Shown here: one piece after another, positions 1 through 64,000 of the stretch
Position numbering within the stretch: position 1 is the stretch's first letter
Layout: each line of letters opens with the position of its first letter
DNA from: Trichosphaerium sp. ATCC 40318
Taxonomy: Eukaryota; Protista; Tubulinea
Assembly (NCBI GenBank): GCA_038496445.1
Contig: JALMLS010000353.1
Coordinates: 1 to 64,000, forward strand
DNA length: 64,000 bases
Direction of reading: 5' to 3'
Translations under genes and position numbers: made by a program
The notes under the pieces: model-generated
Seen by the model: only the letters and a program-made list of their open reading frames with translations
Told to the model about the DNA's origin: nothing
Databases searched by the model: none

Positions 1-106
1 TTAAGATTATATGCTTGAGTGCATACTATGGTTTATTAGATAATGATATTGATGAGTACGTTTTACATTTCTAACTACATACTTTTATTGTTGTTTTGAA
101 CTCTAT

Positions 107-1769
107 CAATAGTTTATCTTAAAAGCGTCCAATATTTTCCTTTCAAACTTATTCCTTAGTAAGTGAGGGTCAAGATATTGTTCTAGGTTGTATGGTTTAA
201 TTTTAACCAACTCACAACCAATGCGGATTGCATGTACACCAGATAATGCTTATACCTGTATCTGTAATCTTAGTGTATGAAACATCAATGGAATGAACAC
301 GTGATAAAGCTTTGATTCCTTCATCTGAAATATTAGTGTGAGAGATATCTATTGTGTGAACATCACACAGCGCTTTTACACCCTTGCTTGTCACACGAGT
401 GTCAGAAAGAATTATGCAATGGGCTTTTTTCAGCTCTTTAATGCCTTTGTTCGTGATATGATAACAACTCCTTAGGTTGATACTATGAACACAGCCAGTG
501 CTGTTAATCCTTTATCTTCAACTCTAGTATCGCGGAGATTAATAGTATGAACACCAGCTAATGCTGCAATGCCTTCATCGGTTATTGAATGGCAACTCCT
601 TAAGTTGATAGCATACACACCGGCAAGTGGTTTTATCATTTCATCTGTCACTGGTGCACCAGCAAGATCAATAGTATGCACTCCTGATAATGCTGACAAT
701 GTAGAATATAGCACACCAAGATTAGAAGAACACAAAATAGTATGAACACCAGCTATAGCCTTCAACCCTGCATCATCCGCTTATATTCGTGAAATCAATA
801 GAATGGACGCCAGACAATGCCACAACACCCTTGTTGCGAGTGTCTTGCTAATGTCAATAGTATGAACTCCTTTTAATGCTGCAATGCCGTTGTCATCAAC
901 ATTAGTATTGGCAAGAAATATTGCATGAACACCTGCTAGTGCTTTCAATCCTTCATTTGTAACTCTGGTATTTTCCAAATTAATCGTGTGGACACCTGCC
1001 AGTGCTTTTATCCCTTTGTCTGTTACCACAGTCTTTCTTAGGTTAATCTTATGTACACCTGCCAGTGCTATTAATCCTTCATCTGTAACTTTAGTTCTTT
1101 GAAGATTGATTTCATGTACTCCAGCTAAGGCTTTGATGCCCTCATCTTTTACATACATGTATGAAAGATTTATTGTGTGAATACCAGCTAAGGCTTGCAC
1201 GCCCTCTTTACGTCGTCTAATGATGGAAGTCCTCTAAATGACGAATCTTTTCTATAAATTGGTGTCGATGATAGACAAATTGTATTTGAACCTGAAAGCC
1301 ATTTAATCCCGTTTAAACTAACCTTACACCTTTCTAGTACTATCGTATGTGTACCGGAGAGTTGTTTAAGCTGTTTTTCACTCAAAGCAAACCCGTCAAA
1401 GCTAATACCATGAATGATATTGATGTTTGAAAAATCGAGAGCTGAATTCTTGGAAAGATTAAGCATGTACACGCCGTCTGAGAGGTACTTATTCATTTCT
1501 TTCTGCTTCATTTTGTATTTAATTACAATCTCACTTGACTTTATAAGGTGTGGTGCTGTTTGGAATAGTTGTTTCAGCTTTTCTTTTGAACGTATTATAA
1601 CTCTTTTTCTTCTTGATTTGCTGTCATAGTTTAAGTGGTTTATAGCTATTTGGGCTAGATACGTTGATGTATGAACTATTGAGTTCATATCTGACGAATA
1701 GACGTTTTGAAGAATACATACGGCTACTTCAACTGGAATTTCGTCAAAGTATGCGGTTGTTTGGTTCAT
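107..1769 (-). pseudogene. F-box-like + LRR repeat protein, frameshifted (paralog of 10912-12195)
   Basis: N-terminal FDEIPVEVAVCIL (F-box-like), then GVHxIxLxxTxVTDEGxKALA repeats spread over ORFs 1188-1769, 781-1200, 472-765 and 212-394. Breaks at ~1207, ~833, ~782, ~494 and ~252 are 1-4 nt indels, not GT-AG introns. Pseudogene or consensus error. Confidence 0.75.
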
Positions 1770-1868
1770 TTTTTCTAGTAGCGACTTAGATATCTATGTG
1801 TACAACTAATTACATACCTCGTTGTTGTATTGTGTCGTATAACTTAGCTACAGTTATAACGAGTTGTT

Positions 1869-1954
1869 ATAAGGATGCATTTAAGTCCGCCTCTAAGTTA
1901 CCTTAATAAAGTCTTTAACCTCATTCCCAACTATGTCCAGTTATACCTCTCATA
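1869..1954 (-). promoter_or_regulatory. Conserved ~85-bp upstream element of F-box/LRR genes, copy A
   Basis: Reverse complement (aggtataactggacatagtt...aggttaaaga...aggtaacttagag...gactt...atcctta) aligns closely with 10815-10892, in the same orientation relative to each LRR gene. Confidence 0.6.
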
Positions 1955-2739
1955 TTGTTACAGGTACAAGGTATGGAGAATTCTGTTTTGATAACTTTAT
2001 TACAAGCGAGGTTTTATTAACTTTATTACATAATAATAACTAACTTCGTTATGTTCAGATAACGAAAGAAACATACTGTAAACGCCCCAAAGATATGTTG
2101 ATTGTTATTTACTTCCAAAAAATGCTGTTGATTAACCACGTGAGATAGGTCTTTTTGAGCACAGGAAAAAAAGCAAGTTTTTTACAGAAAATCCCTTCGC
2201 ACTATTTAAACCCAAACTTCTGTGTGCATGCTATCTTGTGTACATATTTATTGAGATGGTTTTGGAGTAACAAAAAGGACTTGTAGCCTATTCAGCGCAC
2301 AGAGATATATAGCAACCTGCAACTTGTGCCGTAGCAATCACATTTTACAATACTACGTCTACTACGTCTTTAATAGCCTCGGCTTGGCAGAGTTAAAATT
2401 GTGTAGTTCACAAGTTCGCTTAGCCTAACAGTATATGTTACTACGAGAAGTTTTCGCGCCTTATTAACTTACGTAATGTCCCAATAATATAGTACAGTAT
2501 CCAAGTAACTTACGGGTTAGTGGCTCGCTGGGTTTTTGCGGGTACATGGTAATCTTGTACACCTTTTTATAAGCTAGTAAATACTACGCTATCGCTGGAG
2601 ACTTGTAAATAAACACGTGTTTTTGCACACCATTAAGTGAATATTTGTATGATAAATGGAGTCTGATTTTATGGCTTACCGTAAAACTATTAACAGAAGC
2701 AACAGCATAAATTCCTGAAATACCATACAATCAACAACA

Positions 2740-4206
2740 ATGCCTACTTTAAAAAGTGAAGATCATCTCACTATCCAGAATACTGTTGGGAACAACTACA
2801 TTGTATGCTAAACTTGTACAACTTTCTAATGTAACTCCTATGTAGATCCACACTTCTTCTGTTGGTACGTTGTTTGTAAAAGTCAGTAGCACGAAGACAA
2901 CCAACGTGGCATTTTATATGGTCAACTCACCTTGATATTAGCGCGCTTGTACAAGAGCAGTCCTACAGGGGAATGGGGATTCAGTGGCTTGGTTGGCGCT
3001 GTAACCATTGGTAAGAACTACCCTTGTTTCTAGTGTATAATCGTTAACTTCTTGTAGCTACAAGCAAACAAAACGCTTCTCACTACATCAAGTTAATCAA
3101 TTTAATGGTACGTTATAAACAGAAACAAAGTCGCCCTTGCGTTCCCTTTTTTTTTTCTTCTTTGAAACACGTGATTTTGGTTTCTGACGCATGGATGTAG
3201 GATAATAAAGTTATATTCTCTCAAGAGATGTACAATGGTTTTATTTATACCTCACCTGATGCTTTTTTCCACGTGTTCGAGACCGACAATTGGGTATCTG
3301 GCTTGTACGTGTTCTGGTCTTTTTTTCCCTTGTCCATGATCTAAACTTGATCAATAGTTCTTTTGCGGATGCTAGCGAAGCTGCTGTTTTTCTTGAGAAA
3401 GTGTCTTGTTGTAAGAGTATGATTGGGCTACCTACACCTAAACATGGCGAAAACGGAAAGCAAGGAAGAAAGAAATCCAGTAAAAAGGTATAAGTTATCA
3501 AGCTATTTCTAACTTGAATGGTACATTAACGCTTTGTACTTGCAGGCAGGTAGACCTTACAAAGTAAAGAAAAGCATCAGGTTGTTTAGTAAGAAACTAA
3601 AGAAAGCAGGAGGCAAGAAGAGACATTCTCAAATTTCGACACCACAAGTACGTTTTTGTTTGTTCTTTTGTTAGCTAATTGCGCGCAGAACTTTAGACAT
3701 GTGTCTCATCTCGGATGGGATACAGAGAAGGCTGAATTTAAGACTCGTAACCTACCACCAACGCTTATTGTAAGTCTCAGCGCTAGATTACTAACCATAC
3801 TAAACTTCTCTTAAGCAAGACAGAAAAGACAAAGGGAATCCAACCCTGCCACACGAAATATGCTCTGGTATTCCAAAAGAAGAAGATATTCCCGTTGTAT
3901 TGGAACAGTACGTTTTTATTTGAAAGCAATACTAATAAAATATTTAGTCCACAAGGTCCTCCACCTCCACCACCAGCACCACCAGTACCACCAGCGCCAC
4001 CAGCACCACCAGCACCACCTGCTGCAATACCATATGTTCCAACAAGTTCGACGGGTAGAGTAGGAGCTTCTACAGCGACAGGTATCCGTTCTGCACCACC
4101 AAAGGCTGCTCTTAAGCAATTTATTGGCGATATTATGCTTACTAGTATAATTAAAAGACGTGGGGCTATGGGTTATAATGAAGAAGAATCTGAAGGATCA
4201 TTCTGA
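2740..4206 (+). CDS. WASP-family actin nucleation-promoting factor (WH1-basic-CRIB-polyPro-C/A), spliced
   Basis: Spliced exons read ARLYKSSPTGEWGFSGLVGAV and VIFSQEMYNGFIY..FFHVFETD..GFSFADASEAAVF (WH1); ISTPQNFRHVSHLGWD (CRIB); poly-Pro; IIKRRGAMGYNEEESEGSF tail. Confidence 0.88.
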
Positions 4207-5152
4207 ACTAAATATGAACTTTTTGAAAAAGTCACATTCATGTGGTTAATCTTACAGCAATTTTAAATAAAACTAAAGCATTCGTGTTGAAAACTAGTGA
4301 GTCTTGTTTAACAAATACAATTGTTGCATCTAATTTATGTAATTGTCTGAAGTTTGATCAACCAAACCATGAAACTTGCAATGAGTTTACTTGTTATGTT
4401 TTTTAGTACAAACTTAAGCACTTTTCTTCATTAATCGTTATTGTAGTATACTACGTTGTCCCAGCCAATACCAGTACATCATAACGCCATTTAATTAGTG
4501 GTAAAAGAAGGAAAAGAAAGTAAAATAGTTTAAGTCATGATGAAGAGAAAGAAAGAAACAAGTGTTTACCACAGCAAGTGTTTTTTCAAGTATCATCCAC
4601 AAAAATAATACGAAAGAATCGATGTTTTACAAAGTTCTATACTTGCCTAAATCATTGTCGTGGCAATATACCTTGAATGGATTCAGACTTCTACAGAGTT
4701 TCTTTTCTACCACTACTGGCACAACCAAAATAAATCGACACGTGACTAATAATAAAAAAAAACCCTCTCTTTCTTTACAACGAATACAATTTTTCATACA
4801 CACAGCTGAGGCGTATACAACCATAAACGGGTTATACTTGTGAAGTGATGTTGACAGCCTTTTAGTGTTGCTGTTCGTTAGCTAGACTTGCTTATACTAA
4901 GCGTATTAAGTGCTGTTTTCATCTTGTAAAATTCTCATATCATCCGGCTAAATTCGTATATATGGCTTTATTTGTCTTTATTACTAAGTCTGTAAGATAT
5001 TTCCATTAAAGAAAGGAAATCATGTCATCGCTATTTTGCTACGTGAGCATGTTTTCACTAAAAATTGCCAAAAAACCAGTGAATAATTCTCTGAATGGTT
5101 CTCAGATACTTCTCTTGCTTCTTTATTGTTTCAACAAAGACCTACAGTAAGT

Positions 5153-8100
5153 ATGTCAAGCGACAGCACTGAATGTATGTCTTTGGCTACAGACGGAAGT
5201 GGTGACATTCAAAACCAAAGGTTCGTTTGGTGACTATTGTTTTATTAAAACGTTTGATCACGGAGATTTGAGCCTAACAGTATTGTTTGTAGTTGTGGCT
5301 TTGCGTTTCATGTCATCAAAACGTCAAAATCTAATTTTAACATTAAATTCACTAGTAAGTGCTAGAAAAGTTGTAACACTTACGCTGACACTATACTAGA
5401 CCTCTTGTTGTCTCAAATCAAAAAACAAAAATCGTCAGAGCGAGCTATAACCCAGGCTCTGAAAAACAAAAAGTACGACCCCAAGAAATGGTTCATCTCT
5501 AAGAGAATTGCCTAGGAGTACAGTGGATATACGCTTACATACAGGAAAGCAATCTTTTACGATACAACCACTAATAAGCAAGGATGGAAGCGAGGAGTAT
5601 GTAGGTTTGTTTGATGGGAACGAAGATGACGCTATGTACGATTTCGAAGTATGACTCATCAGTACCTAATACCACGTGTAGACCGAGTAGCTCTTTTTTA
5701 AACGCTACTGAAGGTGAAATACACATAACGATTTCTAAAACAAAAGCGCCTGACTTTCCAATGTCATGTGAACTTCAGAATGTTAACTACAGTGTACCCC
5801 AAAAGAAGGGCTCTGTAAGGCAAATCATTCATAATGTTTCAGCCAAATTTGTACCTGGTGAGCTCGTTGCCATAATGGGGCCAACGGGTAAGTGACGTAA
5901 TAGCGTACCAGAAGATCTTACACACTCTAGGAAGCGGTAAAACCACTTTAATGAATATTATAGCAGGGAGAACAAAGACGGGAGTTTCTGGCTCTATCCT
6001 TCACAACGGTTCAAAACCAAGATCTAAAACAAGGAGGCTTCTTGCATATGTATTGCAGGTATGAAGAAAATGACGTATCACGTGAATACCACGTGATACT
6101 AAGATGCAATTTTGTTAATCAGTTTTTTCCACAGAACGATGTTATGCTTGAGAATCTTACTGTATGGCAAACTCTTATGTATCATGCTGAACTGAGGATG
6201 CCTGCTTCTGTTTCGTTGCAAGATAAGAAAGATAAGGTAATGCTACTGATGAACGAGCGTTTAGAATTGGTCCTAAAGCATTGGTTGTAGGTTCTTGAGT
6301 TGTTGGCACTTTTGAATCTTACGAAAGCGAAGAATACTATCATTGGAGGTGATGTTAAGCGAGGGATTTCAGGAGGGGAGAAAAAGAGAGTCAACATTGC
6401 ACTAGCTCTACTGTCAAATCCAAGTTTATTGCTTCTTGATGAACCAACAAGGTATGAGACTATCGCTAATTTTACGCTGTAGCTAACTGCGACCGTAGTG
6501 GACTAGACCTCAGTACAGCTGAAAAACTTACTGAAATATTAAAGAAACTTGCCCAGCAAGGTCTCACTGTTGTACGTTTTTGAGCATGGTCTTGTTCAAT
6601 CGATTCTTGTCTTACAGTCTAAGGTAACTACTATACATCAACCGAGCTCTCAAATGTGGAACTACTTCGACAAGTTACTGGTACTTAGACTTTCTCTTTT
6701 TCAACTTCATTCTCCTCTTATGAGTTGAAATAGCTCCTCACAGATGGAAGTACTGTTTATTACGGCCCTACAAATAAGTGTATAGGATATCTTGGTAGTT
6801 TAGGATACAAGTGCCACAAGTTTTACAATCCAGCTGATTTTATAAGTACGTATTTAGTAACCGCTGATGTGTTGATGTTTATTGCTTTTTAGTGGGCATA
6901 ATGATGAAACAAGAAAGCACTAATAGTGGCAAGTCAATTAAACAAGATCTTATAGCGGCATACAGGCACGTGTGTTTTTCCAAAAACCTAGCTTGTCCAC
7001 GTGTTGCTAATAGGTTTTTTAAAGTAAGTATAGCAAGAAACTATCACCAAGTGATTCAGATAGTGCTATGCACCCAGTCGATGATATTGAAGAGGACCAT
7101 GTTCAAAAAAAGTACATCTGAAAGAGCTTAACGAAAACTAAAGGGTTTGTCTTATTTAGGAAATTTCCTACTTCGTGGTGGCATCAGTTTAGAGTTATAC
7201 TAGTGAGACAATTCCATCAATATAGGCCACTAGCTTTTTCGTATCTAACGTTCCTTGATGTAAGTTATAACCTCAGAACAAAAGTAACATCTAATGCATT
7301 GTCAGACAATTTTAAGCGCAGTTGCAATAAGTCTCATTTTTTTTAATACGCCGTATGAAGAAAACAAGATTCAAGACAGACTTGGTCTTATTTTTGTGGT
7401 TCTCACTCTTGCAGCTGCTTTCAGACCATTATTTCATAGTGTTACTGGGTTTCCAGCAGATAGAGTAGTTCTAGAGAAGGAGAGAAGTGACAACTTATTT
7501 CGGTATGACAACAATCATTTTCTTATTTTTTTCCCACGAACTGAACTGACCCTTTCATCTAGGCTCTCAGCATACTATTTCGCAAGAGTTTTTGCTTCAA
7601 TACCTTATGACTGTTTACATCTATTCATATTTGTAGTAATAACATACTGGGCAACTGGATTCAGAAGATCTGCTTCAGCGTACGCCAAAGACATGTTCAG
7701 CCAAGCAACTAATGATAGAATATAGCTTCGCTACTTTCTGCCTGCTGATGTTCACAAGTTTTGAAGTTGCCAAAAGCTTTGGATTAATTATGGGCGCTAT
7801 ATTTAAAGATGTGAATAAAGCTTTGGTAGTTGGCTTCAATATCTTTCTCATAAGGTAACTGACTTTAACAGCATTGAGACATTATTTGAAACAAACTTCT
7901 AATGTTGTCTTAGTACAATAGCGTCTGGGTTTCTAGCAAGTCTTCTACCAAGCTGGATAAAGTGGATACAATACTTAGGATTTTTCAAGTTCATCTATGA
8001 TGTACGAAGTCATCTATACAACTTTACAGAATGAAATCTTAACTTGGATGTAGGGTGTTTTGATCAATGATTTACAAGGCGTAACCTTTAGGCAGATACC

Positions 8101-8305
8101 TGATTTTTCATCTTCATATGATGATATTCTAGTATCTAATAGTACAGAGGTGTTACCTGATATATCGGGCGAAAGAGTAATTGATGTAGTTGGTGTTATT
8201 GTAAATGACATTTGGCTGAATTTTTTAATCGTGGTTGGATGGCTTATTGTTCAACACATCATTGCATTTATTTGTCTAAAGTATAACTATAAACCAAAAA
8301 AATAA
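5153..8305 (+). CDS. ABCG (White-like) half-transporter, spliced
   Basis: Walker A AIMGPTGSGKTT, signature ISGGEKKRV, Walker [23 protein letters not shown], then C-terminal TM domain (QDRLG, EKER..SAYY). Start codon tentative. Confidence 0.93.
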
Positions 8306-8469
8306 ACAAAGTTTAAATCAAATCCTATTGTTCAATCGACTCCAAATGGTTTTTTTTTATTGATAACACAGCTTCATAACAACTTCTTCATAAACCCAAT
8401 TACTAAACTTCATTCCTGTACACTAGCAAGGTCACAATTTTGAACTCTATACTGGGTTAAATTATCTAT

Positions 8470-10710
8470 CTACTGAAAGATTTCTCCTTCGTAGATCGGT
8501 TCAAGGTCAACAGGGATATCTTCTAAGCTATTTAAGGCTTCAGCCATTATATCTGTCTTAATAGCATAAGTATCTAACAACTTTTGTGCAGTAGCCTTGC
8601 AGCCCTAGAGAAATTAAGTCAGTGCTCAGAGTACTTACAAACAAAAAAAAAAGTTATCAGTTAGGTTTTTTTACCTTTGCTTGTGCTAGTAGAATTTCTC
8701 CAGTTAAGTCCTTTACAGCTTGACCAATCTTATCGAAGTTTACAAAAAAAGTTTTATCCTCTTTATCATAACCAAAACCACCCTATAACACATAAAACAT
8801 TAGATCATACGTTCACAAAACCAAAAAACTTCAGAAAAAAACGTCAGAAAAAAAAGAGAAAAAAGCAGTACTTTGTCCAAGAGATAGTTCAATTGCAAGG
8901 CTTGACCCTTTCCATGGGCTTCCTCAAGACCAAATCTGATAGATCTGAAAGCACCAGCCAAGTAAGTAACATAGAAGCTGTTTTTCATGTCCTTTGATAC
9001 AATTCCCTAAAGTACTTGTTAAGCAAACAAAACCAACTTAATATGAGCCTAACCTTATCCATAAAGTGAAGAAGAGCGTGTAATCCAAGAATATCAGCTT
9101 TTCCTTCTTCAATAGCGCTATGTATCTCTTTCATCTGCGCACGTACTGTTGTCTTCTTACCATCAACTACAATGTCGTGTGGTCCCAAACTGTGCGCTAT
9201 AAAGACGATTAGAAAGAAAATGAAAAAAACGAAGCTTGTCGTACAGCATTCATGAGATAAAATATGTGTAAAGAAAGCATCAAATGATATGTATTGTTGT
9301 TGATCAGCTCTGATGACTTTCTTTGCGATAGGAGTCAACACTTGCTTAAACTTTTCTTCCTAAGTCAAGTTCGATTAGCAACTCGTTTTCAGGCCACTAT
9401 GATCTGTTTGGATTACAAATAACGTACTTGCACGTTCTTTAGAAGCACGAGTTTCGTGCCTTCTTGTTTGCAAACACGCTCGTCATTAGGTAGACAAAAC
9501 GCTGCTGTCATAGGACCAGCAACATCACCGGCAGAGTATACTTGGTTAACAACAACTATAAACGAGATTAATTAAAACACGTAGTGACAAGTCCGAGTAG
9601 TACCAATGTAGCGTTCGCTGATTTTCGTGTTCTTGTATTTATCCGGTACTAAAATATCATTTAGACGCAAGGAGCAAACACAAGAAAGGTATTACTCACG
9701 TGGAAGGTCATTTTCAATAGCTTGAAGTTCATTTGTGAATTTTTTGAGTTTTTTAGATTCGTCGAAGTCACGAAGGGCAATAAACGCTTCGAAAGCAGCC
9801 TTGTAGTTGAATAGTTCATCCTCGTATACTTCATATGGTCCTATACAATATTAAAAAATGGAAGAGAGTGATTAGAGTACCAATTGTAACGTCTATGGCT
9901 GAGCTATCATCTATCTTCATCCATGCAACGTCAGAGTCATAGTAGTCATTGGAAAGAAAAGAGCTTGCTCTTGACGTCAAAAACTTGCGCAAAGAATCGT
10001 TTTCTACCAAAGAAGCAGCCTCAGAGAGGAGGGAAGACACTTTGTTTTTAACGTTAATTCAATGAAAAGCGAGAAGAACGTTAAACTGTTTACCTTGCGT
10101 CAATTGGGTCTTGTAGGCTTCAGAATAAGGTGTAGCTTTGAGTTTCTTATCTTCTGATGCTCTCGTTATTAAATGAAAGTATCCTGTTGCGTTTTCCTTC
10201 TCTTTGGCTGTCATTCCTTTAATCTGTTCAGATGATTAATTATTTGTTTGGCTTTGAGGATTTGATTTCGTACCCATGCTTCAAACTCCTCCTTTGACAT
10301 GTCAAGCGGATAAAAATTTGCGCCTTTTGGTTTTTTAGGCACAGAGGAGGTAAAAGCTTCATGATCCTCCAATCTGAGCGTATTAGTGACAAATATAATA
10401 GATTAGAAGCACGTACACGTTCCAAGGTCCTCTATTGATCCAATAATAACGTGAAAGCAACGAACCTTCCCTAAGCACAATTAGAGCGTATATTAATCGG
10501 ATTAGAGTACTCAGAAGTATCTTCTTTAAGTTTATTGTATAAACTCAAGTTATCTGACCACAATTGCTGCATGTACAACTCATTGATTACTTTTGCGGCT
10601 GTGACGAGTTTTTTTAACGCTGTCTTCTGGTTTGTGTTCAGAGCCGCCGTATCAGCCTTAATTTTTGTTGTAGCATACTTTGCTAGCTTTGTTCTCAATG
10701 CTTGGGCCAT
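8470..10710 (-). CDS. Peptidase M49 (dipeptidyl peptidase III) of the HEXXH plant-NUDT3/bacterial type, without Nudix domain
   Basis: FLSNDYYDSDVAWM, IDVTIGPYEVYEDELFNYKAAFEAF, spliced motif FFTHILSHECSHSLGPH, EEGKADILG, RSIRFGLEEAHGKG, C-terminal IPVDLEP. Confidence 0.88.
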
Positions 10711-10814
10711 TGTTGAAGTTCTGAGTTTAACAGTTATGACTGTAGGGCGTTCGAAAAAATTAGGCTACCAAAAACTATTGACACGTGATTTGTAAAATCT
10801 AACGGCGTAGCTGG

Positions 10815-10892
10815 TATGTGAAAGGTATAACTGGACGTAGTTAGGTTAAAGAGTATTAGGTAACTTAGAGAGCAGACTTGAAAGTATCCTTA
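10815..10892 (+). promoter_or_regulatory. Conserved upstream element of F-box/LRR genes, copy B
   Basis: Aligns with the reverse complement of 1869-1954; ends 20 bp before ATG 10912; lies in the divergent spacer shared with the DPP III gene. Confidence 0.6.
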
Positions 10893-10911
10893 CGCCATCT
10901 TTTTGAACGCA

Positions 10912-12195
10912 ATGGAAGAGCGCACTGAAAATACCAGTAGCAACGAAATCGACCTATTAGCGCTCCCAGTTGAAGTAATAGTTCATATCCTCAAACAGGG
11001 AAAATATACACTCTGTTCAGCCCAAACATGCCGCTTATTACGAGATATCGTCCATAACCATGTTGGATATGGTCAAATTATAATTACCAGAGAGAATCAA
11101 CTGAAAGTTCTTTCTCAGAGTCCGCTACTTCGGAGTTCACGTCTTAGTTTTTCGATTCGCGTTGCTCGACGTATATTAACCGACAGTCACCTGCGTTTAC
11201 TTGCAGGTGTACGCGCCATTGACATAGCATATGTACCATTGATAACAGATGAGGGTATTAAGGCATTAGCTGGTGTATATGAAATTGATTTGTCAGAAAC
11301 AAATGTAACAGATGAAGGTGTCAAGGCGTTGGCTGGCGTGCGCAAGATTAGTTTATCAAATACACGTGTAACAGATGAAGGTTTGAAGGTATTGTCAGGA
11401 GTACATACTATCGGCTTGTTTAATTGCGTAATAACAAGCGAAGGCTTGAAGGCGTTGCGTGGTGTACACACCATATACTTGGGTTGTTGTGAACACATAA
11501 CGGATGAGGGTGTAAAGGCATTGGCAGGTGTACATCATATTGATCTATCAGAAACATGCATAACAGATGAGGGTGTCAAGGCATTGGCGGGTGTACATCA
11601 TATTGATTTATCAGAAACACTCATAACAGACGAGGGTGTCAAGGCATTGGCGGGTGTACATAATATTAATTTATCAGAAACACACATAACAGATGAAGGT
11701 TTGAAGGCATTGGCTGGTGTACACACCATATACTTGGGTTGTTGTAAACAAATAACAGATGAAGGCATCAAGGCGTTGGCAGGTGTACATAACATTGATT
11801 TATCAGAAACATATGTAACAGATAAGGGGGTCAAGGCGTTGGCTGGTGTACACACTATTGACTTAGGCCGTTGTGAAATAACAGATGAGGGTGTCAAAGC
11901 ATTGACTGGTGTACACAATATTGACTTGACCCACTGTGGACAAATAACAGATGAGAGTGTAAAGACGTTGGCTGGTGTACACACCATATACTTGGGTTTT
12001 TGTGAACACATAACAGATGAAGGAATCATTGCATTGGCTGGAGTCCATGAGATTTGTTTACATAATATGAATGTAACTGATAAATGTTTGGAGGTATTGT
12101 CAGATGCACATACAGTTAAATTGTTCGACTGTAGCTCAATAACACATGAGGCCATCAAAATATTGAAGAAACATGCGAATACTTTGCACAACTAA
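10912..12195 (+). CDS. Intronless F-box-like + LRR protein (~15 repeats of 21-22 aa)
   Basis: LLALPVEVIVHIL..CSAQTCRLLRDIV (F-box-like) followed by tandem GVHxIxLSET/GCCxxITDEGVKALA repeats; single open frame. Confidence 0.88.
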   Translation: MEERTENTSSNEIDLLALPVEVIVHILKQGKYTLCSAQTCRLLRDIVHNHVGYGQIIITRENQLKVLSQSPLLRSSRLSFSIRVARRILTDSHLRLLAGVRAIDIAYVPLITDEGIKALAGVYEIDLSETNVTDEGVKALAGVRKISLSNTRVTDEGLKVLSGVHTIGLFNCVITSEGLKALRGVHTIYLGCCEHITDEGVKALAGVHHIDLSETCITDEGVKALAGVHHIDLSETLITDEGVKALAGVHNINLSETHITDEGLKALAGVHTIYLGCCKQITDEGIKALAGVHNIDLSETYVTDKGVKALAGVHTIDLGRCEITDEGVKALTGVHNIDLTHCGQITDESVKTLAGVHTIYLGFCEHITDEGIIALAGVHEICLHNMNVTDKCLEVLSDAHTVKLFDCSSITHEAIKILKKHANTLHN

Positions 12196-12611
12196 AAAAT
12201 AGGTCTAGGTGTGGTTGTAGGAGTCTATAAAAATAAAATAAAATCTTGAGTAGTATCAACTTCTTTGAGGTATTTTTACTCCCTTTGAACTATCTTTCAT
12301 TCCAAACGCGAGTTGTAGCAGGTAGCTATGATATATTACTTGTATTATCACAAATAATTTTGTGATTTGTTAGTACTGTACCGAGGAAAAGTATTGACAG
12401 TCAAAACAAGTATTTTCGAAACTCGTTTTTCAGAATGTCTAGAACTGTCTCAAAAAGCGATGCTACCGAGACCGCTACGCACTGCTAAAACTAATAAAAC
12501 GACACCAATAGTATCAACAATACCGCCTTATTCTTGTCAAAAAATACAAAGTCAACGCAAGCCCAGTTTAAAATAATAAAAAACTTCATTTTTGTTTTCA
12601 AATAAAACAAC

Positions 12612-13469
12612 ATGGGAAAAACACAAAGCACCCCTGACGATACTGACGAATACACTGATAAAAATTTTAAACGGACAGCCGTTGATGTGCTCATGAAAGA
12701 AAAATACGGTAAAAACTGGACAGACCTCGAAGAAACCATACTAGTAGCGTACAGAACCAATCGAGAGTCTCTAACGCTTCGTGTTACAGAAGCCCCAATA
12801 ATACCAAGCTGTATTGGCCTTTGTACAAACCTAAAAGAGCTAAAAATACTCGGAAAGCAACTTACTGTACCAAGAGAGATTGGTAAGCTGACGGAGCTTA
12901 CACACCTTCAAACGTATTGTTGTCGCATGCTATTTTATCCTTACGAGCTATCTTATTGTTCCAAACTGGGCGGAGTAGGAGGAAGCAACTTGTACATTGA
13001 TCTCAGCTCTCTTTTAGGCCGCTACTCTTTTCCACCTCTAAATAACACTGAGACTCTTAAAACTGTTACCTCCTTGACTGAGGCTTGTGCCAGAGTGGTT
13101 GTTAAGGAGAAATTGGATACATCAAGTCTACCACAGACACTTCAAGATAAACTTAAGACTAACGGTCCTAAAAAGTGTTCGATTTGCTTTAAGGCTCTTA
13201 ATGACTTTGACAAAGGAAAGCTTGTGTGGCATCAACATCATTTCGGAGGAGACGGCAGAGGTATGCTACCGCTTCTAACACGTGTTTGTAGCCCTGCATG
13301 TGCTGCGCATGTTGAAAAGGCAACACCAAACGACATGGATGTGCTTAAAAGTAGGATGTATTTTACTCCAAAAAGTGGTAAAGAAATGGTCATTGGTGCA
13401 TTAGGCAGGGGCGGTTCGGGCCGAGGAAAGAACTATGAGCACTTCGAAGATGTAGTGTACAACATGTAG
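12612..13469 (+). CDS. Intronless, putatively myristoylated LRR protein with SOCS/BC-box-like and Cys-rich C-terminus (LRRC58-like architecture)
   Basis: MGKTQS start; IPSCIGLCTNLKEL / VPREIGKLTELTHL / YPYELSYCSKL LRRs; TSLTEACARVV..LPQTLQDKL; CSIC..CSPAC. Confidence 0.75.
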   Translation: MGKTQSTPDDTDEYTDKNFKRTAVDVLMKEKYGKNWTDLEETILVAYRTNRESLTLRVTEAPIIPSCIGLCTNLKELKILGKQLTVPREIGKLTELTHLQTYCCRMLFYPYELSYCSKLGGVGGSNLYIDLSSLLGRYSFPPLNNTETLKTVTSLTEACARVVVKEKLDTSSLPQTLQDKLKTNGPKKCSICFKALNDFDKGKLVWHQHHFGGDGRGMLPLLTRVCSPACAAHVEKATPNDMDVLKSRMYFTPKSGKEMVIGALGRGGSGRGKNYEHFEDVVYNM

Positions 13470-13620
13470 TACTTTTAACACGTGAAGTTCGAGCCGAGGT
13501 TGACTTAAGTTGCGACAAAATAAAGTTTGTAAGTTGTTTATTGTCACAACGTTTCGTCCAAAAAGGCTTTAAATCAACCCCACATGTATCGCCTTGCATT
13601 GACATAAGTAAAACTACTCA

Positions 13621-14841
13621 ATGGAAGGAAAAGAAGTCAAAAAACTAGAAAAAATCGGTAGTGGTCGTTTTGGGGACGTTTATAGGGTAGAGGTTGATGG
13701 TGTCACTTGTGCTTTGAAAGAATGTAACGTTAACTCTTCTAACGCAAAAGCAAGCAAGTACCTTGCCACTGAGCTTGAAATACTAACGTCAGTACAACAT
13801 GCCAACATAGTACGATTGGTTGGTACACAGCGCTTGTACGGTCCTTAATATACAAGCCCACGATGCTTACAACTTGTAGAACGGCAGGTGTTAGTATTTT
13901 TATGGAACTACTCCCTTTTGACCTGCCTGGCCTTATACAGCGTATAAGGAGCGAAGAGAGGACAAGTTTTGGCGTTAGCGAGATAAAGAAACTAGCTGGA
14001 GGTAAAAAACCAAACTTTTATTTAATTTTTGACAAAATTTCGGTTTCCAGACATGACACGTGGTTTGATGTATTTACATGACCGCGGATTTATTCATAGA
14101 GATGTAAAGGTACGCATTTATGCTAAGTATAGGTTTGTAGTAGCTCATGAGAGTCCACAATAAATAAAAGCAGAAAAAATTAATAAAATAAATTTTTATT
14201 GAGCTGTCATTCAACGATTACTCCAATACACGTTCTTAATTTTGTTCACTTTTTAGGGAAGTAATATATTATTATCAGTGGATGAGAAGAAGCGTATTAC
14301 AACAGCAAAAATTTGGTATGATTACTTTGTATTGTATTGTTGATTTTTTTTAACAAAGTGCAAAGCGATTTCGGTTTGGCTATCAAGGTTGATAGAGATA
14401 ATTTACCAAGTAATCAAGTTGGATCCTTAAGATGGTATCAATTCTTATTAACCCCTTGAATTTACATTAAACTGCTTACAAAGGATGGCACCAGAGGTGT
14501 ACGAAGAAGAAACTTACGATGAGAAAATTGATGGTCCGAACACTTTCTTTTTTTTCTTTTTTTTGGTTCTTTGTGCTTTTGTCTATCACTAAATTTGTAT
14601 TATAGTGTGGGGTATAGGCATAACATTAATTGAAGCAATCACGTGCGATAAACCTTTTAAACACGTGGCAATTGTACTTGACGTCAAAGATGCAATTTTT
14701 AAGAACGAGTTAGTTGGTGTAATCAACAAGCTACCAAAACAATTTTCTACAGTGACACCTCTACTTTTACACTGTACTCACATTCACCCAAAGAAAAGGG
14801 CTAGCACTACACAAGTACTAGACTACCTAATAGTAAAGTAG
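13621..14841 (+). CDS. Ser/Thr protein kinase (single kinase domain), spliced
   Basis: IGSGRFGDVY, ALKE, HANIVRL, YLHDRGFIHRDVK, DFGLA, GSLRWMAPE, DVWGIG across exons. Confidence 0.92.
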
Positions 14842-15207
14842 TAAACGCTTTAATTCACTAACTTATTGTTCTCATTGATTTCTTGCAATTAAATTAGTTT
14901 TTTACCTTTTGTATTGCACTGTAACTTTGTTCTTCGTTTATACTTTATATTGAAGTTCTGGCTGATCGGAAGACAACTTTGCTAATGTATCCAAAACAGG
15001 AACGTGTTTTGTACCTGAGTGTTTTCGCTTTATTCTGGTTTATGCTGCACTCAAACAACGCGAGTTTGAATGAGATATAATAACGCTGTTGATAAAGCAA
15101 GGGTTTACTGGAGTTCATGCATATAAAAAATACTTGTTTTAGTTACTTCGTGATAAGATTTTTTCTTTCCATAGAAGTCAACAGTAGGGCATTGCCACGG
15201 TGTAAGT

Positions 15208-16326
15208 TTATTTGAGTGAAACTATATTGCAATCACGAATGTACTCTAATGATACAAAGTAGTCATAAGCTCTATCCAAGAAACCCCAACCGTACTCATC
15301 AAATGATTCAGTGTCTTCTACCCACAAAGCATCCAACTTTAAGTCAGTAATAAAGAAATGAGTAATTCCCCACATGCCCTCTCTAACGTTTTGGAGAGCT
15401 TCCATCAATCTAATTAAAGCTAATTTATTATCCCATGTTTCCTCACTAGAGCTCCCGTAGTATTCTTTGAGAAACGCAATGCGTGTTTTGACATCAAAGC
15501 CAGGGTTCATTGCAAATAGATTAGCAATGTCAAAAAGAGGATCGCCAACAGAACAGTACTCAAAGTCAATCAATGTCAATATATCATTCCCTTTTACATG
15601 TAATATATTGCTTGGTACAAGGTCATTATGAAGTGTTGTAATTCCAGATGATGGAGGAAGTAGAGCATTCGTTTTACGAGCATACGTAAAAATCTTTTGC
15701 AACTTTTTCCATTGTATGCTGTTTTTATCGAAACTGCCTTTCTGCTCTTTGTACAACTCTGGATATAGAGACAATCGGATCTCAGCTATTCTTAGAGGAG
15801 TATCAGGATTTTCAAAACCTAAATCCTGACTAGTGAACAAAATGCTAGAGTGAAAGTCAAGTATTAAGTGCGCGAGCTTTGCAAATGTTGGGTGCTTTGT
15901 ATTGGTCATATTAACTGGCATGAGCGGTTCAGAGTTACCCACAAACTCTGATAACACCAGACCTTCTTCTACCGAAGAAGCTATAACAGCTGGCGAGAGC
16001 CCAACATGGTTACTAGCCATAGCACATTTTACTTCATTCTCACGAATAATGCCGTGTATTCGCTTGTATTTATGGTGCTCTGGGAACTGTCTATCACCCG
16101 CAATGCGTAAAATCATATCATTACCATGTCTGTATGTTATTTTGTATTGCCTGTTAGATAAACCGCCTCCAATAGGTATCACGTGCTCTATTTTTAAATT
16201 TGTTATGTTTTCTCGTCTAAGAAGATCGTATACAATTGTTCTAATATTTGGGTGATTGCCAGTACGTGTCAATAGGTACATTATAACCATTGATGATATG
16301 CCAATAATAACGACTACTCTGAGCAT
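15208..16326 (-). CDS. Choline/ethanolamine kinase-like phosphotransferase with N-terminal membrane anchor, intronless
   Basis: GGLSN, ILRI, Brenner motif HNDLVPSNIL, LIDFEY..GDPLFDIANL; hydrophobic N-terminus. Confidence 0.85.
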   Translation of the reverse strand: MLRVVVIIGISSMVIMYLLTRTGNHPNIRTIVYDLLRRENITNLKIEHVIPIGGGLSNRQYKITYRHGNDMILRIAGDRQFPEHHKYKRIHGIIRENEVKCAMASNHVGLSPAVIASSVEEGLVLSEFVGNSEPLMPVNMTNTKHPTFAKLAHLILDFHSSILFTSQDLGFENPDTPLRIAEIRLSLYPELYKEQKGSFDKNSIQWKKLQKIFTYARKTNALLPPSSGITTLHNDLVPSNILHVKGNDILTLIDFEYCSVGDPLFDIANLFAMNPGFDVKTRIAFLKEYYGSSSEETWDNKLALIRLMEALQNVREGMWGITHFFITDLKLDALWVEDTESFDEYGWGFLDRAYDYFVSLEYIRDCNIVSLK

Positions 16327-16789
16327 GGCAAAGGAGGTAATGAGTCAGCAAATGGCTTAAGAATATAAACCTTCACTTAACCTCTACTTTACATTCTCTT
16401 ATTTTGATTTGTCTGTGTTGCACCGAACGACCCAACCGCAGGCTAACATACATCGATGCTAACAAATATTTACATACGAGTACGGGGTAGTTGAGACAAT
16501 TTCGAAAAGTTATGAATTTTTGCTATTTTCAGGATTTCTAGAATCTTTGAGACGTCTTTGCTTGCCTCAGAACCATCTCAAACTTCAATTGATACTTTGT
16601 ACCGAGGAAAAGCAACAGTCCGAGTAATTTTTTTCAAAAGTGGAGGAATTTCTTTAACTGTTTCAACAGCATGCTGCCTACCGCTCTCGACAGTCACAAA
16701 TAACAGTCCCATGTATATTTTAACGCATGAGGGAGCTTATAACAGCTAACAAGGAGACAAAAAGAGTGCACTCGATAAAGACAACCCAT

Positions 16790-16960
16790 AAAACCAGTTG
16801 TGTACCTTTGGTGAAACAATACACTTTGTCAATGATAACCGTGTACAAATGTTGGTAAGAAAATGGCCAATCTAAGTTACAACGTCAATGGCAAACATGC
16901 ACTGGAACAAAGCTTGGGCGATAACAGATGGGCGAAGGATTTGGCAATGATTGACTTAAT
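16790..16960 (+). pseudogene. Decayed remnant of an F-box-like/MORN-variant gene
   Basis: tgtacctttggtgaaac..cactttgtcaa resembles 30941-30987 (CTFNKET..HTLSK). TGG TAA GAA AAT GGC CAA reads as WYENGQ with Tyr->stop. It is followed by VNGKH..EQS. Confidence 0.45.
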
Positions 16961-18320
16961 ATCGAATACAGACTGCCTCGTATTCTTATATTCTCGTATG
17001 ATTGTTTGGTTTCAATGTAGTTTTTTGATGTTGGTGCCCTTCTGTAGACAGAGTTGACCCATAAATATTTTAGTTTAATGTACTCTAAACTAGTGCAATA
17101 CTAGAAAATAACAATCCTGAAACATGCAGTTATTGTTTAGTATGAAATCAAGACGCTAAGAATAAAACAAAATACGGGCTTGTTGCTCAACATCTCGGTA
17201 AGAAAGGCCTCATGTACTCTCAACTCTCAGTACCGTATTTGACTTCTTAGGAACTTCACATTTGTAGTCTTATATGTGGCTAGGACTCATTATCACTGAA
17301 ACGTGACACCAAATTTCCCGAAGTAAAATTTTTTCATATTTGCATAAAACTTAATTCTGGTCACGTTTTATAAAAGATAAAATCTAGTGTCTTCAGAACT
17401 TCCGCTGATGTCGTATTCAATTAAACATCACCAATTTTTTTGAAGCTCTAAGAAACTTGTAAAGCATGCCTTACGCTGTACCGAATAAGCATTGATATGT
17501 TGAACTTTTATTGTGAAGTTCGAAGCCAGATTGTATCTGGTTTTCTCAACAAAATTGTCGGATGTTAAAACAAGAAAGAGTGTTACAATGTCTATAAAAC
17601 AACTTGTGTAATGCAGGTAGTATTGCTGGTCCGTGTTTTAAAGGGTCACGTTTTTATATCAATCACGTATGTGAAACGTCATCGTCGCTTCAAAATTGCA
17701 AATAGACGTACTGGAAACCGCTGCGGTGAGAGAACAAACCATTAATTCTACTGTGAATTGTTACTTCAACTCAAAAAAGAAACTGTTTCGTAAGCTAATA
17801 ATATTTTTCGTATGTTCGAATTTCCTCATGTGCTACTAGTAATATACATCTTGGGCATTTCAGTTCTTATAGCGTGAGCTTTTGCCGAATATTTATTACG
17901 GATGACAGTTCGCTAGATGTGTGTACTATATGCTTGGTTATTTGTTAGCTCTAGAACGTAACATTCGCGGTTATAGTTCTAGGCTAAATCCTTGAAATCT
18001 GGTTTTTTTGGTGTCATCACGTGATAGTGGACATTTTGGCTAGGATAAAAACTGATTATTGAGAATTTACAAGGCGCTACAATTACGCAATTGGTTGGTT
18101 TAGAAAGCAGAACTACGCATGTGATAGAAACACGATAATTCTCGATTTTTAAACGGCATCATAGGCGATAATATTGTACGTAATAGTGCTACAACAGTTT
18201 TTTTCTGAACTGTCGTTTTTAGTTGTTAGCCATTTAAGAAGTTCTCGCTATTTCACGTAAGCCTTTCATATGAAAGTTGTCTACATTTTTAAAGCTCATA
18301 AAACAAACAGTAGACAAACA

Positions 18321-19989
18321 ATGCATCACTTCTCTCTACTACTATCCCTTCTCGCTCTTGCAGTTCTTTGCGCCGTACGTCTTCTTCTTTTTATCGACAA
18401 ACAAAAAAACCACAATCTCGTTAGATGGTGCCGTATTAACTGTTTATGTATAGGCTCAACCAACTAGCGATCCATGCGTAAACGATTGTTTACCCGGATT
18501 TGGTTCTTGTACAGCTAGTGCTCCAAGATGTAGGATATTTCTTAGCACGTGTATCTTAGGTTGTAATGAAGACCCAACCGATATGCCAACTGATATGCCA
18601 ACCGACATGCCAACCGATATACCGACCGATGTACCAACCAACAACACAGCTGCCGGATGTGCTCAAGCATGTGGTCAAAGCCTCCGAAGTTGTTTTGCAG
18701 ACGCAAATACCGGTGACGCAAGAAGTCAATGTTTGGACGAATACGCAGATTGCCAAGGCGAGTGTCCAACAAACCCACCATCTGAAGAAACTGAAGAAGA
18801 TCCTTGTGTGACAAATTGCACTATAGCATTCGGGGAGTGCAACGACAATGGAGGAAACATTTTTGATTGTCTAGACGAATATACAACATGTCTAAACGAT
18901 GAATGTGATGCTTCTGTACCTGAAATTCCAATACCGACCAACAGAACAACCGATATGCCAACTGATATGCCAACCGATATGCCAACTGATATGCCAACTG
19001 ACGTACCAACAGATATACCAACCAACGACACAGTTGCCCGATGTGCTCAAGCATGTGGTCAAAGCCTCCGAAGTTGTTTTGCAGATGCAAATACCTTTGA
19101 TGCAAGAAGTCAATGTTTGGACGAATACGCAGATTGCCAACGTGCTTGTCCAACAAACCCTCCATCTGAAGAAACTGAAGAAGATCCTTGTGTGACAAAT
19201 TGCACTATAGCATTCGGGGAGTGCAACGACAATGGAGGAAACATTTTTGATTGTCTAGATGAATACACAACGTGTCTAAACGATGAATGTGATGCTTCTG
19301 TACCTGAAATTCCAATACCGACCAACAGACCAACCGATATGCCAACCGATGTGCCAACTGATACACCAACTGACGTTGATTCCGGATTCTCATTAGTTGA
19401 GTGTTTCGGAGAGTGCCGTACAAGAAGCCAAGAGTGTATGGATGCTGCAAGTACCATTGATGATAGAAGACAATGCACACAAAACTTTGGAGATTGCCGC
19501 TCAGGTTGTATCCCAGGATTTACATCGCCACCAACTGAAAAACCTTCATGCCGACAAACGTGCTTGGAAGACTTTAGGGAGTGCAGCAGAAACGGAGATG
19601 TCCAAGAATGTCGTGATGCCCTGAACACGTGCCTTTCAGATGATTGTGGTATTGATATTCCAACACCTCGCCCAACCGAACAACCAAGAGCTGTGCCAAA
19701 CTCTTATGAAGAGACAATAAGTTGTTTAAAAGATTGTAATGAAGATTACAGAGATTGCAATGATGAAGATGATACGACAATTTCTGACTGCAGAGATGAA
19801 AGACGCACATGCCGCAGCAGATGCTATGGAAGACCTGCAGTAACACCAAGGCCAACAGTAACACCAAGACCAACAGAAGCAGCATCCTGCAACCTTATGT
19901 GTGTTAAAGCTTTAAGTGACTGCAACGCCAACAATGGATTTAGTTTCCAGTGTGTCCAAGATATGAATGCATGTATGGAAGACTGTTAG
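18321..19989 (+). CDS. Secreted acidic Cys-rich protein: nine Cx3Cx6C-xn-Cx6Cx3/4C modules with PTD(M/I/V) linkers
   Basis: Signal peptide MHHFSLLLSLLALAVLCA; one intron (18375-18453) joins it in frame to the 468-aa ORF; repeated six-Cys modules. Confidence 0.85.
18575..19350 (+). repeat. Near-identical internal tandem duplication (~0.38 kb unit) plus 12-bp CCAACYGAYATG microrepeats
   Basis: 18657-18945 is repeated almost exactly at 19041-19329. Confidence 0.9.
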
Positions 19990-20491
19990 CTATTCTTACA
20001 AAATAAAACCCTATCAAATTTCATCCTGTTTTTAATTGTCTTACATGTATTTTTCGAATAGTTTTTGTTTTGTACGTATTGTCGGTTGCGTTCAAGATAA
20101 AACTGATCTTTAATCGTCCAAATCAGTTTGGTCTTGTAACTGAAAGCTATGTTCTCCACGTGATCATAACTAAGTATCCAATCCCAAATTGTTTTGTTTA
20201 TCGTAATAACAATTAGGGTAATACAACTTTCTCAAGAACAGGTCGAGTCATCCACTAAAGTTTACCCAAAGTTGTGTTTTGTTTTTTAGCCTTCCTTCAA
20301 GTTGACTTTCTATTTGATCGAAAATCACTTATTTCGTCTTCTGATATCTAGAATTTCTGCGTCAGCTACAAGTGTATCAAAAGACGAAAAGACCGTACCG
20401 ATGCATTTACATACAAGATCCTAAATTGACTTAATCAACAGATGAAGCGAGACTTACATTGAACTCTCAATAAACTATTCCAAAAGGTGCA

Positions 20492-22571
20492 ATGTACACT
20501 ACACAACTCGTTGTGGTGCTTGTACTATGCGCTGCAGTAGCGGCAGATAAGATAACTAACTTACCTGGGTACAATGGGACTAAGCTTGATATGTACTCCG
20601 GTTTTATCGAAATCGGTGATACAGGGCGCCATATTCACTACTGGCTCATTGGTACGTTTATTTTGTCCAAAACGCGTCATTTCACTCTTTTTCGCTTACA
20701 ACACGCGCTAACTAGCCTGTAGAAGCAGTAAAAAACCCTGAAACTGCTCCTTTAGTCTATTGGACAAATGGAGGTCCTGGATGCTCTGGTGTCGGCGGTG
20801 GTCTCTTTGAAGAGGGCGGACCTTTGCGTGTTGGTACGCTATACGGGTTTTAAAGCCAAATAAAGCTAAGTTTTCTTAATTAGACTCTGAGGGTAAGGTA
20901 CGCTACACCACACCTTCATGGACAGAGGTCGCAAATGTTGTATTCGTAGAGGCAAGTCCATAACGATTATAATCACCAAAAAACAAAAAAAACATTTAAC
21001 GCCCTATTTTAGCAACCAGCTGGTGTGGGTTTCTCATACTTTACTGATATTTTTGATCGCGTTACAAACGACGAGAAAGCTGCCAACGATAATGTCAAAT
21101 TCTTGAAAGGTAAGAAAATAAACAATCAAGTCCTCCAGAACACCCAAAAAAATTAATTGTCAGATAACAGGTGTTTTTTTGGGTTTTTTTTTTGATTTCT
21201 CCTTCAGGCTTTTTAAAAGCGTTCCCAAAATACGTTGGACGTCAAACATGGCTTACTGGTGAGAGTTATGGAGGTGTTTACATTCCTATGCTCGCTTCAT
21301 ACATCTTGGCGTACGTCTCTTTGAATTTGATCACTAATTTCTAAGACTTACGCACTGTAGTGACCCATCAACTCAAATTGCTAAGCAATTGGAAGGATTC
21401 ATGGTAGGTAACCCAGTGTTCAACTGTCAAGGTGCGTACTTGTGTTAAAGCGAATCGTTTATGTTGAAAAAACCCAAACTTACTAACGGCTTGTAGAAAG
21501 TAGTGAGACTCAACAAGCATCGGCAAACCTACTTTACTGGCATGGTTTAGTGAGTTATACAAATTGGGCTAAATGGCAACAAAACGATTGTGATACAAGC
21601 AACTCTGGTACCTGTAACAGAATCTACAGCGTAATGGTGTCTGAAATTGGCGTCATTGAACAACCAACAAAGAAAGAGCTAGAAAACTTCGTTGTATCTG
21701 ATAAGCGACAAGCAGAGTTTAAACTTCCGTCTTTGAACCCAGATGACATTTACTTTGTACGGTTTTTTATTTTTTTTGTAGAGCGACAAAGAATTGTATC
21801 TACCGCCTTGTGACGTCAGTAGCTAGTATTAACTAGTCATTATTAGGACTTCTGTACTGGAAACGGTAGTTTAGCTTTTTCAGAACATTCTCAAGGAGAA
21901 TGCAATACTATTGATAACCGCGTTGAAAAATACTTGAACCGTAACGATGTTCAAAAGAGTATTTTTGTCAAGCCTGACACTGAATGGAGTGAATGTACAT
22001 CTGACTTACTGTACATACCAAGTGTACGCTCAGTAAGCTCGTAAATAAGTTTTTAACAGTGTTGATAGGGTGCTGACATGATTCCTTACTACAACAGAGC
22101 ATTTGCCGCAAAACCAGGCCTCAAAGTACTTGTATACTCTGGAGATGTTGATATTCTCACTGTGCCATTCGCACATACAACACCTTGTGTTTACAAAATG
22201 GGTACAAATATAAAGAAGACATGGGCTCCATGGTTTGTAAATGGTGCTACAGCTGGATACGTTGAAGTATTCGATCGCTTTACATACGCTACAATTAAGG
22301 GAGCTGGCCATGAGGTGAGTTTAAGTGAATTTTTTTTTGCCCAACTATGATTTTTTTCATTCAATTTTGAAAACAAACCTGAAGACATTCGGATTTTTAA
22401 TTGATTAATCAATACTAGGCTCCTGAATACCAACCATTGAATACATACGAGTTATTTAAACGATTTTTGACTTCAGGTAAATTACAAGATCCCGCTCACG
22501 CCCCAAAACCTACAGGTCCACGAGCATTGAAACAACGTGATATGTTAAAACATTACGGTGTTAAGAAATAA
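20492..22571 (+). CDS. Serine carboxypeptidase, family S10, spliced
   Basis: Signal peptide, [54 protein letters not shown] (full catalytic triad). Confidence 0.95.
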
Positions 22572-24852
22572 ACAAGTAACGGCTTTTTTATGAAATTCTC
22601 AGTTTTTTTTATTTTCAGATTTGCTTTGTTTACTTCGCAGTATCCTTTTGCTTGTGTACGCAGAATACTTGATAAAATTGTATTTTGACATTAAAAATTG
22701 AAGTAGGAGGCAAGATAAAGGGAATTTGGGCTGAGTGAACACAAAGTCCTTTCTCCGTGATTTTTCTTGTTTTGAGGTAAACCAATCACCGTACAAAGTA
22801 GTTTGGTTTAAATAAACCGTTACTAATACGACTTTGGGTACCGCTAGGTTGTTTTTTAAATAATGTAACACGTCTAATATCGCTGTATCTTGAGCTTCTT
22901 TGCTGCCAATGACGCTTGACTTTGTGAATTGTTCTCCAACACATCTTCGTTGATATAGAGTTTAATCGTGGTTCAACAGGAGAAACTCGAACTGGCAGTG
23001 CTTTATACCTCTTTATTGTATGTTCCGGCTGTTTTGTAGAGCGTGATGTATTTCTCCTAGTCTTCCCGAGTTTATGTGCGGGATTGTCTGGTAAACCGTT
23101 TGTATACTTCGGGTACTGTGCCCAATGTTCTACTACGCCCTCGTGTTGTATCCTAAGAACGCGCGGTAGCCACGTAGGATTCGTTTTAGGTTTTCGCCAG
23201 CTGAGAAAAAGGGGAGGTTAGCGCTAGTTAAAAAGTGATAGGGTGAAAAGCAAGCAAGAGATTGTGATGCAGAGTCTCGCTGCCGAGATTTGTACAAAAA
23301 ATTCTATCTTGAGAACGTAAAGAAGGAGGACAAGGTACTACAGAAGTAGTACAACCGATCCTATTTTTTATTGATTTTTGTTCTTCAAGCCCGAAAAAAT
23401 CCAAAACGAAAAATAAAAATTACGCCTATTTTTCCGGCTACTGGAACATAATTGTTGTTTTAGGTGCTTGTTTATGTTACTGTTATTAACGTTACCTATT
23501 TGTTTTCTTAATTTTTGGTAGTGTCGGCTGAGGTCTGCGATGATTTGTCCGATGGCTCTGAATACCACTTAGAAAAGCTGCTGCGCTCATTTCTCTTGCG
23601 TCGAAAGTTGGTTTAGATGACTCCAAGTATTCATAAAAAGGTTTACAAGGGATTATATTACTGTTATTTGATATCATATGTGTATTTGCAGCGGTGAGGT
23701 TTCTCTCAGTTGTACTAAATATTTATGTTTTTTGGTTTTTGTTCAAAAAAATAAACTTTTTCTATTTCTTGTGTTAAGTTAGAAGGGAGTTTCAAATTAG
23801 GTCACCTCCATCATATTGTGGTATGTTTGTTAGTTAAATGTTAAAGCGGAAAGCTTCTGTTTACGTCGTAACAATATAAAAACAATACTCCATTTTTGTA
23901 ACCGTATCTGTTATTGTAGTATATTCTGACTTTGAGCACGTGCTCAAAGCTCATACCGCCCATAGTTAAAATTATGATTAGGCTCAACAAAAACAACGAT
24001 TCCACAAAAAAAAATGCTCGTAAAAACTTGTAAAAAATTCGGCAGTTCAACCTTCACTTGCCTTTTTTCGAAGGTGTCAGATGTGAATTGATTCTTTTGT
24101 TCGCCGGAGTTTTAAATGAAAAACAATAATTACCTTCATAAGAGCCCACGTGACACGAATAGACGGATTTCAATTCATTTTGAATGTGTACAAAAAGTTC
24201 GTTTAAAAATTTCTCCGTTGCAGGAATGGGCGTATTACAAACCTTTTAGCCCACGTGCATTCATACGGTTCATTTTGTAAGAAATATATTAGAGTTTACT
24301 AGTTATTAAACCCAACTGCTCTGCAATACGTGTTAGTGTTAGCTAACCAAGCACTAGAACTGGGAACCCATCTCAAGAAAACAAAACACAGAAGCATTGG
24401 TTTGTAAAAAGTTTGTGAATTACCTGTTCTAATACTAACTCGGACATTGTAACGTGATGTAACATATGTAGTAATTATAACCAATACGGTATTTTAAAAA
24501 CTAAGAAACTGCAAATCACATGCGAACCTTCAACTTCTGCCAACACCTATTTTACAATATAGTGGCTCTTGTTCAGGCCTCTTTTAGGATTCACCCCATG
24601 GAGTGGTAGCTGTCTATAGTTTTCATCTAAAAATAACAAAAAAATGGAACAAACAATTCAAGTTTTTTTTGAAATATTTTTCGATTTTACAAATTGTACA
24701 ATTCTCTTTTTACCCGCAGTATACATTGACTATATTCATTATCCGTAGTTACACATAATATTACACACACAGCTCGTCTCTATCTCCATCAAAGATGCTT
24801 CTTTTTTTGTTGTATTTCTGATGAAAATGCCAGAGCAAATACGCTTTTTTTT

Positions 24853-26037
24853 TTATATTTCGTTTAGAAGCTGTGCCAGCCACCGTGCGGTTGTTGGTTC
24901 GTCTTGCAAAAAATTATTAAATAATCCTTTACGGAAAGCTTCTGGTAAGCATGTTGCTAATGCTTCTCGTGCTCTAGTACAGAGTAAGACAAACAAAAAA
25001 ATATAGTGAGAAACAAAACAAAGCTTGTTATGATTTTTCTTCTACTTGCCTGACATTATCCGCAAGACGCAAATAGCACCGTACAATATGCTTCAAAAGG
25101 CGTTGACTAGGTGCTTCACGAAGTTGTTGTACCTAAACAAGTAATTAAATCAAAAAGAAGCCAAAAGCGAACAAACAAGTAAAATAATCTGCTTTTTTCA
25201 AAAAATAAGCAAGTCACGATCTTAAAACAACGGCTAAGATATCCTACCATATTATTTAGCACAGAAGAGACAGCATAGAATCTATCTGGAGTAGCACAGA
25301 TGTAACTGAGTCCCATGTCATCGAGTAATATTTTTTGTACGATAAACGTTGCTACCTGTCACATTAAAATGTCAGAAAGTGACGTTTTAGCAAAAATTGT
25401 ACCGTTTTAGAAAGCTCAGAACCAATTTCCATTATGCGTAGACACAAAGGAATAATTTCAGTTGACAGAAGAAAATTAATTACTTCAGAATCATCCATCT
25501 AGCGTGGAGGTTAATATAAAGGTTCAGGACTGCAAATAGATTAAAAAACTAATTAAAACAATTAAAATTATTTTATACCTTCACCAATGCGCCAATAACA
25601 CCGAGACTTGTGAGGCGTAGGTATTCAAAGGGACGCTTTGTATTTACAGTGTTCAAGAATGGGTACAGAAATAAAGGGATTTGAGCTAAGATTTGGTGAG
25701 TAAAGCGCTTGTAGCTTTCGAATAGCATACCGTTAAGGAATAAAGTGCGAGTTTCGCGATGAGCGGCTACACACTGCAACAGAGCTAGTGCATTACAAAC
25801 TCTGTTTGATTGGTATGGTTTGAGCTTTGGTGGTGACAGCAAAGGGTAGATCGACACAATCTCCTGCAATAGTGCCGCAATGGTGCCAAAGCTATACCAA
25901 AGTATGGGAGCAAGGTCAGGGACAGCTTCACGCTTTTTACTGAGCTCAAGAAGCGCTCTGTCTCGTTTTTCTTTATTCGTTAACTCAAGCACTAAATGCT
26001 TTATCTGGTCCTCTTCAGACTGCGGTTGAGGTTCCAT
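24853..26037 (-). CDS. CNOT9: CCR4-NOT subunit 9 / Rcd1 / Caf40
   Basis: [73 protein letters not shown]. Confidence 0.97.
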
Positions 26038-26140
26038 TCGACACGTTGTTATACGTCAAATGTAACGTTTCTATTGTAAATTTTTGTGCTGAAAAAAACA
26101 GCAAAAAGTCGCTGTCAAGTCTTGACGCTGACGTGTTGCA

Positions 26141-28009
26141 ATGAAGGTTGACGCAGGGCTAGTAATACCCATAGGCTTTGGTATTATTTTAGTTTATTTT
26201 TCCCGTGCTCAATTGTACTAGTTGTCGTTTTACTCTCGTATGTCGCCACTTTATACTTACCAGACCCACCACCTACAAGTACACACTTATTTAGACCATT
26301 TGTAATTATGCCTAGTCATCGGGATCGACTTTGGGACGTCTTTTTCTTCAGCGGCCTATTTTGTCAATGGGAAGGGTACTGATGCTTAATGATACATGAT
26401 TCTTGCGTAACTTGTGCGTTTAGGAGACCTGGTTGTAATTCCAGATCATGTCACTGGAAAAGACTCAATTCCGAGCGTTATAGCCTTTTCTACCAATGGT
26501 ACAGTGTTAACAGGTCCCGAAGCGCTTGCACAAGCAAAAAAGAACCCAGCAAACACTATGTTCCATTTGAAGCGTTTTATTGGACGAAAGTAAGTTCTCG
26601 GAGGTGTATACAGTACACTGACGCCTATACAGATTTTCTGATCCAGTCATTCAAAATGACTTGGAATTTTACGGCTTTAAAGTAGTTGGTGTAGATGACA
26701 AACCATTCATTTCCATTACAACAGATGAAGGAGAAAAATTATGGGATCCTATCGAACTAATAGCACTTATACTAAAACGAGTAAGATCAAGTCAAGTTTT
26801 CTTTTAATGGTAGTTTTATAACTTTGTTGTTAGATAAAGACAAGCGCTGAAACACATCTTAATGCAAAGTTAACAAATGTGGTATTATCTGTACCAGGTA
26901 ATAAATCGCAGATAAGGTTCTGTAACTCCAATAATCGAGTTTCTAGTTGACTATACTGATGCACAAAAAAATGCAACAATTGGTGCTGCGGCTTCTGTTG
27001 GCCTTAAAGTACTTAAAACTATATACGAGCCGACTGCAGCTGGTACTTATATTAATAAGCGAGTTTTTGTATATTAATGCTTTGTAGCAATGGCCTTTGG
27101 GATCCATGAGAGGACTGCGTTCTTAACTATTTTGGGTATTTTTTGACAATTCATTTTTTAATTGTTGATTAAATGTATTGTAGTGTTCGATTTTGGCGGT
27201 GGTACACTTGATATCTCTGTTATGTATGCAAATTCTGGTATCTTCGAAGTTGTAGCAGTGCAAGGTATGTTAATGCATGTAGTGATGGCAAACTAGTGGT
27301 TGTAGATATTTTGGAGCTCGTCTGAGCTTCTCATTGAAACTTCGTTAATGTTGTTTGTAGGTGATCCTCATCTTGGCGGAGAGGATTTTACTCACGTTAT
27401 TATGGATCACTTTATTGGTGACGAGTTTAAGGAGAAGTATAACAGGGACGATCTAGACAAAGACCTTGATTTTGTTCAAAAACTGCGATTACATGCAGAA
27501 TCAGCAAAGATTAAACTTGATGATGGTCCTGGCGTTGATATAGAGTTTACTCATAAATTCAAGACGGTCAAGTAGTTGATTTTAAAGAGCATTTGTCAAA
27601 GGAACTTTTCTTGAAGTTAAGTGATGATTTATTTAAGCGCATGTTTGTACCAGTTGAAGGAGTACGTTATTCCTTCCACTCGCTTGTTTTAAACTTTTAA
27701 AGGCCTTGGCTGATGCAGGATTAACAAGAGACGACATAGACGAAGTTGTAGCTGTGCGTAGCTGAACATTCTTGTCCATGAAACTTATCGAAAAAAAAGG
27801 TTGGTGGTACATCTAAGACGCCGCATATTCGCAAACTGATAGAAGAACACTTTGGTTTAATGCTTCGCGATAAAGTCGATCCTCAACAAGCTGTAGCAAT
27901 GGGTACTGCACTTCAAGCAGCAGTATGTGGACGTATGTGGCCTTTGCCAGTAGCTGCCAGAGAAGCTGTTGGTCTGAAACGACCAAGTGATAAAAAGAAA
28001 GATCTATAG
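26141..28009 (+). CDS. HSPA13: HSPA13/STCH-like Hsp70 (signal/anchor + ATPase domain only)
   Basis: Hydrophobic N-terminus, VIGIDFGTSFS, EPTAAAMAFG, VFDFGGGTLDIS, HLGGEDF, DEVVAVGG; ends DPQQAVAMGTALQA..WPLPVAARE..KKDL with no substrate-binding domain. Confidence 0.8.
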
Positions 28010-28303
28010 CTTCAATTCCAGTTAAAAGTGTATGCACATAGCATCCAATGCCAATTTTTAAATCAAATGCTTGCACACATGACGAACTTGTACCAAAAAA
28101 AAAATAAACAACGTTCAAACTTGTTGTAAGTTAACAAGCGGTCTTAGCCTTTACTTTTACTTAATTAGGTACTGATTGTACTATACGTTATGCTATTAGC
28201 TTGAAGTAGTTACCTTAAGGTGTTGGTGGACCAAGTCTGACAAAGTCAAAATTAAACGAGTTTTCTGTTTAAAATTACATTTACAACAAGTAGCAACTGC
28301 ACG

Positions 28304-30167
28304 ATGTATTCCCACATTCGTTCCATAAGGCTCTACATAGGGCCTAAACCGGTGAATCATCTCGCAAAATTACCAAATAACGTTCAATTGCAAATATGCT
28401 CTCTAGACAAAGAGTTGTTTACTAAATGGCATCTACTTTCAAAGGTACTTCTTTTCAACGACCAACAAGAAAAATCCAAAAAGATTGAATCTTTGTGTCG
28501 GTTCGTGAAATGTCACTAATTACTAAATTTAGAACTTTGCTATAAGCACTCATTTCGATATCAATCTAGACAAGAACGGCGTTTGGTATCGATGGTATAC
28601 AAGTGGGGCGTTAGCGGCGATATATTCGTTTCCTTATGGACTTCAGCAAGAGCTATACGAAAACGGTAAAATAAAGCTTCAAAGTCTTACACGTGAGAAT
28701 GAGAAAGCTGTTGTGTGTCAAAAGTTATGGACAGTTGATGGTATACTTACAGTCCTAATAAAGCGAGATGGGTTGCTTAATGGATGCGTTCTTGTCTACC
28801 ATCCTAATGGGGATATCATTGGATCTTATGAGTACATCAAAGGAAAAAGAAATGGGCTGCAACAAACTTGGAAAGATAATACAAAAATCCTTGAGTTTAA
28901 GTCGATAGACAACAAGACGCAAGGAGTCTCTAAGCGATGGTATGACAACGGACGGATCAAAATGATAGAGCAATGGAACGATGGCGTACTTGAGGGATTG
29001 TGTCAAAAGTATTACGATAACGGAGTGCTCATGAAGGAGCTCACAAACCGGGACGGTGTACCACATGGAATAGCCACAAAATTCTCAAGGTCAGGTCAAC
29101 TAAAGAAGGAGATCACATTCAATCATGGAGTTACTGAGAATATCCTACACTACACCTATGACGACAACGATGGCCTCGAGACGGTGAAACCTTATGTTGA
29201 CGGTAAACTTCACGGAACTGTGAAGACTTTCTATCCGACTGGAGAGAAGGAAGAAGAAACTCAATATATTAAAAATAAGAGGCATGGTTCACATACGGTT
29301 TGGTACAAAAATGGAAAGATAAAACTGGCGGCTTCTTTCGTTGATGGCCTACAACAAGGAGAACATAAGGAATATTATGAGAACGGGTCCATAAACCATT
29401 TAATTATGGTCCAGAACGGCAAACCTCATGGGAAGTTTAAAAAATGGTACTCAGATGGTTGTCTTGAACATGCTGGCGTTCGCGAAAAGGGTTTTGCTGA
29501 TGGCCATTTCAACTCATGGTATAATAATGAACAACTCAATGAAGTTTGCTTCTATACTAGAGGAGTTCTCATTGAAATGAAGAAGTTTTTCGAGGATGGT
29601 AGCTTGGAATTACGCTATAAAACAAGAAACGTCAATGGAAATATTGTTGTTAAGTCGAAAACAACATGGAACAAAAACGGAAACATACGTCAAAAGATTC
29701 TTAGTACAGGAGAAGTCACAGAATGGTATAGCACTGGAGAGAAACGTAAGCAGTATTTTGTTGATCTTAGAGAATCACGTGGTAATGTATTGCATGGACA
29801 GTACAAGCAATGGAGGAAAAATGGTAAAATCGCTGAAGAGAAAGTGTACAAAAAGGGTATTGCTTTGCATACTGTTAAGTATCATGACAATGGAGCAGTA
29901 GCGTTTTTGAAGAGTGGAACAAGGATGTGTAAGCAAATGTATGACAATGGAGCGATGAAGATGGAAAGGTCAAATGCAGGAGAAACCACGGAGTGGTATG
30001 AAAGTGGTCAAAAGAAAAAACAATACTTCGTTGTCTATGTTTGCGGAGTAGATGTTAAACATGGTATGTACAAAGAATGGAACGAAAGTGGAAGTCTTCA
30101 TAAGGTGAGTTATTACAATAGAGGTACCAAACTGAGTGAAGCAGTTAAAGCTCCTAGAATTGAATAA
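28304..30167 (+). CDS. F-box-like + MORN-variant (YwqK-like) repeat protein, one intron 28445-28532
   Basis: LAKLPNNVQLQIC..FTKWHLLSK spliced to NFAISTHFD..GVWYRWY, in frame with the 484-aa ORF of WYxNG/DGxxHG repeats. Confidence 0.85.
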
Positions 30168-30720
30168 CTTTGTAGTTTAATAAATAAACGTGATAAGGAA
30201 TATTGTGAGAAACATACAAATACTGTTCGTGTTTGCTTTGAAACTCCTTTCCCGGTAGCAAGGATATGTCAGGAACTAGATATATGGTTGTCTATATATT
30301 ACTTCTACATGTACAACCACATAAATTGATGCTAAACGCAAAGAGCACCGCGATTGTACATTAAGTCTTGTTAACCTCTAATTTAAGCGGCGTTCAAGGT
30401 TTTTCAATCCAAAAGCTTCAGTCGACACTGGTCGCTACTAGCAAGTATAGATACCGAATAATTTTCGTTGGTTGACGAGTAACCAAGCTAGCGCCAAACC
30501 TAAATGAACACGTGTTAAATAAGATTTGAAATTTTAATTCAAAAATGGTATGTAAAAACACCACGTGTACACAGCAATTCTGTTTTGCGAATGACAAATT
30601 TCAAGCTAAATCACTGCTTCGTTTGGGTCCATGCTTTGATAGTAACAAGCGCAACTACCCTCTCTAGGTTTTTTGACCTTTGATATTGAACTAGCGCTAC
30701 TATCTTTTTTATCCTTCTCC

Positions 30721-30806
30721 AGTTAGTCAATCGCCCGTTCATTATCTATTTTCTTTGCCTTAAAAACTGTTGTTGATATGACTTTTGAACAGGCGATTGA
30801 CTAACT
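30721..30806. repeat. 21-bp inverted repeat (one mismatch) with 44-nt spacer
   Basis: agttagtcaatcgcccgttca (30721-30741) vs tgaacaggcgattgactaact (30786-30806). Confidence 0.85.
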
Positions 30807-30877
30807 TCTGATTACTGAGATACTTTTACACTCTAACATCTGTTTTTTTAAAGTCTGGTCCCCAACACAAAAAACAA

Positions 30878-31918
30878 TTGGGCAGTAAATTGGGTTCCTT
30901 GAGTATACTGGATATTCCAAGTGAACTTCAAACCTATATTTGTACCTTTAATAAGGAAACGTTCACAAAATTCCATACTCTATCAAAGAGAGCTGCAACA
31001 AATACACATTTTGATGAAACATTAAAACGGAAAGGGGTATGGATAAGATGGTATAAAAGCGGAAAGGTACAGTCTCATTTTCATGAAGTGAATAGGTTGT
31101 ATAAAGAATGGTATTCAAACGGAGTACTTAAGCTACAGTACATATCGGCTACTGGTGAAGATAAAGTATGGTATGATGGTAAACCGCATGGTGAATGCAA
31201 ATTATGGTATGAAAATGGACAACTTCATGAGCAGTCCATGTGGGCTGATGGTAAACAGCATGGTGAAAGTAAAGAGTGGTATGAAAGTGGACAAATTAAG
31301 AGGCAATTGATGTGGGTTGATGATAAACTGCATGGTGAAGGTAAAGAATGGTATGAAAATGGACAACTTGGAAAACAATCCGTGTGGGTAGATGGTAAAC
31401 TACATGGTGAAGGCAAACTATGGTATGAAAATGGTCAACTTCAGGAGCATTACATGTGGGCTGATGGTAAACAGCATGGTGAAATTAAAGAGTGGTACAA
31501 AAGTGGCCAGCTTGTAAGACAATTCATGCGGGTAGAAGGTAAACTGCATGGTGAAGGCAAAGTATGGTATGAAAATGGACAACTTAGAGAGCTAGGCAAC
31601 TGGGTTGATGGTAAACAACATGGCGAAAGCAAATATTGGTATGAAAATGGACAACTCCAGGAGCATTCCATGTGGGTAGACGGTAAACAGCATGGTGTAG
31701 AAAAATTATGGTATGAAAATGGACAACTTGAAGAGCTAGGCAACTGGGTTGATGGTAAACAACATGGTGAATGTAAATTATGGTATGAAAATGGACAACT
31801 TAAAGAGCTAGGCAACTGGGTTGCTGGTAAACTACATGGTGAAAGGAAATTATGGTATGAAGATGGACAACTACAGTATCAAAATACTTGGGCTAATGGT
31901 AAAGAAAGGGAAACTTGA
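30878..31918 (+). CDS. Intronless F-box-like + MORN-variant repeat protein (~10 x 24 aa); start codon anomalous (aaaacaATTGggc)
   Basis: (M)GSKLGS, ILDIPSELQTYIC, then WYENGQLxExxxWxDGKxHGExKx repeats of 72 nt. No in-frame ATG until deep inside the repeats. Confidence 0.8.
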   Translation: MGSKLGSLSILDIPSELQTYICTFNKETFTKFHTLSKRAATNTHFDETLKRKGVWIRWYKSGKVQSHFHEVNRLYKEWYSNGVLKLQYISATGEDKVWYDGKPHGECKLWYENGQLHEQSMWADGKQHGESKEWYESGQIKRQLMWVDDKLHGEGKEWYENGQLGKQSVWVDGKLHGEGKLWYENGQLQEHYMWADGKQHGEIKEWYKSGQLVRQFMRVEGKLHGEGKVWYENGQLRELGNWVDGKQHGESKYWYENGQLQEHSMWVDGKQHGVEKLWYENGQLEELGNWVDGKQHGECKLWYENGQLKELGNWVAGKLHGERKLWYEDGQLQYQNTWANGKERET

Positions 31919-32952
31919 AGTTAGTTTGTTCACAACTACAATAGAATTAGTGGTAGAAATTAATATTACAATAGTTGGTCTGTCTTCTTCTTGTCCATTT
32001 ATCTTAGTATAGTCATTATCAACAAACTGATCTGTAAACCCCTTTGAACAAAGTTATCAATGAAAAGCGTGACTTATTTTTATTTCAGCGAGGGTAAGCA
32101 CTGACATATACTTTAGCAAAAAGCTATGTATTTACAGAGTATAGCTATTAACTGGTACGTTAAAATAAGCATAAGATCAGTACATGTAAATTGTAGAGTT
32201 GGCTATCAGTCAAATATCGTAAATCTCTTCCTTTAAGCTGCAAGCATGCTTTGAAAGTTTAAAATGCATTTGTTATATGCATCCGCACATGTCGCATAAA
32301 TTGCCATTAGACCAATAGGGTGCTCACCTATTTATAATGGTAGTACACGACATAGGTGTTTATCTACTATCGTAAAGTCAAAAAGTTGCAGAATTCTCAA
32401 ATGAATTCAAAGTGTTGGTTTTAGTTCCTTACAGTGACCGTCTTTTATGGCATTTATGTTAGTTATTTATATAGAAATCATTTAATTGCTACAATACGAT
32501 ACGTAGTTTTATAGTAAGCGAGCAAGTCGACCAAAATTGGAAGCGTTTTTGAAATAGCTTTCCAAATACCGGTTAACGATTTAAAATGTGCTTGAAAACA
32601 GGTTTACCATGTACTAGGTACAATAGCGCTATCTGTACATAAATAGATTCGGCGAAAGTTCGCTATCGGGCTTATCTCCCAGATAAGTCCGTTTTGATCC
32701 CAAATGTATCCGAAATCGCCTTCCCTACGCCAATAGTACCAGTGGAAAGAGTACGCGGTAATCTGAAGCAATTTCCAAGTTTGGCTGTTTATCTTGCATG
32801 ACATTCTCCGGTATTGCTTAAAACGTATGTAAAAGGGTGTTAATATATGTTGTTAATATTGATTTGGTACTTCATCGAAGCGTTGTGCAGTATTCTACCA
32901 AAATAGGATTTACATTAAAACAACCGTCTTTCACTTTAGAATTCAACACATA

Positions 32953-33225
32953 ATGTCAACAGCAGCTGCTCTTCATACGTCCGGAATGATACCTATTGTT
33001 CGTCCTATACCTTTTAAACGTCTATGTAAACCACAACCCAAACGACAGGCTACTCCTCATTGCTGTTTTTACAAAAAAGGCAACAGTGATTATGTGGTTG
33101 TAAGATTGGAAAAATCAACAAACAAACGCTCAAAAACAAAGTCAGACAAACGAATAAGCCGTAAAAAACTTACTAAAATGGTAGCTAAGTTCCAAGGGTT
33201 TGATATTTTTTCTTCAACGCAGTAG
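32953..33225 (+). CDS. Small basic hypothetical protein
   Basis: 90-aa ORF, A/C-rich start context, AATAAA shortly after the stop; no recognisable family. Confidence 0.4.
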   Translation: MSTAAALHTSGMIPIVRPIPFKRLCKPQPKRQATPHCCFYKKGNSDYVVVRLEKSTNKRSKTKSDKRISRKKLTKMVAKFQGFDIFSSTQ

Positions 33226-33461
33226 AAGAGTAAAAATTTGTAATTACAAAGTGTAAATAAACCAAATCATATTAAACAAAAAAAAAACACCCTGATTCGA
33301 TTACATCATAGGCTCCTTTACTTAAATTCCCCTGTTGTACCTTAACATAATACACACTCCATTTATTAGTAAAATATCCTTGCGCATCAACTCACACAGA
33401 GAAAACTCAGTCAAATTGGTTTTAATTAATTTTATTTGTACAAAAAAAATCACGTGACTTC

Positions 33462-34573
33462 TCAGTCAGTAGACGTATCGTTATTTTTAATCTCATTACG
33501 TTCTTCTAGTGGTATCCACCAACGCACAACATCTCCATCGATAGTTAGCGGCTTTACAATATGTTCTGCAGCAGGAAAGGATAGAGTTTCTGGTATTTCA
33601 TACTCGCGATTATTTTCCTTAAAAGCAACTCTAATATGATCTCTCACTGTCTTTGGTTCATCCCAATTTGTATGTGGTGTATCCTATTTAGAGCGTAAAC
33701 ATTATAATTACCATAGTCTTGTCTTTTTCTATAATACGTACACTAACAAGGTTCTTCCATGCAAATGAGTACTCAGGTTGAAACAAAATAAATGTAGAAT
33801 TAACACCATATCCATATCTTGAGTTATTTGATGGATAGCATGGCGCAAACGTGGTGAGAAAGAATGATTCTCTTCCATAGTCAAAGTACCTAAAATATTG
33901 TTAGTAATAACGTCTATACGAAAGGCGTAGGATGAGTATGAGTACCATTGTTTGTAGCCAACTGCTTTTCTATTTTTCATACAATTATACTTTTTCGGGT
34001 TATTATTCGCCAACACTGTTAAAACAATGCGAACTGTTTGACCCAATGCGTCAACTGTATCTCCGTACTGCTTTCCAATGGCTTCGAATACAAATCTGAA
34101 CGTTTTGTTAGAACTTAGCAACAGCAATGTAAAAACGTTACCCGTCCAAGTGTAGGCCTTTCCCTGCCTCTGTGAATAACGAGAACAAAGAAATGTTCGC
34201 TTTGGTGTTTTCTTCAAGTGATTTTGATGAATCCCATGGAAGACAGCCTGTTATGCGTTAGGAGCATCACATTAGATTGTTATGTACCCCATAGCTTTGC
34301 TTTAGACGCAAATATACATTGTGACTGTTTTTGGATCGGCTCAAAGTGTTTTATGGATGGCAAGGTTGTAGGGTCATAGGAGATGCTATTCAATAGCTTT
34401 TTAGCGTTTGGCTCTTGTTCTTTCATGTGTTTTCTAAAGTCACGCTGTAGTTTAACCATAAAGTTCTCATTCGCTTCCTCTATTGATATTTTCACGTTTG
34501 AACGCATCCAAGGTATTACCACAGTAAAAATAGCAATACATACTACCAATATAGTAATTAACCACTCCAGCAT
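33462..34573 (-). CDS. YqcI/YcgG-family-like protein with N-terminal TM anchor, spliced
   Basis: QCIFA; LDGFVFE; WYFDYGRESFFLTTFAPCYPSNNSRY..FILFQPEYSF; VRDHIRVAF. Confidence 0.65.
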
Positions 34574-34737
34574 GCTTTACTTACGTGTAAACGGTACAAA
34601 ATGAAGGTTTTATTTGTTTTGCTGACGTCTCGTTTTCAACTAAAAGCAAATGTTAAACGTTTTTATTTTGTGAAGGAATTTGTCACATTACAAAAAAGTG
34701 GCCTGTGAGCTTTTAGCATAAAGCTAAGCCAAAAACA

Positions 34738-35343
34738 ATGTCGTACCTACTACCACATTTAAAATCAGGTTACGCTGTAGACCAAGCTATCTTAAAAGAA
34801 GAAGATAGAGTTGTAATAATTAGATTTGGACGAGATTGGTCCCCAGAATGCATGCAAATGGATGAAGTTCTTTACGCTATAGCGAACAAAGTAAAATTAA
34901 TGGCATGTATTCATTTGGTAGATATAGACGAGGTCCCAGACTTTAATAAGGTACGTGAAATGGCTTTGCCATTGGATTTTCTAAAACACTCTAATTTAAT
35001 TTATAACTCCGCCAAACGCGTCAAAACAACCTAAAAAAATTAATTTACGCCTCTGTACTAGTTAATTAGGCTTTTAAACGCTTTTTTGATTTTATTCCAT
35101 AGTTTAACGTCTGACTTGCTTTTCTAGATGTACGAACTTTATGATCCTGTTACAGTTATGTTCTTCTTTAGAAACAAGCATATTATGATCGATTTGGGTA
35201 CCGGTAACAATAACAAGATTAATTGGCCTCTTACAAACAAGAGTGAAATGATCGCTATTGTAGAGACTGTATACAGAGGTGCAAGAAAAGGCAGAGGTTT
35301 AGTAGTGTCTCCAAAAGACTACTCTACAAAATACAAGTACTAA
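34738..35343 (+). CDS. TXNL4A: Dim1 / U5 snRNP 15-kDa thioredoxin-like protein
   Basis: MSYLLPHL..VDQAI..RFG..CMQMDEVL; VPDFNK|MYELYDP..FFRNKHIMIDLGTGNNNKINW..GARKGRGLVVSPKDYSTKYKY; one intron 34951-35127. Confidence 0.98.
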
Positions 35344-35717
35344 AACGACCCCAAAACGACCCACACACGCGTCAAAAAACGCGTGTCAACCTCTGCAGCG
35401 CTTGAAGAACAAAAAGGGAAATAACGCGTTTAGCTCCTTTTTTTTCCACAAAAACAAGAGCAACCGAGCTTGTCCCTACTAAAGTCTCACGTGTAGAAAC
35501 ATTGTACAAAAAGTTTGATAATAAAAATACGTTTATAAACCCCTTAGTCCCAACCAAAAGGCATCCTAATAGGCGGTATACAGTCAATTAATACCGTCTT
35601 GATAAGGAACCACTGATTTGCTTAGGCTATAAAAGGAAAGTTGGTAAATACGCGCTTGAAACGCTTACATACATTACACTTAGTTCGTGAGTATTTGTAG
35701 AAAGATTAAGAAATACA

Positions 35718-35927
35718 ATAGGTGAAATAGCAATATCACTTTCAAAACAAATAATGCTGGATTTGCTGCAGCCAAATCGGTGCCTTACAAAAGCGTCAAT
35801 AATAATCAACCAACTTACGGCAACAATAGGTTTTCAAAAGGAGTTACTACCGTTAAATCCATACGGAGCAGCGCAATTTGGATCAAGAGTTTGTTGTAGG
35901 CGCTAAATCCTTGTGGAATGATCCGGG
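35718..35927 (+). pseudogene. Possible fragment of a G-protein alpha helical domain
   Basis: With one frameshift reads FQKELLPLNPYGAAQ/LDQEFVVGAKSLWNDP, followed by a GTACGT donor; resembles the ik.LW.DpG motif. No GTPase motifs found nearby. Confidence 0.3.
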
Positions 35928-36510
35928 TACGTTTTTTTGAGCTTTTCCTTTTTTTGGAAAGTGAACTATTTCTGGACCAACACGTGTGCTGTCAGTCATG
36001 ATATTTTGTATCGAATTGTAAATTAAGGTCTAAGTGTACGTGCTTTTTGGGCTAGTGATAAAGGAGGTGAACAAGAGGAGTTTTATTCACATGAATACTG
36101 GATGAAACATAACAGAAAATGGCTTCCTCTTTTTGTTGTGACTTCTCCTTCACTAGCATCTTACACCTCTTCTCTGGGCTCTGAATTGATGGTTAAAATA
36201 TGGGAAACATCACGTACAACTATATTAGAAAACTGGTTGACTACATACAAATAGGGAAGTACAAAAAACAAGGGAAAAGATAAGTGAGACTGTAACATAA
36301 ATTCATTAAAAAAAAGCAAAAACCAAAGTCAAGCGTGACTCTGGTATTTTTTACAAAAGTAGGCTTCTGGGTTACAAAGGTTTATTGTACAAATATTTGG
36401 TTAAAAAATTAAAAGCACCTTGTGATGCAATTCTACGATTGAGCGGAAAAATTTTGCTACTGCTATTTTTATCTTTTCTAAGAAAAACCCAGTTCAGCTT
36501 TATCACGTGA

Positions 36511-39268
36511 CTATGGTACTACACAGTAACATTCTTCTCCTCTGTATGTGACTCGTATAGTCTGTCCTGGGTATGTTACAAAACAATACCAACCACGTGC
36601 ACCACAAGTGTAGTCTATTCCATTATTGTGTTGTACGCAAACATCAGTTTCGCAGCTACAGTTAAAATCTTAGTAATGAATGGCAGAAAAACAATTCCAT
36701 GAGACGTACATGCAAGTACCATTCATTATTTTTGGGAATATACAAACACGTTCTTGGCTCATTGTCTAGATAATGATGAGTACACGGATGATATTGCTGA
36801 TAGGACGAGAAGAAGACATACAGGTGCTACAGTCGGAGGGTTTGTAGCAGGAGGAATGGTAGGTGCAAACGTTGGTGGAAGAGTTGGCGGTGCCATTGTT
36901 GTAGGAGGGTTTGTAGGAGGGAGTGTAGGTGGGTTTGTAGGTGGGAGTGTAGGTGGGTTTGTAGGTGGGTTTGTAGGCGGGTTTGTAGGTGGGAGTGTAG
37001 GTGGGAGTGTAGGTGGGTTTGTAGGCGGGTTTGTAGGAGCAAGTGTTGTTGGTGAAAGAGTTGTGGGTGGAATTGATGGAGGCATAGTTGGAGGTTGCGT
37101 TGGGGACATTGTTGGTGGGAATATAGTTGGCGCTAGTGTTGTAGGAGCGAGTGTCGTTGGAGGTAGAGTTGTTGGATGAACTGTTGGTGCCATTGTTGTA
37201 GGTGGGTTAGTTGTAGGTTGGAGAGTAGGTGGAAGTGTTGGAGGGTTTGTAGGAGGGTTAGTAGGAGGAATCGTTGTTGGTGGCATTGTTGTTGGTGCCC
37301 TTGTAGTTGGTGGGTTTGTTGTTGGCGCCAGTGTTGGTGGGTTGGTAGTAGGTGCTCTAGTAGTAGGCTGTAAAGTCGTAGGAGGTAACGTTGTTGGCGG
37401 TCTCGTTGTGGGTGGATTTGTAGTTGGCGCAAGTGTTGTTGGTGATAACGTCGTTGGAGCTAACGTTGTTGGTGCCATTGTTGTTGGTGGGTTTGTAGTC
37501 GGTGCCAGTGTTGTTGGTGGTCTTGTGGTTGGAGCTCTCGTTGTTGGAGGTAAGGTTGTAGGTGCCATTGTTGTTGGAGGTAAGGTTGTAGGTGGTAAGG
37601 TTGTAGGTGGAAGTGTAGTCGGAGGTTGCGTTGTCGGAGGCGTTGTTGTAGGCGGTAGTGTAGTTGGCGCTAGAGTTGTTGGTGGCAACGTTGTTGGTGG
37701 ATTGGTAGTTGGCGGTTCTGTAGTCGGAGGCGCTGTCGTTGGTGGTGATGTTGTAGGAGATGTTGTGGTAGGAGGTAGTGTTGTTGGTGGTAATTGTATA
37801 GTCAAATTAGAAGGTATAGGAGGCATACAGAAACTATCGTCATTCGCTGCAACACTAAAAACCAGAAAGTTAGTTTCGCTTTTTTTTTTGTAGTTTTTTT
37901 TCAACTTTTGTTGCGATTGAAAAGTACTTGCCGGTTGATGTTCTCATTAGATTTGAACATTGCTCCTGTATTAAATACTGTTACATCTGCCCACAAATCA
38001 CCTGTTTCTCCAACACCTACTATATCGACCATGTAAGAGCACCCCTACGTAACACGTGTTAGTAAAAAAATTATCGTTTCTTGACAAGTCGTACAATACG
38101 TTCTTGTTCGTCTAAAGTGGCGTTCACTCTGAATACGTTGTCGGCTATCAAATGAGGCTCCGCTGGTCTTATTACGTTAAAGGAACCGTTTGTTATCTGG
38201 CACAAGCCACTATTAGGAATAATCTCGCCAATGCTCGGAGGGAATGGGAACGCAATGTTAATTGGTTCAGTGGTAGCTGGAACGCTATCAAAGTTTTCAC
38301 AAAAAATCATAACACCAATCATTGAACCTTTGTTTTTTTCGAATTGTTAGTACTCGGAAGGCTCAAGAGGGTTATTTAATGACTCACCTATTGATAAAAA
38401 TCTATTACCAAGAGTATCGATCACGTGCCAACATGAGATACGCGGTGAAGCGCATGTGAACGATATTTCAATATCCAAACTTGGTACGTTTGCAGAAGCA
38501 AGTTCAAGCTCTAAGCCTGTTATACCATCATAGCTTTCACCGCCCAAGAAAGGTAGACACAGGTAAACACCAGCACTTCGTCGAACTTCAACAAAAAGTT
38601 GAAGTGTAGAGCATAGACTTCTGCCTCCAGTTATACCACATACTGAGATATCAGCTTCTTTATCAGCTTCTATTATCTTTACCATCCAGCAATCTGTTAA
38701 CAAAAAAATTTGATTAGATCAACAAAGCGAACAAGCTACAGTCGCATTTTCTCAAACTACTACCCCCATCCCATGGAAAGCTCTTGCGCGCCTTGCCTTG
38801 TTGCTTGCAACCGTTGTTTCGCAGGAAGGGGATAGGAAAAGTTTTTCTCAACAATTTAGCACGTGCTACGTTTAGTTTTTTTTGGGTTGAGCGAAAAAGC
38901 TACTTACCTGCACCATTTGCTGTATAATTTTGTGGCGTAAAAGGACCATACGATACTGTACAACGACCATGAAGACCAGTATCGGAGTTCAAAGAGAAAC
39001 TAGCAATATCGCCTTCTCCTGTTGGTGTAATAATACAAGTTACTGCTTTAGCATTTGAACCACTCATTTTCTCTGCTTCAAGCGTTCTTTGAGGGCCTAT
39101 AAAGGATCCATCTGCTGGAATAATATCACTCTCCGGGACGCCTATAATGCTCGTAGATACGCGTTGTGGTGTTGTAAATCTGTCAATTACAGCAGAGTTT
39201 GTTATTTGTCCCGCAATTAAAGATACGAATAAGGTAAAGATAAAACTGCACGTGATAGCTCTGGTCAT
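36511..39268 (-). CDS. Secreted modular protein A: signal peptide, Cys-containing beta-rich domains, long PTT mucin-like stalk, C-terminal six-Cys domain
   Basis: ORFs 38900-39268, 38347-38703, 38071-38322 and 36759-37904 plus terminal exons VCIFPKIMNGTC / CETDVCVQHNNGIDYTCGARGWYCF..TIRVTYRGEECYCVVP*; collinear with the paralog at 40753-42907. Confidence 0.82.
36820..37795 (-). repeat. Pro/Thr-rich low-complexity coding repeat (PTTxP / PTNP units of 12-15 bp)
   Basis: About 320 codons of PTT(L/M/N/R)(P/A) and PT(N/L)P units. Confidence 0.92.
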
Positions 39269-39718
39269 TGTTTCTTTTTCTTGTAGAGTTAATTAGATAT
39301 CAACTCACCTTAAAAACAAATAATCGGAAGTACTGCGTTGGTCACGCGCCTTCTTTATACGTGTAAAATGTACGTAAACATTTAATTTACTCTTCATCTC
39401 CATTTCATCTCCGGCGGATTGATAACGTACTCCATAATAATGGCTACACGGTAAAGCGACACTAGTTTTCTATTTTTCTGAAATACTGACAAAACGGGTC
39501 ACTGTCACATGACTATGCAATGAGCCAGCAAGCTATATGGGGATAAGGCACCACCAAAAAATTAGGGCAAAACAAAGTTCAAATCCGCGGGAAGGTAAGG
39601 TAAACACATTCTTGCACTCATTCTACAGAGCATGGTTTAGCTCGTAGGTCTAAAATGCTACCTGGCGCAGCTATATTAGGATATTTTACTGCAAAGTCAA
39701 AGTGTATCCAAAACAACG

Positions 39719-40630
39719 ATGCAAGAGGACTCAAAGAACGGCTTAGTGTTTGACTTGGATCCTATACTTAAACTAGGACCACCTGAGAGTATTTTTGGAC
39801 TTCCTACTGTACAAAAGCTCCCAACGAGTACAGCAGAGCCTGATTGTATAAGAGAAGGCGTTCAGACATCGTTTACATGGAAAAATGCCGTTAATGTTTC
39901 ACCAATTTCAACAACACCTGCAAAAAGGCACGTGCGGTTAAAGGGTGCGTAGGGTAAATAGATAAACGGTTAAATAAGTTCACAAGCAGGTATGTACCGT
40001 AACGAAGTGCTATTATCCCTAGATGACGAGTATAAAGAATATAGAGAATATGTTGAGTACTATGATGAAAAAACAATGATTATATCATTTAGTGATGCTG
40101 ATAAAGCTGAAAAGATAGCCCTATTATGGGCGAGCAACCTTTTGAATATCGAAACGACACCAGCACGTGATTTACTTATTTTTTAACAAGTCACTTCTCA
40201 TTCAATACAATAGCCCACTAGGAAACTGAGAGTATTTCATACAAAAGATGACGTAAAGGCTTATGAAGTTGGAGAGTATTTGAGACCGTATGGGTGTAAC
40301 AGAGAGCCTATTATTATCCATCATAAAGTATACGGCAAGGGTTTTTTGGTAACTTTCAATACAGAAAGAGAAGCTACAGATGCTTTTTACCTGTTAAACG
40401 ATAAATGTCATGCGTTCAACAACAAGTCTTATGCTTGCCCTTGTAAGGATGCAAGTTTCTGTTTATGTCCTCCTCAGCGCCGTATCAATCCTCATTTGAT
40501 TGTAGTGTATGGGTATCAGAATAATAGAAAAAGATATAGGACTTATATCCAAAGACCTAGAAACAATAATAGAAATAAACGACAACATGTTCAGCGTAGG
40601 CGCAATGGATTTAAAAGATATAATCAGTAA
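39719..40630 (+). CDS. Hypothetical protein with degenerate RRM-like folds and Arg/Asn-rich tail, spliced
   Basis: Exons HVRLKG..MIISFSDADKAEK and PTRKLRVF..LRPYG..GFLVTFNTEREATDAFYLLN resemble RRM topology; may start upstream near 39537. Confidence 0.5.
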
Positions 40631-40752
40631 TAAATAGAGTTTTATGTATTAAAAATTTCTGGTTTTATTTGTGCGACACGTGTAAGATGCACTAGGAACG
40701 TTGTTTGGGTTTTTTTTTTTTTCACCCATTGTTCTTTTACTTTTTTTTTGTT

Positions 40753-42907
40753 TTAAATAGTACAATAGCATTCTTGACCTCTATATGTTACTCGTATAGT
40801 ACGTCCAGTAGCTGTAATAAAACAATACCATCCACGTGCGCCACATTGGTAATCTACATTATTGGGATGCTTCACGCAAATGTCTGTTTCGCATCTAAAA
40901 AGCAATCAGTGAAAAAACCGGTTTAAAAAACAATGTCTGCGCAAACACAAAACGGAACGTACATACATTGCCCATTCATTATCTTGGGAGACACACAAAC
41001 CTTGTTCCTCTAAATAGAAACTATTAAAAATCTCGGCTTTTAACACAAATTATTAAACGTACAACAGGAACAGGTGGTGACGTTGGTGCTAGTGTTGGTG
41101 GATTTGTTGTCGGCGCATTTGTTGCTGGCGTTAAGGTTGGTGGTAGTGTGGTTGGTACCAGTGTCGTGGGAGATAATGTAGTTGGGGGTGCCGTTGGTGG
41201 TGGTGTTGTTGGTGAAAGAGTAGTTGGTGGAAGAGTAGTTGGTTGTAGCGTTGTAGGAGCTACAGTTGGTGGATTTGTTGTGGGTGCATTTGTTGTTGGT
41301 GGTAGAGTAGTTGGTGGAGGGTTTGTAGGTGGTATTGTTGTAGGTGGTAATGTACTCGGAGGAGAGGTACTTGGTGAACTTTGTACGAATATTACAGCAG
41401 GATCTGGAGGGTTGCAGAACTCTTCGTTTAATAAAACACTTAAGTAGATATGTGATAAGTTTGAAGCCAATTAAGACGTTATGTACCGATTGGCCCCATT
41501 ATGGGAGTTAAGAGTCAATCCAGAACTTTGCACGTTTACATCTGCCCATAAATTGCCAGACGAACCACCTCCTGTCAATGAAACCAAAAACGAACAACCC
41601 TAATGCAAGTAAGGATTGATATAATCTTTTGTTTCTTTAAAATTACAATCTCGTACTATTCTTTCGCCTTCAGGTAGAGATATATCATTCACGACAAAAG
41701 TATTATTTTCTATAAAAGCCTATTTTGGTTAAAAAAAGGACGGAGTGGTTGTACGTAAGATGGAAAAGAAATTAATTAATTCCAAAGTAAATTAAAAAAC
41801 TAGAACAAAACCTACGTACATTTGAAAAAGGATCACATATGACACTGTCGGTCATTATACTTCCGGTAGTTACGGGAAAATCAAATCTTATATCAACCAC
41901 TTCTGTTGTTGATGGAAGAGACTCATAATTCTCACAAAAAACCATAACACCAATAAGGTTTCCTATTTCATTTTTGGTTAATTACGGAAACAAAGCAGTT
42001 TTTTCTTTTTGAATTTTGAACTCATGCTTACCGACATTGAGTCCTTCATTTCCCATGGTGTCTATTATATGCCAACAAGATACACGAGGTGTGAAACAAA
42101 TGTAATTTATATTTATATCCAAGTTAGCTTGCTCTCCTTCTAACGTAACTTCAAGATTTGTTATGGCCGTATATTCCGATAAAGCGCCAACAAACGGTAT
42201 ACATATATCAACGCCAGGACTATCTGGAGTTATTCTAACAATCCGAACAGGTATAAGGAAAGTAGAACAAAGAGGAGCTCCACCATCTGAAGAAGCACAA
42301 ATAGTAATTCGACCTCTGTTGTCAGATTCTAAAATTTTTACTAGCCAACAATCTAACGCGTTAAAAACATTAGTCCATATCACGTGATTACCTCATACAC
42401 AAAAAAGGTTTGGTCACGTGATCGTTTTTCTAAATCTTGCCTTTAAAACAAAAAAAAATATGATTCAGATGTGAAACATGTTATGACCATATTAATCACG
42501 TGCGTTTTTGAAATAAGGCAAAAAATTATTTGGTTTTTTGACGTACTTGCGCCTAAAAAAGTAAAGTCGAATGCGTCGAAAGGTCCATAGTTTGCTATAC
42601 AAGTGCCAAGTACGCCAACATTTGCACTATGAGAAAAACTTCCAACAGTGTTTAATCCAGGGTTAACTATAGCACACGTTATGCCTAGGCTCCCTTGAGT
42701 GACCTCCGCTGATAAATTTCTATTTAGTCCTATAAACGACCCATCTGTATCAATTGAACTCATGACAACCTCCCCAGGGTTCATTGCGCTTATTGTTTGA
42801 GGTACTCTTGTAAATAAATCTATACCGGGTGGTATTGACGCTCGTGCATGTACGAGCGACAATAATACAGCCGCATAAGTTATTATCAACAGAGCGGCGC
42901 GATACAT
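40753..42907 (-). CDS. Secreted modular protein B, paralog of 36511-39268 with shorter PT stalk
   Basis: Shared DGSFIGxxRxL, DCWxVKI, PRxSCWHxIDTxGN, IGVMxFCEN, LWADV and FCxPP motifs and C-terminal CETDICV..CGARGWYCF..TIRVTYRGQECYC; at least one intron sits at the same codon. Confidence 0.82.
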
Positions 42908-43572
42908 GATTGGGTGCCTGAAAAACAATGAAAAATGTGAAAAACGAGCTCGTTTTGTATTGAAAAACACTGATAGAATCAAACACGTGCTTCTTGATTT
43001 GCGCTTGCTTTATAGCAATTCTACACCCACAAAAATCTCGTTAAGATACAAAGTACTGCTAGAAAAGTAGCTGATGTTCCTTATTCTCTATCAACCGATA
43101 TTTATCAACGTGTTAGTTACCATAAAACGAAAAAAGACTAGTCATTGTGTGTTTTTATCGGCGTTTACACCGGAGTCACACAATCTCGGTTGTTCACTCT
43201 GTACTTTTCTGTTGTACTCCAATACAATAACAACTTTATAATGCGAAATGTAAGTCTCACAAAGCTTGAAGCCTTTGTACCAAACTCTCGCTTTCATTTG
43301 ATATGTTAAAGCAACAGCTATTAACGTTGATGATAAGTAAAACAACGCGATTTTATCATCTGTATCTGGAATAAACTTAAGCTTAATGTCACGAGGCAAA
43401 TTATTGTACCATCATCTGGTGGCATCTAAAGCCAAGCCAATCACGCCTTGAACATTGAAAGTTTTTTGACAGTGTCGTAGTCTTCTACAATTATGTTTCA
43501 AAGTTCACAACACGCTCATTTCTTGTCCACAGCTCAAGTGTAGCATCAAAATGTTTGGTTTTATTGTTCGTT

Positions 43573-44665
43573 TTAAGACATTGGAATCATCACAATTTCT
43601 TTGTATGCTGATCTTTTGGTGAGACGTTCATACCATGCCTCTACATGCGGAAGAGATGGTCTTTTAATATCAATATTAAAATAACGGTGAGCCCATACAC
43701 CAGTTGGTATATCAGCAACAGTGAAGTCGTTCCCAGCTAGAAAGTCACTTTTTTGTTCTGTAAGACAACCTTGAATATCAACAATAAGTAGCTGTATTTG
43801 AACATTACATAGACGTAAGGCTCAAATATAAGTATTAAAGTACCTTCAACAATAGAAAGCATGTCATTAACCTTGTCTGTTAGATTGGTGATGAGAGCTG
43901 GATCCCTAAAATACATTATCTTTTTTTTGTCAAATAGGATAGCGGAAAAAAATCAAACATGTTCGAAACAATTCTAAGTCTGTTCTTAAAAAAGTGAGCC
44001 TTCGATACACTAAAAACGTGCTCTTACAAATCATTGAGATGTATTTCAATTGGTTTGTCGTTCTAGAGTTTGTACTGCTCCAAGGAAAAGATGTCTTTTC
44101 GTATTCTCAAAAATAGTAGAATTTCACATAAAGATTACTTTAAATAGCAAGCGCAGTCTGAGTAGGAGTACCTGTCTTCCTTTGCAACACGAACAAACTG
44201 TTTAAATAAAGGGGACAACGAACTTTGAAACGCGAAATGCCTTGAGAGGATGTGAGTTCAACGTTTTTGTTAAACGAGTGATTGACTTACCAATCCATCC
44301 ACTTTTCTACGTTTGCCGCGTTTTTAGCATCAGTTGGGTACAGCTGTAGAGCCTCTTTCTGATATTTACGAGCCAGATACCGTACAATAGTGTTAGACTC
44401 CCATAACAAGAATCCATCATCGTCTATTGTTGGCACAGTGCCGTTTGGATTCATTGAGAGGTATTTTGGGTTGTCTTTGTTCAGAGCGTTGTTATGACCG
44501 GCGTCTACGCGTTTATAATCTACTTTGAGCTCTTTGAGAACCTTTTTCAGCGTTAACGTCAGTTATCTTTCGTTATGTTAGATTGCTTACCCAAAGTACT
44601 TTATGGACGTTCGCAGAGTTGTTGCGTCCATACACAGTGAGTCCGCTTTTCATAACACGAGACAT
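43573..44665 (-). CDS. Glutathione S-transferase (bacterial GstB/YliJ-like N-terminus), spliced
   Basis: VYGRNNSANVHKVLW, MNPNGTVPTIDDDGFLLWESNTIVRYL, EKWMDW, FLAGNDFTVADIPTG, PHVEAWYERL. Confidence 0.9.
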
Positions 44666-44931
44666 GTGATCAACAATTCTAATGAAAATTCTTGGCACAC
44701 AAGAAAATCCAAAAAAGTCAACGAAATGATGTGTTAGGGATAGAATGGTTCACGTTACAATAGTACATAATATTTAGCGAAAAACTTGACAAACCACGTG
44801 ATCGTTAGTAACAAAACGAGTTTATAAACGTGACACATGCCTGATAACGTACACCTTCTGAAAGTTCGTGGATTTAAGATTCTGTCGCACCACTAGAAGC
44901 AAGGGAAAGAGTGTTTGGTTTTTTTTGCTGT

Positions 44932-47259
44932 TTATGCTTTATTTGTTTTCCACCAGTCATAGTAATTTTTACGATCTGGGTTACCAGGGAACTCAAATAC
45001 TATTTCTATCTCTCTTTTTTCTTGATTCATAAAAGAAGATACTTGATCTGATGTTGTTATTGGTGTATGTTTTCTATCCCAAAGATTTTGAATTTGGTAT
45101 ATTGGAAACTTTTCTTTTTCGTTCTTAAATACTGTCTTGATGTGCTCTCTTAGTTCTGAAATTGTTATAGACTGTTTCAAGTATGTATTCCTCATCCAAA
45201 ACTTACCACGTTCACGCATACGAACCACTAAAGAAAAAAAGGTCAAAAAAAGACTGAAGCTGTTGTGTGGAAAAGAAGGTAGTTGTACATTTCTGTCCTG
45301 GTTTCCTGTTTGTTAAAGCTATTTTATTTGATTGCTGATGTGGACCGCCTATTAATTTTTGTTAGGTGCGAATTTGTAAGGTTGATTACTACGTTTTTTA
45401 TAATTAAGAAGTTTTTACATATTGGATGAAGCCATTACCTTGTAGTTGACCATAAGTCTTTCTATACAAGTCTCCTACACGAATGCAAAGTCTACAATTT
45501 GAATGAACGATCGCTATATCGACAATTGCCAAGAAAGACTTTGAGACACCTAATTGTTTTTAGAAACAGCCAAATATTAGCACTTTTAACAATATTATTA
45601 GACACTAACTTTTATACCTTCATTCTTCCAAGTCAAGTATTCATTATACTTAGCATCGTCTTTATCAAGCATCAATAAAAATTTTGCCATCTCTTGCGGT
45701 GAAGAGAAGTCATCAGCCCAAATTGTCGATTTTGGTGCAATCGAGAATTTTTTTGCGTTTGGTGCTCCTTTGTAAATAGGTATTGATCCAGCCTAACATC
45801 TTTAAGCATGTACCTTAGGTTAAATCTAAATATACACAGTAAGGACCGAATAATTTTTCAGTAACATAGTCATCAGTTTCACTATTCTCAAAGGCGAAAG
45901 TGAACTTATAAGTTTGGATTAAATCTTCCTTTTTCTGTTGCCAACTTGGACCTACAGGAAATTAAAGCTTTGTGTTCAAATTTACTGCAAGCACATAACC
46001 AACTAATTATTCACACCAACTACAAACTAAATACTAAAACCAATCTGGATTGAAAGGTAAACCAAGTCAGTAAAGATAGTGCGTGTAATTGTTGTGAATA
46101 TTGACTGGCGGTCAGCAGCTTTCTTTTGAATTTAGTTCTGTACCATGTCTACCAGCACCAGGCATATCAAAATTATGCATACAACGTCCATATGAATGTA
46201 CTGTAACACCTGCATCCATCAACTCTCTCAAGTATTTCAACCTTTTGAAGTCAATCTCTATTTAAAAAGAGTAGCATTGCTGTACCTGTATCTAGGTCCG
46301 CAATTGCTAATAAACGCAGCAACCATTGCAGTAGCAGTCTTGTTTTTAGGGCGCCTCATAAAATTATATTCTTCATAGCTTGGATATAGCATAGGTAGGT
46401 CTGAAGATAGCTCTGTAGTTCCTTGAATATTAACATTACTATCCTACAAAGAAGAAATAAACATCATATTCTCCGTTTTGTCATACCTCTTGATACGGTC
46501 TGTTCTCCATTGTAAACTGAAAAGAAAAAGGACAACCTATTGTCGTTGATCTGGACATACTGTTCGAAGCATCAACGCCTAGTCTAGTATCACCAAAACT
46601 AATTCCTGTATACAATTAATAGAACAATATAAAACGAAAGATTACCTTGGCATGGTACATCACAACCTCCGTATGCTTCACCTTTAAACCAACCTATACT
46701 ACTTAAAATGGAATAACGTTTTTTAAAGCAAAAATACCTGAAACAGCAAATGGGTATTCATCCATGTTTCTATTTTCAGGGTAACATTTTGGCCTTTCAG
46801 CTAACAACCCTGAAAACTCTGAGTGAATCATTGTGTCATCCTCTTCTACTTCTTCTGAATCTCTCTCGATTTCTTCGTTATTTAAACCAGAAGAATCTTC
46901 TGTTCCAACAGGGTCAGGATGTATCTTACGAACAGCTTCCGCTTCTTCCTTCAAAAAAAGTTTTTAATTAAAATTCCAATGTTTTCAATCGTCACGTGAT
47001 TTTTTACATTCTACGCAACAACTATTCCGTATAGTACTTACCTTATTTTCATTGTCTATGCGGTTAATTTCATCCATTAATCTCTGCTCTTTTAATTTCT
47101 GATCTATATGATGTGCCCTTGATACAAACAAGAGGAATAAACAAGATGACACTGCCATGACTTTGAAGAAACGTTAAAAGAAAAAAAAGGGGTGAAAGCT
47201 TGGTTCTGTGAGTACTTACGTATAAAAAACATCGTTATTAATGTAGTACTACGTTTCAT
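44932..47259 (-). CDS. GT10 alpha-1,3-fucosyltransferase, plant core-FucT-like C-terminus, spliced
   Basis: Type II anchor; AAFISNCGPR, VHSYGRC, YKFTFAFENSETDDYVTEKLF, GSIPIYKGAPN, VRMRERGKF. Confidence 0.9.
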
Positions 47260-47331
47260 GGCTGTAACTACTGTAGTTTTACAGGTTTCGTTAAGTCTGG
47301 GAGGTGAATAAGTTGTGCGCTTACAAAAAGG

Positions 47332-48723
47332 ATGAAACTATCAAAGAAGAAGACGTCTGCAGACCGAGAGCAACTAGTTGTACCTGTTGTACCTGCTGAA
47401 GAAACAAGCGGTTGGAACGATGCTTGGGACGACGACGATGATGATTTCTCTCTACCAGATATAGAAAACAATAACCACGCTAATGGCGGGTCGTATGATG
47501 ATAATGTCGTCACTTTACAGACAACAGACAGTATTGGAATAAGTGCAAAAGAACTCGCTGCAGAAGGTATCTATAGAGCGTTTAACATACTCATAGTGTC
47601 TTACGCTTTGTTTTAGCGACAAGAAATTCTCAAGGCGCTAAGATGAAGCCACCTATGCCTACAGTACAAATAGGTGATCAACAGGTACAGTTTCTATTGT
47701 TTTGGGGTTTTAAACTCGTTTATTTATTATTATTTAATTTAAAATATCCGTGACGCTCACAAATAGCTTATAAATCAACGAATAAGCAATAGATTCTTTT
47801 TTCAAACGTATTTATTTCACATTCCCAAAAACTCGATATTTCTACGTTGACAATTCTTTATACGTTCTAAGCATTCTAAATAGGTGATTACAGGACCCAC
47901 AACTCAGAGTTCGTACAGGATGGTGAAAAGAGATGCGAAGACTCTCAAAATAATGTGTATCATATACCTCGTACGTCAGGATACGGTTTTATTGGTTTTG
48001 ACAAGCAACCTTATTGAAACGACATCTTTTTATCAAAAACGCGTTTACGTTCATCAAACGAGCGTTGCTAACGCCATGCTCAAACGACGACGCAAGAAAA
48101 ATCCCTTTCACCTTTTGTCAGCTGGTGTCAAAGTGGGAAACAATTGAAAATTTTTTATCGCTTTAGTTTCAATTCATTTTGGCTTTTATACGCTTGTTTT
48201 CTCACTGTACGTTGTAGCTTGTATCAATAGTGTCAATTGTAATGTCACGTGCATGGATGGCAACTGGTATTTTAGTTGCTTTAGTTGGATGGGTTGCAGC
48301 ATCAAAAAGAATAGGTTTTCTTTTCCTTGTTGTACGAAATTTTCCATTTCAGTACAATGCTTTTTATTGACCCTCCTCTGCTAGCTTATTGGCTCTCAGT
48401 TTATAGATATTATTGTACAAGGTGGATTCGCTACATTCAGAGATAATAATGACCCCATTGTTCTCGTAGCTGATATTGCAGTTGTTTTAGTCAAGGCATG
48501 ATAATTTTGAGGTGTTTCGAGGTTTTTTTCTAATGTGGTGTTTAGGTTTGTTTTGGATACTTTGCTTACAAGCTATACGAAAGTATACCTAAAGATGAAG
48601 ATGGATCATTTAAGAGGATGTTAGAATCAGGCACGTGATAGATTTTGCACAACAAAACGATGTGGTGTTTGTTTATTAATATTTTTATTTGTAGAAACAT
48701 TAATGCAAACTTGGGGTCTTTAA
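47332..48723 (+). CDS. Hypothetical multi-pass membrane protein, spliced
   Basis: Acidic N-terminal ORF followed by small exons with hydrophobic segments; ends at TGA 48638, or at 48723 if a GC-AG intron is used. Confidence 0.5.
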
Positions 48724-49041
48724 GATTGTTCGATGTCACTCACTATCAGCTTGTCGAAATCAATATTGATACTAGCCCATATTTTTTTTAAGCCCATGTG
48801 CAGAGGCTACCTATTGCTAATTTGACAATTGTGATGGCGTTTTTTTCGTTGCCCTTTTTTGGATATTGCAGCAGTACACCAATATCCAAAATCTTGTAAA
48901 GTTGTACCTAATAAAAAAGAAGAAAAACCGCTCTCAGAGTTTTTTACCGTTTCCTGCAAGTTAAGACACAGTATACTTCTTCCTTTCCATTATGTTGAAT
49001 CATTGTTAAAATTATCCCTTGTATTGTAAAACGAAACCCAA

Positions 49042-49221
49042 ATGTCAAATTTTGTCAAAAAAGTCAAAAATTCGCCACACTAATTATCCTATATTATGCC
49101 ATAGGAACTATTTAGAAAGCCCCCCTTTTAGGGGGTTTGAAGAGGCAGAGCCTAGCGGCGACTGAGCGCCATAACCCAGTTTTCTCCCTTTGTGGCGAAC
49201 AGTTCAATATCACTTTGACAT
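49042..49221. other. GC-rich multi-hairpin element bounded by inverted repeats (candidate ncRNA or MITE)
   Basis: ttcgccaca 49071-79 / tgtggcgaa 49191-99 and atgtcaaa / tttgacat flank four internal hairpins. Confidence 0.4.
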
Positions 49222-49254
49222 AACCCATTTTTCGTAGGCTTTATTGTATTTACA

Positions 49255-50367
49255 CTATTTCTGGTACTTTGTACTAATTAATTTACCGTTATTGTATTCA
49301 AAGTGACGCTGCTTACCGTCATCCTTGAGGAAGATACACTTGCCGTGTTTGACTAGCTTATCTTTTACTGCCTTAAACTCAATATACTGTAAAGTATTTC
49401 TTCCTCTTGTCATTGTAAACTTGATTGAAGTTCTTGCTCTGTAGTTTACAGTTATCTTTGTTTCGTCCCAGAACCATAAGCCTATTCTGTTGTGACGAGT
49501 AATAACAGTGAGAGTTCCATGAAATCTTGGAGGTACCCTTGACATGTAATCTTGTTTTGTTGATGTAATGCGGTATGAATGAGGTATTCCATAAGGAGCA
49601 TAAGAATACTCCCTTTGTTCATCACTGTAAAAAGTTTGCTTTATAAGAAGACCATTGTCATCAAACTCACGTATCTCATGGTGATCTTTAAACTCGAAAT
49701 GAAATCTTCCCACTTTCATACCATTCCTTAGTTCTCCTCTAAGTGTTGACCCATTTGCCTTTTTAAAATAAATACCAGTTTGTTGTCCACAGTAGTCAAT
49801 AAATGTAATTTTTTTTGAGCCTTGTGCTGCACAGTAGTCAAAACGATATCCTCTAATCACACCACTTTCAATTGTATACCTGCTCATCAGCTTCTTATTT
49901 TGATCCCATTCACAGACTTGACCATCAACAGGAACTCCATCAACATACTCGAGAGTTTTATGTATAAACTTTGAATTACCATTCCATGTTATTGTACTTT
50001 TTCCTTGTCTCTTTCCATGTTCAAACCGACACACCTCCACAAGGTCTCCAATAAAACGATCTCGTTTATAATATGGTCTAACCATGCGATAGGTACCTGC
50101 ACGGAGGTTCAAACCTCCATCAAAACGAGAAGCAATCGCATATTCATATGCGATTAATGGAAACTTTTTTAGAAGTTGTTCATCTTTATTTGCAAGTATA
50201 GTCTGATGTATCATATAAAAAAGCTCTCGTGGTAGTCTATCTATGTAGCTGTTTTTATGGTAGTTCTTTTTACGCCGCCGTCTCCGAGGTTTTTTAGATG
50301 CTGTTCGGGTGGGAATGGCACTATCAATCTTTGAGCCGGATGGCATTTGAGACGATGTGTTCCCCAT
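49255..50367 (-). CDS. Intronless, putatively myristoylated F-box-like + divergent MORN-like protein
   Basis: MGNTSS, basic patch RRRRRKK, IDRLPRELFYMI; KFPLI..AIASRFD..L..GTYR is homologous to the 28304 and 30878 N-termini; HGKRQG / NGMKVG / KHGK beta-hairpin repeats. Confidence 0.75.
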   Translation of the reverse strand: MGNTSSQMPSGSKIDSAIPTRTASKKPRRRRRKKNYHKNSYIDRLPRELFYMIHQTILANKDEQLLKKFPLIAYEYAIASRFDGGLNLRAGTYRMVRPYYKRDRFIGDLVEVCRFEHGKRQGKSTITWNGNSKFIHKTLEYVDGVPVDGQVCEWDQNKKLMSRYTIESGVIRGYRFDYCAAQGSKKITFIDYCGQQTGIYFKKANGSTLRGELRNGMKVGRFHFEFKDHHEIREFDDNGLLIKQTFYSDEQREYSYAPYGIPHSYRITSTKQDYMSRVPPRFHGTLTVITRHNRIGLWFWDETKITVNYRARTSIKFTMTRGRNTLQYIEFKAVKDKLVKHGKCIFLKDDGKQRHFEYNNGKLISTKYQK

Positions 50368-52101
50368 GGGAGTATGTGTTGTTTGTCATTCATGATACCT
50401 ATTTTATTCACGTAAAATTCTCAAAAGATATTCAGAAAACGGTATGACATGTAATTTTGTTCATCACTGTGGGCTATAGTTGGTTGTATTAATAACAACC
50501 AACTGTTGCTTTAGTTTGAAACGTTAAAGGGCACACGAAAGATGAGAATACGTGTAAGAGAGATAATAGCGTAATTTATTAGTGACACACGTAATACATT
50601 CAGAGAATACATTTGTGTATTTCGTCAAAGTTCACAATGAATATCTTCGTGGAAATACTTGGAAAGAATGCATACTGAACATGGTGACGTTGCACGTTAC
50701 ATAGTTACGTTCTAGCACCCATCGTATTAAATATTGAGGCATGAAAAAGGTTTAGGATAGTCTGAGGTGATCAGAGTAATGACGAACTAAAAATGGCATT
50801 ATCGTCTATATTCACGTAAAAGTTTCCCGCTTTCCCAATGACCACCAACATTGCGGGAGCTTTCTACCATTTGTAGTGAATTACAAAGAAAACTCCGCTC
50901 AATGTTAGTCATATCATTGCCTCTTACTTAAAATTCAAAACAAACTAACCGCCTACACCACTCCCACGCATAGAGCCAGATTACGTAAGCATGCCACACA
51001 TGCTTATTGGCTTTAAAAGATGCTGTTAAACAAGGTGGTGGAGTGTGAGAGCATAAAATTACGTTGTAGCGCGGAAAGTAGCAACATAAACTCCTTGAAA
51101 ACGGTTTCATGATGCCTGCACATTACACAGCCTTTTAATTGTTCCAAATATGTAGGAACTGAAGTTATAAGTGTTTTACAGCGTTTAGTGGCTAAAAAAG
51201 TTAATTGCTCTTTAAAATCAAAGAACAATACTTTATAAGTGCTAACCATGCGTAGAATATGTGTTTCCAAGCATAAAACACCGTTTAAAACAAAAAGGCA
51301 AGAAAAAGGTATAATGCCAGTCAATGTCATCGATATTCTCTAAACTATAAACAGTTCATATACTTCTGTTTCTACATATTCACAGTTTGGACCGTTTTGG
51401 CCCTAGCCTTTAATATTGGTTTTATGAAAAATTCCAACACATGAGAGTGTGTCGGGTGGCATAACTGAGATGTAAAATTGATTGTTTGATAACTTTGGGA
51501 AAAAAAATGTAAGTGAGTACTTTTGGTGCAAACGCTATTGGCATGCATATTTTTACAATTGATCATAGTGGCACCACTACGCCATACACTCATTTTCAAA
51601 TGAAGAAAAGTGTAGAACATCACATATAACATCAGTGTAGAATAGTAAACCTTTTGTTTCATCAAATATCATTCAACAAACTCCCACATTTGATGCACTT
51701 TATTGTGCCTTTACTTTTCAATAACATGCTTTGAGGCTATTAAATGCGACCATTGACACCTACTCAAAGTGATGAAAACATAATGCGTGCAATAAGTATA
51801 ACTTAGCTAAACAATGCTTAAAAAGTCACAAAATTAAACTATTTTTTAGAGTCATTGGAGTGCTTACATAATCTGGCTCTAAATACCATGCAGAGCTAAA
51901 TTATAAGTGTAGACGCTACTACTTTTCACGTACATGAGTTTAGTAATAGAAGTTGATTGTAAAGAAATATATTCAAGTCTACATTCTCATTTTTATTTAC
52001 ATTACGAAGTGTTTAATTTTTTTTTTTTGTTTTACACTGTTAGCTAAAGTTTGCCATTATCCTCCTTTGTGTTGACTTTTTTTTAAGTGAGGTCGTTTAC
52101 G

Positions 52102-55100
52102 TTATTTGTTGACTATGATTTTTCTTTGAAATAAAGGAGTGTCTTCTTCCTCACACGAGAAGTATTCATCATCTGAAGCGTTCTCACTTGAATAATAGTT
52201 AGAATTTTAAGCTATAAATAAATAAGGTTTTTGACTTCTCACTTGCTTTTCTTTCGGATTTCTTGTTGCAGAAGGTTCATTTATAACTATTGTTACGCCA
52301 GAAGTTTCCTTTAATAAAAATATTAATTTCAAATCCGAGTTCTTAATCAAAAAAGGTGAAGATCATTTTTACTAAATTTGTAAATAATAGGTTTGAAGCT
52401 TACCTCCTCATCCACACTCTTGCCGTTTAAATAAGTTCCAACAACTTTTGATACATCTCTGGTTATTGCAATACGACGAGGTTTTAGAGGGGATACCGGA
52501 GCATTTGTAGAGTCAGCGCTAGCATTTTCACCTGCCGATGTTGGACCGCTTGTCTATGAAGTTTTAGAACAAAAAAGCTAGTTGTTGAGCGCTAATCACG
52601 TGTTTTTCTAGTTGAAGAAAAAAATCAAATGTGCCCGTCTCTTACGTCTTTTATAATAGTATGTTTGAGATGTAACATCTTCGTTTTAAACTCCTATGAA
52701 GACGTCAATTAAATTAACAAGTATTTATAGATTGACGAATTCCATAAAAATACTAACGACGTACTTGTTCGGTTAGACCATGTGATACACGCAAAGATAA
52801 TAGTCTTTCTCTATTCTTAATTTGTAGTTTTTGATAGTTAATATCCATTTCTCTTTTAAATTCTACAGATTTTGTTCTAGCATGTCCTCTTGTTCCTTTC
52901 TAATGAAAAAAAATAAAAAAAACTGACCAAGCTGTAATGGGATTTTTTTTCTAGTTTGTCATTTACACGTGCAGTACGAACACGTTTATAACGTGATTCT
53001 AGCTGTTTTTTATAATATGCTGCTTTGGCTTGTGCAGTATTTGTTCGTATAACCTACAAAACATAGCATGTTAGAACACGGAAAGGGCACAACTCTTTTT
53101 CTTTGTTTTTTTTTTTTGAAGAAATTGGCTTAGTTTTTACCACTACGCGAAATGACCATCGCTTTGCGTAAATAATTATTATTTACGCGTGCTACGCGCG
53201 TAGCGGGGTACGGAAAAATTTTGTAATCCTTTTGTAACGTACGTCTAGAAAGAAAGTCTCCCATTGTTCAATCATTGTCTTTATCAACAACAAGCCATGT
53301 CCGACGTCACCTAAAAGAAACTATCAAAAAACAAAACCATAACATGTAGGTATTGAGAAAACTACTCCAAAGGCTCATGGTTTTACCTATAAATACTTCG
53401 GCTTGTTGTTCTCTGTTTTGTAGTAAGTTGGGCGTAAAAATAAGCGCCAAATTTCTAGTGTCCATACACGTGAACTCTTTCTTTTTAGCTACCTAGAAGG
53501 TACAAGTTATTTTTGGCAAACTTATATAAGAAAAATTGCCGACATTCATTTCATTACCTCGTTCAAAAACCGACATAATTTAGCCATTAGATAAAGTCTA
53601 TCTGGTGGAAGAAGTTGAAGAACCCTGTTGATATTTTCAAGCCTCTTTTCACCTTCAGTATCTATACGTTGTTAATATAACTATCCATTATTTTGGACGT
53701 CAAAAGAATAAAACATGTTTTATGTTTGTGGGTTTTTCTTTTTTTTTTCGGGTTCAGTGTTTGAAGACTGTCTTTGGACGTACTATCTGCTGCAATTAAT
53801 TTCTCGTATAAATCAAAAGTTAGTAGAGGCTCTGGTAACTCCCTCAGAAATTGCTTCAATAAAGAAGCCACATTATTAACATCCTCAGAAGCGTCAAAAG
53901 AAAAGTTTATATCTAGTTTATAATAAGCCGTTTAATACAAAACCAATGAATAAAAAACGCTTTTAGCACATGTAAGTATTGCTAAAATCACGTGTACAAC
54001 CTTTAAAAAATTAAATAGTATCGTACCGCTTTCGATGAGTTGTTTTAATTTTATCATACGCGTGGTGTTTCCCGGTACGCGAAATAACCCTTGTTCAGAT
54101 AAACCTAACGCAAAAAAATGTTAGTTTGTTACAAAAAAGGTCTTCTGCACCAAACATCACGTGATTTTGGGTTTATCAGTGCGTACCTTTATCTGTTAAG
54201 TGTTTTAAACATGCGTCTGCAAAGTACATAGAACGCTACAAACCCAAGTATTAGGATGTAAAGTCTAACAAAAAGAGAACAAGGTTACCTTTCCAAGCGG
54301 AGCATTAAATATGTTCCCTTGGTTTTTTGATTTCTTTGCCGCCAATGCTTCAGCAGTTGCTACACTTGCTTCATATTGCTAAAGCAATTATCAATTGACG
54401 CCTTGTTACTGCAAAAAAAGCAGGTGAACGCCAAAACGCTGCAGCGTATCGTTTTTTGTTCATTGTTATCTAAAACAGTACCAGCTTGATTTGTGACTCC
54501 TGAGAGAGTGTATGCCCTTTAATATCGTACTCTCTTAGTCCTTTATCACTTCGGAGTCTTTGTATATCACTATAAATAATCAATATCGATGTAAGAGCGT
54601 GTACAGACGATATGACGGCGTTCTAAATTTCCAAAAAGAATAAAAAAAACCCAAAATCAAAAAAACTCAAAAAACCAAATCACGTGATTACAACGGTTAC
54701 CAACACGTGATTAAATAAAAATAATCGAAAATAATAAATTAGTTTTTACACAGTGGAAATGTTAATTGAAAAAACCGCTATCGAACGCTAGTTGGAATAA
54801 TTAAGGACTTGTTTGGTGTCCTGCAGTCGTTTTTTTAAAGTTTTTTGAAACAAAAGACGTACTCTAACAGAAGCATCCAACCTTTATTTCTAGGCGGAGG
54901 AGGGTTTTTCGAAGGTAAAACAAGCGTATTACCACGTTTAGGCATCTGTAGCGGTGTTTGAGATGATCTTCTTACAATAACGGCAGAATTAGAACGTCTT
55001 GCTCTTGGATGCTTTGATAGACTGCTAACACCAGCTAGAACAGAACCACGTCTTTTTAGCTTACATGGCGCTTTTAGTTTTGGTAAATCGCGTCTTGAAG

Positions 55101-55167
55101 GTGGACGCCTTGGTATGTTTGGAATACGTCTTTGTGGTGGAGTAAACTTAGGTGGTGCAGACATCAT
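52102..55167 (-). CDS. RhoGAP-domain protein, spliced
   Basis: Pro/Arg-rich N-terminus; IFNAPLE; EQGLFRVPG (Arg finger); VASLLKQFLRELPEPLLTFDLY; MDTRNLALIFTPNLL; coiled-coil-like C-terminal exons. Ends tentative. Confidence 0.88.
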
Positions 55168-55855
55168 TTCTAAGCGAAGCTTCGAATCATATTTTGTGAC
55201 TTGTAAACAGTTAAGGGAAAAAACAAATGTGAATGGTGACACCAAAAAAAAATTACTCAGCAATCGTGGATTAAATAAAACGTCTCAATAAGGAGATTAT
55301 GAACAGGTGCACGCCTTAACATTGAGCGCCCATATTTAAATTGGGTTGTGACGATTAATCGTATCAATACACAATTGTAATAAAACAATTTGTATTAAAA
55401 GTAGTAAGATAGCTGTTAGCAGATAATGTAGCCCAAACATTGGCGAATAATGAACGTTTATGCCGATTAAATTACTACACTTAGTAAAAGTATCCTCAAA
55501 AATCTCTCTTACGCACAGACAACCATTATCTCCAAATGTAAGAAATAAACAAACAACTCATCTAACCAAAGAAAAAAAACCGAACAATACATTTAAAACA
55601 AAACCTAAAATACTATCCATACAAATACATTTATTTTGATTTTTTTACATTGACTTGATAGGCTACCTTGTGTAGCTGTTTGTTTTACATTTTTTTAACC
55701 ACAAGTATTAGGTCCTTTTTTTTTCTCATCAGATATCGCGTTTTTTTAACGTCACGTGTTTTTAAAAGCCTTCAAGATGAAAAAATCACCGTCAGAATTT
55801 TTAATCCGAAATTTCATACTTGTGCACGTGATTTTGTAAAAACCGATCCCACTGC

Positions 55856-58800
55856 TTATTGTTTACGTGATGCTTTGTACTCTGATGATAATATACGCAT
55901 AATATCGCCATGTGATTTTGTAGGATGCTTAGATTTAATTCTTGAGAAATTTGCCTTAACAAACAAAGTGTACGGGTTTGCTTTAGGCGTTTTTCGTGGT
56001 GTACCATCCTTATTTAGTTTAGGAAGAAGCTTGAAGCGTCCGTTACACCTTCCACAACGAGCACGGTCAAGTTTGAGAGAGTTAGAGTGGCGACCAACAC
56101 TACAAAAAAATTGTAAGCATGGAGATGAAATACTTTAAAATTCTAATTCTTCGTACGTGTATCCACAGCCCTGACACTTATAATTGAACTTGAACTTAAT
56201 ATCATAGTTATGACAACGTGTTACTTTAACATCTGGGAATACTATAGAAGCCCTCTCTCCCCTTAACAGTAACGTCAGTACAAAACATTTAAAACTTTTG
56301 CAAAAAAGCTACAGAAAACAAACAAACTAACTTACCATCTATAGAAAGTAGCTCCATGTGGCGGTTGTCTTATACCATCAATAATCCAAGCAGCTGCGTG
56401 ACACAACTCATGAACAAGAGTACTCTTACAACGCCTGAAAGAATCGACAACTTTTGTTGCCAAGCGGATAGAAGCAACTCTCTTTGACTTGTCCGCAGAA
56501 TACTACATTAAAAAAATGTCAGAAAGAAAACTTAACACCAACTAGGAGCATTGACGTACACCACAAGATGTTGTGCCCGCTGTTTGGCGTAGTGTAACAG
56601 ACCAGGTTATTTCAAGGTCATAAGGTAAAGCACCATGACAAACACCATCGTTGAATTTCCTGAAAATCTCCTTTGCAAAAGCATCTCGTTTCTTATTGAA
56701 TCCATGACATGTAGGTGACTTAATCGGTGTACGCTTGATAGTATACGTTCTAGCTGGTGTCCTTGGGGTGCGTTCTACACGCTTCGGAGTACGCTTCGTA
56801 TTCGTAGGCGTACGCTTCACTCTAGTTGGTGTGCGTTTCGTGCTGGATATAGGAGTGCGCTTTGAGATTGTTGGAGTGCGTTTTGTGTTAGTTGGAGTCC
56901 TGTGAATGAGCTTTGTTGATTTCGGTGGTGAACTCATTTTTGGTGTTGGAGGCATAGGCGATAGAGGCTTTCTGTTAAGGATAGCTAAAAAAGAAACTCG
57001 TGTAAGTAAAAAACAAGAAAAAAAAAAGAAAACAGTTTTTTGGCGCTGCTACTTACGTAGTTTATAAGGAGTAGATAATCCGTATCCATCATTTTCATCA
57101 TTATCACTAATAACAACCTTATTATCATTATCATCACCATCAACATCATCAGGTACACAAAAATCATTAAAAGCATAAGAATCCAAGTCTTCATCTTTAG
57201 CATAATCTCTAAAGTAAAAAATCACGTGAGCACGTTATTTTCATCCAAATAAAAGATTGTATTGAGTACGTACATGTTCGTCAAAACACGTCGTTCATCA
57301 TCTTCCTGTTCATCAGAAGATGTATCACTGAACCCACTTTCACTCTCACTATCGCTTAAGATATTTGGCATAGCGAGTTGTGAAGCTGTTGGTGTGTTAC
57401 TACCTGTATTAATTGGTCGTTGTAGGCGCTTCAGAGTCTTCTTCTTTGGAACAACATCATCTTCCAAACTCTTTAGTAAATCATTGTTGTCATCAAAAGA
57501 GTATCCTATCGAGGCATCCAAGTTGTCAAGGTCAATATCATCAATATCTAGATTATCACTAGTAGATTCTATACTTGATACTGATTGTTGAGATGCTGGA
57601 AGAGGTAGTAGTGATTGTCTCTTAGACGAAGGTCTGATTTCCGGAGAAGGCACGTGAGGAGATTGTGGTGCGCTATCTGATTCGAAGGCAAATGACTTTG
57701 CGGAAGAAGACGATGTTGCTCTAGATTGAGACTTTGGGAGTGGTAGTAATGGCCGAGATGCTGGTTTAATTCCTGGAGAAGGTACTCGAGAAGATTGGAC
57801 ATTTCCTGAATCGAAAGAAAATGAGGACATCGAAGAAGATGACGTTCTATCATTGGCTTTCACTGGTGATATTTTCTCAGCTTCTTCCATTTCTTGATTC
57901 TGTTCAACCTCAGTTAATCGTGGAGATACACTCTCTGAAGCTTTCACAGCTGCATCTTTTTTCTGAGAAAAAAAAGAGTTAGAACTTGACTTTAAGAAGA
58001 AAATCAAGACGTACATCCATGTTAATGAGTAATGATCTAAGTTCTTCTATGGAATCATAATCAGATTCAGAGCAAGAAGAGGAGGCTGAGTCAGAATTCT
58101 CATAAGAATCATAAGGAGAAAGATACCCATCTTCTTCTTTCTTTTTATCTTCCTCTAAATCCCAAGAAACACTTCTTTGAACACGAGGAGTTTTTAAGAC
58201 CTCGACAGGCATTTCAAGTTTATCTTCTTCTGAAGCACTTTGATCATCATCTTCAACAAGTGCAGCAAGGAGCCTACCAGGTGCAAACATACGAGATCTC
58301 TTAGAAGATTTTGATGGCTTCTTTTCAGCAGGCTCATCAACAGAGTTCGAGGGTTCTGTATCTGCTTCTGCTTTCATAAAAGAGTTTGGTCGGATAGGTT
58401 GAGGCGGTTGAGGGGCTTCAACATCAGCAAATGTTGTTTCTTGGTCTTCTTCGTCTTCATTTGTTTCTATTGGTTCCACATCATTTGATACATGATGGAC
58501 AGGCGCTTGAGTTACAGCCAATTCTTCATCGCTTTCAGAATCGCTCATATTTGTTATAAAATCATCTGAACAGCTACTTTCTGCTTCTTCTTTTTCCTCA
58601 CTTGGCTCTTGAGGCATAATGCCAACAGAACGAATATCATCAACAGTAGGTTTTGCTTCAACAACTGGTTCCGGAACTTCATTGTAACCGATGTCGCTCA
58701 TATCAGTAGATTCAACAGCTTCATCATCACTTGTATCATCATCTCGCTCTTCTTCTTGTGCATCTGCGCTACGAGGAACCTCGAGAGATAGTTCTGTACG

Positions 58801-61800
58801 CTCGTTGATGTCAGAATGAGGATAATCGCTCAAATCTGATGCCGAAGTGATGTAATCATCTTCTTCACTTTCAGACGCTTCACCATCATTGTCTGTGGCT
58901 TCAACTTGGTGAGATACTCGTCTTTGGATGCTTGTTCTTGGCGTAGATGATACGTTATCGTGTTCATCTTCACCACTTTCAGAAGCATCATCACTGTCCT
59001 CTACATCATCCATGTTGATTGGTACCACAGATGCACGCCTGTCAAGAACTTTCGTTGGTGTTGAAGCATTCTCTTCATCAATAGAAGAGTCGTCGGACAT
59101 TTCAGATTCACAAACACTGACAACTTCAGAGTCACTATCACTGCCATCAGACTCAATATCATTGGTAGCAATTGGCATGGTCTCGGCATGTTTGTTGTCA
59201 TCTTCTTCAGAAGCACTAGTATGTGCTGAGATTTGTTCTTCAAAATCAGAAGCTTCATTAATTTCAGCCTCCTCAGCTTCAACCTCAGTGTCGTCAAGAT
59301 CTGATTCTTCACCGTAAGCGTTTTCAACCTTTGCAACCTCATTCGTCACTTCTAAGTTCGGTGTCTCATAAAATTGCTCCACAATATCATGTGCTTCCTC
59401 CTTAAACAAGAAGTGAGTAAAGATAAAACCAAAAGAGAGAAAAAATGTTTTTTGCAACTGTTTTGACTCTTGTACCTCATGACACTCTTCTTCAGGTATT
59501 TGTAGGTCTTCTACGGCATTAATAGTATCTACAGCTAACACTTCATGATCTTCATCGTTTCCGGGTTGATCTAGTTCATCAGAACTGGAGTGAATAGAGT
59601 TTTCTTCTTCTTCGATTTCTGTATCTCTCTCAGTCTCATCAACAGAGCTTGTATCGTGGTCAACAGCATCATCACACAAATTACTTGCATCTGAAGTGTC
59701 AGTTTCGTCCAAAGGTATTTCCTCAGCAATATCGAGCGCATGAGTGTCTTGAACATCGTCTGCGCCATTGACATCTAAACCTGACATTTCCTGTACTAGG
59801 TCATCGACTTCGTAATAGCTTTCATATTCTCCTCCTTCTGCTTTTTCAAGTTCAGCACCAACTTCAAGAGCTGAACTTGTTTGCGAATCATTCTCTGTGT
59901 CAAAAGAAGGATCAGTCATACTAGTTTCAACGCTTTCTTGGTTTTCATCGCTAGTTTCGAGTACTTCTTCCGCATCGGCATTGTTTGGAGTAAATGCAGC
60001 AGGTACAGTGTGATCTTGTTCGTGATCACTGATACCATCATCACCTTCGCAAACCGCGCCTTCATACTCCTCATTTTCAGCTTCGAGGAAGCGTTCGTCT
60101 TCAGGTCTGTTATCAACTTCGATAACTTGTTCTTCTTCCACTCTTGATACATTTTCAAAATCAGCAAGCACAGAGTCTCCGTATTCAGAGTTGTCCTCAA
60201 TTTGAATTTTAACAGAGGCTATATCATCTCCGTCTACAATACTAGTTTCTTCGATAGCATAGTCAGCTACCTTGCTATGCACATCGTCGCAAACCCCTTC
60301 ACTAAGCGCTGCAGCATCCCCGTATTCGGAATTATTTTCGATTTGAATCTCAAGAGAGGCAACATCATCTTCAGGTATGTCATTAACTTCTTCAACAACG
60401 CATTCTTCTTCCTCACTTGACACAAGGTCTACTACATTTGAATTGTCGTGTTCATCGTCACTATCGAGAAGAGCAATACACTCGGCAACCTTGTCTTCTA
60501 TACCACGTGACGCTTCCTCAGCATCATCTTCATTGTACGTACTATAGCCGTCACCAGCTTCGACCATTTCGCCCTCAGCGTAGTCACCTTATACAATGTA
60601 AATACAAAGACAAAGAATTACAAGCACAAAAACGTACTGCCATCAGAGCCGTAAGGGTCATCAGCTTGAGCTTCGACAATTTCGTCATCTGGTACAATAA
60701 ACCCATCATATTCATACTCATTAGGGGCATTTCTTTCAGCTTCTTCTTCAGCGTCACTAACACCAATATACTCTGATGTATTCGCTGGTCCACGTGGAAA
60801 TACATTCCTAGGTTGTGACGGCACATCATTGGCGTAGTCGTCCAAACTCAAATCAGCCAGGAGATCAATAACATTATTCGTATCTCCTCGTCTCACTCTT
60901 GGTACACTCACTCTATCAGTTTTTCTTGGAGTAGAAGCAGATAGGCTCTTTTCAGCAGCCTAGACAACAACAAAAGTTAGAAGACATGAAAACAAAACAA
61001 CAAAAAAGAGAAAGACTTCTAACAAACACACGTACAATAACATGAGCGTTTGTCTCAGCTTGTAAAGCGAATAACTCATCAGCAGTCTCTTCAGAGAAGA
61101 GCAAGTCATGATCAGATACGCCAAAGATACCAATAGAACGCATGTACTTAATATGTTCTTCCAAATCTAAAAATAGAAGAAAAAAAATTAGTTGGTTGAT
61201 GTTATGTAACTATCACTACGATTATAATATCATCATACCTGGTGCAGTGTTTCTCTTTCCTGCATGGATCTTGGCAAGCATGCGTTGTGTTGGCGAATCA
61301 AATGGGTCAGTAAAAGAGAACGGTTTGTCTTTTCCAGTAAAGTAACGATGTTGTTTATGTTGCTTATTGATAAGAGACTTTGAGAAGGCTCCCTTTAGTA
61401 CTTGCTTGCGGTACATATATTCTTCAATAGTACCACATGTCATTAGCCTGAAAGAAATATGTTAGAACAAACAAACCTTAACAAAGCAAAACCGATAGAC
61501 GAAACAAAAAAAGTAACAAAGTTAAGTACCTGTAAATCACGACATTCTTGTTTTGACCGATACGATAACATCTATCTACAGCTTGGTCGTCGACCTTATT
61601 CCAAGCTAAAGGTTCGTTAGAATTCATTGATGCAAGGAAACCACGACAGAGCAAAAAGTAAGATAATAAACGTACAAGGATCAAAAATGATAACTCTATC
61701 AGCGCCATTTAAGTTTAATCCAACACCTCCAGCTTGTGTTGTCATAAGCAATAGAAAGTTGCTTTCATCATTATTAAATTCCTCAACGTATATTTGACGA

Positions 61801-64000
61801 TCATCAATATCAGTAGACCCGTCAATACGAAGATGTTTATAGCCCTAGAACGAAAAATGAGAAAAATAGGCTTTAGAAAAAAACAAACAGACACTAACCT
61901 CAGGTTTGAGCAAGTGCTCCTCTACCAAGTCAAGGACCTTTGTGAATCTACTGAATATGAGGACACGATGCCCTTCAGCCTTGAGATTCTTGAGTATTTT
62001 CTTAGCGAAGGCAAACTTGCACGACTGATCAATGATAGTTCCAGGCAAACTAAACCAAAAGTGTTAGGAATCAAGTTACATATTTTGTAGTACTCTTTTA
62101 TGAGAAGCTCAACTTCTGGGTTAGCTTCAGAGTGCATCAAACGAGGATGCTGACAAATAGTCTTCATCAAGCTGATAGCAGACAAAGGCGAGTCTGTTTT
62201 ATTTAAGGCCTAAAGAAAGTTCATTTTATTGTGTAAAGGGAGAAAAAAACAAGAAAGCTGCTTTTATACCTTTCGGACGGCTGGCATGTTTATAAACTTG
62301 TTGTAAATAGAAATCTGACACTCAGTAAGTGTTAGCCATACAACAAGGTCATTCTTTCTTCCCTTGATGTTCAAGTTTTTCAACTAAAATAGAAAGTTAG
62401 GCAAAGCACATCTATTCTCAAAGAAAAGACTTCGAATTTCTTACCTCACGCTTTTCACGACGTAAAAAGTATGGTGCAATTAGATTGCGTAGAGACTCCT
62501 CCATTTTAAAACCAAGCTCCTTTTCAAAGGCTGTAGCTTTCTTATCGTGACTCTGTAAAGAAAATCATCAGACACAAAGATTTGCAAGCCATGACAAAAA
62601 ATTCTTTTGGACGTACACGAATTATCTTGGTTTCGTACTCCCTTTTAAACGTACGATAATCACCCATCAAGGTACCATTACAAGCCCAGTCGAACAGCGC
62701 CCATAATTCCTTTGAATATAAATCAGTAAAAGCCAAAAAACAGAAAAGAATCATCGTACCTTGTGGTTGTTCATAATTGGAGTACCAGTCAATAAAATTT
62801 TATGTCTCGCTGGTACTTTTCTTAAAGCAATGGACCGTTTTTTCTTTGCGTCCTTGATGTTATGTCCTTCATCAAGAATAACATAATCCCACTTGAATTC
62901 TTCATCATCACTATCAAGATATTTACCAGCAAGAAGATCGGTATTAGTGCGAACCATATCTAACATTGTTGTCAAGAGAAGAATAAAAAACAGAAAAAAA
63001 TAAGAAAAGTAAACGTACCGTAAGTGGTCAGTACAATACCACCTGATTGCATAATATCATGCACCATGCGCTTTCTTTGTAACTTTGTTTTGTCACTTAG
63101 AAGAGTTCCAAGGACAGGTTGACCCTTAGTAATAAGCCTACATTTAGTTAGAACAAAGATCTAGAAAAAACTTGATCTAACAAACTATAGCGTACCATTT
63201 ATCAAGTTCTTGCATCCAATTCAGCAACACTGACTTTGGCAATACTAATAGAACATTGAATGCGTAACCACATCCAAGAACACCATATAGAAAGGCAATA
63301 ACCTTAACAAGACATAAGTCAGACTCGAAAAATTAACAAAGTCTCTTTGCTACACACCTGTATTGTTTTTCCCAAACCCATATCATCGCCCATTATTCCT
63401 CCAGAATTCTTTAAATGGAGATCCCACAGGAATTTTACACCATCACGTTGATGCCTAAGAAACAGATCAGACTCAACAAACACGAAACAAACAAAAAGAG
63501 AAACTTACTTGTATAGTTTCTCGTAAATGCTCGCAGGTATACGAAACCTCTCCTCTCTGTTTGTAGCAAAAGGTCTCAACATATAGAACTTTGCAAGGTC
63601 ACCATTACGTTTTGTACGTATTGTCCTGAACCAAGAATTTTCAAGCTCCTTAGTGCAAGTCAAAAAAAAACTTAAAAAAAATTGAAGAAGAAAAATCTTT
63701 TTTTAAAGCACGCGGGCTAACATACCTCATATTCGGTGTTACCTTTCACACACCTACGTACAACGCGTTCGTTTGTTGGCGTCAATTTAGGCTTTAGTTT
63801 GCCATCAGGAGAACGCACAACATCAACGACTTGTTCAGTAGGCTTAGGAAACAATGAAGGATCGTCTTCAGGATCAGGTTGTGTTGTACCACAAATAGAA
63901 ACGCGTCTAGACTTACGCTTCTTAGGTGCAGGAGAAAGAAGCATATTAGGCTTGGGTAGGGATTGCTTCTGAGGTGAGGCGTTTGGTTTGTCCACAGGTT
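55856..64000 (-). CDS. PICH/ERCC6L-type SNF2 translocase fused via an acidic disordered linker to a GCNA/ACRC-type SprT protease + Zn finger + HMG-like box (5' partial)
   Basis: GDDMGLGKTIQ, WDYVILDEGH, TGTPIMNN..ELWALFDWAC, PYFLRR, RKNDLVVW, HPRL, QAVDRCYRIGQ, GVSDHDLLF; all downstream junctions splice in frame to LRQTAG..TLVHELCHAAAW..HG..VTRCHNY..CQGC..CGRC..NPYTLFVK. Confidence 0.8.
56715..56955 (-). repeat. KRTP heptad-like coding repeat (about a dozen S/T-P sites)
   Basis: RTPTNTKRTPTISKRTPISSTKRTPTRVKRTPTNTKRTPKRVERTPRTP directly before the SprT domain. Confidence 0.85.

What the first reader, a model, noticed from the sequence alone, without database searches (positions are those of the whole stretch)
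55856..64000. Apparent PICH(ERCC6L)-GCNA fusion: DNA translocase and DNA-protein-crosslink protease in one polypeptide
Seen: on the minus strand the PICH-specific tail (GVSDHDLLF) does not terminate. Every junction I traced is a GT-AG intron that preserves frame: 61035>60960 (phase 0), 60637>60588 (A|GT), 59475>59401, 58014>57963, 57273>57209 (AT|A), 57056>56985 (C|CT), then the SprT exons. Only ~50 nt separate the unspliced stop at 60618 from ATG 60567, too little for a terminator plus promoter. The HELCH zinc motif, CxxC/CxxC finger and HMG-like tail are intact. Established: PICH is a SUMO-binding dsDNA translocase that works with topoisomerase II on ultrafine anaphase bridges. GCNA is an IDR+SprT protein linked to removal of SUMOylated DNA-protein crosslinks, including Top2 adducts. 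In animals they are separate genes. Inference: a >2000-aa machine that translocates to and proteolyses trapped Top2 in mitosis/meiosis, and a Rosetta-stone hint that the two pathways are coupled. I do not know of a described example but cannot search.
Basis: partly seen in the sequence, partly recalled or inferred. Interest (0 to 1): 0.92.

Follow-up and report, generated by a model that had tools for sequence, protein, structure and literature searches.

The report
PICH-like helicase fused to GCNA protease
This amoeba gene most likely makes one giant protein that joins a DNA-tracking motor (PICH-like) to a protease that removes proteins stuck on DNA (GCNA). The same unusual join is predicted in a distant relative of animals, which hints that the two repair systems work together.

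Summary
On the minus strand, 24 exons joined by 23 GT-AG introns (44-82 nt) give one open frame of at least 2234 aa. It contains an SNF2 motor with a PICH-type post-helicase motif, a ~1300-aa acidic region with SUMO-interaction-like motifs, and a complete GCNA module (SprT HELCH protease, zinc ribbon, HMG-like tail).

The critical 50-nt junction intron (60637-60588) has this gene's commonest donor (GTACGT) and intron-like composition. One contig of an independent public run (probably RNA) lacks exactly this intron. That contig has only 21 nt on the upstream side.

An architecture search found one other protein with the same layout: CFRG1346T1 of the ichthyosporean Creolimax fragrantissima (2012 aa). 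It is collinear with the window protein at both ends. Its motor half resembles animal ERCC6L (PICH) most closely.

No fusion appeared among 150 other closest SprT proteins, 85 metagenomic GCNA loci or six other contigs. No paper in the library describes it.

Not settled:
- whether retaining the junction intron (stop at 60620-60618, ATG at 60567) also yields separate PICH and GCNA proteins;
- whether the two fusions share one origin.

Verdict: a real, probably expressed fusion gene. It is a new variant of known kinds, and its mechanism is inferred. The scan holds only a duplicate first-reader note on this same stretch (s1-390483).

The parts
61036..63998 (-). PICH-like SNF2 translocase part: 15 exons (model residues 1-701). 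Motifs GLGKT (res 164), DEGH (275), TGTP (303), QAVDR..RIGQ (570) and the post-helicase 'GVSDHDLLF' motif in exon 61166-61036. The N-terminus may continue beyond the window edge.
   Evidence: Gene model. Pfam SNF2-rel_dom and Helicase_C on exons. 35% identity to P0203 through the helicase and post-helicase motif, against 31-32% to CSB-like proteins. Motif positions.
60638..60959 (-). Last exon before the junction (107 aa). Acidic and disordered-looking, with SUMO-interaction-like stretches (NNVIDLLADLS, DGFIVPDDEIVE). It has no in-frame ATG.
   Evidence: Translation. No Pfam family.
60588..60637 (-). Junction intron: 50 nt, GTACGT...TATAAG, phase 1. If retained, the frame ends at TAA 60620-60618.
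   Evidence: One 174-nt contig of run X1 joins 60638 to 60587 exactly, with 21 nt and 153 nt on the two sides.
57057..60587 (-). Acidic disordered region: exons 60587-59476, 59400-58015, 57962-57274 and 57208-57057. The whole region (residues 702-2013) is 26% D+E, pI 4.05, with SIM-like motifs such as VVDLVSSEEEE. The first in-frame ATG after the junction is at 60567.
   Evidence: No homologues of 474-1508 aa found. 13 non-synonymous against 5 synonymous codon differences in run X1 and no indels.
59401..59475 (-). In-frame, stop-free 75-nt intron inside the acidic region. Retaining it would insert 25 mostly hydrophobic residues.
   Evidence: An X1 contig ends exactly at 59476.
55856..56984 (-). 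GCNA catalytic module: exons 56984-56560 (basic KRTP repeats plus the first part of SprT), 56502-56336 (HELCH...PPHG), 56261-56157 (CxxC) and 56099-55856 (CGRC zinc ribbon, HMG-like tail, stop TAA 55858-55856).
   Evidence: Pfam SprT-like 2.5e-11, Zn_ribbon_SprT 0.006, HMG_box 3.6e-5. Alignment with 22 GCNA-type modules. phmmer up to 6.6e-62 against stand-alone GCNA-like proteins.

Best explanation
This is one gene whose spliced mRNA encodes a single polypeptide of about 2230 aa or more. It has three parts: an N-terminal PICH/ERCC6L-like SNF2 double-stranded-DNA translocase, a ~1300-aa acidic disordered linker with SUMO-interaction-like motifs, and a C-terminal GCNA module (SprT zinc metalloprotease, zinc ribbon, HMG-like DNA-binding tail).

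Shown here:
- the continuous spliced frame;
- the intact catalytic motifs of both enzymes;
- removal of the junction intron in one public contig;
- the same architecture in a distant eukaryote.

Inferred mechanism, from what is published for the separate animal proteins: the linker's SIM-like motifs bring the protein to SUMO-modified proteins trapped on DNA, such as topoisomerase II adducts. The motor tracks along duplex DNA up to the obstacle, and perhaps pulls on it or remodels it. The tethered SprT protease then degrades it.

Retaining the 50-nt junction intron would end the frame after the PICH part. The gene may therefore also yield a motor-only isoform. This is not shown.
For: - Gene model: 24 exons, 23 GT-AG introns of 44-82 nt and no in-frame stop over 2234 codons.
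- Junction intron: it has the gene's commonest donor, GTACGT, which starts 8 of 23 introns and occurs only 3 times inside exons. Its composition is more intron-like than any exon 50-mer.
- Upstream exon: the exon before the junction has no ATG and is already acidic and SIM-like, so the disordered region runs across the junction.
- Spliced contig: a 174-nt contig of public run X1 (95-99% identical strain, depth 5.3) joins 60638 to 60587 exactly, with GT..AG ends. No X1 contig covers any intron, and another ends exactly at exon edge 59476.
- Second example: P0203 (EukProt CFRG1346T1, 2012 aa) carries SNF2-rel_dom 98-420, Helicase_C 452-564, SprT-like 1778-1891, Zn_ribbon_SprT and HMG_box. The CFRG prefix is that of Creolimax fragrantissima.
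- Collinearity: P0203 aligns with the window protein at both ends, at 33% identity (E 1e-93) and 43% identity (E 1e-54). It ranks 5th of 259 by GCNA-module similarity.
- Subfamily: the motor half of P0203 is closest to clusters named 'DNA excision repair protein ERCC-6-like' (0.98, against 0.93 for other SNF2 groups).
- Published background: PICH is recruited by SUMOylated TOP2A and co-operates with Topo II. GCNA/ACRC uses SIMs and acts on TOP2 crosslinks on mitotic and meiotic chromosomes (PMC9019546 and PMC9289515).
Against: - The RNA evidence is one short contig. Only 21 nt lie upstream of the joint, under the tool's own 31-nt rule for bridging, and the run is only guessed to be RNA.
- No read or contig links the helicase exons to the SprT exons.
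- The joint could belong to a GCNA-only transcript that starts inside exon 60959-60638, with a spliced 5' leader and ATG 60567.
- A stop lies 6 codons into the retained intron, and an in-frame ATG follows 50 nt later.
- Earlier notes on this genome describe genes that touch end to start and are co-transcribed.
- P0203 is an unverified gene prediction, and I could not fetch its genomic locus. Other SprT 'fusions' in the same list look like merged models.
- No fusion was found in 150 closest SprT representatives, 85 metagenomic GCNA loci or six other contigs.
Confidence: 0.72

Rival explanations
1. Two separate genes in tandem, PICH-like upstream and GCNA downstream, packed 50 nt apart and perhaps co-transcribed as in an operon. 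PICH ends at TAA 60620-60618 on unspliced RNA. GCNA starts at ATG 60567. The observed splice is read-through, or the spliced 5' leader of a GCNA transcript. The fused protein would then be rare or absent.
For: - Stop in the retained intron and an in-frame ATG 50 nt later.
- GCNA is a stand-alone gene in every other locus examined.
- Earlier notes report touching, co-transcribed genes in this amoeba.
- The splice evidence reaches only 21 nt upstream.
- Gene predictors do merge neighbouring genes, for example P0207 (kinase + SprT).
Against: - The donor is a perfect copy of the gene's commonest donor, and the phase keeps the frame.
- The spliced form exists.
- The same two genes, in the same order and in frame, are joined in a gene model from a different eukaryotic supergroup. 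That is very unlikely for unrelated neighbours.
- Even under this rival, conserved adjacency would mean that the two genes are functionally coupled.
Confidence: 0.22
2. Both products are made from one gene. Splicing of the 50-nt intron gives the fusion. Retention gives a PICH-only protein ending ...GSDGSTFLCL*. The junction intron thus acts as a switch between a plain translocase and a translocase-protease.
For: - The in-frame stop lies 6 codons into the intron.
- Animal cells need PICH in all dividing cells but GCNA mainly in the germ line (PMC9289515). Separate control would therefore make sense.
Against: No unspliced contig was seen at the junction, although coverage is very thin. Most introns contain stops, so this one is not special. 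No expression data were available.
Confidence: 0.3
3. Assembly artefact: two unrelated loci were joined in the assembly near 60600.
For: None specific. I could not map reads of the source genome.
Against: An independent run's contig spans the junction in spliced form, and neighbouring contigs match at 95-99%. There is no composition break beyond a normal intron. The same architecture occurs in Creolimax.
Confidence: 0.02

Closest known systems
CFRG1346T1 (P0203), predicted protein of Creolimax fragrantissima (Ichthyosporea), EukProt
   Same: Same order of parts: SNF2-rel_dom, Helicase_C, 'GVS.HD' post-helicase motif, ~1000-1300-aa acidic Ser/Thr-rich linker with SIM-like motifs, SprT-like, SprT zinc ribbon, HMG-like tail.
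   Different: Only 33-35% (motor) and 43% (protease module) identical. The linkers share no detectable similarity. It has a TPR-like N-terminus that is not seen in the window. It is an unstudied gene model whose locus I could not inspect. A shared origin is not resolved.
PICH / ERCC6L (animals; plant ENL1 is reported as its counterpart, from my own knowledge)
   Same: SNF2 motor with complete ATPase motifs. It shares with P0203, and not with CSB, the signatures 'D[WY].C.G', 'K[DK]AT', 'DPSWN', 'QAVDR.YRIGQ', 'TCGT.EE' and the post-helicase 'H I ... G V S. H D' motif. It is followed by an acidic tail with SIM-like motifs. PICH binds SUMOylated TOP2A and works with Topo II (PMC9019546, PMC9289515).
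   Different: The tail does not end but continues into a protease. The N- and C-terminal TPR repeats and the Plk1-docking site of animal PICH were not found or could not be tested. No animal PICH sequence could be brought into the tools, so direct comparison rests on P0203 and on my memory of the human sequence.
GCNA / ACRC (Carmell et al. 2016, PMC5098910; e.g. Dictyostelium Q54JE2, C. elegans GCNA-1)
   Same: Long, fast-evolving acidic disordered region with SIMs, then the SprT HExxH protease, a zinc ribbon and an HMG box. All four parts are present here.
   Different: Known GCNAs are stand-alone proteins. Here the disordered region has no start codon of its own upstream of the junction and is preceded in frame by a helicase.
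Helicase- or unfoldase-assisted crosslink proteolysis: SPRTN with FANCJ or p97, Wss1 with Cdc48 (from my own knowledge; p97-SPRTN in PMC9019546)
   Same: An ATP-driven motor prepares or reaches the crosslinked protein for a SprT-family protease. This is what the fusion would do within one chain.
   Different: Those motors are separate proteins of other families (an SF2 Fe-S helicase, an AAA+ unfoldase), and they are recruited by ubiquitin, SUMO or adaptors rather than by covalent fusion.

Membership tests
GCNA/ACRC family | SprT-like zinc metalloprotease domain with an intact HExxH and a third His | tested here: met
   Pfam SprT-like, E 2.5e-11 (43.8 bits, cut-off 25.6), on exon 56502-56338. 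HELCH...PPHG aligns with 22 GCNA-type modules.
GCNA/ACRC family | C4 zinc ribbon after the protease domain | tested here: met
   CxxC (CQGC) and CGRC align with the conserved Cys columns. Pfam Zn_ribbon_SprT reaches only E 0.006 on the last exon, which holds half of the ribbon.
GCNA/ACRC family | C-terminal HMG box | tested here: inconclusive
   Pfam HMG_box E 3.6e-5 at 24.6 bits, just under the 25.4-bit cut-off, and only profile positions 5-42 of 69 are matched. It aligns with the tails of other GCNA modules.
GCNA/ACRC family | Long acidic intrinsically disordered region with SUMO-interaction motifs N-terminal to the protease | tested here: met
   1312 aa, 26% D+E, pI 4.05, with SIM-like motifs. 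No Pfam family. Fast-evolving. Disorder itself was not predicted with a tool.
GCNA/ACRC family | Whole-module sequence similarity to known GCNAs | tested here: met
   The 231-aa C-terminal query gives phmmer E-values down to 6.6e-62. Hits include proteins named SPRT-like metalloprotease (Ostreococcus), Acidic repeat-containing protein (Eufriesea) and HMG box-containing protein C19G7.04-like.
PICH / ERCC6L subfamily of SNF2 | SNF2 ATPase core with complete motifs | tested here: met
   Pfam SNF2-rel_dom and Helicase_C on exons. GLGKT, DEGH, TGTP and QAVDR..RIGQ are present.
PICH / ERCC6L subfamily of SNF2 | Closer to PICH than to CSB/ERCC6 or other SNF2 subfamilies | tested here: inconclusive
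   35.1% identity to P0203 against 30.5-31.8% to two CSB-like proteins, with shared signatures that CSB lacks. P0203's motor is nearest to ERCC-6-like clusters in the Atlas (0.98 against 0.93). The test is indirect: the spliced window protein could not be given to the database tools, a single-exon Atlas query was uninformative, and single-exon PDB searches did not discriminate.
PICH / ERCC6L subfamily of SNF2 | PICH family domain after the helicase | tested here: inconclusive
   'EEHIKYMRSIGIFGVSDHDLLF' aligns with 'QVHIDNIISLNSVAGVSRHDILQ' of P0203 and is absent from CSB-like proteins at that place. There is no Pfam model or solved structure for it. Its likeness to the human motif rests on my memory only.
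PICH / ERCC6L subfamily of SNF2 | Flanking TPR repeats | not testable with these tools
   No family was found on the two N-terminal exons. The N-terminus may lie beyond the window edge. The C-terminal TPR position is taken by the GCNA part.
PICH / ERCC6L subfamily of SNF2 | SUMO-interaction motifs in the tail | tested here: met
   SIM-like hydrophobic cores with acidic/Ser flanks in exon 60959-60638 (read from the translation) and further on. This is pattern matching only.

The most novel reading that the evidence does not exclude
The PICH-GCNA fusion is ancestral to the group that unites Amoebozoa and Opisthokonta. The separate PICH and GCNA genes of animals would then have arisen by a split inside the SIM-rich disordered linker. 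That would explain why both carry long acidic SIM-bearing tails and both act on SUMOylated topoisomerase II on mitotic chromosomes. It would also predict that they still act as one functional unit in animals. As a lead from memory only, not checked here: human ERCC6L and ACRC both map to Xq13.1.
Probability: 0.15. Interest if true: 0.85.

Novelty: new variant of a known kind. Interest (0 to 1): 0.68.

Why it matters
PICH and GCNA are studied as separate players. PICH is a translocase drawn to SUMOylated Topo II on mitotic DNA. GCNA is a SIM-bearing protease that removes Topo II and other DNA-protein crosslinks, mainly in germ cells.

No paper in the searched library links them mechanistically. 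The five papers that name both mention them in separate passages in the two I read.

A natural fusion found in two distant eukaryotes is a classic Rosetta-stone hint that the two act in one pathway: a motor that finds or loads onto the obstacle and a protease that destroys it. This gives animal-cell biologists several directly testable ideas:
- PICH-GCNA interaction;
- epistasis under etoposide, ICRF-193 or formaldehyde;
- co-localisation on ultrafine bridges.

It also offers a single-chain model protein for studying motor-coupled crosslink proteolysis.

Tried and rejected
- **RNA evidence.** Only one run (X1, 6% of words, guessed RNA) was offered.
- **Acidic ORF search (862 aa).** No hits of 474-1508 aa. 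So no stand-alone GCNA annotation of this organism, or of a close relative, is in the collection.
- **First 100 aa after the junction.** I searched for transcript-derived peptides that cross the junction and found nothing.
- **SprT-exon search of 1.84 billion representatives.** 1266 hits. The best 150 are all 997 aa or shorter, and none has SNF2 similarity.
- **Metagenome scan with a GCNA-module profile.** The first alignment was too diverse. The second gave 80 loci. None is fused to an SNF2 gene. Three of them (L063, L068, L070, the last two near-duplicates) hold a CSB-like gene, not PICH-like, 3-4 kb away on the other strand, which I read as ordinary synteny.
- **Contigs of seven close GCNA homologues.** Six showed no SNF2 gene on the contig. 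In the seventh (P0143) the gene starts 158 nt from the contig end, so it is uninformative.
- **Subfamily test for the window motor.** Single exons are too short: PDB searches hit many SNF2 groups or nothing, and an Atlas query with one exon was uninformative. The spliced protein could not be handed to the database tools without typing it, which I did not do.
- **GCNA-module tree.** Deep forks are unresolved, so it cannot tell whether the amoeba and Creolimax fusions share an origin.
- **Bacterial promoter/terminator scan of the junction.** Not applicable to a eukaryote and empty.
- **Creolimax locus.** It is not on record.


Full report
**1. What is in the sequence**

The window is eukaryotic DNA with short introns. 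Earlier notes of this scan call the organism an amoeba.

I traced the minus strand from the window edge to 55856. A dynamic-programming pass followed by hand refinement gave 24 exons and 23 introns. Every intron is GT-AG and 44-82 nt long. The open frame has 2234 codons and ends at TAA 55858-55856.

Pfam recognises the following on window exons:
- SNF2-rel_dom on exons 63453-63358 and 62957-62760, and Helicase_C on 61844-61677.
- SprT-like (E 2.5e-11) on 56502-56338.
- Zn_ribbon_SprT (E 0.006) and HMG_box (E 3.6e-5, just under the curated cut-off) on the last exon.

The catalytic motifs of both enzymes are intact: GLGKT, DEGH, TGTP, QAVDR..RIGQ, and HELCH...PPHG with CxxC/CxxC.

Between the two enzymes lie 1312 residues with 26% Asp+Glu, pI 4.05, several SUMO-interaction-like motifs and no Pfam family.

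**2. The critical junction**

After the exon carrying GVSDHDLLF (61166-61036) comes a 76-nt intron, then a 107-aa exon (60959-60638). That exon is already acidic and SIM-like and contains no ATG.

The junction intron follows at 60637-60588. It is 50 nt long, reads GTACGT...TATAAG, and is phase 1, so A|GT encodes Ser. If it is retained, the frame ends at TAA 60620-60618. An in-frame ATG follows at 60567.

GTACGT is the donor of 8 of the 23 introns and occurs only three times inside 6705 nt of exon. The 50 nt are 54% T. Their intron-versus-exon composition score (11.5) exceeds that of every 50-nt window of exon (maximum 7.5). Composition alone would also fit an intergenic spacer. The donor, the acceptor and the phase are what make it look like an intron.

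**3. Read evidence**

Only one public run was offered. X1 holds 6% of the sampled words, is kept as contigs, and has its kind guessed as RNA.

Laid on 56000-61400, it gave seven short contigs, six of them 95-99% or more identical, so it comes from a related strain.

- One 174-nt contig (depth 5.3) matches 60656-60636 and 60585-60433. The 50 nt between are missing, and the ends read CT..AC on the plus strand with the cut shifted by 2. This is exactly the predicted intron 60637-60588.
- No X1 contig covers any intron.
- Another contig ends exactly at exon edge 59476.

This pattern is what RNA would give. If the run were DNA, it would mean a relative with a continuous frame, which supports the reading equally.

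The limitation is real. Only 21 nt lie upstream of the joint, under the tool's 31-nt rule for bridging. An exact 21-mer at precisely the predicted donor cannot be chance. However, it does not show that the transcript began in the helicase exons.

The 18 codons that differ between X1 and the window in the acidic region are 13 non-synonymous and 5 synonymous, with no indels. This fits the fast-evolving disordered region described for GCNA (PMC5098910).

**4. Comparative evidence**

The tools could not take the spliced protein, so I searched by parts.

- The acidic ORF and the first 100 residues after the junction found nothing.
- The SprT exon found 1266 proteins among 1.84 billion representatives. 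The best 150 are at most 997 aa, and none has SNF2 similarity.
- The contigs of seven of the closest GCNA-like proteins, and 80 metagenomic GCNA loci, show stand-alone genes or are uninformative. Three of these loci (two of them near-duplicates) hold a CSB-like gene 3-4 kb away on the other strand.

I then used a 1211-aa GCNA ORF from a metagenome contig as the query. This let the length filter admit proteins of up to about 2100 aa, and only its SprT region was scored.

Among 109 hits, one carries SNF2-rel_dom, Helicase_C and SprT-like: P0203, EukProt CFRG1346T1, 2012 aa. The CFRG prefix is the gene-identifier style of Creolimax fragrantissima, an ichthyosporean.

A fresh Pfam scan of P0203 gives SNF2-rel_dom 98-420, Helicase_C 452-564, SprT-like 1778-1891, Zn_ribbon_SprT 1897-1935 and HMG_box 1949-1987.

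P0203 is collinear with the window protein:
- Window residues 118-730 align with P0203 77-708 at 33% identity, E 1e-93.
- Window residues 2017-2229 align with P0203 1768-1986 at 43% identity, E 1e-54.
- An unrelated acidic, Ser/Thr-rich, SIM-bearing linker lies between the two in each protein.

P0203 ranks 5th of 259 proteins by similarity of the GCNA module.

**5. Which SNF2 subfamily**

A four-way alignment shows the window motor 35% identical to P0203 and 31-32% identical to two CSB-like proteins.

The window protein and P0203 share signatures that the CSB-like proteins lack: D[WY]xCxG, K[DK]AT, DPSWN, QAVDRxYRIGQ, TCGTxEE, and the post-helicase HI...GVSxHD motif.

The first 760 residues of P0203 are closest to ESM-Atlas clusters named 'DNA excision repair protein ERCC-6-like'. 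These score 0.98 with 223-229 of 256 features shared, against 0.93 for ENL1, RAD54 and ISWI-type clusters.

From memory, the same signatures are those of human PICH.

I therefore call the motor PICH-like, but the subfamily test on the window protein itself is indirect. Single-exon queries to the PDB and the Atlas did not discriminate.

**6. Interpretation**

The best explanation is a genuine fusion gene (confidence 0.72).

The main rival is two tightly packed, perhaps co-transcribed genes whose junction splice is read-through or a 5' leader (0.22). It is kept alive by:
- the stop and ATG arrangement at the junction;
- the thin RNA evidence;
- earlier notes of touching, co-transcribed genes in this genome;
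- the fact that gene predictors merge neighbours, as in P0207 and P0259.

Against this rival, the same two genes would have to be immediate same-strand, in-frame neighbours in both an amoebozoan and a relative of animals. That would itself imply selection for coupling.

A mixed model is plausible but untested. In it, the spliced form is the fusion and the intron-retained form is the motor alone.

Misassembly is unlikely.

The mechanism is inferred from the literature on the separate animal proteins (PMC9019546 and PMC9289515; bioRxiv 10.1101/570200). In this reading, SIMs target SUMOylated trapped proteins such as Topo II, the motor tracks to the obstacle, and the SprT protease degrades it.

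**7. Novelty**

I found no paper describing an SNF2-SprT or PICH-GCNA fusion:
- The GCNA family paper and later GCNA/ACRC papers contain no such statement.
- No paper pairs Creolimax with SprT.
- No paper pairs ACRC with ERCC6L.
- Five papers name both GCNA and PICH. In the two I read, they are mentioned in separate passages.

The architecture does exist in a public proteome as an unnamed prediction, so it is not entirely unseen.

The GCNA-module tree is unresolved at depth and does not place the two fused proteins together. One ancient fusion and two independent fusions both remain open.

No stand-alone PICH or GCNA has been noted, which is not evidence of absence.

**8. Verdict**

- Observation: confirmed.
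- Interpretation: partly supported. The gene structure and a second example are supported. The single full-length protein and its role are not yet shown.
- Class: new variant of known kinds.
- Interest: 0.68.

Noticed in passing
window 56740-56930, minus strand: A block of about ten basic 'KRTP(T)' repeats lies directly before the SprT domain (TRF period 21 at 56852-56898). Creolimax P0203 also has a basic patch at this place. It could be a DNA-binding or proline-directed phosphorylation region.
   Followed up: partly
window about 60350 and 60215; about 57780 and 57650, minus strand: Two short motifs each occur twice inside the otherwise featureless acidic linker: 'AS[LV]xIQIE[ND]NSEYGD' and 'VPSPxI[KR]PxS...LLPLPxSQ'. 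I read them from the translation. A self-BLAST at E 1e-3 did not report them.
   Followed up: partly
window 59401-59475, minus strand: An in-frame, stop-free 75-nt intron. Retaining it would insert 25 mostly hydrophobic residues into the acidic linker. An X1 contig ends exactly at its donor edge, 59476.
   Followed up: partly
L063:1264-8021; L068:2635-9416; L070: In picoeukaryote metagenome contigs of very different G+C content, a GCNA gene and a CSB-like SNF2 gene lie 3-4 kb apart on opposite strands, with similarly sized and oriented ORFs between them. This looks like ordinary conserved synteny, not a fusion.
   Followed up: partly
P0198, P0207, P0259: Other predicted proteins join a GCNA-type SprT module to RING/PHD fingers, to a PDK1-like kinase (Borealophlyctis) or to WD40 repeats (Leucocoprinus). 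They are real fusions or merged gene models, and I did not check which.
   Followed up: no
window 58986-60463: Run X1 differs from the window at 21 positions in the acidic linker: 13 non-synonymous and 5 synonymous codons, with no indels. The linker evolves fast but stays in frame.
   Followed up: yes
window 10903-12195 (+), 15208-16326 (-), 28713-31918 (+): The neighbouring long ORFs are ordinary: an F-box/leucine-rich-repeat protein, a choline/ethanolamine-kinase-like protein and two MORN-repeat proteins.
   Followed up: partly
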